Positions 1-32,000 of a stretch of DNA of 32,000 bases are shown in pieces. The translations under genes were made by a program, and so were the position numbers. Source of the DNA: Desulfobulbus propionicus DSM 2032 (GTDB lineage Bacteria > Desulfobacterota > Desulfobulbia > Desulfobulbales > Desulfobulbaceae); the NCBI RefSeq assembly GCF_000186885.1, contig NC_014972.1, positions 3,120,001 to 3,152,000 on the forward strand, given 5' to 3'. Under the pieces are notes generated by a model, which did not search any database, was not told the DNA's origin, and worked only from the letters and a program-made list of their open reading frames with translations. Every line of letters begins with the position of its first letter. The first letter of the stretch is position 1.

Positions 1-447
1 GCCCCCAAGGCGGATGCGATCATCGGCGCGGTTCTCGTGCCCGGCGCCAAGGCTCCCCGACTGATCAGCCGCGACTTGCTGGCGTCGATGAAAAAGGGGG
101 CGGTGCTGGTCGATGTGGCCATCGACCAGGGGGGCTGTTTCGAGACATCGCGGCCCACCACCCATGACCAGCCGGTGTTCGAGATCGACGGCATCCTTCA
201 CTACTGCGTGGCCAACATGCCCGGCGCGGTGCCCCTGACCTCGACCCTGGCCCTGACCAACGCCACTCTGCCCTACGCCCTGACCCTGGCCAAGAAAGGC
301 TGGCAACGGGCGGCGCTGGACGATGCGGGCATCGGCCGGGGCATCAACATGGCGGCCGGCCGGATCACCTGTCAGGGCGTGGCCGAGGCCTTTGGCCTGC
401 CCCATTGTCCACTGGAAACAGTGCTGGGCCGGGAGAGAACGGTGTGA
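1..447 (+). CDS. ald: L-alanine dehydrogenase, C-terminal fragment (5' end lies outside the window)
   Basis: Frame 1 is open from base 1. The translation (...[67 protein letters not shown]..) matches the C-terminal half of alanine dehydrogenase family proteins. Confidence 0.85.
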
Positions 448-570
448 AATCTGGCCGCGCAAGGCAAGACACGAGCACGGAGACAAAACCTACGAGCGCA
501 GGCCAGACACCACCGACGGCGGGCAAGGAGAGAGGCGAAAAAACCCGCCGCCAATGGTGCAAGAGGGGGG

Positions 571-1260
571 TTAGTTCTCCGGAGTACCGATAAAGCGATA
601 CACCACGGCGCCGAGCAGGGCACCAACGATCGGAGCCACCCAGAACAGCCACAGCTGGGCCAGCGCCCAGTCACCCACATAGAGAGCCACGCCCAGGCTC
701 CGGGCCGGATTGACCGAGGTGTTGGTCACCGGGATGCTGATCAGGTGGATCAGGGTCAGGCACAGGCCGATGGCGATTGGGGCCATGCCCTGCGGCGCCC
801 GCTGGTCGGTGGACCCGAGGATGACCAGCAGGAACATCATGGTCATCACCACTTCAGTGATCAGCGCGGCCACCATCGAATAGCCGCCCGGCGAATGCGC
901 CCCGTACCCGTTGGAGGCAAACCCGGCCGACACCTCAAATCCCGCCTTGCCGCTGGCGATCAAATACAGTACCCCGCCGGCCAGCACGCCCCCGATCACC
1001 TGGGCGGCGATGTACGGCAACAGCTGATTCGCCGGGAAACGGCCGCCGGCCCACAGTCCAATCGAAACCGCCGGATTGAGATGGCAGCCGGAGATGTGGC
1101 CGATGGCATAGGCCATGGTCAGCACGGTCAGGCCAAAGGCGAACGAGACCCCGAGCAAGCCGATGCCGACTTCCGGAAAGGCCGCCGCCAGCACCGCGCT
1201 GCCACACCCGCCAAGAACCAGCCAAAACGTACCGAAAACTTCCGCAACATACTTTTTCAT
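571..1260 (-). CDS. aqpZ: Aquaporin Z (MIP family water channel)
   Basis: 229-aa product starting at the ATG at 1260 ([18 protein letters not shown]..). It has two NPA boxes (HLNPAVS, SVNPARS) and about six hydrophobic segments. The 340-aa track ORF is an in-frame P/R-rich upstream extension. Confidence 0.9.
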
Positions 1261-1409
1261 GCCTTGATCCTCCTTTGCAGGATATGAGGGAAAATGGAAC
1301 GGGAAGATGATGGTTGAAGGTAGCGGGGAACAACGGCAATGTACAGTAAATTTCCGGTAAATGTGGTACCCGATCGGACACTTGGCGGCCCGGATCGAGG
1401 GTGAGGGAA

Positions 1410-2264
1410 TCAGACCAGCAGGGCGCGCAGACGGCGGAGGTTTTCCACATCCTCGGCCAGGTCGGGGCCCTTGTCGGTCTCCAGGGTCATGGGATGGTGG
1501 CGGAAACGGGGATCGTTGAGCAGCAGGCGAAACCCCTCCAGGCCGATCTGGCCTTGACCGATGTGCGCGTGGCGGTCGATCCGGCTGCCGCAATCTTTTT
1601 TAGCATCGTTGAGATGGAAGAAGTGGACAGAATCGATGCCGACATGGCGCGCCAATTCCGTCATGGTTCGCGCGTAGCCGGCGGCGTCACGCAGGTCGTA
1701 GCCGGCGGCGAAAATATGGCAGGTATCGACGCAAACGCCGAGATGTGCCGGGTAGCGGTTATGGGCAAGCAGCCACCCCAGCTCCTCGAAGCGGCTGCCG
1801 AGCGAAGTCCCCTGACCGGCGGTGGTTTCCAGCAGCACAACGAGGGACGAGTCGAGTGCTCCCGAGTGTTCCAGGGCCTGGTCCAGATTGCGTGCCACCG
1901 CGGTCAGCCCGGCCTCGATGCCGGCGCCGCCGTGACTGCCGGGATGGATCACCACCGCCTCGATACCCAGCTGGCGGCAACGCGCCAGTTCCTCGGCAAA
2001 GGCCATCACCGATTTGGCTGCTTTGTCCGCTTCCGATGCCGCCAGATTGATCAGGTAGGAGGCGTGGGAGGCCACCGGCATGTGGCCGTGCGCCTGCCGG
2101 GCTTGCCGGAACAGGCGGATGGCTTCCTCGGAGAGCGGGGCGCTGCGCCACTGCCGCTGGTTGGCGGTGAAGATCTGCAGCGACTCGCCGCCGACCTGGC
2201 GGATCCGGTCAAAAGCCAGATGCAAGCCGCCGGCGATCGACTGATGGGCGCCGAGCAGGGGCAT
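1410..2264 (-). CDS. nfo: Deoxyribonuclease IV (endonuclease IV, AP endonuclease)
   Basis: [14 protein letters not shown].. N-terminus and ..IHPGSH.., ..[13 protein letters not shown].., ..[13 protein letters not shown].., ..HLNDAK motifs. A GGAGG Shine-Dalgarno (SD) sequence lies 6 nt upstream of the ATG at 2264. An alternative ATG is at 2291. Confidence 0.9.
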
Positions 2265-2295
2265 CAGTGGCCTCCAAGGGGGCGGAGGCAAAGGC

Positions 2296-3048
2296 TCACA
2301 TCTGCCATTGCCGCTCCAGATAGGCGAGTCCGTCGTGGTTGGTCAGATCGAGCTGGATCGGGGTGACCGAGATAAAGCCGTTGCGCACCGCCTGTTCGTC
2401 GGTGTCGTCCCCGCCCGACCAGTGGACCGTGCCGCCGCCGATCCAATAGTGCTTGCGTCCCCAGGGATCAAAGGTTTCCTGGATGGCATCCTGGTACAGA
2501 CGGCGGCCCTGGCGGGTGAAGCGAATGCCGCCGATCTTGCCGGCGGACAGCGGCGGAATGTTGATGTTCAAGAGCGACTTGGGCGGCAGGTGCATGGCCA
2601 GCGCCATGGAGGCCAGCTTCCAGGCCACCGCCGCCGCCACTTCGAAATCAAAGGGCGGGGAGCCGCCAAGCGAAAAGGCCAGGGAGGGAATATCGTACAT
2701 CGTGCCCTCGATGGCCGCCGACACCGTGCCCGAATAACTGATGTCGTCTCCCAGATTGGCGCCGGGATTGATCCCGGATACCAGCAGGTCGGGCCGGCGG
2801 TGAAGGATCTTGTTGATGGCGATGGTTACGCAGTCGGTGGGCGTGCCGTCGATGGTGTGGATGTGTTCGTCCAGCCGCACCACCCGCAACGGCCGGTTCA
2901 TGGTCAGGGAATGGCTGACCGCCGAGTTGTCCCGCTCGGGGGCGACGATCACCGCCTCGCCCAGCGAGCTGACCGCCTCGTGCAGGGCGCGGATGCCCGG
3001 CGCGTACACGCCGTCGTCGTTGGTGACCAGGATAAGTGGCTTGTGCAT
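2296..3048 (-). CDS. surE: 5'/3'-nucleotidase SurE
   Basis: N-terminal ILVTNDDGVYAPGI motif, plus GINPGANLGDDISYSGTVSAAIEG. Full length is 250 aa. Confidence 0.92.
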   Translation of the reverse strand: MHKPLILVTNDDGVYAPGIRALHEAVSSLGEAVIVAPERDNSAVSHSLTMNRPLRVVRLDEHIHTIDGTPTDCVTIAINKILHRRPDLLVSGINPGANLGDDISYSGTVSAAIEGTMYDIPSLAFSLGGSPPFDFEVAAAVAWKLASMALAMHLPPKSLLNINIPPLSAGKIGGIRFTRQGRRLYQDAIQETFDPWGRKHYWIGGGTVHWSGGDDTDEQAVRNGFISVTPIQLDLTNHDGLAYLERQWQM

Positions 3049-3051
3049 GGC

Positions 3052-3783
3052 TTATTTCGGCTGAGAGGCGTTGAAGGCTTGAAGAAAAGCGCGAATTCGC
3101 CGGACGTTGCTCCCCAGATCGGAAATCCCGGCACGGGAGGCCGAGCGAAGATCGATCCGGCTGCCGGTCTCGCGGGCTCCGATGCGGATGACAATGTCGT
3201 CGGTGAAGCCAAAAAACAACGACTGTTCCAGGGCCTCGATCGTCCCCCGGTCCCGATCCTGGGCGACAAGCCGCCAGTGCAGCCGCTGGACCACGGCAAG
3301 ACTTCGGTCAAAGGCCTCTGCCGGCGACAGGTCCACCAGCAGCGGCGTGACATCTCCGTATGCCCGCCGCTGCTGATCGGCAACCGTTGGCCCCGCGTAC
3401 TCGACGGCATTGTCGCCGGGTCCGCGCAGGGTGCGCGCGGCGGTCAACGGCGGCGGATTGTCGAGGTCGGTGGTGATGTCGTGGATCGGGGGCGCCTTGG
3501 CCCCCTGAAGGCCCATGAGCACGATGCCGATCAGGGGCGGAAGCGACAAGGCAACGGCCGCCAGACAGGGTCTGCCGCCGCCGCGGCCGGTCCGCAGCAC
3601 GACAAACAGAACCAACAGGCTGCAAAAACCGGTCAACACCAGACCGGCCGCCGCGGCCGCCACTCCCAGCAGGGCCGGACGCCAGGACAGCAGATCGAGC
3701 CGGAAGGCCGACACCGCCCCCAGGGCGAGCGCCAGCCACAGCAGCTGCAGTTTCCATAACCAATGGGTCTTGGTGGCCATCAA
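3052..3783 (-). CDS. DUF1499-like membrane-anchored protein
   Basis: 243-aa ORF with about three N-terminal hydrophobic helices. The soluble C-terminal part (..FFGFTDDIVIRI...RIDLRSASRAGISDLGSNVRRIRAF) resembles DUF1499 proteins. It lies 3 nt upstream of surE on the same strand. Confidence 0.6.
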   Translation of the reverse strand: MMATKTHWLWKLQLLWLALALGAVSAFRLDLLSWRPALLGVAAAAAGLVLTGFCSLLVLFVVLRTGRGGGRPCLAAVALSLPPLIGIVLMGLQGAKAPPIHDITTDLDNPPPLTAARTLRGPGDNAVEYAGPTVADQQRRAYGDVTPLLVDLSPAEAFDRSLAVVQRLHWRLVAQDRDRGTIEALEQSLFFGFTDDIVIRIGARETGSRIDLRSASRAGISDLGSNVRRIRAFLQAFNASQPK

Positions 3784-3815
3784 TCGTTATTCTCCCTGGA
3801 AAAGGCGACCCAGGC

Positions 3816-3844
3816 TTGATCAGGCCAGCCCTTTTCCGTATACT
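3816..3844 (+). promoter_or_regulatory. Candidate sigma70-type promoter (TTGATC-17 nt-TATACT)
   Basis: -35 TTGATC at 3816-3821, a 17-nt spacer, and -10 TATACT at 3839-3844. It sits about 30 nt upstream of the first ATG of the HD-domain gene. Confidence 0.4.
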
Positions 3845-3874
3845 GCCGACAAGATCTCTCACACACGAAACAGC

Positions 3875-5164
3875 ATGGCCCCTGCGAGGGCAACGGGCGC
3901 AACGACCATGAATAATAGCAAAGGCTCGCTCATCCTCAAAGCACTTTCCCCAGGGGCCGATGAAGCGCCGATCACCGCCTACCTGGAAAAGCGGGCCAAA
4001 AGCATCCCCCCGGAGAAGATCCCCTTCCTGCTCAAGAATCTGCCGGTGACCCTCAGCCGTAACGTGTCCGAGCAAACCGGCCGGATTGTCATCCGCCGGT
4101 TGGAAGAGCTGGGGGCCCAGGCGGTCTTTGTACCGTTCGGGACCGGCGACGCCGATACCATCGCGGCGTCACCCGATGCTCCCGCCGCGCCCCGGCACAG
4201 CCGAACAGCCCTCTGGAGAGAACGGCGCGCCTTCCAGCGCTTCCGCCAGATCAACAAGGAGGTCTGGATCATCCTCTCCATGCTGGGCATCGCCTGGCTG
4301 CTCAACGACACCATCGCCTCCCAGTATCTGCTGCTCGGGCTGTACACCCTGCCGGCGGTGGTGTCCGCCTACCTGTTCGGTCGCCGCCAGGCGGTGCTCA
4401 CCGCCTTTGCCAGCATCCTCCTCGTCGGCCTGGTCAGCCATTTTAACCCCGGCCGTTTCGACCAGGCCAATCTGGCGGGCATCGGCGGCAACAACCAATG
4501 GTACCACATCGTCTCTTGGGGCTGCATCCTGCTGGTGACCGCCTACACCATGGGCACCCTGTACGAGCGCAACAAAAACAAGGTAGAGGAGCTGCAACAG
4601 ACCTATCAGGGTCTGCTGCTCATCCTGCGCCATTTCATCGCCCAGGACGAGGAAAAGGAAAACCACGGGTTTCGCGTTTCCATTTACGCCACCCGTATCG
4701 CCTCCTGCATGGGATTGAGCAAGGAAGAGATCGAGGATATCCGTTCGGCGGCCCTGCTGCACGATCTCGGCCGGCTACGAATCAGCCGCTCGATTCTTCA
4801 CAAGGCCGTCCAACTCGGCCGGGACGAACGCCTGCCCGCAGATACTACCCCGGCAGCCGACGAGCAGCTGCTCAGCGGACCCATGGGCCGCATATTGCCG
4901 CTGCTCCTTGGCCAGCACGAACAATTCGAGCACTCCTTTTTCCTCGATGGCGAGACGATTCCCTTGGGCGCGCGCATTCTGGCGGTGGCCGATGCCTACG
5001 ACACCCTGACCGCCGGCGGTCCCGACTCCCCTGCCCTTTCACCCGAAGCCGCCAAGGAAAAAATCATCACCGAGCAGGACCCGTCGTTCGCGCCAGAGGT
5101 GGTCAAGGCCTTTGCCACCGCCTTCGAACGGCGGGAAATGGAACTCCCCCACATCATTCTCTGA
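3875..5164 (+). CDS. Membrane protein with a C-terminal degenerate HD-GYP-type HD domain
   Basis: Contains ..NHGFRVSIYATRIA..SAALLHDLGRL.. and ..IPLGARILAVADAYDTLTAG. It has about four central hydrophobic helices and an N-terminal soluble domain of about 90 aa. The start is ambiguous (ATG at 3875 or 3908). The track start at 3515 overlaps the divergent gene and is unlikely. Confidence 0.75.
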   Translation: MAPARATGATTMNNSKGSLILKALSPGADEAPITAYLEKRAKSIPPEKIPFLLKNLPVTLSRNVSEQTGRIVIRRLEELGAQAVFVPFGTGDADTIAASPDAPAAPRHSRTALWRERRAFQRFRQINKEVWIILSMLGIAWLLNDTIASQYLLLGLYTLPAVVSAYLFGRRQAVLTAFASILLVGLVSHFNPGRFDQANLAGIGGNNQWYHIVSWGCILLVTAYTMGTLYERNKNKVEELQQTYQGLLLILRHFIAQDEEKENHGFRVSIYATRIASCMGLSKEEIEDIRSAALLHDLGRLRISRSILHKAVQLGRDERLPADTTPAADEQLLSGPMGRILPLLLGQHEQFEHSFFLDGETIPLGARILAVADAYDTLTAGGPDSPALSPEAAKEKIITEQDPSFAPEVVKAFATAFERREMELPHIIL

Positions 5165-5208
5165 CCACCGGCTTTGCCACGGTCGACCTTTTCAATCGCG
5201 CCTGCGCC

Positions 5209-7044
5209 TCAGTGTTCGTCCCATTGCTTGCTTCTGAACTTCTCAAGCTGCGCCTGATAATAGGCCCGGTTTTGCGGGTCCAGACGAAAAGCGCGGATTT
5301 CGGTGGCCACCGCTTCCTCGATCAGACCGTTGGCCCAATAGGCGGTGGCCAGGGTATCGAGAATATAGCCGCGCTCCTTGAGCAAGGCCGCGGTTCGCGC
5401 CAGGGTCAGGGCGCGTTGCGCATCGCGCAGTGATTTGTCCTGGGCGGTCAGCAACAGCCAGGCCAGGTTGTTGTTGATCTCGGCGTTCGTCGGCGTGAGC
5501 TGCAACGCTTTGTCGTAAGCCTCCACCGCTCTTTTTTCCATCTTGCGGCTTTGGAGGAAATCACCGAGATACATCAGCCACAGACTGTTTTCCGGCTCCT
5601 GCCGCACCTTCTGCAACAGCACCGCCTCGGCATATTTGGTCTCGTAGCCCTCCGACAGTTTGGCCGCGTCCACGCGCTGCAGGGCCAGCACCACCAAGCC
5701 GATGCAGACGAAATAGAGCAACAGGCTGGCGTGCAGCTTGCGTTTGTGCCGGCGGATCAGCCGGCGGTCCTGCTCGCATCGCCTGAGGAAATCGATCCGT
5801 TCGCCGATGCCGTAATGATGCCAGTTTTTTTCTTCCCGGTTGCCGCTGAGCAGGGCGATCTTTTCAAATGAGGTGATCAACGGCCAGCTCGTGCCCAGGG
5901 CCCGGAAGACGTAAGCATCGGCTTGGCGTTCGAAATTGCGGATAAAATAGCCAAAGACAAAGCGGAAATAGACCAGCATCAACAGCAGCAGGGGGGCGGT
6001 GGCCAGTATGCCCAGCAGGTTTTCCGGGGCCACGGACAGATGGGGCAGGACACGGTAGAACAGTTCATTGGAGAGGATGAGATGGGGCAGCGGCGTGGCC
6101 ACCGCCCCGGCGAGCAGGCTGAATCCCAAAAAAAGGATGAGATAGAGGATCAGATGGAGATGTTTGACATGGCCGATCTCATGGGCGAGCACACTGTCGA
6201 TTTCCTTCTCGTTCAGGGTTTCCAGCAGGGCCGGGGTGATCAGCAGGAAACGCAGCCGGGGGACGATCCCCATGATGCCGGCGGTCAACACCTGCCCCTC
6301 GAACAGCGGCCAGGAGTAGATCTCGGAATGGAACCCCTGGGAGCGGCAGAAGGCCACCAACCGATCCCGCACCGGTCCGGGCGGCAGGGGGGTGCATCCC
6401 CAGAGCGTGCGCACCAGGGGCGGAAACACCAGGATCAAGAACACGAGGAACACGGCAAAGAGGATCAGGTCCCCCCACGGCGAGTTCAGCAGTTTGGTCA
6501 GCCGGGGAAAGGAAAGCAGCCGCAGACCGTCGAACACCAAGGAGAGGATCAGCCAGGGAAGGACAATGGGCAGGTTGGCCTTGACATTGGAGCGGAGAAA
6601 GGCCGGCGTGGTGTAGCGGCGCTGGAAGAGCTGTTGATAGCGCGGCCGACCTGCCCGCCACATCAGCATCAACAGAACGAAAAAGCAGCCCAGACCGGCG
6701 CTGTCGGCCAACACCGGCAAACGGCCGCCCACGGACAGGGGCATGAGATAATATTTGAGATCCAGCAGATACACCAGCCCCATGAAGACCAGCACCGCCA
6801 GGACCGACAGCCGCTTTTCCGCCGAAAAATAGGCGTTCGGGCCGCCGCCCGCGCGGGCAAAAGTTCGGGCGGCGACCTGGCCATATCCCCACAGGACGGC
6901 CGCGAGCGCCGCCAGGGTCCACAGGGGGGCAAGCACCGGCTGTGCGGTCGGGTTGGTGGTGGAAATGACAAAAATGACGACCAGAAAAAAGAGCAGGTTA
7001 TTGTACAGCATACCGTTGCCTGTAGGTTGGGTGGTCGCATGCAT
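5209..7044 (-). CDS. Integral-membrane M48 family zinc metallopeptidase with C-terminal TPR repeats
   Basis: HEIGHVKH (HExxH) motif within a multi-pass hydrophobic region. The C-terminal ~150 aa are TPR-like (AVEAYDKALQLTPTNAEINNNLAWLL.., ..AYWANGLIEEAV..). An alternative start is at 7011 (MLYNNLLFF). Confidence 0.8.
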   Translation of the reverse strand: MHATTQPTGNGMLYNNLLFFLVVIFVISTTNPTAQPVLAPLWTLAALAAVLWGYGQVAARTFARAGGGPNAYFSAEKRLSVLAVLVFMGLVYLLDLKYYLMPLSVGGRLPVLADSAGLGCFFVLLMLMWRAGRPRYQQLFQRRYTTPAFLRSNVKANLPIVLPWLILSLVFDGLRLLSFPRLTKLLNSPWGDLILFAVFLVFLILVFPPLVRTLWGCTPLPPGPVRDRLVAFCRSQGFHSEIYSWPLFEGQVLTAGIMGIVPRLRFLLITPALLETLNEKEIDSVLAHEIGHVKHLHLILYLILFLGFSLLAGAVATPLPHLILSNELFYRVLPHLSVAPENLLGILATAPLLLLMLVYFRFVFGYFIRNFERQADAYVFRALGTSWPLITSFEKIALLSGNREEKNWHHYGIGERIDFLRRCEQDRRLIRRHKRKLHASLLLYFVCIGLVVLALQRVDAAKLSEGYETKYAEAVLLQKVRQEPENSLWLMYLGDFLQSRKMEKRAVEAYDKALQLTPTNAEINNNLAWLLLTAQDKSLRDAQRALTLARTAALLKERGYILDTLATAYWANGLIEEAVATEIRAFRLDPQNRAYYQAQLEKFRSKQWDEH

Positions 7045-7186
7045 GGGGCGCGATGCCGTGCGGGCCGCGGGTGGTGGATGGTACCGCTCACCTTATGCAT
7101 GCTTGTGCCAATATGCCAGAATCGTTTGCAGTTTTGCCTCGTTTTCTTGGCAGTCCCCTGATTTTTCGGAAAAATATGAAATTTTA

Positions 7187-7214
7187 TTGACCTTTCACGA
7201 TTCCTTGGTATTAT
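7187..7214 (+). promoter_or_regulatory. Candidate sigma70 promoter for the tRNA gene (TTGACC-16 nt-TATTAT)
   Basis: -35 TTGACC at 7187-7192 and -10 TATTAT at 7209-7214. An A/T-rich UP-like tract lies upstream, and the tRNA starts 23 nt downstream. Confidence 0.5.
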
Positions 7215-7236
7215 GTTGCGTTTTATCGTAGCGTTC

Positions 7237-7313
7237 GGGCCTATAGCTCAGTTGGCTAGAGCCACCGGCTCATAACCGGTCGGTCCCTGGTTCGAGTCCA
7301 GGTGGGCCCACCA
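7237..7313 (+). tRNA. tRNA with a CAU anticodon (elongator Met, or Ile2 if lysidine-modified), CCA encoded
   Basis: A cloverleaf can be read by eye. Acceptor is GGGCCTA/TGGGCCC. D arm is GCTC-AGTTGGCTA-GAGC. Anticodon arm is ACCGG-CTCATAA-CCGGT. T arm is CCTGG-TTCGAGT-CCAGG. The discriminator is A, followed by CCA. G1-C72 excludes an initiator tRNA. Confidence 0.9.
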
Positions 7314-7443
7314 CATTTCCGGAAGAGCGGACCGGCTTTCCCCTGAAGCTCTCCATCACGGCTACCCCTGATTTGAATATTTTGAGCAGTTACCGGCAAT
7401 CATGGCTGAACCATCAGCGGGGCATTGAAACAGATGTCTGAAA

Positions 7444-7477
7444 AGAGGTACATCTCCAAGAGGATGTGCCTCTTTTT
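7444..7477 (+). terminator. Rho-independent terminator-like hairpin
   Basis: AGAGGTACATC (7444-7454) pairs with GATGTGCCTCT (7463-7473), giving 11 bp with one G-U. The loop is 8 nt and TTTTT follows. It lies 130 nt after the tRNA and 20 nt before the Nif3 start. Confidence 0.5.
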
Positions 7478-7496
7478 CATTACTGAGTAATACAGA

Positions 7497-8300
7497 GTGC
7501 CTACCGTTCAACACATTCTTCATACCCTGCAACGCATAACCCCGGAAAACCTGGCTGAAGACTGGGACAATGTCGGCCTCCTGGTGGGTGATCCGCAGCA
7601 AACGGTGCAGCGCATCCTGATCGCGCTCGATCCCACCTGCTCGCTGATCGAGCAGGCCCGCCGCGGCCAATACGATCTCCTGCTCACCCACCACCCCATC
7701 ATCTTCCGCCCCCTCAAAGCTCTCCGTACCGACACACCCACCGGCCGTTTCATCGCCGCGGCCACTCGCAGCCAGATCAGCGTCATCGCCTGCCACACCA
7801 ATCTCGATGCCACCCGCGACGGGGTCAGTGACGTTCTCGCCCAGGGGCTGGGCCTGCTCGACTGCCAGCCGCTGGTTCCCGCCCGCGGGGGATGTGATCT
7901 GGCCTGCGGCTTAGGCCGCATCGGCCGTTATGCCCAACCGCTTGACGCCAAGACATTTCTTGCCCGCGTCCGCCAAACCTGTGATCCGCCATGGATCCTG
8001 GAAGCCGGTCCGCGGCCCGAGCGGGTGGGGTGCGTCGCCGTTTGCGGTGGTTCCTGTTCGGATTTCGCCGAGACCGCGCTCCACAGCGGCGCCGACGTTC
8101 TGCTGACCGCCGAAGTCAAGCATGCCGTGGCCCGATGGGCCGAGGATGCGGGCCTGTGGCTGTTGGACGGGGGACACTTTGCCACGGAAAATCCGGCCAT
8201 GGCCCGTTGGCGCGACAGGTTGCGGCACGAGGCCCGAGCCTGCGGATGGGAGCTGACAATTGACACGGCACGGCAGCTGCCACCGCTGCGACTGGCATGA
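7497..8300 (+). CDS. Nif3-like dinuclear metal centre protein (YbgI / GTP cyclohydrolase 1 type 2 family)
   Basis: GTG start. Motifs include ..AEDWDNVGLLVGD.., ..LLLTHHPIIF.., ..IACHTNLD.. and ..LDGGHFATE. Confidence 0.85.
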   Translation: MPTVQHILHTLQRITPENLAEDWDNVGLLVGDPQQTVQRILIALDPTCSLIEQARRGQYDLLLTHHPIIFRPLKALRTDTPTGRFIAAATRSQISVIACHTNLDATRDGVSDVLAQGLGLLDCQPLVPARGGCDLACGLGRIGRYAQPLDAKTFLARVRQTCDPPWILEAGPRPERVGCVAVCGGSCSDFAETALHSGADVLLTAEVKHAVARWAEDAGLWLLDGGHFATENPAMARWRDRLRHEARACGWELTIDTARQLPPLRLA

Positions 8301-8427
8301 CCCGCACATCAGCACACCCGGCCGTCAAGGAGCACGTCACCGTAAACGGGGCAGGAACATCACCGCCCTGTTCGCATTCCTTTTGTACCGTTTCTACCAC
8401 CAGACAGACCGATCGAGGAGTTCATCA

Positions 8428-9156
8428 TTGAAAGAGGAAATATTCAAACTCATCAAGCTGCAGGCAATCGACAGTGAAATTGCCGGGTTCGACCACGCCA
8501 TCGCCAAGCATCAGGCGATTATCGCCGGCCGCGAGCAGGCGATCGCCGAAAAACAAGAGGCGATCGCCGCCTTCCGGGGCAAGATCGAACTGCTCAACCA
8601 GAAACAGCGGGAAACCAAAAGCGAGCATGATGATGCCGGCGCCCGGGTCAAGGACCGGCAGAACAAGATGATGCAGGTGCAGACCAGCCGCGAGCACCAG
8701 GCCCTGCTCAAGGAAATCGAGGACAACAAGAAGCTGGTCAAGGAAACCGAGGATCGTCTGTTGCAGTTTATCGAGCAGATCGAGCAACTGGAGCAGGAGG
8801 TCGCCACCCTGGAAAACCTGTGCGCCGGCGAACAGCAGCTTTTGACGGAAGAAACTGAGAACGTCGACAAGGAGATCAAACGGATCGAGCAGGCAAAAAA
8901 ATCCGTGGTCAACCAGCGGGAGGTCGAGGCCGCGGAGTTGGATGGCCCCTATCTCAAACGCTACACCATGCTGCTCACCAAGCGCGACGGCTTGGCGGTG
9001 GTGCCGATCAACGATAGCGTCTGCCAGGGATGCTACATGGCCCTGCCGCCCCAGCAGGTCAACGAGGTGCGCAAGGCCGACAAACTCAACCTCTGCCCGA
9101 CCTGCCAGCGCATTCTCTATTACAAGGAACCCGAGGAATTCGCCGTTGACAAATGA
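8428..9156 (+). CDS. Coiled-coil protein with a C4 zinc-ribbon domain (COG1579-like, usually partnered with Nif3)
   Basis: TTG start at 8428, preceded by GAGGAG 7 nt upstream. It has a long heptad-like E/K/Q-rich region followed by CQGC...CPTC. The track ORF start at 8260 overlaps the Nif3 gene. Confidence 0.75.
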   Translation: MKEEIFKLIKLQAIDSEIAGFDHAIAKHQAIIAGREQAIAEKQEAIAAFRGKIELLNQKQRETKSEHDDAGARVKDRQNKMMQVQTSREHQALLKEIEDNKKLVKETEDRLLQFIEQIEQLEQEVATLENLCAGEQQLLTEETENVDKEIKRIEQAKKSVVNQREVEAAELDGPYLKRYTMLLTKRDGLAVVPINDSVCQGCYMALPPQQVNEVRKADKLNLCPTCQRILYYKEPEEFAVDK

Positions 9157-9754
9157 CGCGGCGGTCCGGGAAGCGGTTCTGCGGCGGCTGGCGGATCAGC
9201 TCGACGATGCGGAGTTGACGCGCCTCTTTCCTGGCCAGCTCCCCGCCTCTCTGCGCCGGATCATTGCCGGCGGGCCGGGGAATGAACCTTCCCAGGCACC
9301 AGCGGCCACCGGGCCTCCCGCCACCGCAGCTGTGACCGCTCGTGCGCAAGGGTGTTGCCGGCTGTTCACCGATGGCGCTTCCCGGGGCAACCCCGGCCAG
9401 GCTGGTGCCGGGGCGGTGCTGCTCGATAACGGCAACGAGGAGCTGGCGGCCAAATCGGTCTATCTGGGCGTCTGCACGAACAATGTCGCCGAATACAAGG
9501 CCTTGCTCATCGGACTGGACGAGGCCCTGCGGCATGGCTGTACCGACGTGGCGGTGTTTCTCGATTCGGAACTGATCGTTCGCCAGATCCAGGGGCGATA
9601 CAAGGTCAAAAACGAGGCGTTGCTCCCCCTGTTCCAGCAGGTTCAGGAACGGCTCGACCGGTTCGCTGCCTGGTCCATCACCCATGTGCCCCGGTCGCAA
9701 AACGCCCGCGCCGACCAGTTGGCCAACAGGGGGATTGATCAACACGGCGGTTGA
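9146..9754 (+). CDS. RNase H (type 1) family protein with an N-terminal extension of ~65 aa
   Basis: DEDD-type residues occur in FTDGASRGNPG / AEYKALL / FLDSELIV / ARADQLAN. There is no in-frame ATG after the upstream gene. The TTG at 9146 overlaps the upstream stop and is the best candidate start, but the start remains uncertain. Confidence 0.7.
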   Translation: MTNDAAVREAVLRRLADQLDDAELTRLFPGQLPASLRRIIAGGPGNEPSQAPAATGPPATAAVTARAQGCCRLFTDGASRGNPGQAGAGAVLLDNGNEELAAKSVYLGVCTNNVAEYKALLIGLDEALRHGCTDVAVFLDSELIVRQIQGRYKVKNEALLPLFQQVQERLDRFAAWSITHVPRSQNARADQLANRGIDQHGG

Positions 9755-9789
9755 GGGTATGTTCATGTGCCGTCATGCCGCCGACCAAG

Positions 9790-10164
9790 CTAGAGGGGTG
9801 AATGCATGATCGCTCCGGCCTCGTGCCGGGGAGGAAAGTCCGAACACCACAGGGCGCGGTGGTTCGTAACGCGAACTCCGGGCAACCGGGGGAAAGTGCC
9901 ACAGAAAACACACCGCCGATGGGGCGCGCAGGCGCCCACAGGCAAGGTTGAAATGGCGAGGTAAGAGCTCACCGCCCCCATGGCGACATGGGGGGCAAGG
10001 CAAACCCCACCGGGTGCAAGACCAAATAGGGAGGCGTTTGAGGGCGGCCCGCCTGAAGCCTCCGGGTAGGTTGCACGAGATGCCGGGCGACCGGCATCCC
10101 AGTTAAATGATCATGGTCCGCTTTCGGGCGGAAACAGAATTCGGCTTACAATTCACCCCTCTTT
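9790..10164 (+). ncRNA. rnpB: RNase P RNA, bacterial class A
   Basis: Universally conserved GAGGAAAGTCCG (about 9830) and ACAGAATTCGGCTTA (about 10133). Internal GTGCCACAGAAAACACACCGCC and GGTAAGAGCTCACC segments are also present. P1 can form between AGAGGGGTGAAT (9792-9803) and ATTCACCCCTCT (10151-10162). Length is about 375 nt. The ends are approximate. Confidence 0.9.
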
Positions 10165-10174
10165 TTCTCACACC

Positions 10175-11380
10175 GTGGACAACAACACCCTGCAGCCGCC
10201 CTGTGCCGGGGTCATCATTCCGGCCGGGGGGATCGGCGCCCGCTTCGGCGCTTCCCATCCCAAACAGTTCCTCGACCTGGCCGGGACGCCGATGCTGGTG
10301 CGCACCTGCCGGGCCTTCCTTGAGGTCACCGCCATCCGCTGGCTGGTGGTGGCCGCTCCCAGCGCCTACCTGGATCAAACCATCGAGCTGCTCCACACCC
10401 ACTTGACGCCCGGACAGACCGATCGCCTGCGGGTGACCGTCGGCGGCGCCACCCGCCAGGATTCGGTACGCGCCGGGTTGAACGCCCTGCCGCCGGAGAT
10501 CGAGCTGGTCCTGGTCCATGACGCGGCCCGCCCCTTGGTCGACCGGGCCACCATTCTCCGCTGCCTGCGCGGGGCTGCCGAACAGGGCGCGGTGATCGCC
10601 GCGGTGCCGGTCAAGGATACGCTCAAAAACGTGGCCGATTCGGGCGTCATCCGCCACACCGTTGACCGCTCCGGCCTCTGGCAGGCCCAGACGCCGCAGG
10701 CGGCGCGCAGGTCGCTGTTGCAACGGGCCTTTGCCTGGGGCGAGCAGCAGGGCTTTGTCGGCACCGACGAGGCCTCGCTGCTGGAGGCCGCCGGTATCCC
10801 GGTACGGGTGGTGGAAGGCAGCGAACGCAATTTCAAAATTACCCGCCCAGAAGACCTGCGGTTGGCCGCCGCCCTGGTGCAGGAGGAACGGAGCATGAAG
10901 ATAGGTCACGGTTTCGATGCCCATCGCCTGGTCCCTGGCCGCAAGCTGATCCTCGGTGGAGTGACCATCGACTATGCCCTGGGCCTGGACGGCCATTCCG
11001 ACGCCGATGTCGTGGCCCACGCCCTGACCGATGCCCTGCTTGGCGCCCTGGGCGCCGGCGACATCGGCCGTCATTTTCCGGACTCCGATCCCCGGTACAA
11101 GGGAATCGACAGCCTGCTGTTGCTCGCCCAGGTGCAGCACCTGGCGGAAAGCCGGGGATACGCGCTGAGCAACGCCGACATTACCATTGTCTGCCAGCAG
11201 CCCAAGCTGGCGCCGCACCTGGCCGGAATGCAGATCAATCTGGCCCGCTGCTGCAAGGTCGCACCCGCGGCCATCAATATCAAGGCAACCACTACCGAAA
11301 AAATGGGATACACCGGACGAGGCGAGGGCATTGCCGCCCATGCCGTCGTCCTTGTGAGGTCTGAGCATGGATGTGAATAG
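10175..11380 (+). CDS. ispDF: Bifunctional 2-C-methyl-D-erythritol 4-phosphate cytidylyltransferase / 2-C-methyl-D-erythritol 2,4-cyclodiphosphate synthase
   Basis: The N-terminal half is IspD-like (VIIPAGGIGARFG, VLVHDAARP). The C-terminal half is IspF-like (IGHGFDAHRL.., GHSDADVVAHAL.D). The GTG start has no clear SD. Confidence 0.92.
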   Translation: MDNNTLQPPCAGVIIPAGGIGARFGASHPKQFLDLAGTPMLVRTCRAFLEVTAIRWLVVAAPSAYLDQTIELLHTHLTPGQTDRLRVTVGGATRQDSVRAGLNALPPEIELVLVHDAARPLVDRATILRCLRGAAEQGAVIAAVPVKDTLKNVADSGVIRHTVDRSGLWQAQTPQAARRSLLQRAFAWGEQQGFVGTDEASLLEAAGIPVRVVEGSERNFKITRPEDLRLAAALVQEERSMKIGHGFDAHRLVPGRKLILGGVTIDYALGLDGHSDADVVAHALTDALLGALGAGDIGRHFPDSDPRYKGIDSLLLLAQVQHLAESRGYALSNADITIVCQQPKLAPHLAGMQINLARCCKVAPAAINIKATTTEKMGYTGRGEGIAAHAVVLVRSEHGCE

Positions 11381-12512
11381 AGAACGACTGGCCGCCAACT
11401 TCATTGAACTGTGCGAAATCGACAGCCCATCGCGCCGGGAAGGACGCATCTCTCGGCGTTTGCAGGAACTTTTTCGCGACATGGGGGCAACAGAGATCAT
11501 CGAGGACGATTCCAGCGCCCAAACCGGTTCGGAATGCGGCAACCTGATCATCCGCTTCGACGGCACCTTGCCGCTGACGCCAATCTTCTTTTCCTGCCAC
11601 ATGGACACGGTACAACCCGCCGAGGGGGTGCGGGTCAAACGCAGCGGCGACCTGTTCACCAGCGCCGGCGACACCATTCTCGGCAGCGACGACAAATCCG
11701 GGATCGCGGCCTGCATCGAAGCCCTGCGACTGATGCGGGAAAACGGCACTGCCCACCGCCCGGTGGAACTGGTGATCACCACCTGCGAGGAGATCGGCCT
11801 GATCGGCGCCAAGGCCCTCGACCCGGCGCTGGTACGGGCCAAGGAAGGCTATGCCCTTGACTCCAGCGGCTTTGCCCGCGTTGTTACCCATGCCCCGGCC
11901 CTCAACCGGGTGTACATCACCATCAACGGCGTGGCGGCCCATGCCGGCCTCCATCCGGAATGGGGCGTCAATGCCATGATCCTCGCCGGTCAAGCGTTGG
12001 CCAAGGTGCGCAGCGGCCGCATCGACGAGGAAACCACGGTCAACTTCGGCACCATCAGCGGCGGCACGGCCTGCAATATCGTCCCGGAACGGGTGATGAT
12101 CGAGGCCGAGGTGCGCAGCCATTCGCTGGACAAGCTGGAGCGGGTGACGGAGGAAATCCGCGAGATTTTCAATGCCGCCATCGCCGCCTGGTCCGACCCG
12201 ACCGGTTCGGCCAAGGGCGTGCCTTCGGTCAACATCGAGGTGCGCCAGGATTTTTCCGTGATGGGGCTGAGCCCGGACAATCCGGTGCTACGGCGGGTGG
12301 AGGCGGCCGCGCGATCAATCGGCATGGAATTGAGTTACGAGAAGGCGGGCGGCGGCAGCGATGCCAATATCTTCAACGGCCATGGGCTGGCCACGGCGAT
12401 CATCGCCACCGGCATGACCAACGTCCATTCCACCAGCGAACAGGTGGAACTGCAGGACATGGTCGACCTGACCCGGCTGCTGATCGCCCTGTTGACCGAG
12501 CCGTCCTGCTAA
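11367..12512 (+). CDS. M20/M25/M40 family metallohydrolase (peptidase T-like)
   Basis: HMDTV, DDKSGIAA, TTCEEIGLIGA and GGSDAN motifs. The ATG overlaps the end of ispDF by 14 nt, and GAGG lies 7 nt upstream. Confidence 0.8.
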   Translation: MDVNRERLAANFIELCEIDSPSRREGRISRRLQELFRDMGATEIIEDDSSAQTGSECGNLIIRFDGTLPLTPIFFSCHMDTVQPAEGVRVKRSGDLFTSAGDTILGSDDKSGIAACIEALRLMRENGTAHRPVELVITTCEEIGLIGAKALDPALVRAKEGYALDSSGFARVVTHAPALNRVYITINGVAAHAGLHPEWGVNAMILAGQALAKVRSGRIDEETTVNFGTISGGTACNIVPERVMIEAEVRSHSLDKLERVTEEIREIFNAAIAAWSDPTGSAKGVPSVNIEVRQDFSVMGLSPDNPVLRRVEAAARSIGMELSYEKAGGGSDANIFNGHGLATAIIATGMTNVHSTSEQVELQDMVDLTRLLIALLTEPSC

Positions 12513-12527
12513 CCGGTACGGAAATGC

Positions 12528-13592
12528 TCAGCGGATGGACACCAGCCCCGGATCGGTTGCCCGAACCTCGCCGATAATCCCGCAGGCCGGCGCATACCCT
12601 TCCCGGCCGAGCCGCTCCAGCAACTGTTCGGCGGTTGCCCGATTGAGCGACAGCAACAGGCCGCCCGAGGTCTGCGGATCGTAGCCGATCATCTCCAGGC
12701 TGTCCATCGCCGGCAGCGCCGAGCGGACCCACTGCCGGTAAAATTCCCGGTTCCGGTAGGCGCCTTCGGGGATAATGCCCATGTCGGCAAATCCGCGCGC
12801 CTCGGCCAGGATCGGCAGTTGGGCTTGGTCAACATGAAGGGAAACCTTCGAGGCCTCGGCCATCTCGTGGAGGTGGCCAAAGAGGCCGAACCCGGTGATG
12901 TCCGTACAACCGTGGACCCCGGCCCGCAAGTTCTCATCCCTGTTGAGGAGTTCCATCGGCAGCCGGTTGAGGGTGGCCAGCAGTTCCACCAGCTGTTGTT
13001 CCAGCGCAGTTCCCGCCAATCCACCCTTGATCGCGGTCGAGAGGATGCCGGTGCCCAGCGGTTTGGTGAGCAGCAACACGTCGCCCGGGCGTGCGCCGCT
13101 GTTTTGCAGCACCCGCTGCGGATGGACCAGGCCGGTCACCGCCAGACCGTACTTCAACTCCGCATCCTCGATCGAGTGGCCGCCCACCAAGAGGGCGCCG
13201 GCCTCGCGGATCTTGTCCAGCCCCCCTTCCACCACCCGGCGGAACACCTCCTGCTCCATGGTTTTGACCGGACAGGCGAGAATGTTCATGCACAACAGCG
13301 GCCGGCCGCCCATGGCGTAGACATCGGACAGGGCGTTGGCGGCGGCGATCCGGCCGAAATCGTAGGGATCGTCGACAATGGGAGTGAAAAAATCCACAGT
13401 CTGGATCAGGGCGGTGGTGTCATCAAGGCGGTACACCCCGGCGTCGTCGCAGGTCTGCGTGCCCACCAGCAGGTTGGGGTCGTGTGGCAGGTCGAGTCCG
13501 CACAGTATCCGGCCCAGGTCCCCCGGGCCCAGCTTGGCGGCTCAGCCCGCAGCCTTGACGGTGGCGGTCAGTTTGATCGGTAGGGTAGTCAT
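12528..13592 (-). CDS. selD: Selenide, water dikinase (selenophosphate synthetase); selenocysteine-containing form with an in-frame UGA at codon 17
   Basis: The track ORF (312 aa) starts at an internal GTG at 13466. Reading upstream in the same frame from the ATG at 13592 gives [56 protein letters not shown]. This aligns residue for residue with the E. coli SelD N-terminus (..GAGCGCK..DPNLLVG..DDAAVY, from memory). The UGA (13544-13542) falls at catalytic Cys17, and Lys20 is conserved. Confidence 0.85.
13512..13530 (-). other. Candidate bacterial SECIS hairpin for the selD UGA
   Basis: On the mRNA, GGCCCGG-GGGAC-CUGGGCC forms a 7-8 bp stem with one G-U. It begins 11 nt 3' of the UGA. The fold was assessed only by eye. 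Confidence 0.4.
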
Positions 13593-13727
13593 GGCAGGGA
13601 TCGATGTTGAAATGTTCCGTGGTTCTTGCTGCAATATTCTGTGAGAATACCCGATATTTTGTTGAAAAAAAACGTGTAATCTGGTTGTAAATAACCTTCT
13701 TCAAGAGCGCTGGATCGACACAAGTAC

Positions 13728-13765
13728 AGGCACAAGGAAAATGTCCTTTGTGCCTTTCGATTTTT
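13728..13765 (+). terminator. Terminator- or attenuator-like hairpin in the purF leader
   Basis: AGGCACAAGGA-AAATG-TCCTTTGTGCCT forms 11 bp with one bulged T, followed by TTCGATTTTT. It ends 27 nt before the purF ATG. No upstream + strand gene exists for it to terminate. Confidence 0.3.
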
Positions 13766-13791
13766 GGCGCCACCCGACATTTTTGTAGGCT

Positions 13792-15228
13792 GTGGATATG
13801 AACACAAACGGACCACATCAGGATCTCTCGACAAAACCCCGGCATGAATGCGGTATCTGCGGGGTTTTCGGTCACCAGGATGCCGCCAAACTCGTCTATT
13901 TCGGCCTGTATGCCCTGCAGCACCGAGGCCAGGAGAGCGCGGGCATCGTTGCCGGCGACGGCAAGAAGGTCGTGCTGCACAAGGACATGGGCCTGGTGGC
14001 CGACGTCTTCAGCGAGCGCACCCTACAGCGCCTCTCCGGTCATCTGGCCACCGGCCACGTCCGTTATTCCACCACCGGCGAATCGAACATCATCAACACC
14101 CAGCCGTTCATGGCCACCCACAAGGGGCTCGCGCTCAGCGTCGCCCACAACGGCAATCTGGTCAATTCCATTGCCCTCCGCCGCCACCTGGAACAACAGG
14201 GATCGATCTTCCAGACCACCATGGACAGCGAGATCGTCATCCACCTGATGGCCCGTCACATCGACCGCGGCTTGCAGGAGGCGATCAAAACCACTTTTTC
14301 CTGCATCCAGGGCGCCTATTCGCTGCTGCTCATGACCCCGGACACCATGATCGCGGTCCGCGACCCCAACGGCTTCCGGCCGCTCTGTTTGGGAGTGCTC
14401 GACAACGGCGCCCATGTGGTCGCCTCCGAGACCTGCGCCCTGGACCTGATCGAGGCCGAGTACATCCGCGACGTCGAGCCCGGCGAAGCGCTGATCATCA
14501 ACGACAAGGGCCTGACCTCGCTCTTTCCCTGGGCGCCGGCGCAAAAGAGCTACTGCATCTTCGAACACGTCTACTTCGCCCGGCCCGACAGCGACGTTTT
14601 CGGCTTCAATGTCTACGCGGCCCGCAAACGGATGGGCGAAATCCTCGCCCGGGAAGCGCGCATCGAGGCCGACTTCGTCATGCCCTTTCCCGATTCGGGG
14701 AACTACGCGGCCATCGGCTATTCCAACGCCTCGGGCATCCCGCTGGAGATGGGCATGATCCGCAACCACTACGTCGGCCGGACCTTTATCCAGCCGACCC
14801 AGTCGATGCGCGACTTCTCCGTCCGGGTCAAACTCAATCCGGTTCGTTCGCTGCTCACCGGCAAGCGGGTGATTATCGTCGAGGACTCCATCGTCCGCGG
14901 CACCACCGGCCGCAGCCGGGTGCAGTCCCTGCGCCGCGCTGGCGCCGCCGAAGTGCACATGGTGGTCAGCTGCCCCCCCACCCGGCACGCCTGCTACTAC
15001 GGCATCGACTTCCCGTCGAGTTCGCAGCTGGTGGCCGCTGGCAACACGGTCGAGGGCATCCGCGACTACCTGGGGCTCGACTCGCTCCACTACCTCAGTC
15101 CCGAGGGGCTGGTGGAGGCCACCGGCCTGAGCCGCGACCACTTCTGCCTGGCCTGTTTCACCGGCGAATACCCGATCGAGCCGGACAAGACCTTTACCAA
15201 AGAGGCCTTTTCCGGCTGCGGTTGCTGA
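13792..15228 (+). CDS. purF: Amidophosphoribosyltransferase (glutamine-PRPP amidotransferase), propeptide type
   Basis: The Ntn nucleophile motif ..HECGICGVFG follows a 19-aa leader. Also present are YALQHRGQESAGI, the PRPP loop VIIVEDSIVRGTT, and C-terminal Cys residues (..CYYGID.., ..CLACFTGEYP) typical of [4Fe-4S] PurF. Confidence 0.93.
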   Translation: MDMNTNGPHQDLSTKPRHECGICGVFGHQDAAKLVYFGLYALQHRGQESAGIVAGDGKKVVLHKDMGLVADVFSERTLQRLSGHLATGHVRYSTTGESNIINTQPFMATHKGLALSVAHNGNLVNSIALRRHLEQQGSIFQTTMDSEIVIHLMARHIDRGLQEAIKTTFSCIQGAYSLLLMTPDTMIAVRDPNGFRPLCLGVLDNGAHVVASETCALDLIEAEYIRDVEPGEALIINDKGLTSLFPWAPAQKSYCIFEHVYFARPDSDVFGFNVYAARKRMGEILAREARIEADFVMPFPDSGNYAAIGYSNASGIPLEMGMIRNHYVGRTFIQPTQSMRDFSVRVKLNPVRSLLTGKRVIIVEDSIVRGTTGRSRVQSLRRAGAAEVHMVVSCPPTRHACYYGIDFPSSSQLVAAGNTVEGIRDYLGLDSLHYLSPEGLVEATGLSRDHFCLACFTGEYPIEPDKTFTKEAFSGCGC

Positions 15229-15244
15229 TCCCCCTGCCGGATGC

Positions 15245-15451
15245 ATGCCTGCGCTCGCCATCGACAGTTATCGTTGTAACGGCTGCGGCAGCTGCTGCGA
15301 GATGTGTCCCGAGGTGTTCGGACTTACCCCGCTCACCAGCAGGGCTCAACTGCTCAACCCCGATCAGGAAGTAACCGAGGACGTTCGTCGGGCTGCGGCC
15401 TTTTGTCCGAAGAAGTGTATCCTCGTCAGCGGGGAGGATATCGACGCCTGA
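15245..15451 (+). CDS. Small monocluster ferredoxin
   Basis: 68 aa with CNGCGSCCEMCP (CxxCxxCxxxCP) and a distal ..FCPKKC. It starts 16 nt after the purF stop. No obvious SD. Confidence 0.8.
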   Translation: MPALAIDSYRCNGCGSCCEMCPEVFGLTPLTSRAQLLNPDQEVTEDVRRAAAFCPKKCILVSGEDIDA

Positions 15452-15594
15452 CCAGACCAACGGGGCCAGCCTGCGTCGTCAGTCGGATTCCATCGATTCC
15501 CGGCCTGGACCATTCGTGCCGCGACGCCCCTGGGCGGGGTGCATCCTGTTCCCGTACGCGGAGCCAGTGAACCAACCCAAGCAAGGAGGCGACC

Positions 15595-16671
15595 ATGGAT
15601 CCCGCCGCGCTCATTCCCATTCCCGACGCCATTCCCGTTTCCTGGTGGTGGTTTCAGGCATTCCTGCTGCTCACCTTTTTTCTTCACCTTGTGGCCATGA
15701 ACGCGATGCTCGGCACAGCGTTCATTGGCCTGGTCAGCCATCTACGCGGTACGAACGATCGTGCCTCCTGTACCGAAGCGATCTCCAGCAACCTGCCCTT
15801 CACCATCGCCTTTGCGGTCAACTTCGGCGTGGCGCCACTGCTCTTTGTTCAGGTGCTCTATGGGCATCTCATCTACACCAGTTCCATCCTCATGGCGGTG
15901 TTCTGGCTGGCGGTGGTCGGACTGCTCATCATCGCCTATGGATTGGCCTATGTCTACAAAGACCTGTACCCCCGACTGGGAGACGCGCGGCTGGCGGTGA
16001 TCGGTTTAGCCACCCTGCTGCTGTTGGCCATTGCCTTTATCTTTACCAACAATATCAGTCTCATGCAGAAGCCGATCGCCTGGGATCGCTACTTCGATCA
16101 GCCAAGGGGCCTGCTCCTGGCCCTGGATGATCCCATGCTCTTGCCCCGCTACCTCCATTTCATGGTGTCCTCGGTGGCGGTTGGCGGCCTGGCCATCGCC
16201 CTCTTTTTCCACTGGCGGCAACGCGGCGGTGATCGCAACGCAGGTGCGTGGGTGGCTTCCGGCTGCCGGTGGTTCAGCTATGCCACCATGGCCAATTTTG
16301 CCGTCGGCTTCTGGTTCCTGGCCACCCTGCCCAAAGGAATGCTCACGACAACCATACCCGGCTTGCTCTTGCTCGCGACCCTGGTCGGCGGCATTGCCCT
16401 TTCCGTGCCGGCCATTGGCCTCGGCCTGGCTGGCCGGGCCCTCCCCGCCCTCTGGTGCACCCTGGGCACCATCGGCCTGATGGTGCTCGCCCGCAGTCTG
16501 CTGCGGACCGTCCTGTTGGCGCCTTGGTTTTCACCGGCGCAACTGCCGGTCAACCCCTCCTCCGCCCCCCTGCTGTTCTTCCTGCTCGTGCTTCTCGCCG
16601 GGGTGACGCTGATCGGCTGGATGGTGCGCTTCACCTTGCGTTCGTGCGCAAACCAGGAGGACCGGCCATGA
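15595..16671 (+). CDS. Polytopic membrane protein, CydA-like (cytochrome bd subunit I-like) paralogue without a Q-loop
   Basis: 358 aa with about 9 hydrophobic helices. AAGGAGG lies 5 nt upstream of the ATG. By-eye matches to E. coli CydA blocks: FFLHLVAMNAMLG vs YHFLFVPLTLG; AVNFGVAPLLFVQVLYG vs INFALGVATGLTMEFQFG; IFTNNISLMQKP vs ILVANGWMQNP; YLHFMVSSVAVGG vs KFVHTVASGYVTG. The function is unproven. Confidence 0.6.
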   Translation: MDPAALIPIPDAIPVSWWWFQAFLLLTFFLHLVAMNAMLGTAFIGLVSHLRGTNDRASCTEAISSNLPFTIAFAVNFGVAPLLFVQVLYGHLIYTSSILMAVFWLAVVGLLIIAYGLAYVYKDLYPRLGDARLAVIGLATLLLLAIAFIFTNNISLMQKPIAWDRYFDQPRGLLLALDDPMLLPRYLHFMVSSVAVGGLAIALFFHWRQRGGDRNAGAWVASGCRWFSYATMANFAVGFWFLATLPKGMLTTTIPGLLLLATLVGGIALSVPAIGLGLAGRALPALWCTLGTIGLMVLARSLLRTVLLAPWFSPAQLPVNPSSAPLLFFLLVLLAGVTLIGWMVRFTLRSCANQEDRP

Positions 16672-19223
16672 ACTATCCGGTCTGGCAGCTCGATGCTTTC
16701 GGCGGCGGCCTGTGGATCATCCTCATTGCCGTGTTCCATGTCTACATCGCCCACTTCGCCGTGGGCGGCGGCCTGTTCCTGGTGCTGGCCGAGCGCAAGG
16801 CCGAGCGGGAACACAACCCGGCGATCCTCGAGTATGTTCGCCGGCATGCGCGTTTCTTTCTCGTACTCACCATGGTGGCCGGCTCGATCACCGGGGTGGG
16901 CATCTGGTTCATCATCGCCCTGCTCAACCCAGCAGCCACCTCGATCCTCATCCACACCTTTGTCTTTGCCTGGGCCTCGGAATGGGTGTTCTTCCTGCTG
17001 GAAATCGTCTCCCTGTTCCTCTATGCCTATACCTTCGGACGGCTGCACCCCTCCCGCCATCGGGTGCTCGGCTGGATCTATTTCGGCTCAGCCTGGATGT
17101 CGCTGTTCCTGATCAACGGCATCATCGGCTTCATGCTCACGCCCGGAGACTGGCCGCAAACCGGCAGTTTCTGGTCCGGATTCTTCAACCCGAGCTTCTG
17201 GCCCTCGCTCTTCTTCCGCACCTTTTTGGCCCTGATCATCGCCGGCCTGTTCGGCCTGCTGACCGCCACCTGGATCAAGGACGCCAACCTGCGCACCACC
17301 ATGGTTCGTTTCTGCGCCCGCTGGCTGCTGGTTCCCTTCGTGCTCTTTGCCACCTCCGCCTTCTGGTATCGGGCCGCCCTGCCGCCCGAACTAGAGGAAA
17401 CGATGTTTACCCGCATGCCGTCGATGCGCCCCTTCATCGACGGCTTTCTCCTCGGCTCGCCGCTGCTGGTGCTCGGCGGCCTACTGCTGATCCTCCGCCT
17501 GCCCGTCGGGCTGAGCAAGGTACTGGCCGTGGGGTTGTTGCTGGTCGGCCAGCTCTACATCGGCTGCTTCGAATTCATCCGTGAGGGCGGCCGCCGACCG
17601 GACATCATTCGTGGGGTCATGTATTCAACCTCCATCCAGCACAAGGACATCGCCCGCCTGCAGCGGGACGGCCTGCTGCAAACAGCCAAATGGGTGCGCC
17701 ACCGAAAAATCACCGCCGACAACAAACTGGCTGCCGGCCGGGAGCTGTACAACCTGCTCTGCCTCTCCTGCCATAGCATCGGCGGACCGGTGCGGGACAT
17801 CAAACCGCTGGCCGCGCCGTTCACCCCGAGCGGCTTGGAGGCCATGATCAGCGGCATGGATCTATTCTCCCCTTCCATGCCGCCCTTTGCCGGCACCGCC
17901 GAGGAACGGGCCGCCCTCGCCGCCTTCATCGCCCATGGGCTCAACGGCCGCAGCGACCCCGCCTCGCCAACCCTGCCGGAAAAAAAGGTGACGCCGCCTC
18001 CTTTCTATCCCGAGCAGAGCCCATTTGTGCTGCTCGCCTGGAGCACCTTGGGCATGCGCTATGTCGGCGAAGTCAGCGGCCTGCTGTCACTGCTGCCCCC
18101 AGGCAACGGCCTGCGGGCCCAGCTGATTCGGCGCGGCGAAACGCCGGAAATCGTCAACCAAGGCGTCACCCTCACCTACCGGGTGGACAAAACACAGGAC
18201 GGCGTAGCCCAACGAGATGACTTGACCGGAGAAATGGTCATCGAGGAGGATGTATTCGTGGCCGATGACCTTCGACTGCTGCCCACCGAGCGACCGGATT
18301 TCGACCCCTACCCGGTGGTCACCATCGAGGCGCGGGACGAAAACGACACCCTGTTGGCCACCACTGAGATGGTGGCGCCGGTGTCCACCGAAATCGGCTG
18401 CAGTAACTGCCACGGCGGCCAACCCGGCAATCGCGCCGGCCTCACCCGAATGACCGCCCTCAACATCCTCCAGGCTCACGACCGGTTGAGCCACACCCAG
18501 TTGCTGGCCGCCACCAGGGACGGCCAAGCGGTCCGCTGTCAGAACTGCCACGGCGATCCCCTGGTCGAGGCCGGGGGCGATCCTGCCCGGCTCAACCTCT
18601 CCGCCGCCATCCACGGGTTCCACGCCCCTTACCTCAGGGGCAAAGGCGCGGAAGCCTGCGCCCTCTGCCATCCCTCCTCGCCCACCGGCGCCACCAGGAG
18701 TTTGCGCGACATCCATGCCGCCCTGGGCATGGATTGCACCAACTGCCATGGCTCCATCGAGGATCTTGCCCTGGGGCTGCTACAACAGGAACGAAAGAGA
18801 GGCACGACGCGGGCCGTCGCCCTCATGTCCCACCTCGCGCCACGATCCGTGGCGGATAGGGAGCAGGTCGCCCCGCGCGTCCCCTGGAGCAACCAGCCCG
18901 ATTGTTTGCACTGCCATGTCGAGTACCAGGCTCCGGCAAGCGATACCCTGGCCAACACCTGGACCAAGGACGAACAGGCGCTGTACCGCAACCGCACCGA
19001 CGACAGCGGCCGCCTGTTCTGCGCCGCCTGCCACTCCAGTCCGCATGCGGTCTATCCGGCCGTCAATGCCCACGGCCCCGGGCTGGATGTCCTCCAGCCG
19101 TTGCAGTACCAGCGCAACCGGTTACCCCTGGGAGCAAATCGCCACTGCGCGGTCTGCCACACCGTGGCCATGGAGGACGAAATGCACCACCCCAACAGCC
19201 TGCGTGATTTTCGCAATGAATAG
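16668..19223 (+). CDS. Fusion protein: CydA-like 8-TM membrane domain, a class I-like monohaem cytochrome c domain, and a seven-CxxCH multihaem domain
   Basis: The ATG at 16668 overlaps the upstream stop (ATGA), with AGGAGG 7 nt upstream. The N-terminal ~430 aa show CydA-like blocks: FHVYIAHFAVGGG, GSITGVGIWF, WASEWVFFLLEIVSLF, SLFLINGIIGFMLTPG and FEFIREGGRRPD (vs AEYGRQPW). CxxCH motifs are at 17760, 18399, 18537, 18657, 18735, 18903, 19020 and 19146 (Cys365, 578, 624, 664, 690, 746, 785, 827). The track start at 16248 is an out-of-context extension. Confidence 0.8.
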   Translation: MNYPVWQLDAFGGGLWIILIAVFHVYIAHFAVGGGLFLVLAERKAEREHNPAILEYVRRHARFFLVLTMVAGSITGVGIWFIIALLNPAATSILIHTFVFAWASEWVFFLLEIVSLFLYAYTFGRLHPSRHRVLGWIYFGSAWMSLFLINGIIGFMLTPGDWPQTGSFWSGFFNPSFWPSLFFRTFLALIIAGLFGLLTATWIKDANLRTTMVRFCARWLLVPFVLFATSAFWYRAALPPELEETMFTRMPSMRPFIDGFLLGSPLLVLGGLLLILRLPVGLSKVLAVGLLLVGQLYIGCFEFIREGGRRPDIIRGVMYSTSIQHKDIARLQRDGLLQTAKWVRHRKITADNKLAAGRELYNLLCLSCHSIGGPVRDIKPLAAPFTPSGLEAMISGMDLFSPSMPPFAGTAEERAALAAFIAHGLNGRSDPASPTLPEKKVTPPPFYPEQSPFVLLAWSTLGMRYVGEVSGLLSLLPPGNGLRAQLIRRGETPEIVNQGVTLTYRVDKTQDGVAQRDDLTGEMVIEEDVFVADDLRLLPTERPDFDPYPVVTIEARDENDTLLATTEMVAPVSTEIGCSNCHGGQPGNRAGLTRMTALNILQAHDRLSHTQLLAATRDGQAVRCQNCHGDPLVEAGGDPARLNLSAAIHGFHAPYLRGKGAEACALCHPSSPTGATRSLRDIHAALGMDCTNCHGSIEDLALGLLQQERKRGTTRAVALMSHLAPRSVADREQVAPRVPWSNQPDCLHCHVEYQAPASDTLANTWTKDEQALYRNRTDDSGRLFCAACHSSPHAVYPAVNAHGPGLDVLQPLQYQRNRLPLGANRHCAVCHTVAMEDEMHHPNSLRDFRNE

Positions 19224-19280
19224 CCACAAGAAGGCATTTGGGCGGAGCGGCATGCTCCTGTTCTTTGAGGATCAACACCG

Positions 19281-19874
19281 ATGTTGCTGCTGATCATTTT
19301 GTGGGTGGGATGGTGCGCGGTGCACAGCCTGCTGATCACCGCCACGGTCAGGCGGTGGGTTGAACACAGGGGCGGCCTTTGGCTAGGGCTGTACCGGATC
19401 GGCTATGTGGTTGCCGCCCTCGGCACCCTGCTGCCGCTGTTGTGGTACACGGCCCATCTGCCGCAGCATCCCTTCGGTCCAGTGCCCCTGTGGCTGCGGG
19501 GTGTGCAAGGACTGCTGTTCCTTTATGCCTTGGTCCTGTTCGGCGGTGGCCTGCGGGTCTACGACCTGCAAACCTTCCTCGGCCTCGCCCAATGGCGCGC
19601 GTACCGGGCAGGGCAGGCCAGTCCGCCGCCGACCTTCCAGGCACGCGGCATCCTCCGCGTTGTCCGCCACCCCTGGTACAGCGGCGGTTTCGCCCTGCTC
19701 TGGGCCCTGCCGGAACTGACCGATGTCACCCTGGTCAGCCGCGCCATCCTCTCTGTCTATCTCGTCATTGGCGCGTTGCTGGAGGAACGCAAAATGCGGG
19801 CACTCCTCGGCGAGCCTTACCGCGCCTATTGCCGGAACGTGCCGATGTTCATCCCCTGGAAGTTCGGCCGCTGA
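19281..19874 (+). CDS. Membrane methyltransferase family protein (ICMT / PEMT / DUF1295-like)
   Basis: 197 aa with about 5 TM helices. C-terminal signature: GILRVVRHPWYSGGFALLW...LLEERKMRALLGEPYRAYCRNVPMFIP. Confidence 0.75.
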   Translation: MLLLIILWVGWCAVHSLLITATVRRWVEHRGGLWLGLYRIGYVVAALGTLLPLLWYTAHLPQHPFGPVPLWLRGVQGLLFLYALVLFGGGLRVYDLQTFLGLAQWRAYRAGQASPPPTFQARGILRVVRHPWYSGGFALLWALPELTDVTLVSRAILSVYLVIGALLEERKMRALLGEPYRAYCRNVPMFIPWKFGR

Positions 19875-19880
19875 AGGCGG

Positions 19881-20528
19881 TTACTCGGCCTCCCCGAGCA
19901 GTGCCCGCCAGCGGCGAATATTGGCCTCGTTCAGTTGCCGTTCTTCCTTTTCACTCAGAAACCGGCCCAGCGGTCGTAAATCGCCGGCATCCTCGATCCT
20001 GCCGAAGGACATGTTGGCCCCGGTGTGCATCCAGGCGTCGCCAAAGGGAAAGAGGCGAAAGGCGGTGAGCAGGCCGACCGCATCTCCCTGTTGTGGCAAG
20101 GACTGGTCGAGGATGAACAGCTCCTCGCCGGTGATCACATCAAGCGCCACCACGCCGCCTGCCGGGACGATCTCCCTGAGCCAGAAGACCGAAAACCGGG
20201 CCTGGATCATACCTTCCAGGAGCATGCGCTCATCGCTCCCCTGGGGATAGAGCTTGCGGTTGAGCAGCTGCCGCACCAGGCTGAATCCACGCGGCCGATA
20301 CATGTAGAGCAGATAGTCCTGAAAGACATCCATCTCCAGTTCGTGCTCGAAACCGATGACGAATTTTCCGTTCTGTTTGCTGAACATGCCCAGCCGCTTG
20401 CCGCAGGCCCGAATGGCCTCCTTGCCGGCCAGTTTGGCCGCGCGGGCATGGAGCACGGGCATCAGCGGCCACAGTCGTTTATACTCGGCCACCAGGTCTT
20501 CAAGATTGTCGGGGATGATTGACGGCAC
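19881..20528 (-). CDS. Hypothetical protein (no recognisable domain)
   Basis: 215-aa ORF. The GTG start has GAGGAG 7 nt upstream. Its composition is balanced and non-repetitive, unlike the antisense GC artefact ORFs. Confidence 0.6.
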   Translation of the reverse strand: MPSIIPDNLEDLVAEYKRLWPLMPVLHARAAKLAGKEAIRACGKRLGMFSKQNGKFVIGFEHELEMDVFQDYLLYMYRPRGFSLVRQLLNRKLYPQGSDERMLLEGMIQARFSVFWLREIVPAGGVVALDVITGEELFILDQSLPQQGDAVGLLTAFRLFPFGDAWMHTGANMSFGRIEDAGDLRPLGRFLSEKEERQLNEANIRRWRALLGEAE

Positions 20529-20878
20529 GACCTTGCTCCTCTATTGGGACATAGGGTGATGGTTCTTGCACGCATCGTCAAGGACACGGAGAAAAAACTC
20601 TCCATACCGCGCGGCAGGCGTGCAGTCCACCAAGAACATCACGGTCCGCTGTTTTTCCCGCTCGTTTTGGGGAATGACGGCGGCGAACCCGATGCCCGCT
20701 CCCGTGACAAGACGTTCGTTGTTTGCCGGAAAATATTGTATACTCCCTGGGCAACCACGGATGGGCCGATGCAATGCACGCCCTCCGAAAAACAGAGACA
20801 GACCGTTGCCCGCTCGTTCCCATCGTTCGCCATACCCTCGTTTCTTGCCCGCCAACCCCCATGCAAAGAGGTCGTTCC

Positions 20879-22156
20879 ATGACAGACCAACACCGCCACT
20901 TCGGATTCACCACCCGTCAACTCCATGCCGGCCAGAGCGTTGATCCGGTTACCGGCAGCAGGGCCGTGCCGCTCTACCAAACCACGTCCTACCTGTTCAA
21001 GAACGCCGAGCACGCGGCCAACCTCTTTGCCCTCAAGGAATTCGGCAACATCTACACCCGGATCATGAACCCGACCACCGACGTGCTCGAGCAACGGGTG
21101 ACCGACCTGGAAGGCGGCATTGGCGGGCTGGCGGCCAGCAGCGGCCATGGCGCGCAAACGCTCGCCTTTCTCACCCTGTGCGGCGCCGGCGATCATATCG
21201 TCTCCAGCAGCAGCCTCTACGGCGGCACCTACAACCAGCTGCGCTACACCCTGCCTCGTCTGGGCATCGAGGTCAGCTTTGCCGACCCAAGCGATCCGGA
21301 TTCCTTTGCCCGCGCCATTCGCCCCACCACCCGGCTGATCTATGGCGAGACCCTGGGCAATCCCGGTCTGATCGTCTTTCCCTTCGAGGAGGTCGGGGCC
21401 ATCGCCCGGGCGCACAATCTGCCGCTGATGATCGACAACACCCTGGCCACGCCCTACCTGTGCCGGCCGATCGAATGGGGCGCCCACATCGTCAGCCATT
21501 CCACCACCAAATTCCTCAACGGCCACGGCACCTGCCTGGGCGGCCTGCTGGTCGACAGCGGCACCTTTGACTGGCGTTCCGGCCGGTTCGCCACCTTCAC
21601 CGAACCCGACCCTTCCTATCACGGCCTGGTCTACAGCAGCCTCGGGCCGCCGGCCTTCATCCTCAAGGCACGAGTGCAAATGCTGCGCGATCTGGGCATG
21701 TCCGCCGCGCCCTTCAACAGCTGGCTGACCGTGCAGGGCATCGAAACCTTGAGCCTGCGCATGCAACGGCATGTGGCCAATGCCCTGGCTGTGGCCGAAT
21801 TTCTCCAGCAGCACCGGCAGGTGGCCTGGGTGAGCTATCCGGGGCTGGCCGATCATCCCAGTTACGAGCGGGCACGGCGTTATCTACCCGAGGGCGCGGG
21901 GGCGATTCTCACCTTTGGCATCAAGGGGGGACGAGAGGCGGGTGAACGTTTTATCGACAATCTCAAGCTGTTCAGCCATGTGGCCAATGTCGGCGACGCG
22001 AAAAGCCTGGCCATCCACCCGGCCAGCACCACCCACAGTCAACTGAGCGATGAAGAACTGCGCGGGGCCGGGGTCACGCCGGACATGATCCGCCTGAGCG
22101 TCGGGTTGGAGGATACGGAGGATCTGTTCTGGGATCTGGATCAGGCCCTGGTCTGA
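20879..22156 (+). CDS. metY: O-acetylhomoserine aminocarboxypropyltransferase / O-acetylhomoserine sulfhydrylase (PLP-dependent)
   Basis: FTTRQLHAGQ..DPVTGSRAVPLYQTTSY.F.., YTRIMNPTTDVLE, and the PLP-lysine motif HSTTKFLNGHG. The ATG at 20879 has AGAGG 7 nt upstream. The track start at 20723 is an extension. Confidence 0.9.
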   Translation: MTDQHRHFGFTTRQLHAGQSVDPVTGSRAVPLYQTTSYLFKNAEHAANLFALKEFGNIYTRIMNPTTDVLEQRVTDLEGGIGGLAASSGHGAQTLAFLTLCGAGDHIVSSSSLYGGTYNQLRYTLPRLGIEVSFADPSDPDSFARAIRPTTRLIYGETLGNPGLIVFPFEEVGAIARAHNLPLMIDNTLATPYLCRPIEWGAHIVSHSTTKFLNGHGTCLGGLLVDSGTFDWRSGRFATFTEPDPSYHGLVYSSLGPPAFILKARVQMLRDLGMSAAPFNSWLTVQGIETLSLRMQRHVANALAVAEFLQQHRQVAWVSYPGLADHPSYERARRYLPEGAGAILTFGIKGGREAGERFIDNLKLFSHVANVGDAKSLAIHPASTTHSQLSDEELRGAGVTPDMIRLSVGLEDTEDLFWDLDQALV

Positions 22157-22181
22157 GCCAAAGACGGCAGCGGGAACACGA

Positions 22182-23144
22182 TCACGGCACGGTCGACTGC
22201 CCGGAAGCGCCACTGGTGCAGTCGGTCGAGACCTGGCAGCCATCGCCGCCGTCCAATCCGGGGATGCCGGACGGGGGTGCGGTCCCAGGCAAAACGCTGG
22301 ACTGACCGCTTGCCGGCGTGCTTTCCGGGGTGCCGAGATAGGCCAGAATGGCGGCTTCTCCCCTGCGGATCGTCCACCCTTCCGGGGTTCTGGTCATCAG
22401 CACGGGAATTTCCTCGATCCCCAGGGCGGTCAGCAGGTTTTTGTTCAGGGAAGGCGAATAACCGGCATTGACGATCACCTGCGGCAGGTCGATGGAGGTG
22501 ACCTGGTCGATGGGGTTGAAGGCCACGGTGGCCCGGCCGTTGGTTTTCAGCGAGGCGATCACCCGTTCACAGTGGTCACAGGTGGAGGCATAGAACAGAT
22601 AGTGCTGGGGGTACTTCAGCAGTCCCGGACGGCTGGCGAACACGCCGGCGGTGAAGGCCTGTTCGCCGTTGACAGGGTTGCGGGCGAGGTCCAGACTGGC
22701 AAAGGCCAGCGCCGCGGTGGCGAAGACCAGAAATCCGGGCACGATCTGTTTCCAGCCAAGCAGCAGGTTAAGCAGCACCACGAAGGCGAGAATCCCGACA
22801 CAGTAGGCACAGAACGCCTGAGCGACCAGATACTGGAAGCTGACCAGTACCGCCTCCACCCCGAGCCCGGCCAGCAGGACCGTGCGAATAAACTGCGGCA
22901 GCCGCCGCATCTCTCCCCGGGCTGAACGCAGCCCCCAATACACCAGCTGGAAGAAGAACAGTCCCACCCCATTGAATACCAAGGGCGAAACCCGGGTCAA
23001 CTTTTCCACCACCTTGCAGCCGCCATTGAGGCACAGGGGCGATCCCTGATAGAGGGTGTAACCGATCTGCCCGACAATCAGCAGACTGGCGACAAGGGCC
23101 AAAAACTGGCCCAGTTGGAGCGCGGCGTTTTTTCTCTTCAGCAT
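22182..23144 (-). CDS. Vitamin K epoxide reductase (VKOR) family membrane protein fused to a thioredoxin-like domain
   Basis: N-terminal 4-5 TM region with loop cysteines (CLNGGC) and an in-membrane CAYC. The C-terminal domain carries CDHC (CxxC). It ends in a P/S/G/T-rich tail containing two further Cys. Confidence 0.75.
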   Translation of the reverse strand: MLKRKNAALQLGQFLALVASLLIVGQIGYTLYQGSPLCLNGGCKVVEKLTRVSPLVFNGVGLFFFQLVYWGLRSARGEMRRLPQFIRTVLLAGLGVEAVLVSFQYLVAQAFCAYCVGILAFVVLLNLLLGWKQIVPGFLVFATAALAFASLDLARNPVNGEQAFTAGVFASRPGLLKYPQHYLFYASTCDHCERVIASLKTNGRATVAFNPIDQVTSIDLPQVIVNAGYSPSLNKNLLTALGIEEIPVLMTRTPEGWTIRRGEAAILAYLGTPESTPASGQSSVLPGTAPPSGIPGLDGGDGCQVSTDCTSGASGQSTVP

Positions 23145-23227
23145 GGGGTACCGGAGGTTGGACTGGCAGCATGCGGCCGGATTCCCGCAGGTGCGGGCAA
23201 GGCCAATGGTGTGTGCAAAGATCGCCT

Positions 23228-23256
23228 ATAATGAACCATTCTCCCCTTTGTGTCAA
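23228..23256 (-). promoter_or_regulatory. Candidate sigma70 promoter for the VKOR gene (TTGACA-17 nt-CATTAT)
   Basis: On the minus strand, -35 TTGACA is at 23256-23251, the spacer is 17 nt, and -10 CATTAT is at 23233-23228. It lies about 85 nt upstream of the start at 23144. Confidence 0.4.
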
Positions 23257-23324
23257 CCTCACTGAAGAGAAGAACGAAACGACGGAGAATTATGAAGCAG
23301 GTTCCCGCAACGGGCAGAGAAGGC

Positions 23325-24212
23325 TCACCGGGACGGGACTGCGTGGAGAACACGCCGGTACAGCGCTTCGGCCTGATAGGAACTACGGACAAAGGGGGCC
23401 GAAGCCACGGCCTTCAGTCCCATGGCCAGGGCCTGCTGTTCCAGGAGGGCAAACTCCGAAGGCGGCAGATAGCGGACCACCTCCAGATGGGCGCGCGAGG
23501 GCTGAAGATACTGGCCGATGGTGAGGATATCGCAACCGGCACGGGTGAGATCGGCAAAGAGTTGGCCCAACTCCACCTCTGTCTCCCCCAGCCCGACCAT
23601 GATGCCGCACTTGGTCACCATGCTCGATGCCATGGTTTTAGCCCGCTGCAGGACGGCAAGGCTCTGCTGATAGTCGGCCTGGGGCCGGACCGTTGGGTAG
23701 AGGCGTACCACGGTTTCCAGGTTGTGGTTGAGCACCTCCGGCCGGGCTTCGACCACGGTTTGCAGCGCCTGGTGATTGCCCTGGAAATCGGGAATCAGCA
23801 CCTCGATCAGGGTGTGCGGGTTGCGTTCCCGGATGGCCCGAATGGCGGCGGCAAAATGGCCGGCGCCGCCGTCGGCCAGATCATCGCGGGTGACCGAGGT
23901 GAGCACGCAGTAGCTGAGCCCCATGGTCTCCACCGCCTCGGCCACCCGGGCCGGTTCGTCCGGGTCGGGTGGCGATTGAGGCCCATGGCCGACGGCGCAG
24001 AAGCGGCAGTTGCGGCTGCAGCGGTCGCCGAGCAGCATGAAGGTGGCGGTGCCCTGACCGAAACACTCGAACTGGTTGGGACACATCGCCTCCTGACAGA
24101 CCGTGCTCAGGCACTGGTTCTTGATCAGGGAGCGGATGCGTTCGTACTGGGGGCCGCTGGGCAGCCGGCGCCGCAGCCAGGGGGGTTTCGGTTGGATCGG
24201 TTCGGTGGTCAT
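23325..24212 (-). CDS. lipA: Lipoyl synthase (radical SAM)
   Basis: CQEAMCPNQFEC (Cx4Cx5C auxiliary cluster) and CSRNCRFC (Cx3Cx2C radical SAM) motifs. 295 aa. Confidence 0.93.
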   Translation of the reverse strand: MTTEPIQPKPPWLRRRLPSGPQYERIRSLIKNQCLSTVCQEAMCPNQFECFGQGTATFMLLGDRCSRNCRFCAVGHGPQSPPDPDEPARVAEAVETMGLSYCVLTSVTRDDLADGGAGHFAAAIRAIRERNPHTLIEVLIPDFQGNHQALQTVVEARPEVLNHNLETVVRLYPTVRPQADYQQSLAVLQRAKTMASSMVTKCGIMVGLGETEVELGQLFADLTRAGCDILTIGQYLQPSRAHLEVVRYLPPSEFALLEQQALAMGLKAVASAPFVRSSYQAEALYRRVLHAVPSR

Positions 24213-24913
24213 GGACGGGGTTGGATGCAGGGGAATGTGGCCATCAGATCATCAATGGCGAGCGATTGGACTTCCACAGCAAACAGTTCAGCCAGATGAC
24301 GACGCAGGCACACCTTGACCCGGTCGAGGCTACAGCCGCTGGCCCCTTCCGCTGCGAGCGAGGTCATGGTCACGCCGGTAAGACCGCACGGGTTGATCCA
24401 ACGGAAGGGTTCCAGATCAAGGTCGACATTGAGGGCCAGGCCATGGAAGGCCACCCCATGGCGGACGGCGATGCCGATGCTGCCCAGCTTGCGGTCGCTC
24501 ACCCAAATGCCGTGGTTGCGGCAGTCGCGTCCGGCCCCAATACCGCAGTCGGCGGCGATGCGCAGCATCAGCTCTTCCAGCAGCTGGACGTAGTCGCTGA
24601 CGCCGAGGCGTCGCTGCCGCAGGCTGATGATCGGGTAGAGCACCAGTTGCCCGGGCCCGTGAAAGGTGATCTCGCCGCCCCGTTCAATCGGGACCACGTC
24701 AATCCCTCGCTGCCGCAGAAACGGTTCGCTCACCCCCAGATGCGTCCGGTCGCCGTGGCGGCCGAGGGTGAACACCGGCGGATGTTCGACACAGAGAAAG
24801 CAGTCCCGCGCCAGCTCACCCCGATGCCGCCGCGCCGCCAGCTCGACCTGGAGGCCATGCACGGCCGCATAGGCCATCAGGCCCAGATCGCAGAAGGCGG
24901 CGGACATCGACAT
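24209..24913 (-). CDS. lipB: Lipoyl(octanoyl) transferase
   Basis: ..CVEHPPVFTLGR.., ..RGGEITFHGPGQLVLYPI.., ..KLGSIGIAVRHGVAFHGLALNV..INPCG. The ATG at 24913 (alternative 24907) is the likely start; the longer track ORF overlaps gcvPB. The stop overlaps the lipA start (ATGA). Confidence 0.88.
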   Translation of the reverse strand: MSMSAAFCDLGLMAYAAVHGLQVELAARRHRGELARDCFLCVEHPPVFTLGRHGDRTHLGVSEPFLRQRGIDVVPIERGGEITFHGPGQLVLYPIISLRQRRLGVSDYVQLLEELMLRIAADCGIGAGRDCRNHGIWVSDRKLGSIGIAVRHGVAFHGLALNVDLDLEPFRWINPCGLTGVTMTSLAAEGASGCSLDRVKVCLRRHLAELFAVEVQSLAIDDLMATFPCIQPRP

Positions 24914-24929
24914 AAAACAACAGCGAAGA

Positions 24930-26417
24930 TCAGTTGTCTGACGGCCCGACCAAACAGGGGCAACGGGCCGCCTGCACCTCGTCAAGCCGCCGCACCTTGG
25001 TCCGCTGCGGGGCCTGACGGAGCAGATCGGGCTGTTCGGCCGCCTCACGAACGATGGTCCGGAGGGTGGCGATGAACTGGTCGATGTCATCCTTGCACTC
25101 GGTTTCGGTGGGCTCGATCATCAGCGCCCCGTGCACCACCAGCGGAAAGTAGATGGTCGGCGGATGATAGCCGTAGTCGATCAGCCGCTTGGCCATGTCC
25201 AGGGTGGTGATCTTGCGCTCCTGCTGGTTGCGGTCGGAGAAGACGCACTCGTGCATGCAGGGCCGGTCATAGGGCAGATGAAGGACATCCTTCAGCTGCT
25301 CCTTGATGTAGTTGGCATTGAGCACCGCCAGTTGGCTGGCCCGCTTCAACCCGGCCTCGCCCATGGTGAGGATGTAGCTGTAGGCCCGCACCAGCACCCC
25401 GTAGTTGCCGTGAAAGGCATGCACCCGGCCCACCGACAGCGGCCGGTCGCTGTCCAGCCGGTAGTGTTCTCCCTCCTTGACCACCCGGGGCACGGGCAGG
25501 AAGGGCTCCAGTTCGCGGGTGACGCAAACCGGCCCAGCCCCCGGCCCACCACCGCCGTGCGGGGTGGAGAAGGTCTTGTGCAGGTTGAGGTGGAGGACGT
25601 CGATGCCGCAGCGCCCCGCGTCGATCACCCCCAGCACCGCGTTCATGTTGGCGCCATCGCCGTAGACCAGGCCGCCCTTGGCGTGGACGATCTCGGCGAT
25701 CTCGCGGATGCGCTCCTCAAACAGCCCCAGGGTGTTGGGGTTGGTGAGCATGATGCCGGCGGTATCCTCGTCCATCAGCGAGGCCACCAGGGCCGGATCG
25801 AGCATGCCCTGGTCGTCCGACTTGACCGGCACGGCCTTGTAGCCGCACAGGGCCGCCGAGGCCGGATTGGTGCCGTGGGCCGTATCCGGGATGAGGATCT
25901 TGTGGCGCTGACCGCCGCGACTGCGATGATAGGCATGGAAGATCAGCATGCCGGTCAGTTCGCCGTGTGCCCCGGCCGCCGGTTGCAAGGAGACCGCATC
26001 CAGGCCGGTGATGATCGCCAGGAACTGCTGCAACTCATGGAGCAGCCGCAGGGTGCCCTGGCAGAGTTCGTCGGCCAGCATTGGGTGAGCGCTGGCGATG
26101 GCCGGCGTGGCCGCCTGGCGCTCATTGGTCTTGGGGTTGTACTTCATGGTGCAGGAGCCGAGCGGGTACATGCCCGTGTCCACGCCGAAATTCCATTGCG
26201 ACAGCCGGGTGTAGTGGCGGACCACATCGACCTCGCTCAGATCCGGAAAATCCACCGGTGCACCGAGCAGCGCCTCGTCGATGGCGGCAGCCGGGACATC
26301 GCTCTCGGGAATCGACATCCCGATCCGCCCCTTCTTGCCCTTGTGCCACAACAGCGGCTCGTTGAGGATCAGCCCGCCGGTCCCCAGGGATTCGCCGGTC
26401 TTCTCGATTGTGCTCAT
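24930..26417 (-). CDS. gcvPB: Glycine dehydrogenase (aminomethyl-transferring) subunit 2
   Basis: 495 aa starting at MSTIEKTGESLGTGGLILNEPL.. with ..LGSCTMKYNP.., ..DTAHGTNPASA.. and ..LHLNLHKTFSTPHGGGGPG (PLP lysine). The 906-aa track ORF is this gene plus an out-of-frame read through gcvPA. Confidence 0.93.
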   Translation of the reverse strand: MSTIEKTGESLGTGGLILNEPLLWHKGKKGRIGMSIPESDVPAAAIDEALLGAPVDFPDLSEVDVVRHYTRLSQWNFGVDTGMYPLGSCTMKYNPKTNERQAATPAIASAHPMLADELCQGTLRLLHELQQFLAIITGLDAVSLQPAAGAHGELTGMLIFHAYHRSRGGQRHKILIPDTAHGTNPASAALCGYKAVPVKSDDQGMLDPALVASLMDEDTAGIMLTNPNTLGLFEERIREIAEIVHAKGGLVYGDGANMNAVLGVIDAGRCGIDVLHLNLHKTFSTPHGGGGPGAGPVCVTRELEPFLPVPRVVKEGEHYRLDSDRPLSVGRVHAFHGNYGVLVRAYSYILTMGEAGLKRASQLAVLNANYIKEQLKDVLHLPYDRPCMHECVFSDRNQQERKITTLDMAKRLIDYGYHPPTIYFPLVVHGALMIEPTETECKDDIDQFIATLRTIVREAAEQPDLLRQAPQRTKVRRLDEVQAARCPCLVGPSDN

Positions 26418-27748
26418 GCCCGCACCTCCGCCGCAATGGCGTCCATGGTCTGTTTGCTGATCGTCTCGGTCACGCAGAAGAGGTACTGGCCCGCACGCTC
26501 CGGATAGAGTGCGCCCAGTTCCAGACCGGCGACGATGTTCCTCGCCAGCAGCCGCTCGCGCACCGGCCGGAAGTCGGTCGGAAATTCGACCACGAACTCG
26601 TTGAAGCTCGGGGCAGCAAAGACGATCCGCGCCCCGGCCTGCTGCAACGCCTTGTGCAAATACTGACTCTTGTCGTAGTTGAGTCGGGCCAACTGACGCA
26701 GGCCGGTGCCGCCCAGCGAGGCCATGTAGATGGCAGCGGTCAGGGCGCAGATCCCCTGGTTGGAGCAGATGTTGGAGGTGGCCTTTTCGCGGCGGATATG
26801 CTGCTCGCGGGTGGCGAGCGTCAGCACATAGCCGCGCCTCCCTTCGACATCCTTGGTCTCGCCGACCAGCCGTCCGGGCAGATTGCGGACAAAGGGTTCC
26901 TTGCAGCCGAACATGCCCAATCCCGGCCCGCCGAAAGAGGGGGCGATGCCGAAGCTCTGGCCCTCGCCGCAGACGATGTCCGCCCCGCAGGCACCGGGAT
27001 TTTTCAATAGGCCATAGGCGAGCGGCTCGGTGAAACAGGTGATGAACAGTCCGCCTGCCGAATGAATGGTCGATCCGGCCGCATCCAGATCCTCGATGAC
27101 GCCAAAGAAGTTGGGCGACTGCAGGGCCACGGCAGCCAGGTCGTCGACACCGGCCAGCCCGCTCAGATCGGTGCGGCCATCTGCCTGATAGTCCAGCTCC
27201 ACGATCTCGAAGCCGGCGGGCTGGAGATAGGCCCGGACCACGGCGCGATAGTGGGGATGAATCGTCTTGGACATGGCCACCCGCCGTTTCTTCTTGGCGA
27301 TGCGCAAGCCCATGAGCAGGGCCTCGGCCAGGGCGGAACCACCGTCGTACATCGAGGCGTTGACCACATCCACGCCCAGCAACCGGGCGGTCAAGGTCTG
27401 ATACTCGAAGATGCCCTGCAGGGTGCCCTGGGCCATCTCCGGCTGATAGGGGGTGTAGGCGGTGAGGAATTCCGAGCGGCCGGCCAGACTGCGCACGGTT
27501 TCCGGGATGTGATGGCGATAGCTGCCGGCACCGACCAGCAACTGGGAGGTGTCGTCCACCCGCATGGCACCGGCCAACTGGCGCAGGTGGTCGTTCAGCT
27601 CCCATTCGCTCTGGGCGGCGGGCAGGTTCCAGGGGTTGGTCATCCGGCACTCGGCAGGCACGCTGTCAAACAGTCGGTCCAGACTGTCGACACCGATGGC
27701 CGCGAGCATGGCACCGATCTCTTCGGAGGTATGAGGCAGGTAGCGCAT
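26414..27748 (-). CDS. gcvPA: Glycine dehydrogenase (aminomethyl-transferring) subunit 1
   Basis: MRYLPHTSEEIGAMLAAIG.., ..FLTAYTPYQPEMAQGTLQ... 444 aa. Its stop overlaps the gcvPB start by 4 nt. Confidence 0.93.
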   Translation of the reverse strand: MRYLPHTSEEIGAMLAAIGVDSLDRLFDSVPAECRMTNPWNLPAAQSEWELNDHLRQLAGAMRVDDTSQLLVGAGSYRHHIPETVRSLAGRSEFLTAYTPYQPEMAQGTLQGIFEYQTLTARLLGVDVVNASMYDGGSALAEALLMGLRIAKKKRRVAMSKTIHPHYRAVVRAYLQPAGFEIVELDYQADGRTDLSGLAGVDDLAAVALQSPNFFGVIEDLDAAGSTIHSAGGLFITCFTEPLAYGLLKNPGACGADIVCGEGQSFGIAPSFGGPGLGMFGCKEPFVRNLPGRLVGETKDVEGRRGYVLTLATREQHIRREKATSNICSNQGICALTAAIYMASLGGTGLRQLARLNYDKSQYLHKALQQAGARIVFAAPSFNEFVVEFPTDFRPVRERLLARNIVAGLELGALYPERAGQYLFCVTETISKQTMDAIAAEVRA

Positions 27749-27752
27749 CGGC

Positions 27753-28148
27753 TTATCCTTTGAGCATCTCGAGGTAGCTGGCCGCGGTGTGCAGCTGCTG
27801 GAATTCGCCCGGATCAGACGGCTTGATCTCGATGATCCAGGCGCCGTACGGATCCTGATTGATCAGTTCCGGCGCATCGGTCAGGGCGGTGTTGACCGCG
27901 ATCACCGTGCCGGACAGGGGCATGTACAGCTCGGACACCGCCTTGACCGACTCCAGGGTGCCGAATTCATCGCCCTTGGCGAAGCTGTCGCCGATGGCCG
28001 GCAGCTCGACAAAGACAATGTCGCCCAGCTGGTCCTGGGCATAGTCGCTGACACCGATGCGTGCGGTGTCACCGGTGATTTGCGCCCATTCGTGGTCATC
28101 GGTGTAGCCGAGGTCGCCGGGCAGATGCAGTTCGTCGAGTTCTTTCAT
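27753..28148 (-). CDS. gcvH: Glycine cleavage system H protein (lipoyl carrier)
   Basis: 131 aa with ..YTDDHEW.. and the lipoyl-lysine motif ..LESVKAVSELY... Confidence 0.93.
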   Translation of the reverse strand: MKELDELHLPGDLGYTDDHEWAQITGDTARIGVSDYAQDQLGDIVFVELPAIGDSFAKGDEFGTLESVKAVSELYMPLSGTVIAVNTALTDAPELINQDPYGAWIIEIKPSDPGEFQQLHTAASYLEMLKG

Positions 28149-28167
28149 GGATGGTTCTCCTCAAAGG

Positions 28168-29457
28168 TTACAGCATATTCTGGATGGGTTTGCGGGCGGT
28201 GCGGTCCGGCCGGATGTCGTCACGGATCTCCGCCTTCAGCCTCCGTTTGCCGTCGGTGAGCACAATTTCCGTGCCCACGGGCAGTTGGGTCTGGAGACGG
28301 ACAAAGCCGCAGCAGAGGCCGCGCGGTGAGAAAGAGGCAGGGCGACCATTCTCGACCGGGGTGGCAATGCTGACAATGGTGCCGTTCACCCGGTCCATGG
28401 CCATGTCGGTGGTGCAGGTGAGGATGGTGCCCAGTGGATTGCCGTCCACATCGGTCACCAGGCTCCTGTCGCCGAGAGGGATCTTGCGTGGATCGAAGCC
28501 GGCAAAGGCCTGGGTGCAGGGCGCACCGGACACCGCCCGCAGGGCGGCGCTGCCGATGAACTCCTTGGTGAATCCGGTGGCGGCCTCGTCCCAGGGCAGC
28601 ACAAACAGCCAGGGGTTGGCGGCAAAGAGCCAGGGGCCGATATCCTGGTGGGAGAGCGGCAGGCCGGCGCCGGCGCGCAACGAGTCGCGGGCCGCCAAAC
28701 CGCAGGCGATAATCCCCTCGGACTCGCCTGCCGAGAGCAGCAGGCTCCACAACCGCTCGACATGCGCCGGCGCAATAAAGAGTTCAAAGCCGAACTCGCC
28801 GGTGTAGCCGGTGCGCGAGACCAGCACCGGCGTGCCGTCAATGAGCGTCACTGACACGGCGGCGGGCAGGGTTTGTGGAGCGAAACTCCCCTTGAACGAG
28901 AAGTAGACCATCTTGGCAAAAACCTGGTCAGGATCGCGCAGCACCCGGGTCAAAATCTTGCCGGCCAGCGGCCCTTGGATGTCCATCTTGCCCACCCGGT
29001 CGGTGTGGTCGGTGATCCGCGCCGCATCGCCGTTCGGGTTACGTTGGTGCAGATGGGCACTCACCGGTCCGCCCATGGCGGCGTTGACCACGAGCATGTA
29101 GTCCGTCTCGCCGCACTGATAGACAATGGCGTCGTCGATCACCCAGCCGTTGTCGTCGAGAAACACCCCGTAGACGCAGCGGCCGGGAACGAGCGGCCCT
29201 TTCCCCGGCCCGATGCATTGCTCCAGGTCCTTGGAAAAGCAGCGTTGCAGCAATTCGCGCACCGCCGGGCCGTGCAGGGTGAGCACCGCCATGTGGCTGG
29301 TGTCGAACAGCCCGGCAGCGGTGATGGCCGTCAGATGCTCGGCCTTGGCGCCCGCCGGATACCAGAGCGGCATCTCATAGCCGCCGAAGGCCGCCATGTT
29401 GGCCCCATGGCTGACATGCCAGGCATGCAGCGGGGTGGTTTTCAACGCTGTTTCCAT
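28168..29457 (-). CDS. gcvT: Aminomethyltransferase (glycine cleavage T protein), long form
   Basis: ..TPLHAWHVSHGANMAAFGGYEMPLWY.., ..GLFDTSHM.., ..SRTGYTGEFGFELF.., ..ACGLAARDSLR... The ATG at 29457 has GGAGGAG 8 nt upstream. An alternative ATG at 29475 overlaps the regulator stop (TAATG). Confidence 0.85.
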   Translation of the reverse strand: METALKTTPLHAWHVSHGANMAAFGGYEMPLWYPAGAKAEHLTAITAAGLFDTSHMAVLTLHGPAVRELLQRCFSKDLEQCIGPGKGPLVPGRCVYGVFLDDNGWVIDDAIVYQCGETDYMLVVNAAMGGPVSAHLHQRNPNGDAARITDHTDRVGKMDIQGPLAGKILTRVLRDPDQVFAKMVYFSFKGSFAPQTLPAAVSVTLIDGTPVLVSRTGYTGEFGFELFIAPAHVERLWSLLLSAGESEGIIACGLAARDSLRAGAGLPLSHQDIGPWLFAANPWLFVLPWDEAATGFTKEFIGSAALRAVSGAPCTQAFAGFDPRKIPLGDRSLVTDVDGNPLGTILTCTTDMAMDRVNGTIVSIATPVENGRPASFSPRGLCCGFVRLQTQLPVGTEIVLTDGKRRLKAEIRDDIRPDRTARKPIQNML

Positions 29458-29474
29458 TCGCGGCTCTCCTCCCA

Positions 29475-29951
29475 TTACTCGTTGCCCTCACTGAACCCTG
29501 GAACCGGTTGACCGGTCAGGGGAACCTTGAGGTTGAAACTCTTGTAGACCACAAAGGTCTCGACCGAGCGCACATTGTCGATGGTCGCCACCTCCTGGGT
29601 GAAGAACTCAAGCAGGCCAAAGTCCTTACTCAGCATGGCGGTGACGATGAGGTCGAACTGGCCGGTGACCACGCACACTGAAATGACGCCGCGCAGCCGG
29701 CTGAACTCCTCGCCTTTCTTGACCAGATCCATGTCCTTGACCCGCACGCCCACCATGACGATCTGCTGATCGGGCAAGGCCTCGGGGTTGACCAGGCCGC
29801 TGATGGAAAGTACGCCCTCGTCGATCAGCTTCTTGACCCGCGAGCGCACTGTGCCTTCGGCCAGATGGAGATCGTCGGCGATTTTCTTGAAGGAGGCCCG
29901 GCCATCCTTGAGGCGGTTGATGATAGCGAGACTGGTGGCGTCAAGATGCAT
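29475..29951 (-). CDS. Lrp/AsnC family transcriptional regulator
   Basis: N-terminal helix-turn-helix (..IINRLKDGRASFKKIADDLHLAEGTVRSRVKKLIDEGVL) followed by a RAM/ACT-like C-terminal domain. 158 aa. Confidence 0.88.
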   Translation of the reverse strand: MHLDATSLAIINRLKDGRASFKKIADDLHLAEGTVRSRVKKLIDEGVLSISGLVNPEALPDQQIVMVGVRVKDMDLVKKGEEFSRLRGVISVCVVTGQFDLIVTAMLSKDFGLLEFFTQEVATIDNVRSVETFVVYKSFNLKVPLTGQPVPGFSEGNE

Positions 29952-29983
29952 GGGCGGCGGCGATTTGATGAAATATTGATCAA

Positions 29984-30012
29984 ACGCTAAAGAAAAATAT
30001 CGATCCTGTCAA
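29984..30012 (-). promoter_or_regulatory. Candidate sigma70 promoter of the lrp-gcv-lip operon (TTGACA-17 nt-TAGCGT)
   Basis: On the minus strand, -35 TTGACA is at 30012-30007, the spacer is 17 nt, and -10 TAGCGT is at 29989-29984. The inverted repeat TTTGAT-N9-ATCAAA (29964-29984) lies between the -10 and the start codon. Confidence 0.4.
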
Positions 30013-30108
30013 CATTGATCTTTTTTTTTGCCGAATACGTCAAAACACAAAAAAAACGCGACCGAGGTGCGCCTGAACGGCCGGGAAAGAGAAGTGCGCC
30101 TGTCGGGC

Positions 30109-30142
30109 AAAAAAAAAGCTCCGGTCAACGAAGACCGGAGCT
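30109..30142 (-). terminator. Rho-independent terminator of tpx
   Basis: Perfect 10-bp stem AGCTCCGGTC / GACCGGAGCT (30117-30126 / 30133-30142) with a 6-nt loop. On the minus strand it is followed by a run of 9 T. It lies 27 nt after the tpx stop. Confidence 0.8.
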
Positions 30143-30168
30143 GGAGGGGTGAAACCGGGGGCAACCAA

Positions 30169-30669
30169 TTATTTCAAGGCGGCCAGGGCGGCATCGTAGT
30201 CCGGTTCTTGAGCGATTTCAGGAACCTGCTCGGTGTGGACCACCTTGCCGTCAGCGCCGACAATGACAATGGCACGGGACAGCAGGCCGGCAATGGGGCC
30301 AGTGGTGATGGTCACCCCATAGTCCTTGCCAAAGGCCGGAGAACGGAACACGGAAAGCGACTCGACATTTTTGAGGCCATCGGTCTCGCAGAAACGGGTA
30401 TGGGCAAAGGGCAGGTCCGCGGAGATGCAGAGCACAACCGTGTTGTCGGTCTCACCGGCCATCTTGTTGAAGCGGCGCACCGAGGCCGCGCACACCGGGG
30501 TATCGATGCTCGGAAAGATATTGAGCACGATTTTTTTTCCTTTGTAATCCGCCAGGCTGACCTCGGACAGGTCCGTCTTGACCAAGGTGAAGTTGGGGGC
30601 GGCTGAACCCTTGGCCGGCAGTTCGCCGATGGTCTCGATTGCATTGCCTTTCAACGTGATTTTGGCCAT
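30169..30669 (-). CDS. tpx: Thiol peroxidase (atypical 2-Cys peroxiredoxin)
   Basis: 166 aa with ..FPSIDTPVCAASVRRFN.. (peroxidatic Cys) and ..ISADLPFAHTRFC.. (resolving Cys). AAGGAG SD is present. Confidence 0.92.
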   Translation of the reverse strand: MAKITLKGNAIETIGELPAKGSAAPNFTLVKTDLSEVSLADYKGKKIVLNIFPSIDTPVCAASVRRFNKMAGETDNTVVLCISADLPFAHTRFCETDGLKNVESLSVFRSPAFGKDYGVTITTGPIAGLLSRAIVIVGADGKVVHTEQVPEIAQEPDYDAALAALK

Positions 30670-30728
30670 GGTGAGTCTCCTTTTTGTTCAAATGAGTTGT
30701 CAACTTGCGTCAAATGTCTGTCCCGAAA

Positions 30729-30752
30729 GCGCATGGGATAGATCCCATGCGC
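30729..30752. repeat. Perfect 11-bp inverted repeat (GCGCATGGGAT-AG-ATCCCATGCGC)
   Basis: Read directly from the sequence. It lies between the Fur-box promoter candidate and the tpx start codon, about 60-80 nt upstream of the ATG. Confidence 0.6.
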
Positions 30753-30786
30753 TGTGCACCAGCAAAGAATGATACATTGATGCAGA

Positions 30787-30801
30787 AAATAATCATTATC
30801 A
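30787..30801 (-). promoter_or_regulatory. Fur/PerR-type 7-1-7 operator overlapping the candidate tpx promoter
   Basis: The minus strand reads TGATAAT-G-ATTATTT against the classical TGATAAT-N-ATTATCA (12/14 match). It overlaps a candidate promoter TTTACA (30813-30808)-16 nt-TATTTT (30791-30786). Confidence 0.55.
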
Positions 30802-30892
30802 TTTTTTTGTAAAGCAAAAAGAAGCGGATAGATTTTTTTCCTGCCCTCCGGAAGAACGCGTTGGACGGTCGGCCCGGGGATGCCCGGCTCCA

Positions 30893-31378
30893 TCACTGCA
30901 AGGACTCGGCTTGCCGTGCATCGTACTCCTGTTGGGCCTGGGCGCAAGCGGTGCAGGTGCCGTGCACCACCACGCTGGCGTGATCGACCGTGCCGATCTC
31001 GCCAACATTGGACGGCAGTTCGGCCGTATCGAAGGAGGGCCAGAAAAAATCAAAGACCTGACCGCAGACATCGCACAGGAAGTGGTGATGGCGGGTGTGA
31101 AGCACCTCGTAGCGGGCTTGGCTCGCCGCTGTTTCCAATCGGTGGACCAGCCCCAGCTTTTCGAAAGTTGCCAGGGTGCGGTAGACGGTATCCAACGACA
31201 GGGTTGGCAGACGCCTTTCCAATCGCTTGTACAACGTTTCCGCCGATGGATGGTCGCGGGCCCCGAGCAGTTCCCGGTACACCTCCAGCCGCTGGTGGGT
31301 CACCTTGAGACCCGCTCCCTTGCATCTCTGCTCAAAATGTTGAATTTGCCGCTGAATGTGTATCGTTTCCATGCGCAT
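30893..31378 (-). CDS. Fur family transcriptional regulator (PerR-like by genomic context)
   Basis: ..KVTHQRLEVYRELL...HPSAETLYKRL....LSLDTVYRTLATFEKLGLV.. winged-helix region. Two CxxC pairs (CDVC, CTAC) and a His-rich HTRHHHF segment are present. It is adjacent to tpx. Confidence 0.88.
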   Translation of the reverse strand: MRMETIHIQRQIQHFEQRCKGAGLKVTHQRLEVYRELLGARDHPSAETLYKRLERRLPTLSLDTVYRTLATFEKLGLVHRLETAASQARYEVLHTRHHHFLCDVCGQVFDFFWPSFDTAELPSNVGEIGTVDHASVVVHGTCTACAQAQQEYDARQAESLQ

Positions 31379-31523
31379 AAAACTGATAATTTTTACTAAA
31401 TATTCGTTACTGATCTGTAGTAAAAGGTATTCATACCGCCGTCAACGAGATTCTGCATTCTCCCTCATTGTGGTAGGCGAAGCGGCGTCGCTCCTTCGGT
31501 CGCGGCTTGTGCGTTCGCTGCCC

Positions 31524-32000
31524 TCACGCCGCCTGCTCGGTGGTGGCCAGCAGCTCGCCGATCCGGTTGGCATGGACCATACCCGCCGCCCACTCGTCGG
31601 GAATGGCCTGCCGGCCCAGGTGGGCGCCGAGGATCATGCCCGCCACCAGTCCCCGCGCCGCCGAATCGCCGCCGGCCATGACGTTCTCGATCAGCCCGGT
31701 CCGGAGATCGTCCGCGTAGGTGAGGACAAGATGGATGGCCCCGGGCAGGGCTGCGGCAATGCCGCACATCTGACCGAATTTGTTGATCACCGTGCGGGTG
31801 TCCTTGCCGCCGGAATCGAGGCCGCCGCGGATACGGATGTCCAGGTCAATGTCGTCCACCCCTTCTTCCAATGCCCCTTCCATGGCTTCGGCCGGATCGG
31901 CGCCGTGCAGGACAGCCCAGGCGGTTTTGGCGATGAATTCGGCACCGGCCAGGGTGGCCGGATTGTTGTGGGTCAGGGCGGTCTGCTGGCGCACCGCCGC
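31524..32000 (-). CDS. ADP-ribosylglycohydrolase family protein, C-terminal fragment (5' end lies outside the window)
   Basis: The ORF is open to the window edge. It contains ..NVMAGGDSAARGLVAGMILGAHLG..IP.EW.., typical of the C-terminal metal-binding region of this family. Confidence 0.75.
   Translation of the reverse strand, partial: AAVRQQTALTHNNPATLAGAEFIAKTAWAVLHGADPAEAMEGALEEGVDDIDLDIRIRGGLDSGGKDTRTVINKFGQMCGIAAALPGAIHLVLTYADDLRTGLIENVMAGGDSAARGLVAGMILGAHLGRQAIPDEWAAGMVHANRIGELLATTEQAA

Follow-up and report, generated by a model that had tools for sequence, protein, structure and literature searches.

A predicted OR-C1-type member of the cytochrome bd superfamily with a periplasmic octahaem cytochrome c in Desulfobulbus propionicus

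In a 32,000-nucleotide window of the Desulfobulbus propionicus DSM 2032 genome (contig NC_014972.1), we found two overlapping genes, here called P1 and P2, whose products are assigned by sequence and predicted fold to the OR-C1 branch of the cytochrome bd superfamily, an architecture that was catalogued and named in 2021. We propose, with moderate confidence, that the pair takes up electrons from cytochromes of the periplasm and passes them to a catalytic site of the bd type, with O2 as the probable substrate. The initial annotation had described a bd-derived electron-transfer module and had excluded an oxygen reductase. The first part of that description stands, as a two-subunit bd type without a Q-loop and with a periplasmic octahaem cytochrome c. 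The exclusion is unsupported as worded, since P2 keeps the residues that define the bd catalytic core, and our data favor a direction of electron flow opposite to the quinol-to-periplasm direction of that annotation.

P1 (15595–16671, forward strand) is an open reading frame of 358 amino acids encoding the OR-C1b-type partner subunit, with 9 predicted transmembrane helices and no CxxCH motif. P2 (16668–19223, forward strand; 851 amino acids) encodes the OR-C1a subunit, in which an octahaem cytochrome c is fused to a CydA-like membrane part. The two genes share the ATGA at 16668–16671, a 4-nt overlap, and two strong Shine-Dalgarno sites were read from the forward strand: AAGGAGG at 15583–15589, 5 nt upstream of the ATG at 15595, and AGGAGG at 16655–16660, within the 3′ end of P1. 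These features agree with the translational coupling proposed earlier. P1 and P2 correspond to Despr_2723 and Despr_2724 of D. propionicus, respectively, with identities of at least 99%, and a literature search by locus tags returned no match. The pair is widely conserved among sulfate-reducer relatives, with at least 575 species genomes encoding it, nearly always as adjacent genes and with no further neighbor conserved; P1 lies directly 5′ of P2 in 71 of 80 related loci, most of which share the same ATGA overlap. A fusion artefact was rejected for P2, as a layout of 851–879 amino acids with eight CxxCH motifs recurs in 119 of the 120 best matches. A CydX-like small subunit was also sought and rejected: there was no short conserved membrane ORF, and the upstream 68-aa ORF encodes a soluble ferredoxin. 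Canonical cydA and cydB were absent from the window by tblastn, in line with the earlier remark that no cydB-like gene is present.

The membrane domain of P2 (residues 1–310; 16668–17597, forward strand) is CydA-like by several measures. PF01654 matched with 28.7 bits against a threshold of 26.2, with an aligned span of residues 19–203 only; this Pfam match had been expected for both proteins and was obtained for P2, while P1 had none. A PDB profile search with the P2 family profile retrieved CydA of Geobacillus (5doq_A, E 2.8e-7), and in a Foldseek search with the P2 model CydA chains occupied ranks 1–10 (best E 6e-8). The CydA blocks first seen by eye reappeared in the alignments, where EGGRRP of P2 pairs with AEVGRQPW of Geobacillus CydA, a segment included in the profile match, and INGIIGFMLTP/NNISLMQKP is the counterpart of ANGWMQNP. 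Residues of the bd catalytic core are present as His24 (=H19), Glu105 (=E99), Glu112 (=E107), His131 (=H126), Ser145 (=S140), Asn150 (=N148) and Glu306 (=E445). Among 113 P2 relatives of 51–85% identity, H24, E105, E112, S145, Y119, V77 and W80 are invariant and H131 (112), F183 (111) and Y121 (101) vary slightly; Asn150 is kept in 109, and the other core residues are invariant or deviate in at most one sequence. The haem b558 ligands are missing from P2, with Phe183/Arg184 in the His186 column and no equivalent of Met393. The Q-loop is absent as well, the TM6–TM7 loop having 13 residues in P2 and 10 in P1, just as had been noted for both proteins. The loss in P2 thus appears, from the alignments, to be limited to the entry through quinol and haem b558, with every residue defining the catalytic core retained. 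P2 has 8 helices, with 12 Lys and Arg residues in the odd loops versus 1 in the even loops, which places the N-terminus outside and the haem c domain in the periplasm and supports the earlier view that the membrane part ends after TM8.

Eight CxxCH motifs are found in the periplasmic stretch of P2, which spans about 510 residues rather than the roughly 420 previously given. The motif at residue 365 belongs to a class I monohaem cytochrome c unit (residues ~345–425; 17700–17942, forward strand), already recognized as such by the initial annotation; PF13442, which represents CcoP-type electron entry, matched residues 353–421 with 27.8 bits, the PDB profile search gave cytochrome c551 (2zon_G, E 2.5e-5), and the ligand Met404 is invariant among P2 relatives. 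The beta-rich spacer that had been predicted to follow corresponds to a beta-sandwich domain (residues ~453–570; 18024–18377, forward strand; strands at 453–569 in the AF2 model), to which we assign no role and whose Foldseek matches were weak and of the Ig-like, NPC2 and RhoGDI types. The heptahaem domain (residues ~575–851; 18390–19223, forward strand) carries CxxCH at 578, 624, 664, 690, 746, 785 and 827 and matched PF22113 and PF14522 over residues 660–836 (PF22113, 36.3 bits against a cut-off of 30). The last five haems would therefore form an MtrC-type pentahaem domain: haems 4–8 fit PF22113, a model of MtrC domain II/IV, and the order of beta-sandwich and pentahaem unit recalls half of MtrC. 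However, P2 differs from MtrC and OmcA in that it is not an outer-membrane cytochrome, and the full-length decahaem model TIGR03507 scored far under its threshold (32.6 versus 209 bits). Seven invariant histidines outside the motifs (604, 649, 652, 683, 793, 840 and 841) imply bis-His ligation of haems 2–8. The haem nearest the membrane is thus predicted to be a His/Met class I unit resembling CcoP of the cbb3 oxidases, followed by seven distal bis-His haems; the likeness to CcoP is at the level of the domain, and P2 is no haem-copper oxidase.

P1 had no Pfam, NCBIfam or PDB-sequence match, and its family profile gave chance-level matches only against PDB sequences. Its AF2 model (pLDDT 80.8) contains 9 long helices. 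Foldseek against the PDB returned cytochrome bd CydA or CydB chains as 17 of the 20 best matches (probability at least 0.92), including all of ranks 1–12 (TMq 0.48–0.72, probability 1.00); the other three were alternative complex III subunits. Hhalign matched P1 to the membrane domain of P2 (Prob 95.9, E 6e-9). As P1 had no direct sequence hit, its kinship with CydA is visible solely through the predicted fold and this profile-profile match. With E. coli CydA as query, no relative below 86% identity was returned, and the resulting profile lacked the depth that hhalign needs; nine canonical CydA and CydB sequences of Desulfobulbales, taken from retrieved loci, were then added without improving the outcome. 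In that comparison P2 versus CydA gave E 0.022, P1 versus CydA 0.28 and P1 versus CydB, without a sequence match, 0.12. The positive control, CydA versus CydB, was likewise unsuccessful (0.37), and we therefore give no weight to these negative results. Among 138 P1 representatives, H31, H188, M296, R185, R300 and R304 are conserved in at least 96%. His31 (100%) aligns with His24 of P2 in TM1 and with E. coli His19, TM3 has no conserved Glu, and His188 (99%) occupies the haem b558 His186 column, which upholds the earlier reading of a histidine in P1 and an arginine in P2 at this site. On the predicted structures, P1 is best described as a diverged duplicate of the CydA-like fold that occupies the place of CydB, and it may hold its own haem(s) b; the conserved His188, Met296 and arginines could mark a quinol-linked haem.

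OR-C1a and OR-C1b were named by comparative genomics (Murali, Gennis & Hemp 2021, bioRxiv 10.1101/2021.01.16.426971), and we see no essential difference between that pair and P1-P2: in each, a CydA-like subunit of 8 TM helices extends at its C-terminus into a periplasmic haem c domain and is encoded beside a second, CydA-derived subunit. P2 has the residues of the OR-C1a row in their Supplementary Table 6 (H24, E105, E112, S145, H131, Y119, Y121, V77, W80 and F183) together with the OR-C1a layout of 8 TM helices, a periplasmic C-terminal CxxCH extension and no quinol site. P1 adjoins an OR-C1a gene, keeps His19 and lacks the E99 and E107 glutamates, as OR-C1b does. OR-C1a proteins are mostly monohaem and include aerobes and microaerophiles among their hosts, and octahaem members were catalogued in Desulfovibrio, Desulfobulbus (Desulfogranum) mediterraneus and Thermodesulfobacterium; the OR-C1b entries include, from Desulfovibrio and Desulforhopalus, haem-free proteins annotated as "hypothetical protein" (bioRxiv 10.1101/2021.01.16.426971). 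The survey clades mentioned in the initial annotation therefore exist, and the novelty it implied was overstated. P1 is predicted with 9 helices against the published 8; a hydropathy scan skips its helix 6, which may be the source of that count. The E445 cell is empty for OR-C1a in the published table, whereas here Glu306 aligns with E445. To the OR-C1 description we add the conserved His188 and Met296 of P1 and the ligation pattern of P2, one His/Met and seven bis-His haems. With canonical CydAB (E. coli 6RKO, Geobacillus 5DOQ) the pair shares the fold of both subunits, the pseudo-symmetric two-subunit design and, in P2, the equivalents of His19, Glu99, Glu107, His126, Ser140 and Glu445. In contrast to CydA, P2 lacks the Q-loop and His186/Met393 and has a periplasmic octahaem c in place of TM9, and its partner is a CydA duplicate with conserved histidines and no PF02322-type similarity.

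We infer haem occupancy, flow direction and O2 as substrate from these patterns, and the following scheme is accordingly a putative one. Catalysis would take place in P2, whose first four helices would enclose a high-spin di-haem pocket, with His24 and Glu306 as ligands and Glu105 alongside, and a cytoplasm-facing proton path through Glu105, Glu112, His131 and Ser145. Low-potential periplasmic donors, in the form of a cytochrome c3-type pool that receives its electrons from hydrogenases, formate dehydrogenases or sulfur oxidation, would load the heptahaem antenna, from which electrons would pass through the His/Met haem to the di-haem site. There O2 would be reduced to water with consumption of cytoplasmic protons, so that O2 would be removed and the proton motive force supported without the use of quinol. 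Inward flow is favored by the retained di-haem ligands and proton-channel residues, by the lost b558 site and Q-loop and by the chain itself, in which a His/Met haem next to the membrane and seven bis-His distal haems suit this direction, if potentials follow ligand type. Murali et al. (bioRxiv 10.1101/2021.01.16.426971) arrived at the same proposal for OR-C. In about 10 loci, spread over more than one lineage, the pair has canonical cydAB as a neighbor, which points to O2. Several observations count against this scheme. P2 occurs without an adjacent P1 in 5 loci; the hosts are mainly strict anaerobes that already have canonical oxidases; invariant His29, His60 and His96 of P2 fall outside the model; and the conserved His188, Met296 and three arginines of P1 would be needless in a purely structural CydB-like partner. 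Additionally, the literature searched contained no biochemical, genetic or expression data for any OR-C member, in line with the initial annotation, which had called such clades biochemically uncharacterised.

Alternatively, the complex might act as a quinol dehydrogenase, like CymA, NrfH or CbcL, oxidizing menaquinol at the membrane domain, perhaps with a b558-like haem on His188/Met296 of P1, and sending electrons out through the haem c of P2 to periplasmic acceptors. His188 in the b558 column, Met296 and flanking arginines would suit such a site, as would the MtrC-type domain at the end of P2 and the metal and electrode reducers among the hosts of the Desulfuromonadales loci, and a hypothesis of this kind (Kjeldsen-type) has been published for the cable-bacterial homologue. 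However, both subunits lack the Q-loop and the quinol-site residues of its type, the invariant, buried Glu105/Glu112/His131/Ser145 path and the Glu306/His24 pocket would be purposeless in a pure electron conduit, and, judged by ligand type, outward flow would run uphill if a His/Met haem lies between those in the membrane and the seven bis-His ones. There is also no similarity to TIGR03153, the model of the tetrahaem, N-terminally anchored NapC/NirT/NrfH/CymA family (16.7 bits against a cut-off of 134). We therefore regard outward quinol oxidation as unlikely.

The complementary ligands, a catalytic site in P2 and a b558-column histidine in P1, would also fit a bidirectional hub that joins the quinol pool, periplasmic cytochromes and O2, serving as an outlet under anoxia and as an oxidase when O2 appears; such a role has been suggested for cable bacteria, to explain how they can change instantly from an anodic to a cathodic role and back. 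Nevertheless, it requires two unproven functions at once, and by analogy with bd structures the b558-like site of P1 would be far from the active site of P2, which makes the hub rather improbable. Interactions of bd oxidases with NO and peroxide are established, and an NnrU-family gene lies 3′ of P2 in the Desulfobulbaceae, so the di-haem site might instead reduce NO, nitrite-derived species or H2O2. But this neighbor is confined to one family and may reflect plain synteny. Among 150 proteins encoded around 47 loci, no partner of a redox, stress or cytochrome type recurred, nor did NO- or peroxide-related genes; the shared neighbors (dnaA, purF and a gene of the flavin amine-oxidase family) reflected lineage synteny alone. 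The co-localized cydAB indicates O2. We give another oxidant only a slight chance.

The periplasm-fed oxidase that we prefer bears on the cable bacteria, which belong to the same family as Desulfobulbus. Papers on these bacteria report the lack of a complete terminal oxidase and leave unresolved the role of a "CydA homologue" (CydAh), described as distantly related to CydA, with a periplasmic cytochrome domain at its C-terminus and no CydB; a P1-type partner is not mentioned in them. We speculate, while considering it doubtful, that P1 is the overlooked second subunit of this haem-c-fused homologue and that P1-P2 serves the Desulfobulbaceae, including cable bacteria, as a bd-type terminal oxidase and electron valve in the membrane, one that is fed directly by periplasmic cytochromes or conductive fibres, conserves energy and possibly exchanges electrons with menaquinol through a P1 haem b at His188/Met296. 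Because D. propionicus is cultivable, the question is directly testable. Multihaem cytochromes of the periplasm carry the bulk of the electrons in sulfate reducers, sulfur disproportionators, metal reducers and cable bacteria, and the route from this pool to O2 is still debated. If true, a quinol-independent bd-type oxidase acting on the periplasmic pool would fill this gap and would provide a third link between the oxidation of cytochrome c and the reduction of O2, besides the haem-copper and quinol bd oxidases.

Two translationally coupled genes on the same strand define this locus, encoding the 358-aa membrane partner P1 (15595-16671) and P2 (16668-19223), an 851-aa CydA-like protein fused to an octahaem cytochrome c. 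The P1 stop codon and the P2 ATG share an ATGA at 16668-16671, AAGGAGG lies 5 nt 5′ of the P1 start and AGGAGG 7 nt 5′ of the P2 start. CxxCH motifs occur eight times in P2 (residues 365, 578, 624, 664, 690, 746, 785 and 827) and nowhere in the whole of P1. The initial annotation had described this arrangement, and its coordinates, overlap, both Shine-Dalgarno sites and eight motifs were all confirmed; its observation that no cydB-like gene is present was also upheld, as neither canonical cydA nor cydB lies within the window. Both products share at least 99% identity with members of their clusters, among them Despr_2723 and Despr_2724 of D. propionicus DSM 2032, annotated as "hypothetical protein" and "cytochrome bd quinol oxidase subunit 1 apoprotein", respectively.

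The pair is almost certainly a member of OR-C1. Murali, Gennis & Hemp (2021; bioRxiv 10.1101/2021.01.16.426971) split the cytochrome bd superfamily into qOR, OR-C and OR-N, and described OR-C1a as an eight-TM CydA that lacks a quinol site and carries a haem c extension at its periplasmic C-terminus, and OR-C1b as a duplicate adjoining OR-C1a. All ten residues of their OR-C1a reference row (F183 in the H186 column, H24, E105, E112, S145, H131, Y119, Y121, V77 and W80) occur in P2 at identical numbers, and across 113 P2 relatives they are invariant or nearly so, except Y121 (101/113). Their haem-count table lists octahaem OR-C1a from several Desulfovibrio species, Desulfobulbus (now Desulfogranum) mediterraneus and Thermodesulfobacterium, together with many monohaem forms (Chitinophaga, Myroides, Lysinibacillus, Hydrogenobacter, Thermocrinis, Sulfurospirillum and others), and their OR-C1b list holds haem-free "hypothetical proteins" of Desulfovibrio, Desulfomicrobium and Desulforhopalus. 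The statement in the initial annotation that surveys contain haem-c-associated CydA-like clades is correct and matches these two subfamilies; because they are already named and catalogued, the architecture is not new and its novelty had been overstated. The later literature that we searched yielded no OR-C biochemistry or structure, and a May 2026 cryo-EM paper cites OR-C solely as a phylogenetic class.

P2 has a recognizable CydA fold. It matched PF01654 over residues 19-203 only (28.7 bits against a threshold of 26.2), and a profile of 40 relatives searched against PDB sequences matched Geobacillus thermodenitrificans CydA (5doq_A) over TM1-4 (E 2.8e-7) and in a second short segment, EFIREGGRRPYII aligned to YLAEVGRQPWIL. 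The AF2 model (pLDDT 80.7) contains eight long helices, and CydA chains took the first ten places among its Foldseek matches in the PDB (E 6e-8 to 1.5e-5). After TM8 the model continues with a class I cytochrome c unit, which is helical, and a linker rich in Pro. A beta-sandwich of eight strands (453-569) comes next, and the multihaem region that follows it is largely irregular. The odd loops carry 12 Lys and Arg residues and the even loops 1; this positive-inside count puts the N-terminus outside and everything after TM8 in the periplasm, where the CxxCH region had been expected. The first haem c domain matches PF13442, the CcoP-type entry domain, is c551/c6-like and has an invariant Met404, indicating a His/Met class I haem. 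Exactly seven invariant non-motif His residues accompany the remaining seven haems, which implies bis-His ligation, and the last five haems form an MtrC-type pentahaem domain. The membrane domain also holds invariant residues without a counterpart among canonical CydA ligands (His29, His60, His96, Arg184, Arg209 and Glu302; window ~16752-17573), which may mark an extra cofactor site; the three His and two Arg fit none of the models proposed.

P1 had no match in Pfam or NCBIfam, so that the PF01654 match anticipated for both proteins was borne out for P2 alone, and its family profile found no match among PDB sequences. Its AF2 model (pLDDT 80.8) has nine helices, and Foldseek ranks 1-12 were all cytochrome bd subunits, CydA and CydB alike (probability 1.00, TMq up to 0.72 with 5doq_A). 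An initial profile-profile comparison of P1 with P2 was marginal (Prob 66). The P1 family is large (1928 clusters at 50% identity). When a second profile, built from 138 diverse representatives (30-51% identity), was aligned by hhalign with 113 P2 membrane domains, the two matched over 236 columns (Prob 95.9, E 6e-9) and kept register between TM1 and TM7; P1 His31 fell on P2 His24 and P1 His188 on P2 Phe183. Together with the bd-fold matches, this alignment indicates that P1 arose by duplication of the CydA-like domain, has since diverged and stands in CydB's place.

We considered in which direction electrons would flow through the complex. The residues of the bd-oxidase catalytic core are retained in P2. 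They comprise the His of TM1, the proton-path His, Ser and Asn, two TM3 glutamates with the six-residue spacing of qOR2-4, and Glu306, which lies in a GRxP motif and corresponds to Glu445 in E. coli and Glu378 in Geobacillus. P2 has neither the b558 His/Met pair nor a Q-loop. By established haem chemistry, His/Met haems have high potentials and bis-His multihaem chains low ones, and a His/Met haem near the membrane with bis-His haems distal to it suits entry of electrons from the periplasm and their passage toward the membrane site. The buried invariant glutamates toward the cytoplasm would be needed only with proton consumption at a buried catalytic site. We therefore prefer to see the complex as a bd-type reductase fed by cytochrome c and independent of quinol, with O2 its most likely substrate, in agreement with the proposal of Murali et al.; we give this reading an even chance. 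Electrons would pass from the periplasm through the bis-His haems and the His/Met haem to the membrane site of P2, which would take up protons via the glutamates. The initial annotation was right about the kind of module, but its statement that this is not an oxygen reductase was too confident, given the retained core. The oxidant at this site may instead be NO or peroxide.

The initial annotation instead read the module as a quinol (or transmembrane) to periplasmic electron-transfer complex, and outward flow is also the hypothesis of the cable-bacteria papers, where a distant CydA relative with a periplasmic cytochrome domain is compared to CymA. A quinol-linked entry in P1 is compatible with the sequence of that protein: across the 138 distant representatives, His31 (100%), His188 (99%), Met296 (97%) and Arg185, Arg300 and Arg304 (96-99%) are conserved, and since His188 occupies the column of the b558 His, P1 may itself bind one or more haems b. 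The ligands are complementary, P2 having the glutamates and no b558 His, and P1 the reverse. Judged by these residues, P1 is more than a bland CydB-like scaffold. A dual role has been suggested in the cable-bacteria literature.

A scan of one genome per species recovered full-length P2 relatives at no fewer than 575 loci, the best 80 of which (46-72% identity) span Desulfobulbales, Desulfobacterales, Desulfuromonadales, Desulfovibrionales, Desulfarculales and others. A P1 homologue immediately precedes P2 in 71 of these 80, mostly with the identical 4-nt overlap, and the loci without one are mostly at contig ends. Five Desulfobacteraceae loci (L034, L036, L039, L068 and L078) have an octahaem P2 and no P1 homologue found in the locus; they include the complete Desulfonema magnum genome (L034, 5233-5983), in which the 750 nt 5′ of P2 hold no ORF of at least 100 aa. 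Comparison of related loci revealed no neighbour conserved across lineages beyond P1-P2, which makes the two-gene cassette the functional unit. Canonical cydAB adjoins it in about ten loci, in eight related genomes (L052, L054, L055, L057, L063, L065, L066 and L067; divergent) and in Desulfobacterales L058 and L047, with a 510-aa CydA carrying AEVGRQPW and a CydB of ~377 aa 1-4 kb away; by position, the cassette is thus mildly linked to genes for O2 respiration.

Within the window, housekeeping genes flank the pair on both sides, with ispDF, a peptidase, selD and purF upstream and an NnrU-like membrane protein, metY-like, lipA, lipB and gcvP downstream. The order purF, 68-aa ferredoxin, P1, P2, NnrU-like gene occurs in Desulfobulbaceae only. 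The single-cluster 4Fe-4S ferredoxin (15245-15451, +; PF13370, 40.8 bits), encoded 143 nt 5′ of P1 with purF on its other side, keeps this position in 14 Desulfobulbaceae loci and not elsewhere. The NnrU-family/ICMT-like gene (19281-19874, +; PF07298, 31.2 bits; weak MddA-like match) begins 57 nt 3′ of P2 and is kept in 15 Desulfobulbaceae loci; its co-transcription with P2 is uncertain because of a weak terminator-like hairpin between them (19244-19258). In selD (12528-13592, -), an in-frame TGA (13542-13544) at the conserved G-[Cys/Sec]-x-x-K position ("KAAG*AAKLGP") indicates that the encoded selenophosphate synthetase is of the selenocysteine type; simple ORF calling yields the post-TGA part alone (12528-13466). 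A 215-aa ORF (19881-20528, -) has no Pfam or NCBIfam match and was detected in the two nearest Desulfobulbus loci alone (L002 and L003). A 320-aa membrane protein (22182-23144, -) may form disulfides in the manner of VKOR-thioredoxin proteins: its N-terminus has a sub-threshold VKOR match (20.2 against 27.5 bits), and its C-terminal domain contains Cys.

Recent papers describe the CydA homologue in all cable bacteria, with CydB missing and no complete terminal oxidase, and call its role unresolved. The best 80 of the at least 575 loci contain no Electrothrix or Electronema record. P1-type genes are annotated everywhere as hypothetical and are invisible to Pfam; if the cable-bacterial gene is orthologous to P2, a P1-type gene would be its overlooked second subunit. 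As a catalogued family in a cultivable organism, P1-P2 offers less a discovery than a good subject for experiments.
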